DNA from: a virus
Taxonomy: Duplodnaviria > Caudoviricetes
Direction: 5' to 3' (one strand)
Virus record (IMG/VR): IMGVR_UViG_3300033407_000065
Span: 1-37,988 of that record
DNA: 37,988 bases
Shown here: positions 1 to 37,988 of the stretch, in pieces
Numbering within the stretch: the stretch's first letter is position 1
Layout of the letters: the number at the start of each line of letters is the position of its first letter
Notes under the pieces: generated by a model
What the model was told of the DNA's origin: nothing
What the model saw: only the letters and a program-made list of their open reading frames with translations
The model's database searches: none
Translations under genes and position numbers: made by a program

Positions 1-1
1 G

Positions 2-70
2 GACGCCCCCGATCCCGAGGCCCCCAAAATGACCTGGGTGCACTGGGTGCTCTACAATCTGCCCCCCGAC
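2..70 (+). pseudogene. Host YbhB/YbcL (PEBP/Raf kinase inhibitor-like) gene fragment, interrupted by the phage end
   Basis: Translates to DAPDPEAPKMTWVHWVLYNLPPD, matching the DPDAP...WVHWVLYN(L/I)P family signature. Similarity stops at the TGT at 71. Confidence 0.85.
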
Positions 71-163
71 TGTAAGGCGGCGTGCGCTTTGGCACCGTTT
101 GACATTTGCTTTGGCACTAGACGGCCCCCGGTTTTGGGGGCCGTTTTGCGTTTGGTTTGGCAC
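71..163 (+). repeat. Phage end (Mu attR-equivalent) with three putative transposase-binding sites
   Basis: TTTGGCAC at 88-95, 110-117 and 156-163. The first two are 22 bp apart, like Mu R1/R2. Confidence 0.8.
121..153 (+). terminator. GC-rich hairpin, putative intrinsic terminator
   Basis: ACGGCCCCC-ggtttt-GGGGGCCGT (121-144) followed by TTTGCGTTT on +. It also lies just downstream of the methylase stop on -. Confidence 0.5.
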
Positions 164-178
164 TGAGCCGGTGGGCGT

Positions 179-1006
179 TTAAAGGGAGAAAAACGACTGG
201 TTGAAGAGTCCCTCCTGGACGCCTCTTCGGGTCGGGATTCCGTCCGGCCAGGTGCCGTAGATGAGCTCCACGCAGTCGCTCTGTTTGTCCCCACCTCCGA
301 CCGTGTATTTGTAGTCCACCTCGACCACTGCCAAATCCCTGAACAGCTCCCGAATCTCCGGGTGACCGTTGATGCTGATGAGCATCTGCCCCATGATGGT
401 TTTGGCCAGGCGGGCCATCTCGACGTATTCCTCCCAGGGGAACGGGACGCCGTAGCCCTCGGTCTGCCAGTAGGGCGGGTCGCAGTAGAAGAGTGTGCCG
501 GGTCTATCGTATTTTTCGATGACCTTGCGCCAGCTCAGATGCTCGATGGTGGTCTGCGCAAGGCGGTAGTGGGCATCCGCCAAGTCCTGCTCCAGAGTGA
601 AAATGTTGAAGCGCGGCCTTGATGTGACTGAGGTACCGAAGCTCTGGCCGTCGACCTTGCCGCCGAAGGCCAGCTTTTGCAGATAGAGAAACCGGGCGGC
701 CCGCTGCACGTCGGTGAGCGTCTCTGGCGGAGTGCTCTTCAGCCACTCCCAGTTCTGGCGGCTGGTGAGGGCCCACTTGAACTGCTTGTAGAGCTCCTCC
801 AGATGATGCCGGACGACCCGATACAGGTTGACCAGATCGCCGTTGATATCGTTGAGCACTTCCACCTCGGAGGGCGGCTTCAGGAAGAAGATGGCGGCCG
901 CGCCGCAGAAGGGCTCGACGTAACATTGGTGCTTCGGAAAGAGCGGGAGGATGTGTTCGGCCAGCTTCCGCTTGCCTCCAATCCAGGGGATGATGGGTTT
1001 GGACAT
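179..1006 (-). CDS. dam: D12-class N6-adenine DNA methyltransferase (Dam-like)
   Basis: PWIGGK start, YVEPFCGAAAIF (motif I), NDIN, and catalytic DPPY. Occupies the Mu mom position. Confidence 0.93.
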   Translation of the reverse strand: MSKPIIPWIGGKRKLAEHILPLFPKHQCYVEPFCGAAAIFFLKPPSEVEVLNDINGDLVNLYRVVRHHLEELYKQFKWALTSRQNWEWLKSTPPETLTDVQRAARFLYLQKLAFGGKVDGQSFGTSVTSRPRFNIFTLEQDLADAHYRLAQTTIEHLSWRKVIEKYDRPGTLFYCDPPYWQTEGYGVPFPWEEYVEMARLAKTIMGQMLISINGHPEIRELFRDLAVVEVDYKYTVGGGDKQSDCVELIYGTWPDGIPTRRGVQEGLFNQSFFSL

Positions 1007-1013
1007 TCGAGCC

Positions 1014-1042
1014 TTGTTCCTTTCTCATTTCAGTGCTAGGCT
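1014..1042 (+). promoter_or_regulatory. Putative sigma70 promoter antisense to the methylase leader
   Basis: TTGTTC (1014-1019), 17-bp spacer, TAGGCT (1037-1042), with extended -10 TG at 1034-1035. Confidence 0.55.
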
Positions 1043-1046
1043 CGCC

Positions 1047-1155
1047 CCGCCGTGACGTCGCGGTGGGGAGCCTTGGCTGGCTCGCAGTCCCGGTTACTGT
1101 GGGTTGGTGGCCAAGTTGGTGTTGCTGCACCAGCCTGGCCGCTCCCTCTTTTTTT
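1047..1155 (+). ncRNA. Putative structured antisense sRNA upstream of the methylase
   Basis: GGGAGC(1066-71)/GCUCCC(1141-46) stem encloses two hairpins. The first hairpin is rich in G-U pairs that form only on +. Has a 5' hairpin, a U7 tail and an upstream promoter. Confidence 0.65.
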
Positions 1156-1162
1156 ACCTGCC

Positions 1163-1396
1163 TCAACAGACCTCGATGCTGCGTTCGCAGTGGCCGGGGT
1201 CTATCTTTTCCAGGGCTCTGTAAATCAGGGCCTCCAAGGGTTTGCGCCAGGGGATTGTGCCCCCGTGCCGCCGGGCTTCCATGCCCAAGTGGTGGCTGAT
1301 GGTCTTGTCCGGGTCGCGCCCGGCGACGGCGTTTGCGAGTTGGTCAAATCCGATGAGCACACGGACCCAGTAGGGCCATTGGCTGTGGTGTTCCAT
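1163..1396 (-). CDS. Conserved small phage protein (DQLxN...PD(E/K)TIS...HC family)
   Basis: 77 aa with strong RBS. The motif FDQLANAVAGRDPDKTIS...DPGHCERS is typical of small genes at the end of tail modules. Confidence 0.7.
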   Translation of the reverse strand: MEHHSQWPYWVRVLIGFDQLANAVAGRDPDKTISHHLGMEARRHGGTIPWRKPLEALIYRALEKIDPGHCERSIEVC

Positions 1397-1405
1397 CCTG
1401 CCCTC

Positions 1406-1981
1406 CTATCCCAGCGCAGCCATCATCTGCGGGACCGAGTAGGGCTTCACCCATCCGGTAAAATCCGCAGGGTCTGGCGGGTCGGTCTCGGGCACGTTGG
1501 GCCACAGCCCTGCGGCCACCAGCGCCTGTCGGCGGTAGGATTCCGCATACACACCCTCGGCCCAGGCGGTCGTCTCGGCCGCCATCTGCTGCGCCGTAGG
1601 GTCCGTGGATGCTGCGAGGCGATCCACCAAGCGGATGCCGTAGGCGTCGAGCTGGCGCTCCATGTACCGCGTGGTGGCCTCCTGGAGCTGCTCGACGGCG
1701 GATTGTCGTTGCGCCTCCAGCTCCTCGACGGACGGCTCCGGGATGGGCACCGCGGCCACCCGCAGGATATGGCCCTCGATGATGCCGTCCTCGATGATGC
1801 CGCGCTGCTCACCGGCTGCCGGGGTGTCGTATTGCACCTCGTAGATGTGCCGCTCGATGAGTCCTTCAGGTGTCAAACGTCCGGGTTGGGTGCCCCAGGC
1901 CTGAGTGCGAGAGTCGCAGCGTTTGGTTTCGATATTTGTCATTGCCGGGTAGTCCGGCAGGTGTGCGCATAACTGGGGCAT
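1406..1981 (-). CDS. Hypothetical protein, possible tail fibre assembly/chaperone
   Basis: 191 aa with AGGAG RBS, directly after the receptor-binding genes. Function is inferred from position only. Confidence 0.55.
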   Translation of the reverse strand: MPQLCAHLPDYPAMTNIETKRCDSRTQAWGTQPGRLTPEGLIERHIYEVQYDTPAAGEQRGIIEDGIIEGHILRVAAVPIPEPSVEELEAQRQSAVEQLQEATTRYMERQLDAYGIRLVDRLAASTDPTAQQMAAETTAWAEGVYAESYRRQALVAAGLWPNVPETDPPDPADFTGWVKPYSVPQMMAALG

Positions 1982-1990
1982 CGAACTCTC

Positions 1991-2713
1991 CTAGTCTATA
2001 ATGTATGGCATGGATGGGGGGGCGAAATCGCTCCCCCCATACCGTGAAATTCTGCTTACCCTAATCTCATCAAAAATATACGGGCCAACATATGCCGTCG
2101 GGAAGTCTGGTCTCCACCCGACATGCAGCCCGCCTGATGCCAACACTCCAGCAGATACCAAGGTCCATCCTGATGGGAAGGATAGTTCATGTCGTTTCAC
2201 ACCGTTCTTGTACCAGCGGAGATAGTCCCCCTCTCGCTCGATAGAGATCAGGGCTCGCTCAGATAGGGCGAACGGCATCCCCCTGTCATCGAAATCCCAA
2301 CCCCCGCCCGTGTTCGCACTGGTTTCGGCAGTAAATGCCATCGTCGTCGTATTAGCGGGGCCGACACCAGCAACTAACGCAGTACCCGCCGCCCAATTCA
2401 ACACCGCATCCCATGTGCCATGAGTGTTGGTTTTCTCCATCCACACATCGATCGTCCAGTGCACCTCTGCCGCGAGTAGGTCTGTCACAATATTATCGAT
2501 CGTGAACCCCTGGCCCACTGCATCTGCCGTGCGGTAAGCGCTCCCGAATGCGGGGACCGAACTAGGCAGCAGGGTATCCACAGCCCCCCTCATTGTGATC
2601 GTATAGTTGCCGGTATCGTCCAATGGAGGGTATGTCTCGAAGTGGATGAGGCAACTGGTCACTCCCACAGAGCCCCCGCCCTTCCTCCGCCTCAACCCAC
2701 AAACCCTACTCAT
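1991..2713 (-). CDS. LamG/concanavalin A-like domain tail protein (candidate receptor-binding protein)
   Basis: LIHFE...WTIDVWM...YKNG...FDEIRVSRISRY...F.PP pattern of phage LamG domains. ATGA overlap with the upstream gene. Confidence 0.75.
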   Translation of the reverse strand: MSRVCGLRRRKGGGSVGVTSCLIHFETYPPLDDTGNYTITMRGAVDTLLPSSVPAFGSAYRTADAVGQGFTIDNIVTDLLAAEVHWTIDVWMEKTNTHGTWDAVLNWAAGTALVAGVGPANTTTMAFTAETSANTGGGWDFDDRGMPFALSERALISIEREGDYLRWYKNGVKRHELSFPSGWTLVSAGVLASGGLHVGWRPDFPTAYVGPYIFDEIRVSRISRYGGSDFAPPSMPYIID

Positions 2714-4398
2714 GGCGTCACCTTCACAAGGTATGGCTGGTCCACAATCGACCAGTAAGCGCTCCCTGCAATCCTCGCCCAGCTCACCACCTCCGTTTCA
2801 CCTGCTGCCGTAGCTGCCCACTCAGACGGCGCCTCGATGTTCGCGGCGGCGAGTCCGATGGCATGTGGCCCCCCTACGTGAGTGATGGACACCACCACCT
2901 GAATCTCTTCATCAGCGGCGAGATTGTCGAAGATGTCGTCGATGGTGACAGCACCGTTGGCGTTGATATGGATGCGGGCGGGCTTGGATGCGTCCGCCCC
3001 GGTCACGTCGAGCGTAATGGTCCCTGATGGATTGTCGATAGTTCGGAACGCCCAGCGCCCGGCCCGGAAGCGGGCATTGAGCGCCGCCGCCGCGATATCT
3101 GCCGGATCCACCCACCCCGAGAGCACCCCCGCCTCGTTGGCCAGGGGGATTGCTCCGGGGGCGGGGGTGCTGGAGAACGGCACGGCGGGCAGGGCGGTGG
3201 TTGTGAGGGTGACGGTGGTCAGCTCCTGGGCCCCGGCGCCCTTCACCAGCTGGGCGACATAGGGCACGTACTGCCCGACCTGGTTGGTCGTTACGGCCAG
3301 CCGCTTGGCGTCGAGCCGCATGGCGGTGAGGCCGTTTGCGGCATCGAGGTTGATGCTGTCAGCGAGGGCCTGCACCACTCCGGCACCGTCCCAAGGGTTC
3401 GAGGTGTCGGCGTGAGTGGCGCCGGTGTAGTCGATGACGCCATAGACTTCGGAGGCGTCGATGGAGTTGATGACGATCTTGTCGATGGGCAGCTCTCCCG
3501 TCGTGGCCTGCAGACGCAGGTACGCGAAGCTGGATGCCTCGATACATTCAGTCGGTAGGTTCCGCACATTCCACGAGGCCCCATCGTTCAGTGACCACAT
3601 CACAGCGCCCGTGCCAGTATCGCCGTCGCGGACCAGCCTCAGAATCAGGTGCTGAGCATCGATGTTCCACCGCCAGAACGACGTGGTGGTTTCGACGGCG
3701 GCCGAGATTGGATAGTGAATATAGAAGCTATCCCCGGGGCTGTACGACTGCATGCGGATTTGTGTCTCAAACGACGCGTTTCCATGGGTCAATGCCACGG
3801 CGGCGGCCCGAGCTCCGGCGGTCAGATAGCTGGCCGGAATGAAGATCGAGACATCGATGCTCTTGCACTTCCAACGGCTGTTCAGCACCGCCCCGGCTTG
3901 CAGGGTCAGTGCTCCGCCTTCGATGGTGGCCACGCCCGCCTGGGGTGCCCAGAGCGCCGGGTCAGGAGCGCTGCCATCGCCCTGGGTGAACTCATCCCCC
4001 AGCTCGTAATCGGCTGGGACCACATGCGAATGCTGCACCCCGTCGGCCCAGAGGCTATAGGTATCCCCCACCTCGACTCGGCCGGTGATGGCCATCTGCA
4101 CCTGCTGGTTCTGGAGCACGCCGAGGATGGTCTCTCCCGGTGCGACCTCCACCGTCACGGGGGTGCGGGCGGCGATGCTGTAGGGGGCGCCCCAGCTGCC
4201 TGCCGTTTTAGGGCCGTAAATCCAGGCCCCGGCCAAATCCACATAATGATCCCCGTCCAGCCCCAGACCGGCATCGGGCGGGCCCTCGCCGCTCAGGATG
4301 GGCGGGCCGCTGATGCCGCGAGGGCCGGGGAGGCCCTGCTTTGTTGCGGCAAGCAGCCGTACCACCGACTTTTTGACAATCAGCTGCACCTTGCTCAT
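2710..4398 (-). CDS. Tail fibre protein
   Basis: N-terminal collagen-like GLPGPRGISGP plus GEGPPDAGLGLDGDHYVD motif, beta-rich body, located in the tail module. Confidence 0.7.
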   Translation of the reverse strand: MSKVQLIVKKSVVRLLAATKQGLPGPRGISGPPILSGEGPPDAGLGLDGDHYVDLAGAWIYGPKTAGSWGAPYSIAARTPVTVEVAPGETILGVLQNQQVQMAITGRVEVGDTYSLWADGVQHSHVVPADYELGDEFTQGDGSAPDPALWAPQAGVATIEGGALTLQAGAVLNSRWKCKSIDVSIFIPASYLTAGARAAAVALTHGNASFETQIRMQSYSPGDSFYIHYPISAAVETTTSFWRWNIDAQHLILRLVRDGDTGTGAVMWSLNDGASWNVRNLPTECIEASSFAYLRLQATTGELPIDKIVINSIDASEVYGVIDYTGATHADTSNPWDGAGVVQALADSINLDAANGLTAMRLDAKRLAVTTNQVGQYVPYVAQLVKGAGAQELTTVTLTTTALPAVPFSSTPAPGAIPLANEAGVLSGWVDPADIAAAALNARFRAGRWAFRTIDNPSGTITLDVTGADASKPARIHINANGAVTIDDIFDNLAADEEIQVVVSITHVGGPHAIGLAAANIEAPSEWAATAAGETEVVSWARIAGSAYWSIVDQPYLVKVTP

Positions 4399-4769
4399 GC
4401 CGTCCTCTCAATCTCGATGGTTCCGCTCCAGAAGGGCCATTCGGCCCCGAGACTGTCTTCGACCACGATGGAGTAGAAAATCCGGTTTGCCGAAATGCCG
4501 CTGTTCGCCTCTTTGAGCACTTCCAGGTAGAAGCTGTTTGCCTCAACAGGCACGACCTGGATATCCACGAGAGCAATGGCTTCGGGGGCATCCTTTACGG
4601 GCCTGGTACGGATCGCAGGAGTAATGGTGGCGCCGGTCAGATCCATGGGACTGCCGTCTGGGTTGTTGTGCTCGAACTCAGGGCTTCGCCAGTCCACCCC
4701 GGGCGTCATTTTCAGATTGAAAGTGGCGGGGAGGTCCTGCTCCTCTATGACAATGATCTCTTCGTTCAT
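4395..4769 (-). CDS. Tail fibre adaptor / BppU-like Ig-fold protein
   Basis: P.DLTGAT...IR...YSIVVE...G.I.I pattern, coupled to the fibre gene. Confidence 0.6.
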   Translation of the reverse strand: MNEEIIVIEEQDLPATFNLKMTPGVDWRSPEFEHNNPDGSPMDLTGATITPAIRTRPVKDAPEAIALVDIQVVPVEANSFYLEVLKEANSGISANRIFYSIVVEDSLGAEWPFWSGTIEIERTA

Positions 4770-5122
4770 GCTTCCTCCACAATCAGGCTCAGCTCGGGCC
4801 AGCGGCGTTTCAGGTAGTCGGGGTCATGCTGGTGGGCGTAGGCCTCCACCTCGGCGCTCTTCTGGCGGTAGGGGACGGCCCGCTCGGTGACGTAGTAGTG
4901 CCAGGTCCAGCGCAGCCTGCCCGTCTCGGCCATCTGCGCCAGGTGGATGAGCTCATGGGTCAGAGTCTCCGCAGGCAGCGCATGGCGCAGGGTGTAGATC
5001 GTGCGGCCCAGCACCGTGGTGTGGATCTCGTCGGAGCCTGCGAGTCTGCGGGCGATGGTCACCAGCAGGCGGGCAAGGCGGGTGTTTTTGCGGATCGAGA
5101 TGCGGATCGCTTTCATCTTCAC
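4766..5122 (-). CDS. Small HExxH zinc metallopeptidase-like protein (DUF4157-like)
   Basis: TLTHELIHLAQ plus downstream EVEAY. Translationally coupled on both sides. Confidence 0.65.
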   Translation of the reverse strand: MKMKAIRISIRKNTRLARLLVTIARRLAGSDEIHTTVLGRTIYTLRHALPAETLTHELIHLAQMAETGRLRWTWHYYVTERAVPYRQKSAEVEAYAHQHDPDYLKRRWPELSLIVEEA

Positions 5123-5550
5123 TCCCAGACTACTATTTCGTATTTGACCAGTCGCGCTGAACTCGAGCGGTTTTCAATCACCAGGTGGTCCTTGTCCATT
5201 GCGGGACTGTCCATGTAGGGGCGCCGCTTGATGTACGCGCTAATTCCTTGCACCACCGAGTCATCAGTTACGTTGTGCCTGGTCGTCCCTTGGACCACTT
5301 CGGCCTCGTCAGAATAGACCGACAAGGAATAATGTCGATGGGCAGTCGAGTGCAGTAGCCCGAGTTGAGAATACGAGTCTGCTGGAATATTAATGGTCCC
5401 AGAAATTACGACCGTTCCCACCTTGACCGCTTGGCCCAACATCTCCTTCAGCTTGCTCACCGCCGCCAGAAGCTCCTCCCGAGCCTGGGAGGGATCGTCC
5501 CCGGCACCATCCAAGTGTGTTGTTGTTAAATCATCAATCGGCCATGTCAT
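5119..5550 (-). CDS. Minor tail protein
   Basis: 143 aa, ATGA-coupled to the central tail protein. N-terminus TWP...TTTHLDGAGDDPSQAR resembles tail-attached domains. Confidence 0.6.
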   Translation of the reverse strand: MTWPIDDLTTTHLDGAGDDPSQAREELLAAVSKLKEMLGQAVKVGTVVISGTINIPADSYSQLGLLHSTAHRHYSLSVYSDEAEVVQGTTRHNVTDDSVVQGISAYIKRRPYMDSPAMDKDHLVIENRSSSARLVKYEIVVWE

Positions 5551-8498
5551 GCCTTCACTCCTTTCACTGCGGCGTCGATCACCGCGTCGGCCAGTTGGCC
5601 GCTTGCGTTGTAGATTCTCACCCTGGGTCCAACGACCGTGTCTTTATCCACCAGCTCCCAGCTCCAGCCGCTGCCCACGTTCTGCAACGCGAAAGAAGAA
5701 AGCTGGCTGATGACTGCGAAGGTTGTCTGGATCGGCAGGCGGATGTCCCCCACGCCGATGCGGTAGGCGCCGGTGAGAGTTGCGGTAATCAGGTCGTTGA
5801 GCTCCTCGATCTCCGTTTCGGCGGAGATGAGAATGACCAGATCCTTGAGTACCGGGATGCTGCCCGCCATGGTCACCCGCACCTTGAGATAGCGGGCGGT
5901 GAGCAGCCCCGGAGCCGTCCATCCGTTCCAGGCGACACCGTCGCTGCTGTAGTCGATCTCGATGGTGGGGCTGCCGTCGCCCAGGGCGGTGATGAGCGGG
6001 GTCACGGTGACCACGGCGCCCAGGTCGATGGCGGGCTCCTCGTAGCCGATGCTGCCCACCGGCGCTCTCGCCCAGCTGAGCCAGGTGGCCCAGGTAACGC
6101 CGTCGGTAGCGATATCCGCCCAGGTCTTGGTGTCGCGGGCGAGCAGGTAGTTGTTGTTGTCGACCCAGCAGTCGGTCTTGGTCCCGGCCCAGCCGCCCTT
6201 GCGGGGGTAGACGGCCTGGAGCACCCGGGCCATGCGGGGGTCGGCCAGGGTCGCCTCGATGTAGACGGGGGCGCTCTCGTTGCCGGTGGTATCCACGGCC
6301 ACCAGCCCGAAGGTATAGGCCCCGGCAGCGAGCTGGTTGCTTTCCCAGGGGCTGCTGGTGATGAGGCCTGCGTGCAACGGCAGCATCTGGCCCCAGGTTG
6401 CGCCGCTGCCCAGCTTGTAGCGCAGGCGAAACCCGGAGTGATCCGGCGGCGGGGCGTCGTAGCTCCAGCTGAACTCCCGGGTGCCGTCGGGCTGCCGTGT
6501 CACCAGGAACTGCGTAGGCGCCGGGGGCGGCTCGCTTTTGCCCACCACCGTGTGGCTGCTGACCGTGACCCAATCGGAGCGCACCCCCAGGCTGTTGAAG
6601 GCCCTCACCCGCACGTCATAGGCCGTCTTGTCCTGCACGGGGGCAATCATCGTGTGCTCGCCGCTGGCACTCTGACGGGTCCACTGGCTTTCAACCGAGC
6701 GTTTAAACTCCACTTCATAGCCCGTTACAAAGGCATCATCAGGTGCGTTCCAGGTGGCCTGAATGCGGCTCACGATGGTGCCGTCCCCCGTGACCAGCAG
6801 CTGGGCGGTGCCGCTGGCGAGCGCCAGGCCGGTCGGGGGCGCACAGGTGAAGGGGTCGGGCAGGTTGGTGTTGGGTGCCAGGTCAATCACCGTGGCTTCA
6901 CCGCCGTTCCAGGCGTAGGCCCCGGCGGCCTCTTCCTGCAGCACCAGGTTGACGCCGCCGTCGTCGGAGAGCTCCCAATCGAGCACCCGGAACTCCTTGA
7001 GGGTCCAGCCTAGCCGAGCGATGGAGAGCCGCACCGTGGCCATGGGGGTCAGCTCCAGGGCGACCAGCTTCAGCGGCGCCTCGACTATCATCCCCTGGCG
7101 GCCGCGCTCCAGAATGATCTTGGCCACGCGCTGCGCCCGGATCGGGTCATTGGTGAAGGGCAGCTCGATGTCCTGAAGGATCTGCTCGCCGCCGTCCTGC
7201 GCCTCGTAGGTGGGGTTGGTCACCGGGGGGAAGTCCACCGTCTGCCAGTCCTGGGCGGGGTCGATGTAGACGCCCCGCACCCCGTTGAAGAGATCCTTTC
7301 GGCTGGCCCGGGGCAGCACCCGGATGGAGCCACGCAGGTCGTCTTCGTCGAGATCCATCACACTTGGGTTGAAGGCCCCGGCGTAGAGCCGCCAGGCACC
7401 GGCGGCGAAGCAGGCGCTTCCGGCCCCGGCGGGCAGCAGCGTCTCCAGGTTGTCGGCAGGCGCCTGCCCGAGGCTCAGCACCCCATTAGCGGTGTAGCGG
7501 GTCTGGGTGCCGCTGGGGGTGGCCACCTGCTCGTCGCAGATGTTGGCGGCGGCAATCAGCAGGGCGTCATCGACCTCGGCGGCGGCCATGGCGAAGCCGA
7601 AGGGAGCCGTCAGGTAGTCGCGCACGCACAAAGCCCAGTTGTCACTCCAAGCGGTGATGGCGGTGCGGGGGTCGTAGACCTTGCGCCCCTTAACCCGGGC
7701 CTTGATGTTGGGCAGGCCCAGAGGCCAGACGTCCCGGTTGTATTCGAGCCGCACATAGAGGTAGGCGATGCCCTGCAGCCGGTGGTTTGCGGTCCAGCTC
7801 TCCACCTCGGCCACCAGGTCGGCGTCTGCCGCCTGGGTATCGCTGCCCAGATGCCGCTTGATCCGGATGGGACTGTAGGCGGTCTGCTCCACAGACCAGG
7901 GGACGTAGCCGCCCACCCCGGCGACGGTGAACTTGACGCCCACCGGCCCGGTAATGGTGAGCACGTCGATGTCCACTTCGCCGCCCGGTATCGTGCTGGC
8001 CACTGCGCTGTATTCGCCGTCGGCGTTGATGGAGGCCGCCCACGGCGGAGCAAACGTTTTTACGGTGGTGCCGGTGAGCGTGATACTGAGGGAAGGGTTG
8101 CCGCCTTCAATCTTCACGATGTGCGGCCTGCCGTACTGGTCGTAGTGCGACTCGGGCTTGTCGTTGAACCAGACCTCGCCGATCTCCTCCACTTCATGAC
8201 CCGCCAGGGGGATCACCAGGTGCACGTATTCCTTCTTGCTGCCCGTCACTTCGGCCAGTACTAGGGGGCCGGAGACCATGGCTTCGCCGTAGATGATCTT
8301 GTGGTCCTCTACCGACGAACGCACCACATGCTGGAGGTCTTGCGCATGGATGGAGGGGCGTTTGGCCAGAGCGCGGGAGGCTACAGCAGCAACCCCACTG
8401 AATGCGGCCATGATGGCCACCTTCGCGAGAATCCCTGACGCACCGGCTGCGAGGGCGCTGCCGGCAATCGTGATGAGAGCTGGGACAACGGCAGGCAT
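5547..8498 (-). CDS. Central tail tip / host-specificity protein (lambda J-like, FN3 domains)
   Basis: True start is likely MPAVVPAL at 8498 (TGATG overlap). IIYGEAMVSG, GLPNIKARVKGRKVYDPR, WSDNWALCVRDYL and FN3 repeats (YDVRVRAFN). Confidence 0.88.
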   Translation of the reverse strand: MPAVVPALITIAGSALAAGASGILAKVAIMAAFSGVAAVASRALAKRPSIHAQDLQHVVRSSVEDHKIIYGEAMVSGPLVLAEVTGSKKEYVHLVIPLAGHEVEEIGEVWFNDKPESHYDQYGRPHIVKIEGGNPSLSITLTGTTVKTFAPPWAASINADGEYSAVASTIPGGEVDIDVLTITGPVGVKFTVAGVGGYVPWSVEQTAYSPIRIKRHLGSDTQAADADLVAEVESWTANHRLQGIAYLYVRLEYNRDVWPLGLPNIKARVKGRKVYDPRTAITAWSDNWALCVRDYLTAPFGFAMAAAEVDDALLIAAANICDEQVATPSGTQTRYTANGVLSLGQAPADNLETLLPAGAGSACFAAGAWRLYAGAFNPSVMDLDEDDLRGSIRVLPRASRKDLFNGVRGVYIDPAQDWQTVDFPPVTNPTYEAQDGGEQILQDIELPFTNDPIRAQRVAKIILERGRQGMIVEAPLKLVALELTPMATVRLSIARLGWTLKEFRVLDWELSDDGGVNLVLQEEAAGAYAWNGGEATVIDLAPNTNLPDPFTCAPPTGLALASGTAQLLVTGDGTIVSRIQATWNAPDDAFVTGYEVEFKRSVESQWTRQSASGEHTMIAPVQDKTAYDVRVRAFNSLGVRSDWVTVSSHTVVGKSEPPPAPTQFLVTRQPDGTREFSWSYDAPPPDHSGFRLRYKLGSGATWGQMLPLHAGLITSSPWESNQLAAGAYTFGLVAVDTTGNESAPVYIEATLADPRMARVLQAVYPRKGGWAGTKTDCWVDNNNYLLARDTKTWADIATDGVTWATWLSWARAPVGSIGYEEPAIDLGAVVTVTPLITALGDGSPTIEIDYSSDGVAWNGWTAPGLLTARYLKVRVTMAGSIPVLKDLVILISAETEIEELNDLITATLTGAYRIGVGDIRLPIQTTFAVISQLSSFALQNVGSGWSWELVDKDTVVGPRVRIYNASGQLADAVIDAAVKGVKA

Positions 8499-8905
8499 CA
8501 GTCCACCCTCCAGCTGCAGAGGCAATCGGCCAGCGGTACCCGGGTAAGCCCGGCAGGGGCGGCGAAGACCCCATGGGGGCCGACGCAGACGCCGACGGCT
8601 TCGCCCTGGGCGGTGGCGGCCAGCAACAGATCCCCCCGGCGGGCCATCTGGGGGCGATGCCGCGCTCCGAAGAGGGCGTCGACGGTGGCGGGGACGCTGC
8701 CCCGGCCGTAACGGGTGAGAGCCCGCTTGGCTCCGGTGGCGGTGCGGTAGCGGCCACGGAAGGCGACGGCAGGGTCCTCGCCGGTCATAGCGAGCACGAT
8801 ATCGGCGGCGAAGAGACAGCAGTCGTGCTCTCCCCACTGAAAGGGCTTCGTCTCGGCCTCTTTGACGGCGGCAGCCAGCTGCTCGGGCCAATCTTCACGT
8901 CTCAT
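8498..8905 (-). CDS. NlpC/P60-like tail tip protein (lambda K-like, DUF6950)
   Basis: Start MRREDWPEQL at 8905. Contains PFQWGEHDCCLFAAD and RRGD motifs. Confidence 0.8.
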   Translation of the reverse strand: MRREDWPEQLAAAVKEAETKPFQWGEHDCCLFAADIVLAMTGEDPAVAFRGRYRTATGAKRALTRYGRGSVPATVDALFGARHRPQMARRGDLLLAATAQGEAVGVCVGPHGVFAAPAGLTRVPLADCLCSWRVD

Positions 8906-9456
8906 CCCTGCCCCCAGATAATCGGTTTGTCGACCATGGCGGTGACGAACTCCAGTCCCTTGTCGCCTGGGAACCTGGCCTGCTGGTCTTCGTTGTTGTA
9001 GCGGCGCACCCGAGGGCGGTGCCAATCGGCCATGCGTCCCTCGCCGGTCACGGTGATGGTGGCCGTCTCGCCCATTTCGATGGGCATCACGTCCATGCGG
9101 CCCTGCCAGATGAGCGTCGGGTCGGCAATGAGACGGTGCCCCGCATCGAGCAGCCCGAGATAGATGCGAGCGTCGCGGCCCTGGTAGTGCTCGGAGAGCG
9201 CCAGGCTGATCTTCTCGCCGGGGATGCCCGAGAGAGTCATGCTCACCCCGTAGGGGCGCAGGTCGGTGCTCTCCTTGATGGGGTCGATGCGGCCCAGATC
9301 GCCCACGCCCAGGTAGGTGTCTCCGTTCCAGGCCAGCTCTCCCAGGCCGCTGTGCACGGCCACGATGCCGGAGGCGAAGTCGAGCCGTACCAGAGTGACG
9401 GGGCGGATGGTGCCTTCGGCCAGGGCGGTCTGCATGGCGGCGGTCAAGGTTCTCAC
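8902..9456 (-). CDS. Tail hub / minor tail protein L-like
   Basis: WNGDTYLGVG...GRMD...RRYNNEDQQARFPGDKGLEFV...IIWG, in the canonical position. Confidence 0.8.
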   Translation of the reverse strand: MRTLTAAMQTALAEGTIRPVTLVRLDFASGIVAVHSGLGELAWNGDTYLGVGDLGRIDPIKESTDLRPYGVSMTLSGIPGEKISLALSEHYQGRDARIYLGLLDAGHRLIADPTLIWQGRMDVMPIEMGETATITVTGEGRMADWHRPRVRRYNNEDQQARFPGDKGLEFVTAMVDKPIIWGQG

Positions 9457-10052
9457 AGCAGGGCCTCCACGCAGTTGAGGGTGAGATCCGAGCGCAGCGG
9501 GGGCCGGGTTGCCCAGCGGGTCTGCTCGTCGTCAGCGAGCATCATCACGCAGGAGGCCTGGGCGGTGACGATAAGGGAGCCGCTGGCCGGGCTGGTGCGG
9601 ATGGGCGGCTCGATCTGCAGCGTCGCGGCGCCTGCACCATTGCTCGCAGCATCTGCCACCACCATCTTCAATTCGCTTCCGATCTGAATGTAGTCGCCCG
9701 CCTTGAGAATGCCCGCCGTATTGGGCGTCCAGCCGGAGGTGACCAGCTGGTTGCCGGTCTGCCCGGCACCCGAGACCACGGGCACACCAGAAGCAACGCC
9801 CGCCGGGCCGGGGTGGCTGTGGTCATGCAGGTAGAAGCGTCCGGCCCGGCCCCGCAGCTGCACCAACCAGGCGCTCAAGGCACGGCACTCGCTGCTGGAG
9901 AGCCCCCGCAGGGTCAGGCTCGCCTGCCAGACGGCACCGGGCAGCTCCAGGGTCTGCACGGCGCCGCTGAAGGGGCTGCGATGCTCCTGGGTGTTGCTGC
10001 GCAGGCCGAAGGACGCCTGGGCGATGCGGATGGTCGGAAAGGTCAGGATCAT
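9453..10052 (-). CDS. Distal tail protein
   Basis: SPFSGAVQT...W.ASL...LRGRAGRF...LKAGDYI...IEPPIR, directly after the tape measure gene. Confidence 0.78.
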   Translation of the reverse strand: MILTFPTIRIAQASFGLRSNTQEHRSPFSGAVQTLELPGAVWQASLTLRGLSSSECRALSAWLVQLRGRAGRFYLHDHSHPGPAGVASGVPVVSGAGQTGNQLVTSGWTPNTAGILKAGDYIQIGSELKMVVADAASNGAGAATLQIEPPIRTSPASGSLIVTAQASCVMMLADDEQTRWATRPPLRSDLTLNCVEALL

Positions 10053-11923
10053 GAGCGGGTTCCCTTATAAATGGCGCCCCGGCTGCGCACGTCATCCACG
10101 GCCATCTGGTAGCCCTTGCGGGCCGCCCGCTCCACGGCGGCCTCTAAGCGGGTGGTGTCGTTGCCAGAGCCGCCGCCGGCGTCGATGTGGAAGGTCATGG
10201 TGACGTTTGGGGCGCCGCCCATTCTGGATGCGGCCTGTGCCAGCCCTTCGACGATCTTGCTTTGGTCCGGATCGAAGACCCGCTCGCCCTTGAGCAGAAC
10301 GGCGAGCCCCTCATCCTGCTTCAACCCCCCGAAGTTGAATTTCGGCTTGAAACTGCCGCCACCGTGGTGGGCAGGAAGCGTGAGCTGGGGAGTCCCGAGG
10401 TTGAAGTTGCCCATGGGAGCCTCAAATGTTGAGGGTGCAGCTGCAGGAGCGCCACCATTCCACAATCCCGTCAGCCCACTGGAGATGGCCGAAAACAGCG
10501 GATTGGTGATGTTCTGCTGGATGGCGAGGCGCGCCAGGTCCTTGAGCACCGAGGTGACGAAGTCGCCGAAGGCGAACTTGCCGGTCGTGGTGGCGTCCAG
10601 GATGGTTTCGGTGAAGTCGGCCGCCCAGAACTGCAGGCCGGTCTGCATCGCCTCGAAGGCATCCTGATGCTGGTACTCGAACTCCCGGACGCTCTCGCCC
10701 GTCTTGTCCAACTGCTCATCGTAGAGGGTCAGCCCCTGGGTGAGGCTTTTGAGGGGGCTCTCGGTGAGTTCCAGGCTCTGGGCGAAGTGCCGAAAGAGCG
10801 CAGCCGAATCGGCGACCGAGGCTTTCGAGTCTTCGAAGAACGACTTGAACTCGTTTTGGCGGAAGCGCTCGATGCGCTTGCTGACCTCGTCCAGGGGCTG
10901 CTTGCTATCGGCTCCGAGCTTAGCGCTTACTGTTTTTCCGCCCGCGGATTTTTCCTTTGGCGGAAAAACGGGCCGGTCACCCTCCAGGGCGGCTATTTCT
11001 CCTCGCAGCGCTTTTATTTTCTCCCTCAACCCATCCACGCCGCCGTACATCATCTGCATCCAACCGGGCATTTTCTCGGCGGCTTCCAGCTGCTCCATGG
11101 TGTGCTGGAGTTCCAGACGCAGATCGGCGAGGGTTTCCGCTTGAGTCGGCGCGATAGCCTTACGCAGGCGGTCAATTGCACCGGTGATGCCGTCGATACC
11201 CTTTTGGGCGGTATCCATGGCCTCGGTGTTTCCAAGCGCCCCCAGAAGCTGCGACCAAGCGCCCTCCAGATTGGAGATGGAACCGTTCATGGTTACCATC
11301 TGCCGCTCCATCCCTCCGGCGAAATCGACCTCGCCGATCCGAAGGAGGTATTCCTGAATCTCCTCAGCCGAGTTTTTCACCTCGGTGGTAATGCCCCGGA
11401 ACGTAAAGCGTACCGTGTCACCCTGCTGGCGCGTCTTGATGCCTAGGTCCTTGAGGCGCTCGAACTCCCCGGTGACGGCATCGGCCACCGCCTCAATCAT
11501 CTGGTTGAGGTCTTTGTTGAGGGCACTGGTGGTGTTGCCGTAGCTGCGCAAAGCCCTTTCGGACGGGTCGAGACCGAAGTTCTTCAATTTGATGTAGGCA
11601 TCGAGCACCTGCCCCAGCTGGTAAGGAGTCGTTTTGGCGAACTCCTGAAGACGTTCCATCTCCCTGTTGGCTGCCTGCTGGGAGCCCGTCGCTGTGACCA
11701 GGGCGGCATCGTACCCTTGCATCTGCCGGGTCGTATTCAGGAGGTCGGAACCGAATTTGGCAATTCCGGCCGCCGTGATCAGCCCAGTGAAAACATTGAG
11801 CGTCGAATTGGTGCGGGATCCGGCCTTCTCGATCCCGTCCAGCTCCCGCCTCACGCTGTCCAGTTCGGCGCTGGCTTTGTCGACCGCCTCCAGAATCAGC
11901 TGGAGCCGCATTTTCTCAGACAT
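10049..11923 (-). CDS. Tail tape measure protein
   Basis: 624 aa, helical and Ala-rich. Tape-measure domain (FAKTTPYQL...AVADAVTGEFERLKDLGI) and C-terminal HGGG...AVLLKGERV. Confidence 0.92.
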   Translation of the reverse strand: MSEKMRLQLILEAVDKASAELDSVRRELDGIEKAGSRTNSTLNVFTGLITAAGIAKFGSDLLNTTRQMQGYDAALVTATGSQQAANREMERLQEFAKTTPYQLGQVLDAYIKLKNFGLDPSERALRSYGNTTSALNKDLNQMIEAVADAVTGEFERLKDLGIKTRQQGDTVRFTFRGITTEVKNSAEEIQEYLLRIGEVDFAGGMERQMVTMNGSISNLEGAWSQLLGALGNTEAMDTAQKGIDGITGAIDRLRKAIAPTQAETLADLRLELQHTMEQLEAAEKMPGWMQMMYGGVDGLREKIKALRGEIAALEGDRPVFPPKEKSAGGKTVSAKLGADSKQPLDEVSKRIERFRQNEFKSFFEDSKASVADSAALFRHFAQSLELTESPLKSLTQGLTLYDEQLDKTGESVREFEYQHQDAFEAMQTGLQFWAADFTETILDATTTGKFAFGDFVTSVLKDLARLAIQQNITNPLFSAISSGLTGLWNGGAPAAAPSTFEAPMGNFNLGTPQLTLPAHHGGGSFKPKFNFGGLKQDEGLAVLLKGERVFDPDQSKIVEGLAQAASRMGGAPNVTMTFHIDAGGGSGNDTTRLEAAVERAARKGYQMAVDDVRSRGAIYKGTRS

Positions 11924-12272
11924 CGATCACCTCGATTTCCCGTTCACAGTTGGCGCAATCGTTGTCGCCCAATTCCCGGCAGGCTTTGCAGTAGGTATCT
12001 TCCGGGGCCTCTTGGTCCCCGGCGCCCAGGAAGGCAAGCATGGCCTCCCGGAGCCTTACGTCCCGACTTCGGTACCGCAGCCAGGGGACGGCTTCGGCGG
12101 GGGTGACTCCCCAGAGGATCCGCTCTCGCTGGGTGATATCTCCCCCGGCGAGGACGATGACGGCCTGCTCGATGCTGTCCTCCCCCTCAGCAGTTCCTGC
12201 TGCAGGGCGAGCAGCACCTGATGGACGACCCCGGCCAGCTGGCTCAAAATCGAGCTGACCGGGTTGCAGGTA
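11916..12272 (-). CDS. -1 frameshift extension of the tail assembly chaperone (gpGT-like C-terminal part)
   Basis: The -1 frame is open from the T7 slippery site to TGA at 11916 (…EDSIEQAVIVLAGGDITQRERILWG…YCKACRELGDNDCANCEREIEVIDV). Confidence 0.75.
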   Translation of the reverse strand, partial: YLQPGQLDFEPAGRGRPSGAARPAAGTAEGEDSIEQAVIVLAGGDITQRERILWGVTPAEAVPWLRYRSRDVRLREAMLAFLGAGDQEAPEDTYCKACRELGDNDCANCEREIEVIDV

Positions 12273-12571
12273 AAAAAATCGGCCAGCACCTCTGCGATCT
12301 GCTCGGGGGTGATGGCGTACTCCAGCTGCTCGGCCAGAGCGCCGACGTCCTTATCCTTGGGGCTGGTCCCTCGGGGCGTCAGCACGATGGCCAGGGCGCG
12401 GTCCAGACGGCCCGCCTGCTCCAGAGCCGTCACCAGAGACCGCAGGAAGTCCCCCGGGGGAAGCTCCAGCCCCTCCAGCTCAGCGCGAAGCTGCCGCCAC
12501 TGCCCGAGTACCAGGCGCCGTTGCTCGAAGTTGATGCCGCCGATTTCGTAGTTTTTCACCGGGTTTGACAC
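12056..12571 (-). CDS. Tail assembly chaperone (gpG-like)
   Basis: Between tail tube and tape measure. Contains GAT TTT TTT ACC (DFFT) followed by a low-complexity Ser/Pro tail. Confidence 0.8.
   Translation of the reverse strand: MSNPVKNYEIGGINFEQRRLVLGQWRQLRAELEGLELPPGDFLRSLVTALEQAGRLDRALAIVLTPRGTSPKDKDVGALAEQLEYAITPEQIAEVLADFFTCNPVSSILSQLAGVVHQVLLALQQELLRGRTASSRPSSSSPGEISPSESGSSGESPPPKPSPGCGTEVGT
12272..12278 (-). promoter_or_regulatory. -1 programmed ribosomal frameshift heptamer T TTT TTT
   Basis: A7 on + at 12272-12278, in the correct X XXY YYZ phase in the chaperone ORF. Confidence 0.75.
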
Positions 12572-12598
12572 TGGATTTATCCTCCCTTTACAGATGAT

Positions 12599-13564
12599 TT
12601 AAATGACGGCCTGGGTGTTCTTGACGATGACCTGAATGGCGCTGGCGACCGCGCTGTTTTCGTAGTAGGCCTCGAAGGGCAGCTCCACCAGGACGCCCTT
12701 GGGGCCGTTGATGACCGGGGCGTTGGGCACATAGACCAGCTCGGGCAGCAGCAGCTCGATGGACTCGTTGCCCGCGGTGCCGTCGCCGGTACCGAACTGC
12801 CACAGCACCTTGAGGCTGCTCTCGGTCCCGGCGGTCGCCTTGGCGTAGAGCACCAGATCCTTGAAGCGGGCGTTCAGGGTGCCGGTGACCTTCACTGTGC
12901 CCTCGGCGATGTCATCACGCTCGCCGTTGCTGCCCAGGCTGTAGCCGTCGCCGTCCAGGCCGTTGTCGATGGTGAGGCCGCTGATGCTCACCACGGCGGC
13001 GATGGCGGCGCCGCCCTCCTCGATGGTGGCCAGGGTGAAGCCGTCGAAGCTCTGCTTGCCCAGGTCCGTCGGGGTGGCGTCGAAGGGAGCCTGAGCGGTC
13101 GCCTCGGCAGCGCCCATGAAATCCAGGGTCACTTTCTGGAAACCGCTGGAGGTGATGCCCATGGAGAGACGGCTGGCCTTGCAGCCCGAGTACTTGAAGT
13201 ACTGGCCGACGTCGGGGAAGCCCTTCTCGATGAGGTAGCTGGGCAGCGCGGTACCGACCTTGAAAGTGTGGGTGTAGGGTCCGGCGCCGGTGGTGGTTTT
13301 GCTGCCCAGCACCGCCTCGAACAGGCTGGCCATGTACGCCTGCAGCTCCAGCACCAGCGGACCCGACACGTCATCGTTGCCGCGCCCGGGTTTGCCCGGG
13401 TTTCGGTTGGCCCGGATGGCCTCGGAGCTCTCCATGGCCCGGCTCAGCCGGATGCCGCAGCTGTTGAAGTGCAGGCGCTGGGCGTCGGGAGCGCCTACGG
13501 TTTTGAAGGAGACCTCCTTCTGGATGACCACCTGGGCATTGGCCCCTTTGGCTTGCTGTGCCAT
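12599..13564 (-). CDS. Major tail tube protein (non-contractile tail)
   Basis: 321 aa. G...VSG.L..E, PS..IEKGFPDV.QYF.Y.GCK and PVINGP.GV patterns. No sheath gene is present. Confidence 0.82.
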   Translation of the reverse strand: MAQQAKGANAQVVIQKEVSFKTVGAPDAQRLHFNSCGIRLSRAMESSEAIRANRNPGKPGRGNDDVSGPLVLELQAYMASLFEAVLGSKTTTGAGPYTHTFKVGTALPSYLIEKGFPDVGQYFKYSGCKASRLSMGITSSGFQKVTLDFMGAAEATAQAPFDATPTDLGKQSFDGFTLATIEEGGAAIAAVVSISGLTIDNGLDGDGYSLGSNGERDDIAEGTVKVTGTLNARFKDLVLYAKATAGTESSLKVLWQFGTGDGTAGNESIELLLPELVYVPNAPVINGPKGVLVELPFEAYYENSAVASAIQVIVKNTQAVI

Positions 13565-13750
13565 TTACGCCTCCTTCCCGGGCTTCTTGGCCCCAGGCTC
13601 TGTTCCGGCCTCATAAAACGTGATGCGGGTCTTCCGGAGCAGGGCGGCCGCCAGATCGTCTTCGACCGGCCGGGCCTTGCCCCTCTCGAACTGCCCGGCG
13701 TCGCCCATCGTGACCCGGGGCGGTCCGTCGATGTAGAGCATGCTTTTCAT
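13565..13750 (-). CDS. Small neck/tail protein (Mu gp38 position)
   Basis: 61 aa with RBS, abutting the tube gene. Confidence 0.6.
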   Translation of the reverse strand: MKSMLYIDGPPRVTMGDAGQFERGKARPVEDDLAAALLRKTRITFYEAGTEPGAKKPGKEA

Positions 13751-13752
13751 GG

Positions 13753-14172
13753 TTATCCTTCCGTTTCGGTGTCGTTGATGAATTCCAGGCCGTAGGCCAG
13801 CACCCCGCCCGAGGCTTCGATGAGGCTCTCGGAGAGGGGCCAGAGGTAGCCGCCGCCGGTGTTGAAGCCGGTCAGGTGCTCGCGGATGCGCTCCAGCAGC
13901 TCGTAGCCTTCCAGCCCGCCCTGGGCCCTGCTGCGCAGGTTGCGGGTCATGAGGATCAACGTCCAGCGCTGCGTCCAGGGGGCCTGCAGCTGCCCGATAC
14001 CCAGGTTTTCTTTCTCGCCGAAGCGCCCCTCGGAGTAGATGAGATGCGCCGAGGGGAAGCCATGGGGCTTCTTGAGCAGATCCTCCACGTCGCCCGCCCA
14101 GGGCTCCCGGGTTTTGAGCTCGGGGACGAGCTCCAGATGCTTCAGGATGGCGTCGCTGATGTCGGTGAGCAT
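13753..14172 (-). CDS. Tail terminator, Mu gp37 (K)-like
   Basis: Size and position after gp36. RNLRS...GYELLERIREHLTG motif. Confidence 0.75.
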   Translation of the reverse strand: MLTDISDAILKHLELVPELKTREPWAGDVEDLLKKPHGFPSAHLIYSEGRFGEKENLGIGQLQAPWTQRWTLILMTRNLRSRAQGGLEGYELLERIREHLTGFNTGGGYLWPLSESLIEASGGVLAYGLEFINDTETEG

Positions 14173-14604
14173 TTACCGGCTCCTCTGCGAGTCGCGGGTG
14201 AAGCGTCTGCCGCCTCCGGTAAAGCTGGCCCCGCTGGTGGCGCTCTGCCCCGAGGGCGAGGGCAGCCCCAGGGAGATGTTGCCGACGCGGATCTCCCTGA
14301 GCATCCGCAGGGCGTTGTCATAGGCCTTGCCGACGTTCTCAGGCATTTTGAACTCGGCTCGACGGCCGTAGAGGATGTGTGTGGCGATATCCAGGGCAAG
14401 GGAGTTGACCACGCCAGACACCGCAGAGAGGGGCAGGCTGTAGCGGTCCCTCAGATAGCCATCGATGAGTTCACCGGCTTCGGCGATGGCCTCATCCACC
14501 ACGGTGGTGTCCACGGTGGCCAGCCCCTGATCGTCCGTCAGGTCGATGAGCGTCTGCTCGGGGATGCGCTTGCGCTGGATGTCCTCCTGGGTGCAGTACG
14601 ACAT
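14173..14604 (-). CDS. Head-tail adaptor, Mu gp36 (J)/DUF1320
   Basis: MSYCTQEDI...AI.EA..LIDGYL..RY.LPL...DIA...LY...Y.NAL..L..I..G.ISLG. Confidence 0.9.
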   Translation of the reverse strand: MSYCTQEDIQRKRIPEQTLIDLTDDQGLATVDTTVVDEAIAEAGELIDGYLRDRYSLPLSAVSGVVNSLALDIATHILYGRRAEFKMPENVGKAYDNALRMLREIRVGNISLGLPSPSGQSATSGASFTGGGRRFTRDSQRSR

Positions 14605-14616
14605 GGTGGCCTCCTG

Positions 14617-14937
14617 TTACCCTTGAGTCAGTTCAAGGCGGCGCTTCTCGGCAGCCTTCTTGATGCCCTCACGGTCATCTCCCTCGATGAGGGCGGCGAG
14701 TTCCTCGGGCGTCTTGGCCGCCTCGATGAGCGCGACGCCATCCTGGACCTTGCCGTCCTTGGTGCGCTTGGCGGCGGGAGAGCCTTCCTCAACCTCGCTG
14801 ACGACCAGCATGGGCTCGGCTTTCAGAGCCTTGAGCTGCTCGGCCGTGAAGTGGTCGGCGGGGTATTCGGTGGCTTCCTTGCTGTGGGCGATGCCGCAGC
14901 GGCGGAAGCCGTCTTTCTTGGCAATGATTCGGATCAT
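14617..14937 (-). CDS. Mu gp35/HI1506-like protein
   Basis: MIRIIAKKDGFRRCGIAH...FT.EQL..L.AEPMLVV signature. Confidence 0.85.
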   Translation of the reverse strand: MIRIIAKKDGFRRCGIAHSKEATEYPADHFTAEQLKALKAEPMLVVSEVEEGSPAAKRTKDGKVQDGVALIEAAKTPEELAALIEGDDREGIKKAAEKRRLELTQG

Positions 14938-14954
14938 GATGAGGTCTCCTCAAG

Positions 14955-14982
14955 CAGGGGCGCGGCGTCTACCGCGCCCCTG
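14955..14982. other. Perfect 11-bp hairpin downstream of the capsid gene
   Basis: CAGGGGCGCGG-cgtcta-CCGCGCCCCTG with no U-tract on -. Likely an mRNA stabiliser or attenuator. Confidence 0.5.
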
Positions 14983-15000
14983 TCAGTTCAAGGGTTTTCG

Positions 15001-16026
15001 TCAGGCCAGCCAGGGCACGACCAGGACTTCGACGGCTTTGAAGTTGGTGTTGCTGCCGCCACCGGCGAGCTGCTCGGCCTCGATGAGGGCCTTGGCCGCC
15101 GCACGGTTCGAGGGACCGACCACCAGCAGGTTGGGCATGACGCCCAGGGGCTTGCCGTGGTCGCCCTTGAAGGCCCCCGTGGCGGCCATGGCGGCGTCGA
15201 AGTTGGTGGCATCGAGGGCGGCCTTGGAGCCGAAGGCCATCTGCCAGAAACCGAAGCCGACGTTTTTGCGGTCGTCGACGCCGTAGACGTATTCCTTGCG
15301 GTTGAAGACGTTGTCGTCGGTGGATTGGTCTTTGTTGACGAACTCGGGCTTCTTGCGCTGCTGGAGGATCAGGGGCTTCAGGGGGCGACGGGTGTCGAGC
15401 AGGAACCAGGGGTTGCCTCCGCCCGCCTGCATGTTGCTCACGCTGACCTTGGCCCCGTCGGCCTGGATGACGGGGTGGTCGGTATCGAAGAAGTACTGGC
15501 CGTCATAACAAGGGGTGGCGAATCCGGCGGCCAGCAGCGCGAAGATCAGCTCGTCGGGGTGCTGGTTGGCGCTCTGGCCGAGCATCTCCATCATGGGGGC
15601 GTAGACGCCGTACTGGTCATCCTCGATACTCTCGCGGGGAACGCCCACGGTGAGCTCGAAGGTCTTGTTCTTGACGCTGTAGTCGTGCTGCTTGAGGTTG
15701 TGGATGTGGCGGTCGCCGATCCACTCCCGCATGCCGGGGATCTGCCCGAGCCAGCCGTAGTCTTCCGTTCCGGTAGTGGAGGGCACCAGGGTGGCCACCT
15801 TGGACCACAGGGGAGAGACCCCCTCAAAGCCCTTTTGGAAGGCGGCCTTGAAGGCCCGATTGAGAATGGCCAGGTTGCCCGCATTGACGATGAGGGCCGG
15901 AGCGGCCCCGCCGCCCAGCAGTAGGGTCCAGTCGAAGGCCAGAGCCTGTGCAGGGTCGGCGAAGGCCAGTGCCCAGGTCATGCAAACCAGCATGACGATT
16001 CCGAAGGTCCAGAACATTTTTTTCAT
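15001..16026 (-). CDS. Major capsid protein, Mu gpT-like, with N-terminal hydrophobic extension
   Basis: VPSTT..E.YGWLG..P.MREWIGDR, IEDDQYGVY.P, CYDGQYFFDTDHPV and GFGFWQMAFGS. Confidence 0.95.
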   Translation of the reverse strand: MKKMFWTFGIVMLVCMTWALAFADPAQALAFDWTLLLGGGAAPALIVNAGNLAILNRAFKAAFQKGFEGVSPLWSKVATLVPSTTGTEDYGWLGQIPGMREWIGDRHIHNLKQHDYSVKNKTFELTVGVPRESIEDDQYGVYAPMMEMLGQSANQHPDELIFALLAAGFATPCYDGQYFFDTDHPVIQADGAKVSVSNMQAGGGNPWFLLDTRRPLKPLILQQRKKPEFVNKDQSTDDNVFNRKEYVYGVDDRKNVGFGFWQMAFGSKAALDATNFDAAMAATGAFKGDHGKPLGVMPNLLVVGPSNRAAAKALIEAEQLAGGGSNTNFKAVEVLVVPWLA

Positions 16027-16058
16027 GATTTTTATCTCCGTTCGAATGAGGGGTTGAA

Positions 16059-16469
16059 TTAGCGGAAGTCGACCCAGACGCCCTGGGCATCCACGTCATG
16101 GACCTTGCCCGCCACGCTGCGGGTGGCGGTGCCGTCGGTCTTGGCCACGGTCTGGTCGTCGACGATGTAGCAGTCGCCGCCGATATCGGCGGCGGTGATT
16201 TCGTCGGCGGCCGCCGAGTTGGCGAAGCGGAAGATCCCGCGCTCGATGTCGACGCTCACGGCATCATCGGCCCCGGCGCTGTTGTCCACGAACTGCCGGA
16301 CCCGGCCCACGCCGAGCAGGGTGGTCGCCACGGCGCCCGGGGTGGCGCGGCCGTTGGCATCGCGGGCGCAGAGGGCCCCGGCGAAAAACTTCTTGGCCCC
16401 GGCGGCCGAGAGGGTCAGGTTGTCGCCGCTGCGGCGCGGCGTGTTGCGGTCTTCGGTCAGTACTGCCAT
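16059..16469 (-). CDS. Head decoration / capsid cement protein
   Basis: LT.DRNTP...DNSAGADDA..V....G.F.FANS...DIG..CYIVDDQTVAKT..T.TRS.AG family, between protease and capsid. Confidence 0.8.
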   Translation of the reverse strand: MAVLTEDRNTPRRSGDNLTLSAAGAKKFFAGALCARDANGRATPGAVATTLLGVGRVRQFVDNSAGADDAVSVDIERGIFRFANSAAADEITAADIGGDCYIVDDQTVAKTDGTATRSVAGKVHDVDAQGVWVDFR

Positions 16470-16498
16470 GGTGCTCTCCTTTGGTCAGGGTGCGGGTT

Positions 16499-16993
16499 TC
16501 AGGCGTTGGCCTTGCGGTACTCTTCTTCGCTGATCCCCAGCGATGCGCAGATCTGTTTCTCCTCGGCATTGAGGGCCACGCCTGCGGCAGGAGGCGTTCT
16601 GGTATCCATGCCGGAGGGCTTGCCGATTTCCGGCGCCGTCTTCAAAAAGTCGCGGAAGGCGTCGAGGCCACCCTCTTTGCGGCACATGGCGACGTAGTAG
16701 TCCTTTGAGGCCGGGGCGATCTTGCCCGCCTTGAGGGCGCCGTCGATTTCGCTGTTGATGGCGATCTCCTGCTCGGCTTTCTTCTGCTCGGCCGCGGCCT
16801 GCTCAGCGTTGAGGGCGCGGGTCTTCATCTGGTCGAAATCCGCCCGGGGGACGAACTTGTCCAAGGAGGGGCTGTTGACGCTGTTGAGGGCAGTCTGCAG
16901 GTCACCCTGCATCTTCCGGATGTGGTTGAGAGCCTGCTCCAGGGTGGTACCTGCGGGCAGACCGAGAAGGGCCAAGAGTTGAGCAAGTTCCAT
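16499..16993 (-). CDS. Scaffold protein, Mu gpZ-like (in-frame internal start in gpI)
   Basis: AAGGAG RBS before the internal ATG (MELAQLLALLGLP). Same arrangement as Mu I/Z. Confidence 0.7.
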   Translation of the reverse strand: MELAQLLALLGLPAGTTLEQALNHIRKMQGDLQTALNSVNSPSLDKFVPRADFDQMKTRALNAEQAAAEQKKAEQEIAINSEIDGALKAGKIAPASKDYYVAMCRKEGGLDAFRDFLKTAPEIGKPSGMDTRTPPAAGVALNAEEKQICASLGISEEEYRKANA

Positions 16994-17551
16994 GGTTCGT
17001 TTCTCCTTTGTGGGTTGTTGGCGGTTCAGTGCGCTCAGGCGCAGGTTCGGTTGATTGGTCAGGGCCGCCGAGGTCAGGCGGAGGACGCGGCCGCTGTCTT
17101 TCTCAAACACGAAGACCGGCGAGATGTAGCGGTATTCGCGGCCCTCGATACTGGCGCGGCCCTTGGGCGTCCAGGCCACCTTCGCCCAGATGCTGCCGCC
17201 CTCCCGGGCTTCGAGCTGCGAGGCCCAGCCGGAGGCGGGGGCTTCCTCTCCCTTGGGGGCTTTGAGCTCGGTACTGTGCTCCCAATCGAAAGGCAGCTCC
17301 CTGCCGTCCAGGCGAAACGCCTCGATGACCCCCTCGGGCCGGTCGTTGAGCCAGGCTCGCCCGTCGCGCCCCTGGATGGTCAGTCCGGCCGGAAGCAGCT
17401 CGATCCACTCGGGTGCACTGCCGTCTGCGGGCAGCTCGAAGTTGAGTGCCACCAGTTCACAGCCCTCGGGCAGCTCGGCAGAGTTGAGGGCGACGCCCAC
17501 ACGCTCTCCGGCGGCGATGGAAGCATGGCTTTTGAGTACAAGAATCTTCAC
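16499..17551 (-). CDS. Prohead protease, Mu gpI-like
   Basis: GTG start at 17551 with GAAGGAG RBS. PEWIELLPAG, GRDGR, DWEH, APASGW, EYRYISPVF and ALTNQPNL. Confidence 0.92.
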   Translation of the reverse strand: MKILVLKSHASIAAGERVGVALNSAELPEGCELVALNFELPADGSAPEWIELLPAGLTIQGRDGRAWLNDRPEGVIEAFRLDGRELPFDWEHSTELKAPKGEEAPASGWASQLEAREGGSIWAKVAWTPKGRASIEGREYRYISPVFVFEKDSGRVLRLTSAALTNQPNLRLSALNRQQPTKEKRTMELAQLLALLGLPAGTTLEQALNHIRKMQGDLQTALNSVNSPSLDKFVPRADFDQMKTRALNAEQAAAEQKKAEQEIAINSEIDGALKAGKIAPASKDYYVAMCRKEGGLDAFRDFLKTAPEIGKPSGMDTRTPPAAGVALNAEEKQICASLGISEEEYRKANA

Positions 17552-17589
17552 CGGCGTATCTCCTTCGTGTTGAGGGGTCCGATCTCCGC

Positions 17590-17660
17590 TCGAAAACCCC
17601 ATTTAAACCCCGTTTAAAATCGTCCCTGCTGCGCCCATTCCGAAAACGCCGGGGTCTGTG
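17590..17660. other. Candidate strong gyrase site (SGS) region
   Basis: Intergenic between G and I near the genome centre, where the Mu SGS lies. Phased tracts AAAACCCCATTTAAACCCCGTTTAAAAT. Confidence 0.45.
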
Positions 17661-17669
17661 CCTGTTTCG

Positions 17670-18200
17670 TCAATGCGAAGCCCTGAGCGCCGTTCGCAGA
17701 TGGTCGCCCACGATGTCCAGGATCTCGGCACGATCCCTCGGGCCGATGCCCAGGTAGGGCCGCGCTGGAATCGTCACCTTGCGCCCCCGTCCGGCCTTGC
17801 CGCCGAGCTGGTGGATGGCGGCATAAACTTTGCCGCTGCCGACACTGACCGAGGTGCGCCCCGCCTCATAGTGGATGGATCCGCGAAGCTGTGCTGAGTC
17901 GGTCAAGATCTTTCGTCCCGCCAAGTATTCTTGAAAAGCACTTGAGAGCCCACCGCTTCTGGTATGCGTGGTCTTCTTCTTGCGCAGCCGAAAACCCAGG
18001 TGGTAGCTGAGCACTTTGAGCGGCTTCCAGGGTGTACCGTCGGGGCTGCGTTCGTGACGGAAGTGTTCCTCGGTGCTTCGCAGCAGGCGCTCGCCAATGG
18101 CCTTCATGGCCGGGGTGAGGTCCCCGGTGGCTTTGAGGGCACCGCTCAGAGCCTTCTGGACCTGCCTGTCTTCTACTTTGACGCTGAAGCCCTCTGCCAC
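17670..18200 (-). CDS. Virion morphogenesis protein, Mu gpG-like
   Basis: M..IG..L..ST...F..E.SPDG.PW.PL...IL.DS..LR.SI...YAAIHQLGG...IPARPYLG. Confidence 0.92.
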   Translation of the reverse strand: MAEGFSVKVEDRQVQKALSGALKATGDLTPAMKAIGERLLRSTEEHFRHERSPDGTPWKPLKVLSYHLGFRLRKKKTTHTRSGGLSSAFQEYLAGRKILTDSAQLRGSIHYEAGRTSVSVGSGKVYAAIHQLGGKAGRGRKVTIPARPYLGIGPRDRAEILDIVGDHLRTALRASH

Positions 18201-18229
18201 TTGCCTGCCTCCTGTTTCTCTGGTAGCTT
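18201..18229 (+). promoter_or_regulatory. Putative sigma70 promoter facing the muF 3' end
   Basis: TTGCCT (18201-06), 17-bp spacer, TAGCTT (18224-29), extended TG at 18221-22. Confidence 0.45.
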
Positions 18230-18236
18230 GGAGTTG

Positions 18237-18345
18237 AAGGATTCGTTATCTGGTTGATCGGCAACAGGCTGCCGACGCCTTCGGGGTCATCCCCGATGAT
18301 GAGCGCTAGCGGGGTGCCGTCCCGTAACCAGATCAACGAATCCTT
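18237..18345. ncRNA. Putative cloverleaf (4-way junction) RNA overlapping the muF stop codon
   Basis: 19-bp closing stem (18237-55 / 18326-45, one bulge) enclosing three hairpins. Confidence 0.6.
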
Positions 18346-19472
18346 TCGTATTCCTTCCCTGGATTACGGAACTCCCGCACCTGCCTGTCTGCCAGCTCCT
18401 CTGATGTCTCGAAGAGCGTCAGGAAGTAATTCTCCCCGCCATCCTTGGTCCGCTTGAGCGCCGCTCGGTAGAGTTTTCCGTCCAGTTCCAGGTAGACGAG
18501 GCGATCCGTTCGGTCAGCACGCCTCCAGACCTCGCCCTTCTCGATGATGCGAGGGATCTTGCGGTAATCCTCAATCCCGATCTCCGGGTGCTTCTCCAGA
18601 TGTTTCTTAAGGCTTTCAGCGGAGAGCCACACCGTCTGGGTGGCGCTTCCGAGCACCTGCCGGTCTGAGGCGCTCAAGACCGCCACGGGGAAGTCCGCCT
18701 CGATTTTCCCGGCAAAGAACCTCTCGAAGGTCGGGCCGTTCAAAAAGCCCTGCATCCACTGCCGAGAGATCCCCTCCGGAAGGGTCTCGAACTTGTCGGC
18801 CAGCACCCGGTAGCCCTTGGCCTGCGCTTGCCCGACGTTGTAATCCCACCCCTTGCCAATGCCCACGGGCGCTCCGGTGGCCGGATCGAGCTTGATGATG
18901 GGCGCCTGGTCGGGGACGGTCTTACCTGCCCGGGCCAGATCCCGGGGACCGGCGGCGAAGACTTTGCACTTGCATCCCCAGCCGTTGGGCGGGTAGTGCG
19001 TCTTCCACCAGGGATCATCGGCGGGCAGGGTCAGACCATCCCAAGCCAGGTGCTGCGCTCTAGGCTGGATGCTGTCGCCGTGGCGGTACTCCAGGAAGGG
19101 CAACAGCTTCGTCATCTCCGGGTCGGTGAGCTGGGCCCAGCGCCCGGCCATGTAGGCGGTGCGGATGTTCGTCTTGTAGATCACCTCGCTGCGCCAGTTG
19201 CGGCTGCCGTTGTAGCTCCAGCCGTGCTTGGCCACGATGGCGTCGAAGTCTTTGCGGAAATCCTCCAGGGTGACGCCGTCGGCGATGGCCTTGTCCACGG
19301 CGGTGCGAAAGTCGGCGACCAACTCGGCCTTGGTCGCTCCGGCGATCATGAAGCCCCGGGCGTGCTGATCCTTCCAGAGGTCATCCCACCGCCGGGTGGG
19401 GATGTTGACCTTGTCCCGGAAGTGATCGAGCGCCTCCGGGAACGGTCGTTTAAAGACCGCTTCAACGCTCAT
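18333..19472 (-). CDS. MuF head morphogenesis protein with C-terminal putative BECR-fold (PBECR2-like) nuclease domain
   Basis: MuF motifs (TNIRTAY.AGRW, R.QH.AWDG, D.WW.THYPPNGWGCKC) plus a ~140-aa extension (KH..KHPEI..EDY...YRAALKRTK.G.E.YF.TL). Confidence 0.85.
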   Translation of the reverse strand: MSVEAVFKRPFPEALDHFRDKVNIPTRRWDDLWKDQHARGFMIAGATKAELVADFRTAVDKAIADGVTLEDFRKDFDAIVAKHGWSYNGSRNWRSEVIYKTNIRTAYMAGRWAQLTDPEMTKLLPFLEYRHGDSIQPRAQHLAWDGLTLPADDPWWKTHYPPNGWGCKCKVFAAGPRDLARAGKTVPDQAPIIKLDPATGAPVGIGKGWDYNVGQAQAKGYRVLADKFETLPEGISRQWMQGFLNGPTFERFFAGKIEADFPVAVLSASDRQVLGSATQTVWLSAESLKKHLEKHPEIGIEDYRKIPRIIEKGEVWRRADRTDRLVYLELDGKLYRAALKRTKDGGENYFLTLFETSEELADRQVREFRNPGKEYERIR

Positions 19473-21042
19473 TGCTCACCTCGTTACGTCCACCCAGATC
19501 AGCCAGCATGAGAGCCTGACCCATCAGTTCGCCCAGCTGGGCTTCGTCGAGCGCCTGGTACTGCTTGAGGAGCTGCTCGCGAAATTCCTCCAGGGAGCTG
19601 CTGCGGTCCAGCAGCCCTCGAACATGCTCGATCATCATCGTCATGAGCACGTTGCCCTTTGCGCTGAGCTGCTCGGTGACCTGCTCGGCGGTGTCGGGCT
19701 CGGCAGCACCTTCGCGGTTGCGGGCGGTGGCACAGGTCGGGCAGCTGTGCTGCCGGTTGACGGCGGGCTCCACTGCGGGCGCAGCGGCAGGGCCTCCGAG
19801 CAAATCTTCGGACTTGACGTTAGGCCCGGGATCGGGCCAGCCGAGGCGGTCACGCACCACGCTCTGCTCTACCCGAAATCCGAGCGGTACAAGTTTGGCG
19901 AGGCTCTCGCTGATAGCTGCGACGTCTTCGGACTCGATGGCTGCCAGTCGCAGGCAGGGGTAGTTCTCCTGGGGGCCGTAGTTCAAGTCGATGAAGGGGC
20001 GAACCAGATCGCGGTTGATGGTTTCCTCAAGCTGTTCGGCATCGTCATCGCGGATGTCGTCACGCACCTCGGACTGCAGTTTCTCATCTCCGAGCTTGCC
20101 GGAAGTCCCGGAGGCGGAGGCCGTCTGGCCCAGCACCCCTTTGGAGACCTGGGCATCGAGGTAGTCAGCTAGCAGCAGGAAGAACTGGGCTCCTCCGGAG
20201 ACGTTGGCGGCCTGGACCAGCTCGACCATCATCGACTCAGGGAAGACGGCGGCAGCGTCACTGCCCAGATTGGCCACGGCCATCTTGAGGATGTTGATGT
20301 CGTCTTCGCTGGTGCCGGGGCGGTACTTGCCCATGCGCAGCGGCATGCCGAAGACCTCGGCAAAGGCCATCCAGTCTTTGACGGTGTAGCCCTTACACAT
20401 CCACGCCCAGGAGGCCAGCCGGGCCAGCCCCCCCCGGAGGGGGATGCCGGTCTTGAGCTTGGGGACGTGGACGATGAACTTATAAGGCGTAAGCTCGATG
20501 CCGTTGGCCATGTCGGCTTCGTCACGCAGGCGCAGCTCGCTGAGGGTCACCTGGTCGAAACAGAAGAACCTCGGGTCGCGCCACTTGTAGGCCCGGGGCA
20601 TCCACTTGGTGCCATGATCCCAGTCGATCTCTACCGCGCTGTAGCCCTTGCCGAGCCCGTCAAGGGCATCCTTGATCATCCCCTTGAACCCGGGGCGGCG
20701 GACCATGGCGCGGACCTCATCGGCAAGCCGCTTGTCGTGGGCGCTGTCGCTGAAGGCCTCGACGGTCACCGGCAAGCGACTGACGGCCAGCTTGCGCTTG
20801 CCCAGCTCGCAGGCGTAGTGCATGTCGCGCTCTTCCATCTCTTCGGCCAGAGTCAGGTAGGCGTCATGATCCCCTTCGGAGGCTGCCAGCAGGATGGACG
20901 CAAGGCGCTCGGGGGTGAGCCCGGAGGCGACGCTGCTATTCCAGATGGAGCGCACCCCGGCGAGGGACGGCGCGGCCAGCTCGCGGGTGAGCTCTTTGGG
21001 CCGAATGGGGCGGTCATATGCATCGTACAGGGTGCTCATCAC
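19462..21042 (-). CDS. Portal protein, Mu gp29 (H)/DUF935
   Basis: EEMEERD.H, KGYSAVEI.W, KDWMAFAEVFGMPLRMGKY, SK.VLGQT and L.ETINRDL..P. Confidence 0.95.
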   Translation of the reverse strand: MMSTLYDAYDRPIRPKELTRELAAPSLAGVRSIWNSSVASGLTPERLASILLAASEGDHDAYLTLAEEMEERDMHYACELGKRKLAVSRLPVTVEAFSDSAHDKRLADEVRAMVRRPGFKGMIKDALDGLGKGYSAVEIDWDHGTKWMPRAYKWRDPRFFCFDQVTLSELRLRDEADMANGIELTPYKFIVHVPKLKTGIPLRGGLARLASWAWMCKGYTVKDWMAFAEVFGMPLRMGKYRPGTSEDDINILKMAVANLGSDAAAVFPESMMVELVQAANVSGGAQFFLLLADYLDAQVSKGVLGQTASASGTSGKLGDEKLQSEVRDDIRDDDAEQLEETINRDLVRPFIDLNYGPQENYPCLRLAAIESEDVAAISESLAKLVPLGFRVEQSVVRDRLGWPDPGPNVKSEDLLGGPAAAPAVEPAVNRQHSCPTCATARNREGAAEPDTAEQVTEQLSAKGNVLMTMMIEHVRGLLDRSSSLEEFREQLLKQYQALDEAQLGELMGQALMLADLGGRNEVSNER

Positions 21043-22466
21043 CAGACTCCTTTGGTGCGGCCGAAGCCTGCGGTGGTGCGAATGGGGCGGCCCATCTCCC
21101 GGCCCTCGCGGGCGGTGACGGGGTGGTAGGCGTATTCGATGCCCGCTTCACTGGCCGCATGAACCGCCAGGCCGAGTGCCCAGAAGCGGTCAGCGTGACC
21201 GTCCTTGCTCCGTTCGGCGGTGAAGCGGATGTTTCCGGCGGCGGTGGTCTGCTTGGTCACGCTTCGCAGATCGGCACGAATGCTCTTGTCGTAGGGGATG
21301 CGCAGGCGGCGGTCTTCCATGAGGGAGCGAACTGGATAGGCCAGCTCTTCCTTCACGCGTGAGCTGAAGGTGACGCACTCCACGCGGTAGGTTCCGAAGC
21401 GATCCTGGGCGTCGTCGCCCCAGCCGATGCCGAGGCCGGTGTAGTCGATGCAGCAGCGGTCGGCCTTGGCCATGATGGGCCAGAGGACGGCCTCCTGCTC
21501 GCTCTTGCGCATGTTCTGCAGGCAGATGATGTCGCGGGTGTACAGGGTGTCGCCAAGCTTCTCCAGGAGCCAGAGCACGGTCAGGTCGTTCTTGCGACCG
21601 ATATCGATCCCGGCGTAGAGACGGCCACCTTCCTGGGTGCGCCAGTCGATCTCCCGGCCGTATTCGGCAGCCGCGATCAGGTCGTACTCCAGGAAGGCCA
21701 CGTCATCGTCGGCGGGCTCGCACATGTACTCCTGCTGGAAGGACTCTTCATCGGCGCAGCCGCTTTTGACGAAGTCGAAGTAGGTGGCCTCGTCCATGGC
21801 CTGACGCTCGTCGTCTTCGGGCAGGCTCTGCTGCAGCTTCCAGAGGAAGCCCTGGTCGAGAGCGTCCTGAAGCGTGACCCGGTGCAGGCTGATGTTCTTC
21901 GGGTTGCCCTGCTCGCGAGCCTCGCGGATCAGGTCGTTGAAGAAGTTCTTGCTACCCCGGTGGGTGCTGATGACCTCCATGGAGCCGCCCCAGGTGATGC
22001 CGGGATAGGCAATGCTCCAGAGCTTGCGAGGGTCGGGATGCAGGGCGAACTCGTCGAGCACCCGGCCGCCACGTTTACCGGCTTGGGCATCGGGGTTGGA
22101 GCTCATGGAGTGGATGCGCCTGCCGTTGGCGAACTCCAGCACGTAAGCGCTGAGGCGCTTCTGGTCATCGATCACGACTTCGCCCAGATCGCTGGCTGCG
22201 ATTTGCAGCACCTTCGACCACATCTTGCAGTCTTCGATGAAAAGCCTGGCTTGCAGATCATCTCGCGAGGAGACCCACTGATCATGCTTGTTGCCCTGCA
22301 TACCGGTGCGCTCGTCGCAGGCCCAGGCAGTGCTCCAGGACAAACCAATCTGGCGGGACTTCTCCATCAGCTTCAGGCGGCTGTGGTCCTTGATCCACGC
22401 ACCTTGAAACGGAAGGAAAATGCCACCCTGGTTGGCGGGTATGATCTTGGCGTTGCCTCTGTTCAT
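21039..22466 (-). CDS. Terminase large subunit, Mu gp28-like
   Basis: EKSRQIGLSW, VLDEFA, GIDIGR.NDLTV, ID.TGLG and GHADRFWA. Confidence 0.95.
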   Translation of the reverse strand: MNRGNAKIIPANQGGIFLPFQGAWIKDHSRLKLMEKSRQIGLSWSTAWACDERTGMQGNKHDQWVSSRDDLQARLFIEDCKMWSKVLQIAASDLGEVVIDDQKRLSAYVLEFANGRRIHSMSSNPDAQAGKRGGRVLDEFALHPDPRKLWSIAYPGITWGGSMEVISTHRGSKNFFNDLIREAREQGNPKNISLHRVTLQDALDQGFLWKLQQSLPEDDERQAMDEATYFDFVKSGCADEESFQQEYMCEPADDDVAFLEYDLIAAAEYGREIDWRTQEGGRLYAGIDIGRKNDLTVLWLLEKLGDTLYTRDIICLQNMRKSEQEAVLWPIMAKADRCCIDYTGLGIGWGDDAQDRFGTYRVECVTFSSRVKEELAYPVRSLMEDRRLRIPYDKSIRADLRSVTKQTTAAGNIRFTAERSKDGHADRFWALGLAVHAASEAGIEYAYHPVTAREGREMGRPIRTTAGFGRTKGVW

Positions 22467-23056
22467 ACGATTCCGAGAGCCTCGTGAATGATGGCGATCG
22501 ATTCCTTGCTGACCCCCAGCTGGGTGGCGGTCTTGTCGACTTTTTCGGCGGCCTCAAGCAGGGCCTGCTGCCGGATCTTTTCTTCTCGCTTGACGTTAAT
22601 GGTGGCGCCCTGCTCCAGGCGCTGGACAGCCAGGGCGAGGGACTTGACCTGCTCGATGGTGGCGGTCATGGCCTCGGGGTCTTCGAGATCGGCGTCCTGG
22701 ATTTTCAGCGTCAGGTCGAAGGCCATACTCCGCAGCATCTCGTTGATGAGCAGGCCCACCTGGCCCTGAGGGGCGGCGCCGACTTTCGATATGAAGACCT
22801 CGGCCACCTCTCTCGACTGCCGCAGCTTGGCGCCGACCTCTTCCATACGCTGGGCGTAGCGATTGACGCTGCTCTTACTCAGGCGCTCGGGGGTGCCCTC
22901 GGGCAGCTCGCCCGCCTGGCGCATCTGGGCCAGGATGGCGTTGATGCGCTCCATGGCCTGGATCTGAGTCACACGGCGGTCGTTGAGCAGATCCTGAAAC
23001 TGCTGCCGGATCTCGTCGGGCAGCAGGTCGATGCTTGATTGCTGGCGGCGGCCCAT
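22463..23056 (-). CDS. Terminase small subunit, Mu gp27/DUF3486
   Basis: SSIDLLPDEIR...SKSSVNRY...R.SRE.A. The start could alternatively be 23062. Confidence 0.88.
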   Translation of the reverse strand: MGRRQQSSIDLLPDEIRQQFQDLLNDRRVTQIQAMERINAILAQMRQAGELPEGTPERLSKSSVNRYAQRMEEVGAKLRQSREVAEVFISKVGAAPQGQVGLLINEMLRSMAFDLTLKIQDADLEDPEAMTATIEQVKSLALAVQRLEQGATINVKREEKIRQQALLEAAEKVDKTATQLGVSKESIAIIHEALGIV

Positions 23057-23058
23057 GG

Positions 23059-23352
23059 TCAACGAGGCCTCGGGCGCTTAACGCCATCGACCCGGGCGGC
23101 GCCGGTGGAGACGTCGACACCCCGGCCGGTGACCTTGGCCACCAAGGTGCCCACGACCTCGTTGAGGGTGATAAGGCCCTGCTCTTCGAGCCAGCGCAGC
23201 TCGGTCTTGACCCGGTCGCGTGAGCAGGTGTGCCCGAACATGCCGAGGATCTCCTGCAAAACGGATTCGTTCATGCTGTAGCCCTGGTCTTCGGCCAGTG
23301 CCTTCAGGATCACGAGCCGGATATCGGCCATCACCACGTCAGCAAAGCTCAT
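23059..23352 (-). CDS. Mu gp26-like winged-helix protein
   Basis: RLVIL..L....GYS.NES.L...SRD.V..EL.WLEEQGL...T.RG.DV..G...V.GVKRP.P. Confidence 0.88.
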   Translation of the reverse strand: MSFADVVMADIRLVILKALAEDQGYSMNESVLQEILGMFGHTCSRDRVKTELRWLEEQGLITLNEVVGTLVAKVTGRGVDVSTGAARVDGVKRPRPR

Positions 23353-23762
23353 CGTTTCCCTCCGTTGTTGATCAGGTATTCATTCATCAAATCCACCGCG
23401 CGCTGGAGGCCCTTAACCCCCCCGGCGATCTCGTGCAAGTCCCCATGGACCTCGTCCATGCGGGCGCTGAGCTTGGCCATGTCGGCATGGCTGGGGCGAT
23501 GATTGAGATCTGCCGTAAGCTCGGTGGCTCGGCGCTCAAGCTCACAGGTGCGCTGAATGTGCCCCTGACAGGGGGCATTGAGCTTGGCGACCGCCTTCTC
23601 CAGATCCGCCTGGGTGACCCGCTCGGCGACCTCTTTTTCTAAGCCCTGAAACCGCTTGTGGTTGACCTTCTCGCGGTTGGTCCACCAGACATAGGTGATC
23701 ACCACGATGTTGGCGGCGATTTGCGCCACCATGATCCAGAATCGCCAGGCTTCGTAATTCAC
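23349..23762 (-). CDS. Mu gp25-like membrane-anchored coiled-coil protein (DUF2730-like)
   Basis: N-terminal TM helix, coiled coil and P...D...L motif, before gp26. Confidence 0.75.
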   Translation of the reverse strand: MNYEAWRFWIMVAQIAANIVVITYVWWTNREKVNHKRFQGLEKEVAERVTQADLEKAVAKLNAPCQGHIQRTCELERRATELTADLNHRPSHADMAKLSARMDEVHGDLHEIAGGVKGLQRAVDLMNEYLINNGGKR

Positions 23763-23767
23763 GTGAC

Positions 23768-23983
23768 TTACCTCCAGTGGCTCAATGTCATTTCAAGATC
23801 GGCCTGGCATCTCACGCAGAGCCGACAGCCGGGAGCGGCAAGGCGCCGGGCCTCGGGGATCTCCTCTTCGCACTCCTCGCAGATGTGCGCCGAGGGAGTT
23901 TTGTTGGGCACTGCCATAGCCCTTCGGGAAATCGCTGCCTGTTCGCGGCCTGCCAAGTCCTGCGCCTGGTCGAAGATGTCCAT
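23768..23983 (-). CDS. TraR/DksA C4-type zinc finger protein
   Basis: MDIFDQAQ...CEECEEEIPEARRLAAPGCRLCVRCQ. Confidence 0.92.
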   Translation of the reverse strand: MDIFDQAQDLAGREQAAISRRAMAVPNKTPSAHICEECEEEIPEARRLAAPGCRLCVRCQADLEMTLSHWR

Positions 23984-24415
23984 TCAGCGCACCTTCCCGT
24001 TGATCAGGCCGCGCTTATCGAGCGAACGGGCTCCGGTGTAGCCCAGGTACCCGGCGCCGAAGAGCCACCAAAGCTCTTCGGGCAAGGCGTCGAGCCATGC
24101 CCGCATCCCCTCGGCGATGGATAGGGCCAGCTCGGGCCGCAGCGCATGGAGCACTCCCATGGGGATGGCGGCCAGAATCAGGGCGTACATCACATAGAGG
24201 AAGGAAGGCCGGGCGCGGCTGGTCCAGGGGTCGGCGCTCTTGGCCTCGGCCAGGATGGCGCTCATGCGCACTTCCAGCTCCTTGAGTTCGCCTTCCTGAG
24301 CCATGCGGGCCAGCTCTGCCTGGGCTCGGGCGCGCTCGGTCGGGTCGGGAAACATCTTGTCGATGAGCTTGCCGCCCAAGCCGAAGAGCGGCGTCAAAAG
24401 GTCGGCCCCGGTCAT
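23984..24415 (-). CDS. Holin (3TM GTA-type family)
   Basis: K.IDK.FPDP...AEA.S...WTSRARP...LPE.LW.L...GYLGY...RS.DK. Confidence 0.85.
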   Translation of the reverse strand: MTGADLLTPLFGLGGKLIDKMFPDPTERARAQAELARMAQEGELKELEVRMSAILAEAKSADPWTSRARPSFLYVMYALILAAIPMGVLHALRPELALSIAEGMRAWLDALPEELWWLFGAGYLGYTGARSLDKRGLINGKVR

Positions 24416-25014
24416 GCGTTTGTCCTCCCCATAGCCCAGTCCAGGGCGCCGTCGGCGATGGCGCGGGCCATGCGGTGCTGCACACAGGGGTCTTCAAGCC
24501 AGGCGCAGGAGGCAGGGTTGGAGGCGAACTCCATTTCGACCAGGACGGCCGGGCCGAAGGTAGAGGTGAGCACTCGGAACCGGGCTTCCTGGTCGGGGTC
24601 TCCGTCTGAGAGGTCTTTGCGGTAGCGGCGCTCGGGAAAGGTCTGCTCGATGCGCTGGAGGATGGCGGTAGCGGCCTTGTCCGATGCGGTCTCCCCGGGG
24701 GAGGTCCAGATCTCGATGCCGTGGGGCTGAGGGTTGATGGTGCCGTCTTCAAACTCGGCGCTGTTGCAGTGCAGGCTGATGAAGAGGTCGGAGCGGTGGC
24801 GGTGCTCCAGGGCGACGCGCTCATCGAGACTGACGGTGGCGTCGACCAGGCGGGTCAGAATGACGCCGTGCCCCTCGTCGGAGAGCAGCATGGCGAGCAG
24901 TTGAGCAACGGCCAGATTGATGCGAGCCTCACAGGGATCGCTCCCCTTGGGTGCTCCGGGGTCGCTGCCGCCGTGACCGGCGTCGACCATGAAAAGCTTT
25001 GGTGTCATCCCCAT
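24412..25014 (-). CDS. Endolysin, N-acetylmuramoyl-L-alanine amidase (Amidase_3)
   Basis: DAGHGG.DPGA, E..INL, FISLHCN and PAVLVE..F.SN. Confidence 0.93.
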   Translation of the reverse strand: MGMTPKLFMVDAGHGGSDPGAPKGSDPCEARINLAVAQLLAMLLSDEGHGVILTRLVDATVSLDERVALEHRHRSDLFISLHCNSAEFEDGTINPQPHGIEIWTSPGETASDKAATAILQRIEQTFPERRYRKDLSDGDPDQEARFRVLTSTFGPAVLVEMEFASNPASCAWLEDPCVQHRMARAIADGALDWAMGRTNA

Positions 25015-25065
25015 ACTCCATGAGGCAGCCGCAAGGGGTGCCGGTTGTGGTTGGTGTATGGGGTG

Positions 25066-25117
25066 AGTCTAGGGATTTTGGGCGGAAATGACGCGGGGGA
25101 TTGTCAGGGTTTGTCAG
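25066..25117 (-). promoter_or_regulatory. Putative activator-dependent late promoter
   Basis: -10 TAGACT (25071-66), poor -35, and two CTGACAA direct repeats 10 bp apart (25117-11, 25107-01) just upstream. Confidence 0.5.
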
Positions 25118-25123
25118 TGTAAC

Positions 25124-25507
25124 TTATTGATTTTCGATAGAAATGTCTTGGGGCGTTATCGTCCAGAGACGGATGCCGTATTTCTCGGCGAGGGGGGAGA
25201 GACGCTCCAGGTAGCGAGCGTCGGAGGGCTTTTCGAGGATCAGGACGATGCCGGGTTGCTCCCCGGTTTGGAGGGCATAGTGGAGGGATTGGCCAACTGC
25301 TTCGGCCCATTTACGGGCGAAGTCGAACTCGATTGCGTAGCCCTGGGCGACACAATCGACGCGGGTTCGGTCGGGGAGGCGGTATTCGGTGATGCCTTGG
25401 GCTTGGGTACACCAGTGAGACTGGTAAGCCTTTTCGGGGGCGGCTTCAGAGGACTGGCCTTGGCAAATGACAGCAGCGACGGCGATGGCAAGAAAGCAGA
25501 ACTTCAT
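25124..25507 (-). CDS. Signal-peptide protein with PD-(D/E)xK nuclease-like fold
   Basis: MK + hydrophobic stretch + SEA|A cleavage-like site. EYRLPDRTRVDC...AIEFDF..KWAEAVGQSLHYA pattern. Confidence 0.65.
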   Translation of the reverse strand: MKFCFLAIAVAAVICQGQSSEAAPEKAYQSHWCTQAQGITEYRLPDRTRVDCVAQGYAIEFDFARKWAEAVGQSLHYALQTGEQPGIVLILEKPSDARYLERLSPLAEKYGIRLWTITPQDISIENQ

Positions 25508-25517
25508 CTGTAAATCC

Positions 25518-25862
25518 TCAAAACATCGCCATCTGTTTCGGGTCAGCCGCGTTGTTCCGCTGGTAGGTGTTGTTGCGGGCCAGGTACTCCACCAGCTCGT
25601 CGTACCGGACCCGGCGGGTGCGGTTGAGCATGTAGGAATCCAGGGTGGCGGGGTTGAGTGGCGCCTCGGTGTCGGGGTCGATTTCGTAACCGCTGACCAT
25701 CCGCCAGAAGGTCCGGTCTGAGATACCGAGAATAGCCTGAACCTCTGCCGGGGTATAGCTGGATTTCTTGGGCAGGCCTACAACATGACCGCCCTGTCGT
25801 TTGACGCGGGCGGTCTTAAGCATTCCCTGCAGCTTGGCTTCTGCCAATTCTCGTTGCGTCAC
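25518..25862 (-). CDS. Excisionase/MerR-like HTH DNA-binding protein, candidate late activator
   Basis: YTPAEVQAILGISDRTFWRMV...RRVRYDELVEYL, at the Mor/C position. Confidence 0.7.
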   Translation of the reverse strand: MTQRELAEAKLQGMLKTARVKRQGGHVVGLPKKSSYTPAEVQAILGISDRTFWRMVSGYEIDPDTEAPLNPATLDSYMLNRTRRVRYDELVEYLARNNTYQRNNAADPKQMAMF

Positions 25863-25874
25863 AGCTTCCCCCTC

Positions 25875-26657
25875 TTAATCCATTCTCGATGACAGACCCT
25901 TGAAAAAGATCTTGCCCGCCTCGCGGTCGTCCTCGGTGAGGCCTGCGCCCAGCTTGGGGCGCTCGGGCCTGCGGGGCATGCGGGCGATGAGTTCGCGCGC
26001 TTCGGGCCAGCCTTCGAAGCCCGTTAAAAGGGCCTGGAAGGCTGATTTAATGCGGGGTGCGTCAACCTCCTCGATGTCGACGTTGCGGCTTCGCAGCAGC
26101 GTCTCCCAGAGCCCGGCGGTGAGGGTGACGGTGTCGGCGCCGGGGGCGCCCTGGCGGTTGTCGGCCAGCAGGGCGGCGAGGCCCTGGGCGATTTCGATGC
26201 GCAGCCAGTCGTTACCGGCCCAGTCGGCGAGCAGGGCGATGGCCTGGGCGCGTTTGCCGGATGGACGAATCCCCCCCGTCCCCCCTTTGTCAAAGGGGGG
26301 TGGCGAAGCCGGGGGAATTTGCACCGATTCGAGCACTCTTTTGAGGTAATTGTGATTGCTCATCGGCTTGATGTGTCCGCCGTCACGCTTGGCTCTGAGC
26401 GCCTCGACGGTCTCGGAGAGGGCGGCGCCCAGGGCGCGCGGATCGGCGCCGAGCTCCAGCACCTCGCGGGCGATTCGAGCGGCCCGGTCAAACGAGAGCG
26501 CCCGGCTCTTGCTTCGGAAGAGGCCCAGATACGCCACCAGGGGGCGGGCCACCGGGCCAGCCTGGGCGATCAGTACCAGCAGCTCTCCCGAGGCTTCGCC
26601 TTCCATGGCGGCCTCAAGGGGGAACTTCGAGTGGCAGCAGGGGCAGGTCAGGTTCAT
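25875..26657 (-). CDS. Conserved Mu-like phage protein with N-terminal CPxC motif
   Basis: MNLTCPCCHSKFPLEA...YLGLFR...L...NHNYLKRVL, two domains. Confidence 0.75.
   Translation of the reverse strand: MNLTCPCCHSKFPLEAAMEGEASGELLVLIAQAGPVARPLVAYLGLFRSKSRALSFDRAARIAREVLELGADPRALGAALSETVEALRAKRDGGHIKPMSNHNYLKRVLESVQIPPASPPPFDKGGTGGIRPSGKRAQAIALLADWAGNDWLRIEIAQGLAALLADNRQGAPGADTVTLTAGLWETLLRSRNVDIEEVDAPRIKSAFQALLTGFEGWPEARELIARMPRRPERPKLGAGLTEDDREAGKIFFKGLSSRMD
26268..26319. repeat. REP/MITE-like palindromic element inside a CDS
   Basis: AATCCCCC...CCCCCCTTTGTCAAAGGGGGG...GGGGGAATT nested inverted repeat. Confidence 0.55.
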
Positions 26658-27340
26658 GCCAGGCGCAGCCTTTCATCACCGTTCACCCCGGCGTGGAGCT
26701 GAGCGTCTCTGCCCTTGGCGGCTCCGGCGGCCACGGATCCGGTTTCGTGAGCCTTGAGCTCTTTCGATTTGCGGGTTCTACCTTCCTTCAGGTTCAACTC
26801 TTCCCGCTCCTTCCAGGTGGCGATAGCGGCTTCCTGCTCTTTGTGGATCGCCAGCTTGCGGACCTTCTTGCTTACCTGCCAGACCCAGGCCTCACAGAAG
26901 GCATCGGCTCGGCGGGTTTTCGTGGCAGGCTTACAGCGCTTGAGGGTGGCGATGTGCTCGCGGCGATCCTTCTCCAGCTGGCGGCGCAGCACGTCGAAGG
27001 CGTATCCGGCCAGCTCGGCGGCGGAGTCGATACCCACGAAAGAGACGGTCGACTCCCAACTGCTCCAGCCGACAGCTTTGGCCGTGATAAAAACGTGACA
27101 CCCGAAGGCGTCGGCCACCATGTTGGACAGAAACTGCATGTGCCGGGCCGGGGTCTTTGCCTTGGCCATGGGGCCGGTATGGGCGTTGACGTCGGAGGCC
27201 TGCACGTCGGTCATGCTCAGGTTATGCTCGGTCATGAGGCGCTGGGCATGCTCCATCGCCAGGGCGGCCTCATGGACGTTGGCTGACTTCGACAGTGCCA
27301 GCAGTTTCTTGATTCGCCCGATGTGTTTGTCTTGGTCCAT
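26654..27340 (-). CDS. DUF2786 domain protein
   Basis: RIKKLLALSKSANVHEAALAMEHAQRLMTEHNL...A.YAFDVLRRQL...ADAFCEAWV. Confidence 0.88.
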   Translation of the reverse strand: MDQDKHIGRIKKLLALSKSANVHEAALAMEHAQRLMTEHNLSMTDVQASDVNAHTGPMAKAKTPARHMQFLSNMVADAFGCHVFITAKAVGWSSWESTVSFVGIDSAAELAGYAFDVLRRQLEKDRREHIATLKRCKPATKTRRADAFCEAWVWQVSKKVRKLAIHKEQEAAIATWKEREELNLKEGRTRKSKELKAHETGSVAAGAAKGRDAQLHAGVNGDERLRLA

Positions 27341-27348
27341 GGGCCCCC

Positions 27349-27609
27349 CTATCGTTTTGCTGCCGCGCGAACCAGTTCAACGCGGCGGAACATTTCTGAA
27401 GCGCTGAGGCCAACAAAGGTGCGACAGCAAAATTCGTCTAAAAACGTCGAGATAGATGAACCTCGGCCTTCTACCTGAAGCCAAGTTTCATATTCAGTCG
27501 CATTTCGCAGGACCACCAGTCTTTCACGGCTTTCTTGCGCCTTGGCCGCTTCTCTTTCCCGTCGTTCCAGAATCAATCGCCGCTCTGAATCGGTCAGATC
27601 CACTTCCAC
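27349..27609 (-). CDS. Hypothetical protein
   Basis: 86 aa, GGAGG RBS, fills the operon gap, lower GC. Confidence 0.6.
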   Translation of the reverse strand: MEVDLTDSERRLILERREREAAKAQESRERLVVLRNATEYETWLQVEGRGSSISTFLDEFCCRTFVGLSASEMFRRVELVRAAAKR

Positions 27610-27616
27610 ACCTCCC

Positions 27617-27718
27617 TCAATCGTTCAAAATCAGATGAAACATCCACAGGGCCAGAAATGTCCCCGGGCTGTAAGCGTCGAAGAACAACCCACCGGCAAG
27701 CAACACCACGGTGTACAT
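27617..27718 (-). CDS. 33-aa hydrophobic small protein (not in ORF track)
   Basis: MYTVVLLAGGLFFDAYSPGTFLALWMFHLILND. GGGAG RBS, starts 2 nt after the gemA stop. Confidence 0.55.
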   Translation of the reverse strand: MYTVVLLAGGLFFDAYSPGTFLALWMFHLILND

Positions 27719-27719
27719 G

Positions 27720-28178
27720 CTACTTCTCCCCGCTCAAATCCCAGCCTTCGCGCTCGGCCTGCTTGCGCAGGGCGGTGATGACCCGGTAGAGGTCTGCATC
27801 GGTCACCCAGGCGATCTTGTCGACCTTGCAGATCTTTTTTGCCAACACGTCTGCGTAGCTCCAGGGGCGCTTGCCCACGGTCAAGAGGGCCTCGATTTTC
27901 TCCAACTGCTTGGCGCGGCTGACCTGGTGATGGCCCTGGGCCTTTTGGGGATCCATGTTCTTCGGGCGGCCCTTGGTTTTGGCGGAAAAGCCGAGCCGGG
28001 TCAGGTGCTCCAGCACTTGCACCAGCTGCCGGTCGGTGAGGTCGGCGCAGGACTGCTTGCCGGTGACGCCGTGGAGCATGGCGCGGTAGTCCTCATCGCT
28101 CATGCCGAGTTCTTTTTGGGCGATGTGGATCTTGCTCAGCATGGGGTTGCGGCGGGGCGTGAATTTACGCTTTGCCAT
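27720..28178 (-). CDS. gemA: GemA / Mu gp16 (DUF1018)
   Basis: SKIHIAQKELGMSDEDYRAML..VTGK.SCADL...GF...KIEALL...W.YA. Confidence 0.9.
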   Translation of the reverse strand: MAKRKFTPRRNPMLSKIHIAQKELGMSDEDYRAMLHGVTGKQSCADLTDRQLVQVLEHLTRLGFSAKTKGRPKNMDPQKAQGHHQVSRAKQLEKIEALLTVGKRPWSYADVLAKKICKVDKIAWVTDADLYRVITALRKQAEREGWDLSGEK

Positions 28179-28317
28179 GGTCATCTCCCATCTCGGGCAT
28201 CTGATAGGGCTTGCGCTCGGCGTACTCCTGTTTTTTACCCTTGTTCCACTGGCAGACGGGGCGGAAGAAACCGCAGACGCGGGACCAAACTTCGGTTTTG
28301 GCGGTGCATTTCTTCAT
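28165..28317 (-). CDS. 50-aa stand-alone NrdD C-terminal glycyl-radical-like peptide (not in ORF track)
   Basis: MKKCTAKTEVWSRVCGFFRPVCQWNKGKKQEYAERKPYQMPEMGDDHGKA. ATGA-coupled to the upstream gene and overlaps the gemA start. Confidence 0.85.
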   Translation of the reverse strand: MKKCTAKTEVWSRVCGFFRPVCQWNKGKKQEYAERKPYQMPEMGDDHGKA

Positions 28318-28733
28318 CCGATGACCTCCAGAATCTCGATACTCTCGAACGTTTGCTGGTAGTGCCGACGGATGGCCGTGGCGCTGGGCCAGGTGAGATC
28401 GAAAAAGTGGATTTTCCTGTCCGGGTCGAAAAATGGGCCCAGCTCCTCGCGGAGACGCTTGGGTGTTTTTTGAAGCATTGCGCGCTCCTTTGGTTTGTGC
28501 GCAAAACGGGAAACCGGCCGCAGATAGCGCTGCTCGGGGTGGTGGTTCTCAGAAGACACCCAAGCACCCTTCATGACGCCGTCGACGTAGGTTCCGATAC
28601 CCAGGCGGTTTTTACTCACCAGGGCACGCTGGAAGGTGACCTCACGACCATCGACCTTGAGCTTGACCATGCCGTAGGTGCCCGAGAGAGCCTTTTCGAT
28701 ACGGGTCCAGTCTTCCTTGTTCAGCTTGCTCAT
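28314..28733 (-). CDS. Conserved Mu-like hypothetical protein
   Basis: True start MSKLNKEDW at 28733 (ATGA overlap). V.L.VDG..VT...YVDG..KG.W pattern. Confidence 0.75.
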   Translation of the reverse strand: MSKLNKEDWTRIEKALSGTYGMVKLKVDGREVTFQRALVSKNRLGIGTYVDGVMKGAWVSSENHHPEQRYLRPVSRFAHKPKERAMLQKTPKRLREELGPFFDPDRKIHFFDLTWPSATAIRRHYQQTFESIEILEVIG

Positions 28734-28942
28734 GAGCGGCGCTCCTTCTCCTTGTCGATAGCAGTCACGGCGCGAACCTCGACCAGCAGGGCGGGATCGC
28801 GCTCGACCTGGCGGTACCATTCCAGCGGGACGGTGATGCCGAGGCTGAGGTAGGCGACGCCTGCCTGAATGTCGTTGCGCTTGTGCACATTGACGGAGCG
28901 GCAGAGCTGCGGGAATTGCGCGGGATTGCGTTTTGTGGCCAT
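28730..28942 (-). CDS. Hypothetical protein
   Basis: 70 aa, GGAGG RBS, coupled to the downstream gene. Confidence 0.6.
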   Translation of the reverse strand: MATKRNPAQFPQLCRSVNVHKRNDIQAGVAYLSLGITVPLEWYRQVERDPALLVEVRAVTAIDKEKERRS

Positions 28943-28968
28943 GGGCCCTCCATCTGCCCTCCTGGTTG

Positions 28969-29007
28969 AAAAAGTCCCCCTGCGCGAGAGGAGGGGCTCG
29001 CGCAGGG
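28969..29007 (-). terminator. Terminator-like hairpin after the ribozyme
   Basis: CCCUGCGCGAG-loop-CUCGCGCAGGG followed by GGACUUUUU. Confidence 0.55.
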
Positions 29008-29021
29008 CAGTGCTGCTGACT

Positions 29022-29101
29022 GTGGCTGCTCGTCAGGCCCCGGGCACCACCCCGGGACGACCCACCACTTTGCCGACGTCGGCAAAATGGTGGGTTTCGC
29101 A
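29022..29101 (-). ncRNA. Type II hammerhead ribozyme
   Basis: UGC-GAAA-[stem III]-UC-[stem I, loop GUGGUG]-CUGACGA-GCA-GCCAC. Complete catalytic core, GUC cleavage triplet and pseudoknot partner. Confidence 0.9.
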
Positions 29102-29105
29102 TGGT

Positions 29106-29417
29106 TCAGATGCTATTCAACCTCTCGACAACTTCAGCCTGAAGGGGACCATTAAATTCGATCGCCCAGTTACCCACCAGCACCTCGGGGTGAATCTCTG
29201 CCACAGCTTCCCACAGGTCGAAATGGGCAGCCCTATCTTGGCCAGCCTTTGCGGCACTGTATTTGTCGCCCAGCTCCCGAATGCGGCGTACCTTGTCGGT
29301 AGGTATTCTGAGGCGGCGTCCTTCGGGTTTCTTCATAGCGACGGGCTTCTTCTTCCAGAAATTCCTGTAGCAGAAGGCTTTTCCCCATGCCTTCAAACTG
29401 GCTTTAAACTTCGTCAT
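29106..29417 (-). CDS. Hypothetical protein
   Basis: 103 aa, ATGA-coupled, with RBS. Confidence 0.65.
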   Translation of the reverse strand: MTKFKASLKAWGKAFCYRNFWKKKPVAMKKPEGRRLRIPTDKVRRIRELGDKYSAAKAGQDRAAHFDLWEAVAEIHPEVLVGNWAIEFNGPLQAEVVERLNSI

Positions 29418-29533
29418 GCGACAGCCTCCCCTTGCTCTATTTCCTCTTGCTCAGCCTCCAGCTGCTCGATGACCTCCTCCGGCACGGCGGCCGGGCAGCT
29501 GTACTCCTGATATCCGATAGTGATTCCCATCAT
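29414..29533 (-). CDS. 39-aa acidic small protein
   Basis: MMGITIGYQEYSCPAAVPEEVIEQLEAEQEEIEQGEAVA. GAGGGGGG RBS, coupled to the next gene. Confidence 0.5.
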   Translation of the reverse strand: MMGITIGYQEYSCPAAVPEEVIEQLEAEQEEIEQGEAVA

Positions 29534-29547
29534 GGTGATTCCCCCCC

Positions 29548-30168
29548 TCAGACCGCTGCCAGATCGAGGCTGATCTGCTTGTAGCTGCCGTCCTTCTGCC
29601 GCTCGTAAATGCGCAGGTAGGTGCTGGAGCCAACGACCTGGAGGCTCTCTTTGATGGCGTCCATGGCGCGTTTCCAGCGGGGGTCGTCGATGTCGTAGCG
29701 CTGCAGGGTGAGGATGCGGCGGATATCGAGCTTGCCCTCTTGGTTGACGGCGAAGGCGTCGTTGATGAGCACATGCAGGTTCTCGTTGCTGCCCTTGGCC
29801 CAGTCGTTGATGCACTCGTCGATGAGGGCCTTGGCGGCCTGGAGACCCTCGTCGAAGGTGAGGTGCTGGGCCTTGTCGCGGCGCACCTTGTAGCGGCCGT
29901 CATAGCTGAGCAGCTGCAGGTTGCCCTTGGCGCCGCCGAGCTTGACGCCGTACCGCTCGGCGGAGAGGTCGACCAGGGCGTCGATGTCGCCCAGGGCGTG
30001 CAACTTGAACTCGGCGAGCTCGGCGTGGTGTTGCTTGGCTGCCCTGACGATGTGGCGCACCAGGCTGTCGCGCTCTTTGTCGATGGGGCGCACCTTCTCG
30101 ATGCGGGTAAGGCGGCCCTGGGCGTCTTCCATGTATCCGGAGGGGATCTGCTTCTCTACGGTGCTCAT
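29548..30168 (-). CDS. DUF3164 family Mu-like phage protein
   Basis: Start MSTVEKQIPSGYMEDAQGRL. KGNLQL.SYDG, FDE.LQAAKALIDEC and W.RAMDAI.ES...Y.R.YER. Confidence 0.9.
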   Translation of the reverse strand: MSTVEKQIPSGYMEDAQGRLTRIEKVRPIDKERDSLVRHIVRAAKQHHAELAEFKLHALGDIDALVDLSAERYGVKLGGAKGNLQLLSYDGRYKVRRDKAQHLTFDEGLQAAKALIDECINDWAKGSNENLHVLINDAFAVNQEGKLDIRRILTLQRYDIDDPRWKRAMDAIKESLQVVGSSTYLRIYERQKDGSYKQISLDLAAV

Positions 30169-30169
30169 G

Positions 30170-30307
30170 TCACTTGCTCCTTCTGGGGATGTCGATGGTG
30201 CCGCCGCAGACCATGAGATTGGCGTGGTAGGCGGCTCGGTTGGCTCGGATGCGCCGCTCGCGGCGGAAGTGGATCCAGTTGGTGAGGCGTTCAAAAAAGG
30301 CTTTCAT
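30170..30307 (-). CDS. 45-aa basic small protein (not in ORF track)
   Basis: MKAFFERLTNWIHFRRERRIRANRAAYHANLMVCGGTIDIPRRSK. ATGA-coupled and exactly fills the gap. Confidence 0.6.
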   Translation of the reverse strand: MKAFFERLTNWIHFRRERRIRANRAAYHANLMVCGGTIDIPRRSK

Positions 30308-30696
30308 CGGCGGGGCTCTCTTTCCGGGTTCGCGATCCAATGGTCACCCCGCTGGACGTAGGGGGCGGGCCGGGTGCGGGCGCCGGTTTCCCACCGGTAC
30401 ATGCGGCCCTTGTGGGAGGTGCACAGCCCCGACTGGTTGCGCAGGGGGTCAATCTGCTTGTCGCAGCCCAACACCCCGCAGGCGACCCGCAAGGGCGAGC
30501 CGTGCAGGGAGTTGTGGGGGTTGGCCTGGGCTGCCGCCTGGGCCGCTGCGCTCATCTCCTGCAGCACCGGCCGGGAGCGGCGCCAGCCGCAGAGCATGCA
30601 GCGCACGGTGGCGACGGGCCCGTCGGTTTTGGTGTACTGGATCCGGGCTTCGAGGGCGGCGCGGGAGGCCCCGCATTTTCGGCATTGGATGCTCAT
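30304..30696 (-). CDS. Cys-rich double zinc-finger protein
   Basis: Start MSIQCRKCG at 30696. CxxC...CxxC and CxxxxC...CxxH. Confidence 0.7.
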   Translation of the reverse strand: MSIQCRKCGASRAALEARIQYTKTDGPVATVRCMLCGWRRSRPVLQEMSAAAQAAAQANPHNSLHGSPLRVACGVLGCDKQIDPLRNQSGLCTSHKGRMYRWETGARTRPAPYVQRGDHWIANPEREPRR

Positions 30697-31010
30697 TTCG
30701 GGTTCCTCCTGGTGCAGTGCGGGCAGGTCCGGAACAGCTCGACTGCCTGATGGTTGGTGGCCCGGAAGGGCTTTTTGCGCTCGGAGCTGCAGCGTGAGAG
30801 GGGGATATCCCCCAGCACGGGGCAATCGATGGTGTCGCCGCCGTAGACCTCGGCGACGCGCTCCAGAAAGTTATCGAGTCCGCCTGCGTAGCTGCCCTTG
30901 AGCACCTGGTTGACGGTGCTGGCGCTGTAGCCAAGCTCTTTGGCGACCTTGGCCTGGCTGGATTCGGCTACGCGTTGGCGCAGCAGTTCTAAGCGGTCAG
31001 TTGCTGTCAT
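30693..31010 (-). CDS. XRE-type HTH protein with C-terminal Cys cluster
   Basis: SQAKVAKELGYSASTVNQVLKGSY.G...CPVLG.I...C...C..C, typical after MuB. Confidence 0.82.
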   Translation of the reverse strand: MTATDRLELLRQRVAESSQAKVAKELGYSASTVNQVLKGSYAGGLDNFLERVAEVYGGDTIDCPVLGDIPLSRCSSERKKPFRATNHQAVELFRTCPHCTRRNPK

Positions 31011-31611
31011 GGTCACCTCCGCTCCAGACGACGGCGTTTAAATTCGGATCGAAGACCTGTTTGACCCGCTGGATCTGCGGGGGTTTGGGGCCGGTGTATT
31101 TGCTGGGCAGTAGCCGGTAGATGCCGGGCTGACCTCCCTTGCCTGTGCCGCGGCCTTTTTTCACCAGGGCGAGATACCCGGCCTTGTGAAGGTGTTGGCA
31201 GTAGTACTGGGCGTCTCGCTCATGGCAGAGGCAGTCTTCGGTGCTGGCCGCGATGGCCAGCTCGCGCCAGCTGAACTCGCCCAGGATGCGCATGGTGCGC
31301 CAGAGCTGCTGGCGGCCCTGGCCCTGGGTGACGGTGACGCCGTCGCGGGTGACCCGGGGGGCGTCGATTCCGACATCCTTGACCAGGCGGTAACACTTGG
31401 CGGGGCGATGGTTGAGCCCGGGGGCGGTACCGTCTTCTGCGAGGTAGCCTGCGGCGGTGAGGCCGATCACGTAGTCGCGGATGCTGTTCTCTTCGAGCCG
31501 GGCCTCCATCCAGAGCTCCCGCAGGGTAAAGCGGCGCAGCCGACGGATGGCCACCCAGATGCCCTCGCGGCGCTGCTCGGGGCTGAGCTGGTCGATGGGG
31601 CGGCGGGTCAT
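30997..31611 (-). CDS. Tandem winged-helix DNA-binding protein
   Basis: Start MTRRPIDQ at 31611. Two repeats of W..(I/M)R.L..F...EL...Y...L..AGYL. Confidence 0.8.
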   Translation of the reverse strand: MTRRPIDQLSPEQRREGIWVAIRRLRRFTLRELWMEARLEENSIRDYVIGLTAAGYLAEDGTAPGLNHRPAKCYRLVKDVGIDAPRVTRDGVTVTQGQGRQQLWRTMRILGEFSWRELAIAASTEDCLCHERDAQYYCQHLHKAGYLALVKKGRGTGKGGQPGIYRLLPSKYTGPKPPQIQRVKQVFDPNLNAVVWSGGDHDSN

Positions 31612-32345
31612 GAGAGCCTCCGGGCGGGGGCTTGGCCGGTGTAGAAGTGGCGGTTGCCCCAGTCGGAAAGGCCGATAACCTCCAGCCCCTGGCTCAGGGC
31701 TTCTTCCTGGATGCGCTCCAGGTTGACGCAGATGCGCCGGACGGATCCGCTGCTGGCCTTGTGGACGGCGGCGATGAGATCGCGCTCGACGGTGACCTCG
31801 CGGCAGTAGAGCCGGGCGAGATGGGTGGCATCGTCGATGTCGGCGGGCTGGGCGGGCACCCAATCGAGGATCCGGCCGTGGAAGCGCTCCCATTTCTCGA
31901 GCTTCTTAGGCAGCATCTCTTCGCCGATGAGCAAAATGGCGGCCTTGGAGCCCTCGTAGAGGTCGCGGATGACCTCGACGGCGGACTTTTCCACCAGGTG
32001 GTCCATCTCATCGATGATGAGGGGGCGCCCCGAGAGGGCGAGCTGCTCGCAGATGGCGTCGGTCATGGCGTAGATGGTGCGGGGAGTCGCAACGCCCATT
32101 TCCTTGAGCACTTCCTGCAGCACGGCTTTGCGGCTCCAGGTGCTCTTGCATTCGATGTAGTAGGCCTGGTGCCGGTTGGCCGAGTAAGAGGCCGCGAAGC
32201 TCTTGCCGAACCCGGAGGGGCCGTAGAAGCAGACCATGCCGGGCAGGTGGCGAGGGCGGTCCATGGCCTTCTGGAGCGCCTCGCTGCAGAGCGAGACGTT
32301 GACCAGGGGGGCGATGGTGTTGCTTTGTGACGCGGGGTGGTGCAT
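31608..32345 (-). CDS. MuB-like AAA+ transposition ATPase
   Basis: Walker A GPSGFGKS, Walker B LIIDE, follows the transposase. Confidence 0.93.
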   Translation of the reverse strand: MHHPASQSNTIAPLVNVSLCSEALQKAMDRPRHLPGMVCFYGPSGFGKSFAASYSANRHQAYYIECKSTWSRKAVLQEVLKEMGVATPRTIYAMTDAICEQLALSGRPLIIDEMDHLVEKSAVEVIRDLYEGSKAAILLIGEEMLPKKLEKWERFHGRILDWVPAQPADIDDATHLARLYCREVTVERDLIAAVHKASSGSVRRICVNLERIQEEALSQGLEVIGLSDWGNRHFYTGQAPARRLS

Positions 32346-32418
32346 GATTCCTCCTTACGGTGTATGAGGCCCGTCAGGGCCGTGTTGGAGCCGCGTGGCA
32401 GCGCGGCTCTTTCATTTT

Positions 32419-34461
32419 TCAGGTGCCGGTGCGGCTGACGCGATCCCCCCCGAGTTCGCGTTCGACATCGTTGAAAGCCGCCCATGCCTTTGTTTTCGGG
32501 AAGCTGCGGTAAAAACTCGCCAATTCCTCGGGAACCTCCCCGCTTCGCTCCAACTCCTTCCAGAGTTTCCACTTCCCCTTGCCGTCCACCGGAATCTGCA
32601 CCTTGGTCGGTGCCGGTGCGGTCATCTCGATCTCCAGACGCTTGCGGGCGGCCTGCACCTCTGCGGCATCAATTTCGATGGGGCGGCGGCCGCCGTTGCG
32701 CTCCAGTTCGACTTCGGCGAGCTTACGCTCCAGGCGCTGGGCACGGCCCTGGGCGCGCTTCTCGGCGGCTTGCTCGACAACCGACTGCGGGAAAAATCCG
32801 CTCTTGTTGGCGCCCAGCTCGGCGATGCAGAGGAGGCGCTCGTGCTCGTCGCGGATCCAGACCTTGGCCGGGTCGTGGACGTCGTAGCCGACGCGGACAT
32901 CGCAGCCGTGCCATTCCTGCAGCTCGCGGCTGAAGTAGACGTTGCCGCTGAAGCGGACCTCGCAGCGATCGACGGTGCGCAGCACCTGGGGATAGTAGGT
33001 GTCGTCGACGCCTTCTGTCGGCACCGGCACCCAGCCCTGCTCGATGAAGCTCATCCAGTATTCGGCGGGGCTGTAATGGCGCTTTGAGCCAGTCACGGGG
33101 TCGCGCAGCTGGGGCAGGCCCTTGTGGGGGCGCTCGGCGTACTCGGCGATGGCGGCTTCGATGAGGCGAACGAAGTCGGCCCATTCGAGAAGAAGTGTTC
33201 GGTCCTTGCGGGTCTGCTTGAAGGCGACTTTGCGGGCATCTTGGTCCATGGGGGCGCCGACATAGGTGGGCAGGTTCTTGGCGGCGCTGACCAGGATGGT
33301 GCGGTGGGCGCGCTCGATGACGCCCCGGGCCTGGCTGTTGTACGGAATACTGGTCTTGTGGGTGATGCCCAGGCGGGCCAGCAAACCGGTGCCTGGCGCT
33401 GTCATGACCTCGTTGCAGTAACCGCTGCCGTTGTCCGTATAGAAGATGGCCGGGATGCCTCGCTTGTCGCAGGCATGGCGCAGGGCGTCGAGGGTGGCCA
33501 GGGTCGATTCGGCGAGCGCGACGCTCCAGCCAACCGGCATGCGGGTGGCCACATCGATGATGAGGGTGACCTCGGGCCGGAAGGGGCCGCCGTGGTGCGG
33601 GTGGGCGACTTCGGCGTCGAAGGTGTGACCGTCGGCGGCATAGATATCGCCGGGAATCAGTTCACTGGTGTCACGGCGGCGGAATCCCTTGATGGTCTTG
33701 ATCTCCTTGGGTCCCATGCGGCCCTTGTTTTTCTGGACTTCGCCGACCTTCTCCAGGAAGCGGCGGGCCTGGCTGTAATTGATATCGACGCCTTCGGCGT
33801 TGAGGGCGCGGACCACTTCGCTCAGCGCGGGCTTCTGGGGCTTGCCCCAGGCTTTGAGCAGTAGCGCTCCCCAGGGGGGCATCTGGGCCCTGGCAGCTTC
33901 ACGGGGCGCCAGGGCGGTGATGCCGACGGTGCGCTGGTCGCGCCAGCGAAACAGGGTGCGGCGGCTCAGGGTCTGCTTGCCCAACTCACCGCCGGAGCGG
34001 GCATTGGCGACGGGTACCAGGCTTTGCAGGTGGGGCGGCAGCTGCCCGGCCTGGGCCAGACTGACCACCTTCTCGACAGCCTTGGTGGTGCCGTGGAGCG
34101 GCTCCAGCTGCTCGATGAGCTGAAGCAGGGCCAGCCGGGCCTCCATGGTGCGGCGCTGCCAGCCTTTGAGTTCGCTCGAAGACGGCAGGACCTGGACGGC
34201 CAGTTCCTTGGTGACGGCTTCGACCTTCTCGGGCAGGTTGCAGACGTTGGCCGGGAGACTGGCGATGGCGGCATCGAGCAGGGCTTCACGGGCTTCTTTG
34301 GGCAGCACGTCCAGGTGGTACTCCCGCCCGCCTCCTTGGCCGTTGCGCTCTCGAAACGGCCAGGCTTCTCGTTTGGCGCGACGAATGACGCCGCTTTCTG
34401 TGCTCGGAAGCTTTGGGGTGCCAGCCAATTCGGCGGCGGTGTACCACTCCTGGGGTGTCAT
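32419..34461 (-). CDS. MuA-like DDE transposase
   Basis: N-terminal Mu HTH (WYTAAELAG...GGGREYH), DGH / YTDNGSGY / GVIER triad, and Mu C-terminal domain (V.VGYD.HD...VW). Confidence 0.96.
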   Translation of the reverse strand: MTPQEWYTAAELAGTPKLPSTESGVIRRAKREAWPFRERNGQGGGREYHLDVLPKEAREALLDAAIASLPANVCNLPEKVEAVTKELAVQVLPSSSELKGWQRRTMEARLALLQLIEQLEPLHGTTKAVEKVVSLAQAGQLPPHLQSLVPVANARSGGELGKQTLSRRTLFRWRDQRTVGITALAPREAARAQMPPWGALLLKAWGKPQKPALSEVVRALNAEGVDINYSQARRFLEKVGEVQKNKGRMGPKEIKTIKGFRRRDTSELIPGDIYAADGHTFDAEVAHPHHGGPFRPEVTLIIDVATRMPVGWSVALAESTLATLDALRHACDKRGIPAIFYTDNGSGYCNEVMTAPGTGLLARLGITHKTSIPYNSQARGVIERAHRTILVSAAKNLPTYVGAPMDQDARKVAFKQTRKDRTLLLEWADFVRLIEAAIAEYAERPHKGLPQLRDPVTGSKRHYSPAEYWMSFIEQGWVPVPTEGVDDTYYPQVLRTVDRCEVRFSGNVYFSRELQEWHGCDVRVGYDVHDPAKVWIRDEHERLLCIAELGANKSGFFPQSVVEQAAEKRAQGRAQRLERKLAEVELERNGGRRPIEIDAAEVQAARKRLEIEMTAPAPTKVQIPVDGKGKWKLWKELERSGEVPEELASFYRSFPKTKAWAAFNDVERELGGDRVSRTGT

Positions 34462-34934
34462 GGGCGGCTCTCCCAGAGCTCGATGCGGCGCTCGATCTCT
34501 TTTTCCTGGGCGGCCAGGGCTTTGCGTTGTTCGGCAAGGCGAGCGCGTTGCACCCTCAAGGCATCGGGGCCTTGCATGGCGAAGAGGCCGATGGACTGAC
34601 CGACCACCTCCAGCAGGCGCCCGCAGCCGGTGACCCGGCAGAAGGCGGCGGCGTACTCCACCGGGAAGCGATGTCCCTCTTTGCTCTCGGCCGTCCAGGC
34701 GTCGAGCATGGCCTTGGAGATTTCGCAGTCGGTCAGGCGGCTCATCCGGGCGGCGATCTCCCAGCGATCCAACCCCGAGGTCTTGATGGACTCGTACAGG
34801 GCCACCCGCACAGCTCGACCCTGATTCAGGCTGCCGGGGGCGTCGGCCGAACCGGCCAATATCTGGTTTTGCGTGTGTTCGATCATCGCAAGAAGACTCA
34901 TCTGATTCGGGTTGTCGATTTTTCGCTTGGCCAT
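34458..34934 (-). CDS. Phage regulatory protein (CII-like HTH family)
   Basis: DRWEIAARMSRLT...ISKAMLDAWTAESKE.HRFP...AAFC, C-terminal coiled coil. Confidence 0.75.
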   Translation of the reverse strand: MAKRKIDNPNQMSLLAMIEHTQNQILAGSADAPGSLNQGRAVRVALYESIKTSGLDRWEIAARMSRLTDCEISKAMLDAWTAESKEGHRFPVEYAAAFCRVTGCGRLLEVVGQSIGLFAMQGPDALRVQRARLAEQRKALAAQEKEIERRIELWESRP

Positions 34935-34977
34935 GGCCCCCTCCTGGACATGATCCGGTCTACAATCCGCCCGAATT

Positions 34978-35307
34978 TTAGCCGTTGCCGACCATCCGCC
35001 CGTCCGCTATCCTTGGGTCCTGGTCGAGGTAGTGGGCTTTCATTCGCTCTCGCAGGATCTGGCTCTCCAGCTCGGCCCTCTCATCGATGGCCCGGGCAAT
35101 GAGCCGACGCAGCGCCCGGGGGCTTGCGGGGCCCCAGAGTTCGGTGGCCTTGCAGCCGAGGAAATCGGCAATCCGCTGCCGGGCATCCGGGCTGGGCCGA
35201 ACGCCTGTGACGACCTTTTGAATGTGGTAGTAATTCAGCCCCGTTGCGGCGGCGATATCGGTTAAATCAATACCTTTGATTTCGAGCAGGCTTTGTAGGT
35301 TGTTCAT
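34978..35307 (-). CDS. Ner/Cro-like HTH protein
   Basis: L..KGI.LTDIAAATG......V..G.R.SP.....IA..LG....ELW. First gene of the early operon. Confidence 0.78.
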   Translation of the reverse strand: MNNLQSLLEIKGIDLTDIAAATGLNYYHIQKVVTGVRPSPDARQRIADFLGCKATELWGPASPRALRRLIARAIDERAELESQILRERMKAHYLDQDPRIADGRMVGNG

Positions 35308-35331
35308 AAGCTCTCCCTTGGGTAGGAGGTT

Positions 35332-35835
35332 GTGGTGGATATTCTGGGCACCGTTAAAAGCGCCTACGACCTGGTCAGAACCATTCAGGCCGATGTCAAA
35401 GACGCCCGGCTACAAAGCGCCATCTCGGAGCTGCTGACGAAGCTTAACGATGTACTCTTTCAACTCGGCGACCTCAGAAGTACGACCTTGAAACTTGAGC
35501 GGGAAAACGAGCAGCTTCGCTTGGAAAACAACCAGATGAAGCAGTGGAACCAAGACAAAGAGCAGTACGTCTTGAAGCAGTTGGGTCCTGGCACATTTGT
35601 ATATGCCGCCAAAGAAGCCGAGCAGACCCCCAGTGAAGCAAAAGACAGCAGCTGCTACCTTTGCCCACACTGTTACGACCGCAGAGAAAAGGTGATCCTT
35701 CAGTTTTCCAGCTTTGGATTTGACGGGACTCATTACGTTTGCCACTCCTGCAAGCTTGAGGTGATTGACCGTAATCAGAAAGCTAAGGCGGAGGCGTTTA
35801 CCGTGCCTCGAAAGACGAGGTGGGACGGATACTGA
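35332..35835 (+). CDS. Coiled-coil plus zinc-ribbon moron protein
   Basis: AGGAGG RBS, N-terminal coiled coil, LCPHCY...ILQ...YVCHSC. Lower GC, opposite strand to the early operon. Confidence 0.8.
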   Translation: MVDILGTVKSAYDLVRTIQADVKDARLQSAISELLTKLNDVLFQLGDLRSTTLKLERENEQLRLENNQMKQWNQDKEQYVLKQLGPGTFVYAAKEAEQTPSEAKDSSCYLCPHCYDRREKVILQFSSFGFDGTHYVCHSCKLEVIDRNQKAKAEAFTVPRKTRWDGY

Positions 35836-35896
35836 GACCTCCTCTTTTTTTTGGCTTTGCGGGTCTACAATGTGCGTACTTTGTTGACTTGGTGAG

Positions 35897-36053
35897 GTCA
35901 GAGTAAATCCACATAATACGCATGTCAACTAAAATAATACGCGTCAGAGTTCCACTTTGTACTCTCCGGCGAGGCTGCATGAAAATTGTCTTTAAAATTG
36001 AATATATACGTCTAAATTGCACGCTTTCTGACGCGTCAGAGTTAGGTCAGAGT
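35897..36053. promoter_or_regulatory. Operator array (four GTCAGAGT direct repeats)
   Basis: Copies at 35897, 35943, 36035 and 36046, with longer shared forms ACGCGTCAGAGTT and GTCAGAGTTCCAC. Confidence 0.7.
35900..35928 (-). promoter_or_regulatory. Early lytic promoter (Pe-like)
   Basis: TTGACA (35928-23), 17-bp spacer, TACTCT (35905-00). The -10 overlaps the first operator repeat. Confidence 0.75.
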
Positions 36054-36058
36054 TCCAC

Positions 36059-36760
36059 ATGAATAACCCTGACCTGTTCCCTGATCGCCTACGCGAAGCA
36101 ATCGGAGCCGAAAGTGTGCGTACTTTTGCATTGAGGTGCGGAATTTCGGAGGGGGCTATTAGAAAATACTTGGCAAGCAGCAGCGAGCCGGGAATGTCGG
36201 CCCTCACAGCCATAGCAAAAGAAGCGGGTGTCACGATCGCTTGGCTCGCCACCGGCGAAGGCCCCATGCGCCACTGCGACAAGGTGGGGTCTGGAACGGT
36301 TGCGGAAGTGGCGAACCATTACGCCTCTGCAAAAGACCTGGAGGCTGAATACAGCCTGGTGCCCCGCTATGATGTGGCCGCAAGCGCCGGACATGGCTCG
36401 ATAATTCACAGCGAGCAGGTTGTGGATCACCTCGCGTTTAAAACGAAATGGCTGCGGGGGGACATGGGCCTGGAGCCCGACAAGCTTGCCCTGATAACGG
36501 CCAAGGGTGACAGCATGGAGCCGACGATCCGCGACCGGGATCTGCTTCTGGTCGATACGCGGGAGAAGCCAGTATCGGACGGGGTTTACGTGTTGAGACT
36601 GGAGGGGAGCCTTATCGCGAAGCGAATTCAGCGCGACCTGCAGGGAGGCTTGATTGTAAGAAGCGACAATCCTGCATATCCTGAGCTGCGAGCGAGCAAA
36701 GACCAGGTTGGACTATTGGAGATAGTTGGCAGGATTGTTTGGACGGGGGGAAGGTTGTAG
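36059..36760 (+). CDS. CI/LexA-type repressor (HTH + S24 peptidase)
   Basis: HTH with WLATGEG, VPRYDVAASAG.G (Ala-Gly site), GDSMEP (Ser) and IAKR (Lys). Confidence 0.93.
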   Translation: MNNPDLFPDRLREAIGAESVRTFALRCGISEGAIRKYLASSSEPGMSALTAIAKEAGVTIAWLATGEGPMRHCDKVGSGTVAEVANHYASAKDLEAEYSLVPRYDVAASAGHGSIIHSEQVVDHLAFKTKWLRGDMGLEPDKLALITAKGDSMEPTIRDRDLLLVDTREKPVSDGVYVLRLEGSLIAKRIQRDLQGGLIVRSDNPAYPELRASKDQVGLLEIVGRIVWTGGRL

Positions 36761-36821
36761 GGTGTTCAATGGTTTTAGGTATTATGGAAACGATACCTAA
36801 AAAAAAGAAATGGAGGGAGCC

Positions 36822-37157
36822 ATGAAAATAACTCTATTAGTCTCAATATTTTTGTTTGCAATATTCCCGGGGCCTTCATTTTCAAAAAGCTTTGGCCCAA
36901 AACACGACAAAGTGGCCAAGCTATTTCAAGGCAATGAAGAACCGAAGGCAAAAGATGCTGTTTGGACTCAAGAAGATATTTTTAAAATAGGCGTCATAGA
37001 TGACGGGACAAACCGAGACGGTTACGCCGAATATGCTTGCGCCGTTCTTTATAAAGAAGGTTTCAAAGGTAAGCGGGTCTGGGTCCAAATTATTGATATC
37101 GTGAAACTAAACAAAATAGGGGAATGGGTAAGGCTTGGCGAAGCCAAATGTAGGTAG
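36822..37157 (+). CDS. Secreted/periplasmic moron protein
   Basis: MKITLLVSIFLFAIFPGPSFS signal peptide, GGAG RBS, AT-rich. Confidence 0.7.
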   Translation: MKITLLVSIFLFAIFPGPSFSKSFGPKHDKVAKLFQGNEEPKAKDAVWTQEDIFKIGVIDDGTNRDGYAEYACAVLYKEGFKGKRVWVQIIDIVKLNKIGEWVRLGEAKCR

Positions 37158-37219
37158 GCAAAACGAGCTGAAAAAAGACTATTCTAGCTATCTAAAATAA
37201 GTGGGGCTGAGGCGCTAAT

Positions 37220-37699
37220 ATGTCTTTTGCTATTCATAGAAAATCTATTCATTGTCCGAACTGCAAATATGAGGGCGCTGCTAAAGTAAAAGGAACTGGA
37301 GGCACCCTTGCCATCGTCGGACTAATCTTGCTAATAGTTGGATTTTTCTTCTTGCCACTATTGATAGCTGCAATTTTACTATTTATAATTGCTACCATAA
37401 AGCCAGCAAAACAAATATGCCCTAAATGCAAATATGAAAACCCCATTCCACTACAACAGTGGAAAAAACAAAATTCCGCAAAATTCGTGTGTCCATTTTG
37501 CGCAGAACTAATTCAAAAAGATGCAATTAAATGCAAGCATTGTGGAAGTGACCTCACAAGCTTAGAAGTTAAAAATAAAATCAAAACAGCTGATAAAAGT
37601 CATATGAATTCACTTGCATACAAAGCAGGTAAATTTTTGAAAAAAATAATAAGCCTAACGCTTACCAGACCCACCCCCGACCGTAAAGCTGTCCGTTAA
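37220..37699 (+). CDS. Membrane protein with LITAF-like and double zinc-ribbon motifs
   Basis: CPNC - hydrophobic hairpin - CPKC, then CPFCAE.I..DAIKCKHCG. Very AT-rich. Confidence 0.75.
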   Translation: MSFAIHRKSIHCPNCKYEGAAKVKGTGGTLAIVGLILLIVGFFFLPLLIAAILLFIIATIKPAKQICPKCKYENPIPLQQWKKQNSAKFVCPFCAELIQKDAIKCKHCGSDLTSLEVKNKIKTADKSHMNSLAYKAGKFLKKIISLTLTRPTPDRKAVR

Positions 37700-37711
37700 A
37701 ACAAATTCGCG

Positions 37712-37893
37712 GTGCCAAACCAAGCGCAAAAAAGGCCCGGATTTCTCTGGGCCTCTTATTTTGGTGCCAAACCGACCGCAACAGCGAGCGATTTTAAATT
37801 TCCATCTAACCCCGCACAAATTCAATGATTCCCGCCGCCGCCCGCAGAATCCCACCCATTCCCGGTTGGTGCCATACCTTCTGCTAACTCACA
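37712..37893 (-). repeat. Phage end (Mu attL-equivalent) with three putative transposase-binding sites
   Basis: GTGCCAAA at 37712 and 37764, GTGCCATA at 37869. The terminal site lies within the last 25 bp, exactly as at the other end. Confidence 0.8.
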
Positions 37894-37986
37894 CTTGCGC
37901 AGCTCCCCGACGCTGGAGCAGGGCAGGGCGACGCCGTTCTTCTGCGCCAGGGCGAACATCATTTCCGGCTCCAGCGTGCCCTCGAT
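37894..37986 (-). pseudogene. add: Host adenosine/adenine deaminase 5' fragment, interrupted by the phage end
   Basis: Translates to IEGTLEPEMMFALAQKNGVALPCSSVGELRK, matching the HxHIEGTLEPE N-terminal signature. Confidence 0.85.
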
Positions 37987-37988
37987 GT

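What the first reader, a model, noticed from the sequence alone, without database searches (positions are those of the whole stretch)
18201..18760. MuF-nuclease fusion followed by a tRNA-like cloverleaf RNA instead of an immunity gene
Seen: MuF has a C-terminal extension resembling PBECR (Barnase/EndoU/colicin E5-D/RelE-like) RNase domains. No immunity ORF follows. Instead a 109-nt element (18237-18345) forms a 19-bp stem that includes the last codons and stop of muF and encloses three hairpins (CGGG/CCCG; CGCU..UCGGGG-AUGA-CCCCGA..GGCG; UCGGCAG/UUGCCGA). G-U pairs favour the mRNA (-) strand, yet a well-spaced TTGCCT-17-TAGCTT promoter on + would start right at the stem edge. Established: toxic MuF proteins usually have a downstream protein immunity gene, and colicins E5/D cut tRNA. 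Inference: a virion-delivered RNase paired with an RNA antitoxin, decoy or substrate, possibly an undescribed RNA-protein module.
Basis: partly seen in the sequence, partly recalled or inferred. Interest (0 to 1): 0.8.

Follow-up and report, generated by a model that had tools for sequence, protein, structure and literature searches.

The report
Phage-injected RNase with RNA antidote
A Mu-like phage head protein ends in a predicted RNase, and facing it is a conserved gene for a cloverleaf RNA that likely neutralises this enzyme; bacteria lacking the enzyme keep the same RNA genes, some as oversized spacers inside CRISPR arrays, likely as stolen immunity.

Summary
The element is real, but it is not an mRNA-strand structure. 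It is a ~110-nt RNA gene on the + strand with its own predicted sigma-70 promoter, facing muF tail to tail. It folds as a four-way junction with an invariant UGAUGAG bulge and a covarying loop-loop kiss, tRNA-like in layout but not a tRNA, and has no Rfam match. Covarying stems hold 37 G-U pairs on the promoter strand and 0 on the mRNA strand. The MuF tail models as a BECR-fold RNase (moderate scores) with His295 and Thr352. The RNA follows 33 of 42 relatives of this domain. It is missing from short MuFs and from degenerate tails (phage Mu, JBD18, JBD25). Other PBECR subfamilies carry other RNAs in the same slot. Unexpectedly, RNA copies also occur without the nuclease: in mixed tandem arrays, at CRISPR trailer ends (7 of 10 host orphans), and as 212-907-nt 'spacers' between CRISPR repeats with promoter intact. 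Best reading (0.6, inferred): a virion-delivered RNase held in check by a trans-acting RNA antitoxin that hosts and rival elements capture as immunity. Toxicity, binding, expression and the RNase target are untested.

The parts
18333..19472 (-). muF (minor head protein), 379 aa: Phage_Mu_F domain plus C-terminal extension
   Evidence: PF04233 aa 54-171, E 3e-14; phrog_220
18336..18755 (-). C-terminal PBECR/BECR-fold predicted RNase domain (aa 240-379)
   Evidence: Pfam PBECR3/PBECR1 E 0.02, below cut-off; AF2 pLDDT 94.9; best structural matches BrnT Z 6.3, CdiA-CT NC101 Z 6.0, colicin D Z 5.2
18588..18590 (-). His295 codon (HPE motif in the N-terminal helix region), predicted catalytic
   Evidence: invariant in alignments; His plus S/T configuration described in PMC5512222 section 19
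18417..18419 (-). Thr352 codon (LT/SLF strand), predicted catalytic S/T
   Evidence: T or S in this column in nearly all rows
18201..18206 (+). predicted -35 box TTGCCT of the RNA gene
   Evidence: positional conservation 21 of 35 vs 3.8 expected
18224..18229 (+). predicted -10 box TAGCTT (17-nt spacer)
18237..18345 (+). structured ncRNA (type A), convergent with muF and overlapping its last 13 nt; start predicted near 18235-18237
   Evidence: (109 bits to model R1, which was built with it)
18237..18256 (+). P1 outer stem 5' strand (pairs with 18325-18345)
   Evidence: 161 WC + 24 G-U of 198 cells in 22 rows
18258..18275 (+). P2 hairpin; loop triplet GGC at 18267-18269 predicted to kiss the P5 loop
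18276..18305 (+). P3 (CGC 18276-18278 / GCG 18303-18305), variable P4 hairpin (18281-18296) and invariant UGAUGAG (18297-18303)
   Evidence: P3 100% paired with compensatory changes, P4 91%; TGATGAG invariant in 35 rows
18310..18324 (+). P5 hairpin; loop triplet GCC at 18316-18318 predicted to pair with the P2 loop
17670..18200 (-). gpG (Phage_tail_S), next late gene; the RNA promoter abuts its start

Best explanation
The muF gene encodes a head protein whose tail is a predicted BECR-fold RNase that is likely injected with the phage DNA, and a conserved cloverleaf RNA gene facing it, with a predicted promoter of its own, likely binds and neutralises that RNase as an RNA antitoxin. Shown: the RNA family, its strand, four-way fold, loop-loop covariation, coupling to intact nuclease tails, subtype matching, and survival without the nuclease. 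Inferred: (1) MuF carries the RNase into the cell, where it cuts host RNA (tRNA-type targets by analogy with colicin D/CdiA; crRNA or mRNA also possible) before phage genes are expressed; (2) the prophage makes the RNA constitutively, so lysogens and cells making MuF late in infection are protected; (3) the RNA works by shape, probably as a tRNA-sized decoy presenting the UGAUGAG bulge; (4) hosts and rival mobile elements collect these RNA genes as orphan immunity, in some cases through capture between CRISPR repeats.
For: Conservation: model R1 hits 33 of 42 loci found by the tail alone; the motifs are plain in the raw sequences. Structure: 95.3% of 385 cells paired vs 71.1% in shuffles, slid controls 30-51%; the kiss uses GC, UG, AU, CG and GU pair types; cognate kiss possible in 39 of 40 vs 29.2+-1.7 with shuffled partners (adding the dropped mismatching L093 gives 39 of 41). 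Own gene: promoter 21 of 35 vs 3.8 expected and 3 of 35 on the other strand; 37 G-U vs 0 A-C. Coupling to enzyme state: 13 of 19 short MuFs overlap gpG by 4-8 nt and none of 18 scanned has the RNA. No gap where the tail looks degenerate: L117, L118, L058, L079, Mu, JBD18, JBD25. Slot logic: PBECR2 and MuF-C-like tails have other RNAs behind antisense promoters; ADP-ribosyltransferase-tipped MuF has antisense small ORFs there instead. Trans action: 10 of 24 genome loci and 11 of 30 metagenome loci have no tail in the flank; 10 of 10 such host genomes lack the tail anywhere, with 3 of 3 positive controls found; mixed-type arrays in L173, L137, L226; RNA plus promoter sits as 212, 277, 697 and 907-nt inserts between CRISPR repeats.
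Against: No experiment shows toxicity, RNase activity, binding or neutralisation. Fold scores are moderate (best Z 6.3, under the tool's caution level of 8; Foldseek gave nothing at E<=0.001) and Pfam hits are below cut-off. 'Degenerate' tails were judged by eye, and L069 and L077 lack the His yet keep a structured gap. Model R1 was trained on many of the loci it recovers. Only 11 of 22 orphan or embedded copies show a promoter by the same rule. Orphans were found by searching for the RNA, so neutral relics are over-represented, and many host genomes are incomplete MAGs. The RNA-tail distance correlation (0.65 vs 0.47 for the MuF N-terminus, n=34) can come from linkage alone. Layout differs from known RNA-antitoxin operons.
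Confidence: 0.6

Rival explanations
1. Antisense silencer (type I-like): the RNA base-pairs with the muF-gpG junction of the late mRNA to suppress leaky toxin expression; hosts keep copies to silence incoming phage mRNA.
For: Convergent layout and a 13-nt overlap with the muF stop in the window; the RNA is lost with inactive-looking tails.
Against: Antisense action does not need a conserved loop-loop kiss or an invariant bulge while stems vary freely. Several members do not overlap muF at all (L089, L103, L104, L108-L112). Tandem copies in one phage differ in sequence but keep the fold (L103, L110).
Confidence: 0.12
2. The RNA has its own job for the phage (a decoy against host tRNA-cutting defence, or a head-assembly RNA), and the PBECR tail only binds or processes it.
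For: tRNA-like layout; location in the head module; PMC5512222 section 19 suggests RNA binding for inactive MuF-C.
Against: Phages with short or degenerate MuF do without it. Hosts would gain little from an assembly or anti-defence RNA, yet keep it in arrays and CRISPR loci.
Confidence: 0.1
3. The RNA is an activator or cofactor: tail plus RNA form the active RNase, and hosts express orphan copies to trigger the injected enzyme early (abortive infection).
For: Strict coupling to intact tails and subtype matching fit any RNA-protein partnership; orphans lie in defence contexts.
Against: A housekeeping-type promoter in the prophage would pair activator and enzyme in the producing cell; the slot holds small antisense ORFs, as expected for immunity proteins, when the tail is another toxin class.
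Confidence: 0.08
4. Orphan and CRISPR-embedded copies are neutral relics of phage DNA capture; the RNA matters only inside the prophage.
For: Clipped muF and gpG fragments flank some copies (L323, L372, L258, L270); one copy is decayed (L312); an earlier unchecked scan note reports long inserts of other cargo in CRISPR arrays.
Against: L357 holds two adjacent inserts, each trimmed to one RNA type plus promoter, and a related array (L323) holds a different type B copy. A kiss remains possible in 22 of 22 orphan or embedded copies (loose test). Arrays of mixed types exist.
Confidence: 0.1

Closest known systems
MuF polymorphic toxins with downstream immunity ORFs (Jamet et al. 2017, PMC5576092; passages read)
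   Same: MuF head protein of a temperate phage with a variable C-terminal effector, and a partner gene right after it.
   Different: The partner is an RNA gene on the opposite strand, not a small ORF (89.4% of their 191 toxin genes have a small ORF). The words antisense and opposite do not occur in the main text.
PBECR / MuF-C domains (Iyer et al. 2017, PMC5512222; passages and section 19 read)
   Same: MuF fusion; His in the N-terminal helix plus C-terminal S/T; proposed virion delivery; crRNA or mRNA proposed as targets; Mu gp30 called inactive, and Mu has no gap.
   Different: No partner RNA or immunity factor is described in what I read; this subfamily scores below all PBECR Pfam cut-offs.
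Type III toxin-antitoxin systems ToxIN, CptIN, TenpIN (PMC12283969; passages read)
   Same: Protein endoribonuclease paired with a structured RNA with tertiary pairing; repeated copies occur.
   Different: Different toxin fold (BECR fused to a virion protein); RNA is downstream, convergent and separately promoted; usually single copy; four-way junction with a loop kiss, not an H-type pseudoknot repeat; no terminator between RNA and toxin.
Colicin D, CdiA-CT and BrnT RNase toxins (structure matches)
   Same: BECR-type fold by model comparison.
   Different: Their immunity factors are proteins (entry titles; otherwise recalled); no target shown here.
CreTA and other CRISPR-linked small RNAs (search listing and abstract starts only)
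   Same: Small RNA genes beside type I CRISPR loci that help against phage.
   Different: Those are crRNA-like guides or RNA toxins controlled by Cascade; this RNA is phage-derived, has no repeat-spacer form and occurs mostly beside muF.

Membership tests
PBECR / BECR RNase | N-terminal helix followed by a 4-5 strand sheet | tested here: met
   model secondary structure; 9 of the 10 best-ranked matches are titled RNase toxins or toxin-antitoxin/immunity complexes, Z 4.1-6.3
PBECR / BECR RNase | His in N-terminal helix and S/T in the last core strand | tested here: met
   His295 invariant, Thr352 T/S; not superposed residue by residue on colicin D
PBECR / BECR RNase | Score above a PBECR1-5 or MuF_C Pfam cut-off | tested here: not met
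   15.2 and 15.4 bits vs cut-offs 30 and 27.6: an unmodelled subfamily (899 representatives at E<=0.001)
PBECR / BECR RNase | RNase activity | not testable with these tools
   needs assay
MuF polymorphic toxin-immunity pair | MuF domain with exchangeable C-terminal effector in the head module of a temperate phage | tested here: met
   Mu transposase and repressor in the window
MuF polymorphic toxin-immunity pair | Small immunity ORF right downstream | tested here: not met
   132-nt gap, no conserved ORF on either strand
Type III toxin-antitoxin | One operon: promoter, antitoxin repeats, terminator, toxin gene | tested here: not met
   RNA is downstream and convergent; no terminator-like site at 17900-18800
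Type III toxin-antitoxin | Tandem antitoxin repeats | tested here: not met
   single copy in the window; two divergent copies in some relatives
Type III toxin-antitoxin | RNA with tertiary (pseudoknot-type) pairing | tested here: met
   covarying loop-loop kiss, different topology
Type III toxin-antitoxin | RNA binds and inhibits the toxin protein | not testable with these tools
   inferred from genomics only
tRNA | D, anticodon and T loop consensus with CCA end | tested here: not met
   ARAGORN 0; no Rfam match
Hammerhead ribozyme | CUGANGA core plus GAAA and stem III | tested here: not met
   UGAUGAG is invariant but no conserved GAAA; Rfam found a hammerhead elsewhere in the window, not here

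The most novel reading that the evidence does not exclude
Mu-like phages inject an RNase that disables host defence on entry, possibly by cutting CRISPR RNAs, and switch it off with a tRNA-shaped RNA. Bacteria answer by integrating those RNA genes, promoter included, into their CRISPR arrays as giant spacers, building a library of subtype-specific inhibitors: a second form of acquired immunity in which the array stores working anti-effector genes rather than guides.
Probability: 0.3. Interest if true: 0.95.

Novelty: new variant of a known kind. Interest (0 to 1): 0.86.

Why it matters
PBECR domains are common in phage head proteins, yet their target and control are open questions. This gives them a cognate RNA partner and a direct test. 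If it holds, it would be an RNA acting as the immunity factor of a virion-delivered polymorphic toxin, a pairing I did not find in my searches. It also adds several RNA families absent from Rfam. The capture of these RNA genes at and inside type I CRISPR arrays suggests that arrays can store functional anti-phage genes, and that hosts can immunise themselves against injected phage effectors.

Tried and rejected
tRNA or known RNA: none. Hammerhead-like reading of UGAUGA: rejected, no GAAA. Hidden immunity ORF: not conserved. Strand by folding energy alone was weak (27 of 40) and G-U counts in MFE folds were uninformative (111 vs 114); alignment-based counts settled it. DNA match in cultured phages: none; close tail relatives in cultured phages: only 5 distant hits. 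Expression: no RNA holder listed, so no reads were laid. The tail alone found no viral loci. Model searches of whole families scored only 23-28 candidates per genome and are insensitive. The pattern was mis-specified and is not used. The L244 repeat is a tandem repeat, not CRISPR. Spacer search: of 86 spacers from 5 RNA-adjacent arrays only one gave a notable match, 28/32 to muF of prophage L201, too thin to lean on. crRNA as target: array adjacency first suggested it, but capture between repeats explains adjacency without it, and 0 of 4 further orphans from family searches were near arrays. Literature: ten searches listed no paper on a MuF/PBECR partner RNA; one search was swamped by an unrelated term.

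Full report
Setting. The window is a Mu-like temperate phage with transposase, repressor, terminase, portal, muF, gpG, protease and capsid genes. muF (18333-19472, minus) has a Phage_Mu_F domain at aa 54-171 and a 140-aa tail; 132 nt separate its stop from gpG.

The protein. The tail gives sub-threshold PBECR1/3 hits. An AlphaFold2 model on 61 sequences has pLDDT 94.9. Foldseek found nothing at E<=0.001, but its top rows are CDI toxins, BrnT and RelE. The wide search ranks BrnT (Z 6.3, rmsd 2.8, 75 aligned), a Salmonella toxin-antitoxin complex (6.0), CdiA-CT NC101 (6.0) and colicin D (5.2) first. These scores are moderate, but the top of the list is of one kind. His295 is invariant and Thr352 is T/S, the configuration that PMC5512222 section 19 gives for active PBECR domains. 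The family is large: 899 cluster representatives at E<=0.001. RNase activity and virion delivery are inferred from that paper and from PMC5576092 (passages).

The RNA. 18237-18345 folds at z about -5.3 on both strands and matches neither tRNA nor Rfam. Of 42 viral loci found with the tail alignment, 33 carry the element by covariance model (the model was trained on many of them, but the motifs are visible in raw sequence). Of the other nine, L102 has a divergent variant, L113 and L119-L121 have another RNA type, L122 has an unclassified structured gap, L116 ends 31 nt past the stop, and L117 and L118 have no gap. On the strand opposite muF, the alignment (35 rows) gives an outer stem P1, hairpin P2, a 3-bp P3 leading through an invariant UGAUGAG bulge to a variable P4, and hairpin P5. 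For P3, P4 and a 3-bp contact between the P2 and P5 loops, 95.3% of 385 cells pair, against 71.1% in shuffles and 30-51% when slid (the shuffle control ignores relatedness). The kiss changes together: GGC/GCC, GCC/GGC, GAC/GUC, AGC/GCU, UGC/GCA, CGC/GCG. It is possible in 39 of 40 copies versus 29.2 with shuffled partners; L093, dropped by my regex, is a mismatch, so 39 of 41. This puts the first and last arm loops in contact, as D and T loops are in tRNA (layout analogy from general knowledge). In the window this model costs -52.9 kcal/mol versus an MFE of -54.9.

Strand and promoter. A sigma-70-like promoter sits just before P1 in 21 of 35 promoter-proximal copies (5 of 40 left out as distal copies or contig ends), against 3.8 expected and 3 of 35 on the other strand. 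Transcription itself is not shown.

Coupling to the enzyme. Among 19 distinct short MuFs (222-251 aa), 13 overlap gpG by 4 or 8 nt; for 6 the script placed no gpG start. None of the 18 scanned has the RNA. Tails that look degenerate have no gap: L117 and L118 lack the HPE motif, L058 and L079 lack conserved residues, and phages Mu, JBD18 and JBD25 have gaps of -4, -4 and +1. Against this, L069 and L077 lack the His yet keep a structured gap; they may belong to the Arg-type family, which I did not test. Other tails use the same slot differently. Of 21 such loci examined, 14 have an antisense promoter by a strict rule 68-123 nt from the stop; PBECR2 tails carry an ~80-nt RNA (type B) and MuF-C-like tails carry other cloverleafs (types C, D; loop contacts seen by inspection only). 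ADP-ribosyltransferase-tipped MuFs have two small antisense ORFs there, which I read as immunity proteins, untested. RNA distance tracks tail distance more than MuF N-terminal distance (0.65 vs 0.47; partial 0.59 vs 0.34; n=34, 3 short rows skipped), which linkage alone could give.

The RNA without the enzyme. A protein-blind pattern scan of viral contigs gave 56 matches: 41 directly after this tail, 1 true orphan (L173), and 14 chance matches (10 distinct, none hit by the model). In genomes, 24 of 118 matches are true by the model; 14 adjoin a tail or its remnant and 10 do not. All 10 orphan-bearing genomes lack the tail elsewhere, with 3 of 3 prophage controls found (many are incomplete MAGs). 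In metagenomes, 31 of 74 matches are true; dropping one identical to the window leaves 14 beside muF, 11 without a tail and 5 tied to CRISPR repeats. Copies pile up: A+B in L173, A+C in L137, two A copies with different kiss codes in L103 and L110, and two A, three B and one C in a Mu remnant in L226.

CRISPR link. Seven of the 10 genome orphans lie within about 300 nt of the trailer end of an array: L191, L223, L230, L237, L240, L260 and L210 (type I-E, I-F and I-G-like repeats, subtype names recalled from repeat sequence; csy3/csy4 by Pfam in L237). Five are from one family, so they are not independent, although near-identical cassettes in L210 and L230 abut different repeat types. None of 63 and 41 chance-match loci has an array. 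Four further orphans from family searches were not near arrays. In L357 the last two spacers of an array are 212 and 277 nt: one is a type B RNA with promoter and a clipped muF end, the other a type A RNA with promoter and clipped muF and gpG ends. A related array (L323, L377) holds a 907-nt insert with the type A unit and a different type B copy. L372 holds a 697-nt phage piece between a degenerate terminal repeat and the next repeat, with the tail frameshifted and the RNA intact; L363 has the same piece. Both orientations relative to the array occur, so the RNA's own promoter, not the array transcript, probably drives it. How such inserts arise is not shown. An earlier unchecked scan note reports long inserts of other cargo in arrays, so capture may be general and adjacency need not mean that crRNA is the RNase target.

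Mechanism. An RNA that appears only with intact-looking RNase tails, is subtype-matched, fills the slot that small ORFs fill for other toxin classes, has a promoter of its own, is conserved by shape, and is kept by genomes without the enzyme is best read as a trans-acting inhibitor (0.6). Rivals: antisense silencing (0.12), an independent RNA role (0.1), orphans as neutral relics (0.1), activator (0.08). It works like a type III antitoxin and like MuF immunity but fails defining features of both, so I file it under neither.

Novelty. Ten literature searches listed no description of a MuF/PBECR partner RNA. I read passages of PMC5576092, PMC12283969, PMC13728456 and bioRxiv 10.64898/2026.08.28.747851 (no 'ncRNA' or 'non-coding' in its main text), and passages plus section 19 of PMC5512222; all other papers were seen as listings or abstract starts. 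No supplements were read; those of the MuF, PBECR and BECR papers, and RNA motif lists outside Rfam, could bear on novelty. The oversized-spacer observation had no dedicated search.

Noticed in passing
window 29020-29102 (-): Type II hammerhead ribozyme (Rfam RF02276, 62 bits, E 1e-10) beginning at the ATG of the 262-aa ORF 28314-29102.
   Followed up: no
L357:345-862; L323:982-1888; L372:1101-1797: Phage RNA genes with promoters held as 212-907-nt inserts between CRISPR repeats.
   Followed up: partly
L226:1720-2510 (L318:3816-4605): Array of six RNAs of three types in a Mu-like remnant of a Syntrophus MAG.
   Followed up: partly
L011:3499-3501 and L012: In-frame TGA at the first Cys of the conserved GWGCxC motif of muF in two contigs; a selenocysteine reading or a true stop.
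   Followed up: no
L016:5210-5815 (-), also L018, L029, L031, L039: Two small antisense ORFs (103 and 96 aa) after a DRAT-like ADP-ribosyltransferase MuF; candidate convergent immunity proteins.
   Followed up: partly
L026:3688-4353: MuF with a metallopeptidase-like tail (Pfam ATLF) followed by a 92-aa antisense ORF.
   Followed up: no
L191 spacer at ~970-1001 vs L201:889-920: A spacer of an RNA-adjacent array matches muF of a Halomonas prophage carrying this system at 28/32; homologous sites in relatives follow CC.
   Followed up: partly
L102, L223, L210/L230, L337, L374: A divergent type A variant (AGACCAATA...CCTG 5' arm) that model R1 misses, often in tandem with the standard type.
   Followed up: no
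L260:175-262: A tRNA-like sequence ending in CCA directly before the orphan RNA, not called by ARAGORN.
   Followed up: no
L302/L400: RNA and gpG retained in a prophage slot where the muF tail was not found.
   Followed up: no
window 36810-37699 (+): Two ORFs after the repressor, one with zinc-ribbon domains; possible lysogenic cargo.
   Followed up: no

Follow-up and report, generated by a model that had tools for sequence, protein, structure and literature searches.

A Stand-Alone Glycyl-Radical Peptide of a Mu-Like Phage and a Candidate Two-Chain Class III Ribonucleotide Reductase in Bacteria with Related Prophages

Genomic Context of the Peptide Gene

The window (the whole stretch of DNA analysed, 37,988 bases) is an entire Mu-like phage record, rated 100% complete, which encodes MuA, MuB, a repressor, and head and tail genes. 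On its minus strand, at 28165..28317, an ORF with an ATG start specifies a peptide of 50 aa, and the plus-strand frame at 28165-28317 bears no relation to the peptide sequence. A preliminary description of this DNA gave the ORF with these exact coordinates and its quoted sequence was reproduced, but the designation "hidden" does not apply, as the ORF is already a predicted protein labelled PF13597 in the collection. Immediately upstream is a gene of unknown function (phrog_5671; 28314..28733, minus strand), the TGA of which overlaps the peptide ATG in the tetranucleotide ATGA (28314-28317). A Shine-Dalgarno-like GGAGGT (28324..28329, minus strand) lies 6 nt 5' of the ATG, within the end of the phrog_5671 gene, and on the other side the start of gemA (PF06252; 27720..28184, minus strand) overlaps the end of the peptide gene by 14–20 nt. 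These overlaps and the GGAGGT suggest that the peptide gene is translationally coupled to its neighbours in an operon, as had been proposed. MuB- and MuA-like transposition genes (31608..34461, minus strand) form the head of the same-strand early region and are given for context.

A scan for promoters and terminators, a weak test with results at chance level overall, revealed no separate promoter-like site near the peptide gene, and a rough NrdR-box-like pattern did not occur within the window. The same chance-level scan gave a GC-rich, minus-strand hairpin of 11 pairs followed by a short T run (28978-29007), about 660 bp upstream of the peptide gene in the early region, which is a possible attenuator. 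Sequencing runs carrying the peptide comprised one DNA run, possibly the source of the record, and no RNA run among the matches listed. At the left end of the window, in the position of mom in Mu, is a gene for a D12-class adenine methyltransferase (179-1006, minus strand), and past the repressor are two plus-strand genes (36810-37699), one with several zinc ribbons, that are possibly morons expressed in the lysogen.

Relationship of the Peptide to Anaerobic Ribonucleotide Reductase

The peptide matched Pfam PF13597 (NRDD) over positions 526-562 of 562, i.e., the last 37 positions of the model (E 3.2e-9, 36.4 bits; cut-off 26.2), and its NCBIfam matches were to NrdD C-termini only (TIGR02487, PRK08579 and PRK08270). 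The likeness to the C-terminus of anaerobic ribonucleotide reductase (RNR) that had been seen by eye is thus borne out by the PF13597 model. Against the whole-enzyme NrdD models it scored 32–35 bits, compared to equivalog cut-offs of 326–585, and the possibility that it represents a whole NrdD enzyme is ruled out, since it has 50 aa and neither a catalytic barrel nor a finger-loop Cys. We therefore annotate it, from the PF13597 and NCBIfam matches, as a stand-alone NrdD glycyl-radical segment, the putative small subunit of a split class III RNR. The predicted radical site is Gly16 (codon at 28270..28272, minus strand), part of an R-V-C-G-F motif that was aligned by profile to the Gly loop of the Thermotoga maritima enzyme (4COI). 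Cys4 (codon at 28306..28308, minus strand) takes the position of the last of the four zinc ligands in an alignment with one-chain NrdD, a residue absent from the type-1 split bodies described below, and is a putative zinc ligand itself.

As a single sequence, the peptide matched no chain in the PDB, and a PHROG search with it matched no family. The profile of the peptide family, rather than the single sequence, reached 4COI/4U3E, with the Gly loop at 4COI 610-645 (E 0.006). AlphaFold predicted a single helix for the lone peptide (pLDDT 71.6, pTM 0.30). When the whole phage record was searched, the peptide was the sole match to PF13597, with no NrdD body, and there was no match to the radical-SAM model PF04055. 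The absence of an nrdD body and of nrdG noted in the preliminary description was confirmed by these searches, and a record without a body and without a radical-SAM gene agrees with the proposed reliance on host NrdD and NrdG.

Split Class III Reductases in Bacteria

A genome scan with the peptide family retrieved 80 loci, mostly from Desulfuromonadales and Lentisphaerota. Among the 65 cellular loci that include an NrdD body, which were picked by likeness to the peptide, 61 are split, the body ending before the Gly loop and the peptide being specified by the next gene, and four are one-chain. The typical order of a split operon is a body of about 662 aa, a Gly-loop gene of about 48 aa and, usually, nrdG. 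In one example, the host body contains an ATP-cone, the finger loop SMCCRL and positions 1-526 of PF13597. Malonomonas rubra (L106), a cultured non-pathogenic species, is among the hosts with a split NrdD. An even sample of 151 genomes, drawn from the class to which one such host (G001) belongs, contained 86 with NrdD, and the peptide was found in the same 86. The single clean one-chain nrdD gene occurred in a genome that also had a split one. A class I or class II RNR was also present in all 18 host genomes examined. Three host operons (L128, L136 and L250) carry two peptide genes, in tandem or nearby, as would be expected of a consumable part.

Read-through, frameshifting or assembly error joining the body and the peptide is excluded by the stops, frames, gaps and separate starts of the two genes. 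In 90 operons, the stop codons of the bodies were TGA (44), TAG (28) and TAA (18), the downstream gene occupied all three frames at gaps of 23–492 nt, and every peptide gene had its own start and an SD-like motif (90/90).

According to PMC11226230, the C-terminal domain of NrdD holds a structural zinc site, after which comes the buried Gly loop. In one-chain NrdD the zinc motif reads CPxHG...CPxC-x4-EV, and the break in the split enzymes falls within this site. In type-1 splits (84/84) the body stops after the third zinc ligand and lacks the fourth Cys, with which the peptide begins, whereas in type-2 splits (7/7) the body retains CPxC and the peptide is without that Cys, a covariation that represents two lineages rather than 91 events. 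In 58 of the 84 type-1 bodies, a His directly follows the third Cys and is a possible alternative ligand. The window peptide is of type 1: it has a start codon and an SD of its own, and the fourth zinc Cys (C-x4-E-V) comes shortly after its start.

An instance of the second type is found in Cupriavidus necator H16, where pHG1 (L253:1280-4356) encodes a 676 aa, 76.19 kDa body without a Gly loop, a 66 aa peptide and NrdG. The small ORF (H16_RS32675), named 'nrdD' in RefSeq and annotated by family name only, has the same body-peptide-nrdG layout, with the second break point: the body retains its four zinc ligands, and there is no Cys at -5 in the peptide. This system is cellular and not phage-borne. 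The second split type also occurs in L254 and L247-L251, with matches to Bradyrhizobium, Paracoccus and Acidiphilium plasmids. PMC2864759 cites the C. necator H16 class III enzyme as essential for complete denitrification and, since this enzyme is split, the citation points indirectly to the in vivo function of a split class III RNR. Residue Gly650 of the H16 body is the Gly of a CPTHG zinc motif and not that of a Gly loop. According to what is reported of Siedow et al. (1999), Gly650 of C. necator NrdD is dispensable. If the two-chain reading is true it would explain that result, as the Gly loop would sit on the neighbouring, unnoticed 66 aa gene.

Predicted Complex of Body and Peptide

Host split bodies match solved one-chain NrdD structures. 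The phage peptide was modelled with zinc and residues 92-662 of the body of a related lysogen, not of the phage's own host, using ESMFold2, and the complex scored 0.85, compared to 0.02 for the best of three controls. Of solved complexes, 116 of 157 attain the mark applied to this score, as do 2 of 215 mismatched pairs. At least 92% of contacts are common to the runs, with a partner pLDDT of at least 77. The tightest predicted contacts are between residues 8-12 of the peptide and 636-641 of the body, and the modelled interface includes C640, H643 and C653, residue 4 of the peptide, and the NxN-flap region of the body (121-127). The finger-loop cysteines (381/382) are absent from the confident contacts. 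The pairing of the peptide with a Gly-less NrdD body is favoured by this model (0.85 against 0.02 for the best control), but the score may merely reflect likeness to solved one-chain NrdD (4COI/4U3E and 8P23). Since the halves of split genes tend to pass through such likeness, and finger-loop contacts are lacking, the model speaks for the plausibility of the complex and not for catalysis.

Distribution and Conservation of the Peptide

A word-seeded search returned 14 other proteins of 48–70 aa, and a profile run against 1.84 billion representatives yielded 2,451 matches at E up to 1e-10, full-length NrdD included; the best 150 of the 2,451 were 46–174 aa long (median 62). In a search made without word patterns, 152 of the 153 aligned stretches had Gly16 and 144 of 147 had Cys4; conservation of the Gly among homologs was a condition that the preliminary description had set for its reading. 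A scan of viral sequences confirmed 318 of 380 candidate stretches, and 80 were kept. In 50 of the kept records, picked for length and searched whole, the peptide occurred without a body in 45 and a body was present in five. All ten of the records rated at least 90% complete had the peptide only, one of them as a copy with an in-frame stop. Two viral records (L035 and L057) have their own Gly-less NrdD body together with a peptide gene, either upstream or 2.7 kb distant. Among INPHARED phages there were only two records, one with a full NrdD and one with a 144 aa archaeal virus protein ending in the segment. The archaeal virus ANMV-1 (L011:5677-6111) specifies a 144 aa protein with a different, Cys-rich N-terminal part and the NrdD Gly segment at its end, and no body is annotated nearby.

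The setting of the peptide gene differs between phages: Mu-like early regions near gemA, a replication module, or a position beside tail genes. In a second phage group it lies in one module with genes for exonuclease VIII, Sak4, SSB, RusA, a helicase and primase-like proteins, the order being exonuclease VIII, Sak4, peptide, SSB, RusA, helicase and primase-like genes, while some phage copies adjoin tail or lipoprotein-like genes rather than replication genes. In six sequences (L015, L045, L258, P0040, P0055 and P0124) the peptide is fused N-terminally to lipoprotein-like phage proteins, and in L037 it appears to be in frame with a GemA-like protein; in both cases either true fusions or lost stops are possible.

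In a tree of the family, the window peptide grouped with the host subunits of Desulfuromonadales (support 97/94), apart from one-chain tails, and inside a phage-only clade of 16 rows (support 97/87), although the tree is rough, with 41 columns, an unsettled bootstrap and 77 of 145 forks open. It is identical to the G001 host subunit at 29 of 45 positions. Across a 15-member phage clade, pN was lower than pS in all 105 pairs, with a pN/pS of 0.25 at near-saturated synonymous sites; the value for host copies was 0.11, indicating faster drift in the phage. Position 11 is Trp in 15/15 copies of the phage clade and Tyr in 53/53 hosts, a contrast to be read with the knowledge that the search pattern favoured Trp. 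All host-invariant residues are kept in the phage clade except position 11 and the more variable positions 22 and 32. Trp at position 11 is also found in three of seven one-chain NrdD tails and in type-2 host peptides, while the other phage groups look host-like, the Trp change being confined to one phage clade.

A close prophage in G109 has an empty insertion site, an arrangement seen at L235:5447-5914, where the phrog_5671 gene of a close prophage is followed directly by gemA. Given the empty site and two broken phage copies, the peptide gene is dispensable. L062:5992-6162 is a phage copy with an in-frame TAA that has an intact sister copy in L242, and L003:4472-4558 is a truncated duplicate of the peptide, upstream of the phrog_5671 gene.

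Association with Split Host Enzymes

Thirteen genomes contained a lone peptide, of which ten also had a split operon and three were cut off at contig ends. In the 151-genome class sample, lone peptides were found in 8/86 NrdD-positive and 0/65 NrdD-negative genomes (p = 0.010), or 7/85 and 0/65 without the centre genome (p = 0.019), p-values which, like those below, overstate independence because the genomes are related by descent. Among 51 genomes of the class that includes the Lentisphaerota MAG G008, lone peptides occurred in 10 of the 11 split-bearing genomes, seven of which additionally have a one-chain NrdD. They were found in 0/26 one-chain-only and 0/14 NrdD-free genomes of the same sample (0/40 together), bearing in mind that divergent peptides may be harder to detect in the one-chain lineages. 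Mu-like prophages with the peptide were present in five of six resolved NrdD-positive hosts and none of six NrdD-negative ones (p = 0.015), a count made without G141, which lies at a contig end, G072 and G080, which have only a weak marker, G114 and G133, whose E is above 1e-4, and G091, which is not Mu-like. With all 18 marker-positive genomes counted, the figures are 6/11 and 0/7 (p = 0.038). Of 18 lone-peptide loci, 14 share further genes with viral loci, three have PHROG replication-type neighbours and one has neither. Judging from the related prophages, the host group of the window phage is probably Desulfuromonadales.

Discussion

The C-terminal Gly loop and tail of the phage peptide are the same as those of one-chain NrdD, which works with NrdG (T. 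maritima, 4COI/4U3E; P. copri, 8P23; phage T4, 1H78). What sets the phage peptide apart from the one-chain enzymes is that everything from the fourth zinc ligand on has its own gene, and that the phage has neither the body nor the activase. The closest parallels in design are GrcA/YfiD of E. coli and Y06I of phage T4, each likewise a small, stand-alone glycyl-radical domain, also phage-borne, that needs the host enzyme and activase. GrcA/YfiD is a protein of about 14 kDa directed at pyruvate formate-lyase (PFL), whereas the window peptide has about 50 aa and would be directed at RNR, and the split host body, unlike the target of GrcA, never has a Gly loop of its own, making the peptide an obligate subunit rather than a back-up. 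Membership of the GrcA/YfiD family was rejected, as no PFL-type glycyl-radical model of Pfam or NCBIfam matched the peptide at E up to 1. Nor does the peptide duplicate a segment on its target's own chain, as GrcA does, the bodies of the associated hosts being Gly-less. Another two-chain arrangement is the split class II RNR, NrdJa/NrdJb, in which the zinc-containing C-terminal part is likewise on the second chain (as outlined in part of PMC9669993). That enzyme differs in being class II and B12-dependent, and NrdJb is a large folded piece without a stored radical. The passage on 'split' RNR in PMC9669993 and in its bioRxiv version concerns class II. Phage nrdD genes broken by introns or into fragments are treated in PMC3653736, where the relevant passages do not mention a lone Gly peptide. 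A search covering the main texts of mostly open-access papers found no description of a split class III RNR or of lone NrdD peptides.

Host bodies without the Gly, accompanied by a separate gene for the segment, imply that the phage has captured one subunit of a two-chain enzyme. From the sequence comparisons and the model, we consider it fairly probable that the peptide is an exchangeable, extra radical subunit for the split class III RNR of the host, activated by NrdG and sustaining the supply of dNTPs. Bacteria with related prophages encode a body that ends at the third zinc ligand, the peptide gene and nrdG, and the phage encodes the peptide only. The peptide would be translated within the early operon with phrog_5671 and gemA, as the overlaps and SD indicate, and residues 8-12 are predicted to pair with the last beta-strand of the body, while Cys4 would complete the C-x2-H...C zinc site and tether the peptide. 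Host NrdG would then install the radical on Gly16 to give an active hybrid enzyme, and extra peptide would fill bodies that are empty or have been clipped by O2, keeping up the dNTP supply for replicative transposition. The cost to the phage would be 153 bp instead of about 3 kb. Several observations count against this explanation. The class I/II RNR of all the hosts examined means that class III need not be limiting, and the host makes its own peptide, which need not be in short supply. A cut by O2 at Gly16 would leave residues 1-15, including Cys4 and the tightest predicted contacts, on the body, so exchange may be slow. The dispensability of the gene, the faster drift and Trp11 of the phage copies, the possible extra His ligand in type-1 bodies and the position of some copies beside tail or lipoprotein-like genes also weigh on this side.

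That the peptide is instead a decoy or competitive inhibitor seems unlikely to us. It would bind the host body or NrdG, giving a dead or slow enzyme or a waste of SAM, and so shift nucleotide pools or stall the host. The phage-only clade (97/87), with its fixed Tyr11-to-Trp change and faster evolution, is compatible with such a role, as is the position of the gene in the Mu early region near gemA, a site of host-affecting genes, and binding is predicted under either reading. However, the host-invariant residues are kept apart from positions 11, 22 and 32, the Trp11 of the clade recurs in one-chain tails (3/7) and type-2 host peptides, and all of the repeated, independent captures keep the Gly, for which a dominant negative would have no use. 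The class I/II RNR would also give the host a bypass, and a transposing phage needs dNTPs. Sequestration of NrdG by a decoy, which the preliminary description had raised, is less likely than a dNTP boost. We regard as rather improbable the idea that the gene is a moron of benefit to the lysogen, a functional subunit expressed from the prophage that shields host RNR in oxygen pulses and does not serve lytic replication. It would account for an accessory insertion at a sometimes empty site, for the many resident prophages that carry the peptide (several copies in some hosts) and for a place immediately ahead of gemA, a gene whose Mu counterpart is described as expressed in the lysogen. The promoter scan, a weak test, gave it no separate promoter-like site, and its coupling to early genes and its replication-module location in other phages count against the idea.

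A third possibility, very doubtful in our view, is that the phage variant retunes regulation by lowering the dATP feedback sensitivity of the host enzyme through the ATP-cone. The ATP-cone is kept in host bodies, the model places the peptide against the NxN-flap region (121-127), and dATP is reported, in part of PMC11226230, to act on P. copri NrdD by mobilising the glycyl-radical domain, a mechanism that would suit such retuning. The Trp change is found in one phage clade only, and the remaining phage groups are host-like. Repair of one-chain NrdD after cleavage by O2, in the manner of GrcA, is barely credible, even with the precedent of YfiD and Y06I for PFL (set out in a passage of PMC8683613) and the co-occurrence of one-chain NrdD in 7/11 split-bearing genomes of the G008 class. 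Lone peptides were found in 0/26 one-chain-only genomes, where sensitivity for divergent peptides is lower, a cleaved one-chain NrdD would still have its own four ligands for zinc, with the strand whose place the peptide has to take left in position, and the tree places the peptide with split subunits and not with one-chain tails. Hence, of the earlier proposal of a spare-part radical domain for host NrdD, the stand-alone NrdD Gly segment stands, but repair of O2-cleaved full-length NrdD does not fit its distribution (0/26 one-chain-only compared to 10/11 split-bearing genomes). Just as hard to credit is a neutral passenger or a decaying fragment of nrdD. The gene is short and patchily distributed and two copies are broken, but its own SD, coupled overlaps, host-dependent occurrence and long-lived phage clade all argue otherwise, and the purifying selection implied by a pN/pS of 0.25 appears already to have largely refuted this reading.

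The captured-subunit reading invites a wider one, on which our belief and doubt are evenly balanced: that two-chain class III RNR may be common in anaerobes, with the O2-labile radical carried on a cartridge of about 48 aa tethered by a shared zinc, and that unrelated phage families may have independently captured the cartridge alone to drive or retune host dNTP synthesis. In annotation and phylogenies, split bodies are treated as ordinary NrdD and the peptides as fragments, and small ORFs of this kind are already labelled 'nrdD' in RefSeq. The validated glycyl-radical spare parts, as given in a passage of PMC8683613, are YfiD and Y06I only. In the part of a June 2026 review (PMC13450708) that deals with them, spare parts are known only for formate lyases, and whether they exist beyond PFL is called undetermined, a question on which the present finding bears. 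If our interpretation is true, the peptide would be the first glycyl-radical subunit to act obligatorily in trans, as well as the first spare part of an enzyme other than PFL, and the question can be tested directly on the split enzyme with a synthetic 50-mer. Studies of NrdG would gain a minimal substrate in a radical peptide that is separable from its enzyme, and such a peptide might lead to O2-sensitive catalysts that can be repaired. In the phage, the 153 bp would constitute an auxiliary metabolic gene that relies on the host for enzyme and activase alike.

What the first reader, a model, noticed from the sequence alone, without database searches (positions are those of the whole stretch)
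28969..29101. Type II hammerhead ribozyme followed by a terminator-like hairpin inside the early/middle operon
Seen on -: UGC GAAA CCCACCAUUUUGCCG-ACGU-CGGCAAAGUGGUGGG UC^ GUCCCGGG-GUGGUG-CCCGGGGC CUGACGA GCA GCCAC. All core nucleotides are present, stem II is 3 bp and open, stem III is unusually long (15 bp), and loop I (GUGGU) can pair with the 3' GCCAC as a pseudoknot. Predicted cleavage is between 29059 and 29058. Established: pseudoknotted type II hammerheads occur in phage intergenic regions with unclear function. Inference: self-cleavage splits the polycistronic mRNA upstream of the glycyl-radical peptide/gemA block, or together with the hairpin releases a ~90-nt small RNA.
Basis: partly seen in the sequence, partly recalled or inferred. 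Interest (0 to 1): 0.8.

Follow-up and report, generated by a model that had tools for sequence, protein, structure and literature searches.

The report
Ribozyme-released anti-Shine-Dalgarno phage small RNA
A Mu-like bacterial virus carries a textbook self-cutting RNA motif joined to a conserved terminator-shaped hairpin whose loop shows the sequence ribosomes use to find genes, so the pair likely cuts out a ~90-base small RNA, resembling one on its likely hosts' chromosomes, that is predicted to block translation.

Summary
The hammerhead is real (Rfam RF02276, 62 bits; cut site 29059/29058). Type II hammerheads in Mu-like early operons are published, and this scan found them before on other DNA.

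The new part is the hairpin behind it. In Mu-like phages of Desulfuromonadia (the likely host class), the hammerhead is followed by a covarying stem, a loop that always shows CCUCC(U) (anti-Shine-Dalgarno) and a U-run.
- Sets not selected for the loop: 9 of 9 and 7 of 7 hammerhead-linked terminators carry it, against 3 of 76 ordinary host terminators.
- The same loop ends the chromosomal atoC motif (RF01733; 115 of 151 genomes of the class), often behind a sigma-70-like promoter and never behind a hammerhead (0 of 20).
- In the phage the ribozyme stands where the host has a promoter.

Best reading (0.55): self-cleavage plus a leaky terminator release an ~80-120-nt (here 90-nt) anti-SD small RNA from the early transcript, which represses translation in trans. 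No transcript, cleavage or target is shown, and no phage target covaries with the loop. New variant of a known kind.

The parts
29548..30171 (-). DUF3164 (Gam-position) gene; upstream landmark of the slot
   Evidence: PF11363 E 2e-80, phrog_846
29106..29417 (-). 103-aa ORF whose stop codon (29108-29106) ends 5 nt before the GCGAAAC of the ribozyme
   Evidence: no family match
29020..29102 (-). Type II hammerhead ribozyme
   Evidence: RF02276 62.3 bits
29060..29095 (-). Stem III (16 pairs with A15.1-U16.1); would become the 3' end hairpin of the upstream mRNA piece
   Evidence: z -6.1; related long stems in L146, L155, L448, L537
29058..29061 (-). GUC triplet 29061-29059 and predicted cut 29059/29058
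   Evidence: sequence, Rfam alignment
29037..29058 (-). Stem I with loop GUGGUG; would become the 5' hairpin of the released RNA
29030..29036 (-). Catalytic core CUGACGA
29022..29026 (-). Pseudoknot strand GCCAC (pairs loop I GUGGU)
   Evidence: sequence; consensus feature of type II (PMC3088659 section 6)
29016..29020 (-). GUCAG, complementary to core CUGAC; predicted helix in the 3' product
   Evidence: MFE and centroid; 5 of 22 cassettes have the complement, matching the variable core base, against 1 of 114 hammerhead-only copies
28978..29007 (-). Terminator-type hairpin, 11 bp
   Evidence: covariation; own model R1 30.9 bits, in its training set
28989..28996 (-). Anti-Shine-Dalgarno loop CCCCUCCU
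   Evidence: predicted unpaired, P 1.00; conserved
28969..28973 (-). U5 run, 4 nt after the stem (likely leaky)
   Evidence: phage median U5 against host U7
28969..29058 (-). Predicted 90-nt 5'-OH small RNA
   Evidence: inference from the parts above
28730..28963 (-). AGGAGGG (28963-28957) and the 70-aa ORF 28942-28730, first gene past the terminator
   Evidence: weak homolog behind the cassette in L523 (32%, E 4e-5)
27720..28733 (-). phrog_5671 gene (28733-28314), 50-aa NrdD C-terminal peptide (28317-28165), gemA (28184-27720): downstream landmarks

Best explanation
This is a two-part RNA cassette in the early operon of a Mu-like phage, a type II hammerhead joined to a conserved terminator-shaped hairpin with an anti-Shine-Dalgarno loop, and it likely releases a ~90-nt small RNA that is predicted to repress translation by pairing with ribosome-binding sites. 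Steps: (1) shown: complete ribozyme right behind a stop codon; covarying hairpin, CCUCC(U) loop and U-run, recurring together in Mu-like phages of Desulfuromonadia; (2) inferred from hammerhead chemistry: the early transcript cuts itself at 29059/29058, leaving stem III at the 3' end of the upstream mRNA and a 5'-OH, stem-I-capped downstream piece; (3) inferred: a leaky terminator ends part of the transcripts at 28969, which gives the small RNA, while read-through feeds the gemA block; (4) inferred: the exposed loop, probably helped by host Hfq, covers strong AGGAGG sites of many mRNAs (host more likely than one fixed phage gene), as a promoterless copy of the host's atoC-type RNA timed to early lytic transcription.
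For: Ribozyme. Rfam-only search of host-class genomes: 19 hammerheads in 15 genomes, 7 with a scripted terminator, 7 of 7 CCUCC, plus an eighth (L528) with a U4 run; 2 of the 15 genomes (G006, G007) were first found by a CCUCC pattern, the other 13 were not and 6 of them carry the cassette. Background: 2 of 189, 4 of 182 and 3 of 299 other hairpin+U-run sites; 3 of 76 strict terminators in 800 kb of two hosts. Stem covaries: 89% of cells paired, 4 of 8 pairs with two-sided changes, slid controls 34-59%. Loop predicted unpaired (P>=0.7) in 21 of 22. In 97 loci the hairpin model hit at E<0.001 only at 5 hammerhead-linked places. Host counterpart: the atoC model matches positions 31-93 on the part of one phage cassette behind its ribozyme (28.9 bits); atoC in 115 of 151 genomes of the class but 5 of 151 of a phylum-wide draw, all five also in the class draw; 20 of 20 host copies have the same loop, 0 of 20 a hammerhead; same promoter rule met upstream of 5 of 11 host anti-SD hairpins against 1 of 20 phage cassettes. 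Shorter U-runs in phage (median 5, n 22) than host (median 7, n 11) fit read-through. Hfq in 5 of 5 hosts. Anti-SD loop sRNAs have precedent (cuckoo family, PMC4615179 passages).
Against: No transcript, cleavage assay or target. Loop flanks do not covary with the start region of any of 14 phage genes tested (best P 0.021, uncorrected; start codons called by script, some wrongly). The window's RNA has no atoC match at E<=10 and lacks the atoC first hairpin; the one phage match is below the 50-bit cut-off. The function of host atoC is itself unknown: it is catalogued as probably cis-regulatory (PMC2864571 Table 1), and the next ORF is co-oriented in 15 of 20 host copies by a crude ORF call. The copies are related: the DUF3164 tree needs 6 changes of the label but does not rule out one origin; 8 of the 9 unselected IMG/VR cases are also among those found by the CCUCCU pattern. 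Most hammerheads of this lineage have no terminator (3 of 139, one of them weak and without CCUCC), so the ribozyme does not need the hairpin. The window's own host is inferred, not shown.
Confidence: 0.55

Rival explanations
1. Cis attenuator. The hairpin is a regulated terminator for the gemA block, its loop a binding site for a protein or an antisense RNA that sets read-through; the ribozyme only segments and end-protects the mRNA, and the 90-nt piece is a by-product.
For: atoC was filed as probably cis-regulatory; 15 of 20 host copies have a co-oriented next ORF; the cassette always lies upstream of genes, mostly with only a few to about 30 nt between U-run and the next start; short U-runs; gene-junction position of the whole lineage; mRNA processing is the published proposal.
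Against: The genes behind the cassette differ from phage to phage; 5 of 20 host copies face a convergent ORF; a loop that is exactly anti-SD and exposed in the finished terminator suits base-pairing after release; in phage loci the hairpin was found only behind a ribozyme, which a plain attenuator would not need.
Confidence: 0.2
2. Decoy. The RNA is released as described but works by mimicry: it titrates the protein or RNA partner of the host atoC RNA (Hfq, or a GGAGG-bearing host sRNA) and does not repress mRNAs itself.
For: Same loop and same taxonomic range as the host RNA; no covarying phage target; Hfq present.
Against: An identical seed would more simply copy the host RNA's action than oppose it; no partner is known.
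Confidence: 0.13
3. Cis pseudoknot. On read-through transcripts the loop pairs with the SD of the next gene and damps its translation.
For: In the window the loop has a 7-nt perfect complement (AGGAGGG, 28963-28957) just past the U-run; the same holds in L154; an alternative fold also pairs the 5' arm with that region.
Against: Only 2 of 22 cassettes have a complement of 6 nt or more between U-run and first start.
Confidence: 0.07
4. Neutral passenger. A host terminator fragment was picked up once behind an ordinary hammerhead and the loop has no function.
For: One origin is not excluded.
Against: Stems, linkers and neighbouring proteins have diverged widely (TnpB 32-78% identity to the window's) while the loop core stays nearly invariant and the stem covaries.
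Confidence: 0.05

Closest known systems
Type II hammerhead ribozymes, Rfam RF02276 (Perreault et al. 2011, PMC3088659; passages and section 6 read)
   Same: Full core, open stem II, loop I/3' tail pseudoknot, prophage intergenic position; proposed to process polycistronic phage mRNA. Enrichment near Mu-like phage genes is stated in PMC10085705 (one introduction passage read).
   Different: Here the 3' product ends ~90 nt later in a conserved anti-SD terminator and holds no ORF; the passages read describe no such partner element.
atoC RNA motif, Rfam RF01733 (Weinberg et al. 2010, PMC2864571; Table 1 and alignment rows of supplement file 5 seen)
   Same: GC-rich terminator with a CCCUCCU loop; same bacterial class; several phage cassettes also have a first hairpin in the atoC P1 position; one scores 28.9 bits on model positions 31-93.
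   Different: Chromosomal, often behind a sigma-70-like promoter, no ribozyme (0 of 20); filed as cis-regulatory. The window's copy lacks P1 and does not match the model.
Cuckoo / alpha-r14 / RSs0680 (CcsR) sRNAs, Rfam RF02344 (PMC4615179; passages read)
   Same: [quoted passage not shown]
   Different: 2-4 hairpins each with CCUCCUCCC, alphaproteobacterial; no ribozyme in the passages read. Window scores 11.2 bits against a cut-off of 58.8.
Theta ribozymes of gut phages (PMC10879173; abstract read)
   Same: A phage self-cleaving ribozyme proposed to mature a functional non-coding RNA.
   Different: HDV-like fold trimming tRNA 3' ends; here a hammerhead would make the 5' end of a regulatory RNA and remain part of it.

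Membership tests
Hammerhead type II (RF02276) | Score above the Rfam gathering cut-off over the whole model | tested here: met
   62.3 bits against 37, positions 1-66
Hammerhead type II (RF02276) | Core CUGANGA, GAAA and NUH triplet | tested here: met
   CUGACGA 29036-29030, GAAA 29098-29095, GUC 29061-29059
Hammerhead type II (RF02276) | Stems I and III closed by loops, stem II open | tested here: met
Hammerhead type II (RF02276) | Loop I / 3' tail pseudoknot of 4 bp or more | tested here: met
   GUGGU with GCCAC, 5 pairs by sequence; formation not measured
Hammerhead type II (RF02276) | Mg2+-dependent self-cleavage at NUH | not testable with these tools
   needs an in vitro assay
atoC motif (RF01733) | Score above 50 bits | tested here: not met
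   no match in the window at E<=10; best phage cassette 28.9 bits
atoC motif (RF01733) | Terminator hairpin with a CCCUCCU loop | tested here: met
   window loop CCCCUCCU; host copies 20 of 20
atoC motif (RF01733) | First hairpin (P1) before the terminator | tested here: not met
   absent in the window; a hairpin in that place in L135, L137, L139, L145, L155, L498, L524
atoC motif (RF01733) | A/U-rich 5' region with a promoter-like element | tested here: not met
   the hammerhead stands there; 1 of 20 phage cassettes has a promoter-like site within 110 nt
Cuckoo / ar14 sRNAs (RF02344) | 2-4 adjacent hairpins, each with a CCUCCUCCC loop | tested here: not met
   one hairpin; 11.2 bits against 58.8
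Trans-acting anti-SD sRNA (functional class) | Exposed anti-SD seed in a small RNA with defined ends | tested here: inconclusive
   seed predicted unpaired in 21 of 22; ends predicted, not observed
Trans-acting anti-SD sRNA (functional class) | Target mRNA pairing and repression | tested here: inconclusive
   no covarying phage target among 14 genes; host targets not tested genome-wide

The most novel reading that the evidence does not exclude
A natural ribozyme-matured regulatory small RNA: Mu-like phages of Geobacter/Desulfuromonas relatives captured their hosts' class-wide anti-SD sRNA (the atoC motif) and swapped its promoter for a hammerhead, so that the early lytic transcript cuts out a translation-blocking RNA that hijacks a host regulon. 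It would give a concrete job to one set of phage self-cleaving ribozymes and reclassify atoC as a trans-acting sRNA.
Probability: 0.45. Interest if true: 0.85.

Novelty: new variant of a known kind. Interest (0 to 1): 0.7.

Why it matters
[quoted passage not shown] This cassette gives a specific, testable output for one set of them: a discrete RNA with predicted ends and a seed that can be mutated separately from the catalytic core. It also ties an orphan Rfam motif (atoC), present in most genomes of an environmentally important class, to a phage counterpart, which is a handle on the function of both. The ribozyme alone is ordinary.

Tried and rejected
- Expression: one search for RNA runs, made with a related prophage locus (L539) and not the window; no RNA holder listed. 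This is no evidence either way, and no reads were laid.
- A fixed phage target: longest complements in each phage fall on different genes; a permutation test on 14 genes gave nothing after allowing for multiple tests. The window's best pairing among the nine genes printed is the SD of the CII-like regulator gene (34934-34458, -16.8 kcal/mol); its orthologues show no cognate advantage (P 0.31).
- Cis pairing with the next SD as the general mechanism: 2 of 22.
- The loop as a generic host terminator style: 3 of 76.
- A long ORF through the ribozyme (29102-28314, 262 aa): only residues 126-260 match a family; treated as a chance extension.
- Loose patterns returned mostly chance matches; only loci passing a scripted hammerhead check were counted (20 distinct hammerheads from 239 loci; 3 from 120).
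- One search's unpaired-probability column picked the wrong CCUCC in 4 rows and was redone. Lengths are 3 nt short in some rows, so lengths are taken.
- Monophyly test of cassette phages did not finish (4 of 45 rows left out for lack of a full-length DUF3164 match).
- The record title of L448 says Pedobacter, but its RecA is 88% identical to a Desulfuromonadales MAG and 71% to a Pedobacter MAG, and it is drawn in the class of the Desulfuromonas MAG; I treat it as Desulfuromonadia.
- Literature: 10 searches listed no paper that, by title and abstract start, describes a hammerhead-plus-anti-SD cassette; none of the 12 listed held the term 'atoC RNA'.

Full report
Observation. The element is as described. 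Rfam scores it as a type II hammerhead, 62.3 bits against a cut-off of 37, at 29102-29020 on the minus strand, the only gathering-level RNA match in the window. All core bases, the open 3-bp stem II, a 16-pair stem III, an 8-bp stem I and a 5-pair pseudoknot are present; the GUC cut falls between 29059 and 29058. An 11-bp hairpin (29007-28978, loop CCCCUCCU) and a U5 run (28973-28969) follow, so the piece from cut to U-run is 90 nt. The window is a 38-kb virus record of a Mu-like transposable phage, and the element lies in the early operon between the DUF3164 gene and gemA.

The ribozyme alone is ordinary. Of the 80 with 4-kb flanks (74 contigs), all have a Mu-like early gene nearby and 77 have DUF3164 and/or GemA, on the same strand. 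Rhodobacter phage RcWaterboi has an unannotated copy in the same slot. These ribozymes fill gene junctions: 111 of 112 distinct copies begin within 15 nt of an upstream stop codon (80 within 1 nt; random positions 141 of 1520), and 95 of 112 have a start codon within 30 nt downstream (random 615 of 1520). Processing of prophage polycistrons was proposed in PMC3088659 (section 6 and passages read); enrichment near Mu-like genes is stated in PMC10085705 (one passage); the role is called largely elusive in PMC6765202 (passages). Four earlier notes of this scan report hammerheads, or a tRNA-like substitute, in this slot on other DNA.

The hairpin is the new part. Close relatives carry different stems with the same C/U-rich loop. 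A pattern requiring CCTCCT and a T-run, but no stem, gave 21 IMG/VR loci; all show a hammerhead-like sequence, and CCTCCT lies in the loop of a strong hairpin that ends at the T-run, in a Mu-like gene context. In the set, 3 of 139 hammerheads had a terminator-like hairpin: two strong ones with CCUCC and one weak one without. An Rfam-only search of genomes in the class of a Desulfuromonas MAG found 19 hammerheads in 15 genomes; 7 have a scripted terminator, all with CCUCC, and an eighth has the hairpin with a U4 run. Two of those genomes came from a CCUCC pattern; of the other 13, 6 carry the cassette. Six hammerheads from a phylum-wide draw had no terminator. Background rates are 2 of 189, 4 of 182 and 3 of 299 for other hairpin+U-run sites and 3 of 76 strict terminators in 800 kb of two hosts. 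The stem covaries (89% of cells paired, 4 of 8 pairs with two-sided changes; slid controls 34-59%), and the CCUCC is predicted unpaired in 21 of 22 cassettes. A model of the hairpin hit 97 loci at E<0.001 in only 5 places, all behind a hammerhead; two of these (L536, L085) were not in its training set. Predicted RNA lengths run from 80 to 119 nt, with one longer case (L535).

Host. The window's DUF3164 groups at 100/100 with L139 and L145, and the L139 cassette is the one in genome G068, drawn from the class of the Desulfuromonas MAG. The host is therefore likely Desulfuromonadia; the class name is my inference from record titles and RecA identity. The tree needs 6 gains or losses of the cassette but does not exclude one origin, so the counts above are not fully independent.

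Link to a host RNA. Its published alignment ends in a terminator with a CCCUCCU loop in 4 of the 5 rows seen (PMC2864571, supplement file 5), and it is tabled as probably cis-regulatory. I found atoC in 115 of 151 genomes of the class (73 above cut-off) but in 5 of 151 of a phylum-wide draw, all five also in the class draw. Twenty host copies, picked mostly from the high scorers, all have the loop, none has a hammerhead, 9 pass a sigma-70 rule, and the next ORF is co-oriented in 15 and convergent in 5. The atoC model also matches, below cut-off, the part of one phage cassette just behind its ribozyme (positions 31-93, 28.9 bits). Conversely, the phage hairpin model finds 18 chromosomal sites in 5 hosts and none in 5 control genomes; 11 of the 18 have CCUCC loops and 5 of these a promoter-like site, against 1 of 20 phage cassettes under the same rule. 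The window's own copy does not match atoC and lacks its first hairpin; there GUCAG can pair with the core CUGAC, a helix seen in 5 of 22 cassettes with the matching variable base and in 1 of 114 hammerhead-only copies. So the cassette resembles atoC in its 3' half but is not a member by score.

Mechanism. Shown: the parts and their linkage. Inferred from hammerhead chemistry (own knowledge): a type II cut leaves stem III at the 3' end of the upstream mRNA and a 5'-OH, hairpin-capped downstream piece, which should resist 5'-monophosphate-dependent decay. Inferred: the terminator is leaky (U-runs median 5 against 7 in host copies; 4-nt spacer here), so some transcripts end and give the small RNA while others read into the gemA block. 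Inferred: the loop is the complement of the Shine-Dalgarno sequence and pairs with ribosome-binding sites in trans, as proposed for cuckoo sRNAs (PMC4615179 passages); Hfq is present in 5 of 5 hosts. I put this at 0.55. Against it: no RNA or target is shown; no phage gene's start region covaries with the loop (14 genes, best P 0.021 uncorrected); atoC may be a cis attenuator. Rivals: cis attenuator 0.2, decoy 0.13, cis pseudoknot with the next SD 0.07 (7-nt match here, but 2 of 22 overall), neutral 0.05.

Novelty. The nearest precedent for a phage ribozyme that matures a non-coding RNA is the theta ribozyme beside tRNAs (PMC10879173, abstract). Ten literature searches listed no paper describing this cassette, and look-ups in this scan's notes found none. 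The library lacks most subscription papers. Roth 2014 and Weinberg 2015 were not read, and three supplementary files of PMC2864571 (S1, S3, S7) could not be opened; these may bear on the atoC reading or list these examples. PMC2996986 (passages) notes multicopy sequences in Geobacter and has no mention of hammerheads. Verdict: new variant of a known kind, interest 0.7.

Noticed in passing
L002:2985-3055 (MW677528.1, RcWaterboi): Unannotated type II hammerhead (65.8 bits) filling the gap between the HU-like gene's stop codon and the next gene's SD; no terminator behind it.
   Followed up: partly
window 29068-29087 (-); L146, L155, L448, L537: Stem III carries a recurring near-palindrome, with a compensatory GCCG/CGGC to GTTG/CAAC change between phages; in the loci held, the pattern matched only inside hammerheads.
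   Followed up: partly
window 28165-28317 (-): 50-aa stand-alone NrdD C-terminal peptide (PF13597) overlapping the gemA start; present downstream of the cassette in 14 of 21 loci, but seen in only 1 of the 80 flanked loci (itself a cassette phage).
   Followed up: partly
L517 (G006:C7:93820-93887); G001/G068; L147: Cassette phages often carry further hammerheads without the hairpin, one directly before the transposase gene and others downstream of gemA.
   Followed up: no
L531 (G077): Hammerhead followed by a different C-rich hairpin with no U-run, next to a G-rich SD region.
   Followed up: no
L523, L524, L531, L532, L537, L005: Core variant with one extra base between CUGANGA and stem II, common in this host class.
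   Followed up: no
L148, +635 from the core: 13-nt perfect complement between the loop and the gemA SD region in this one phage; not seen in the others.
   Followed up: partly
L448 (JBFWJC010000007.1): Record titled Pedobacter sp. whose genome looks like Desulfuromonadia by RecA; probably a mislabel.
   Followed up: yes
window 34938-34945 (-): SD of the CII-like regulator gene is an 8-nt perfect complement of the window's loop.
   Followed up: partly
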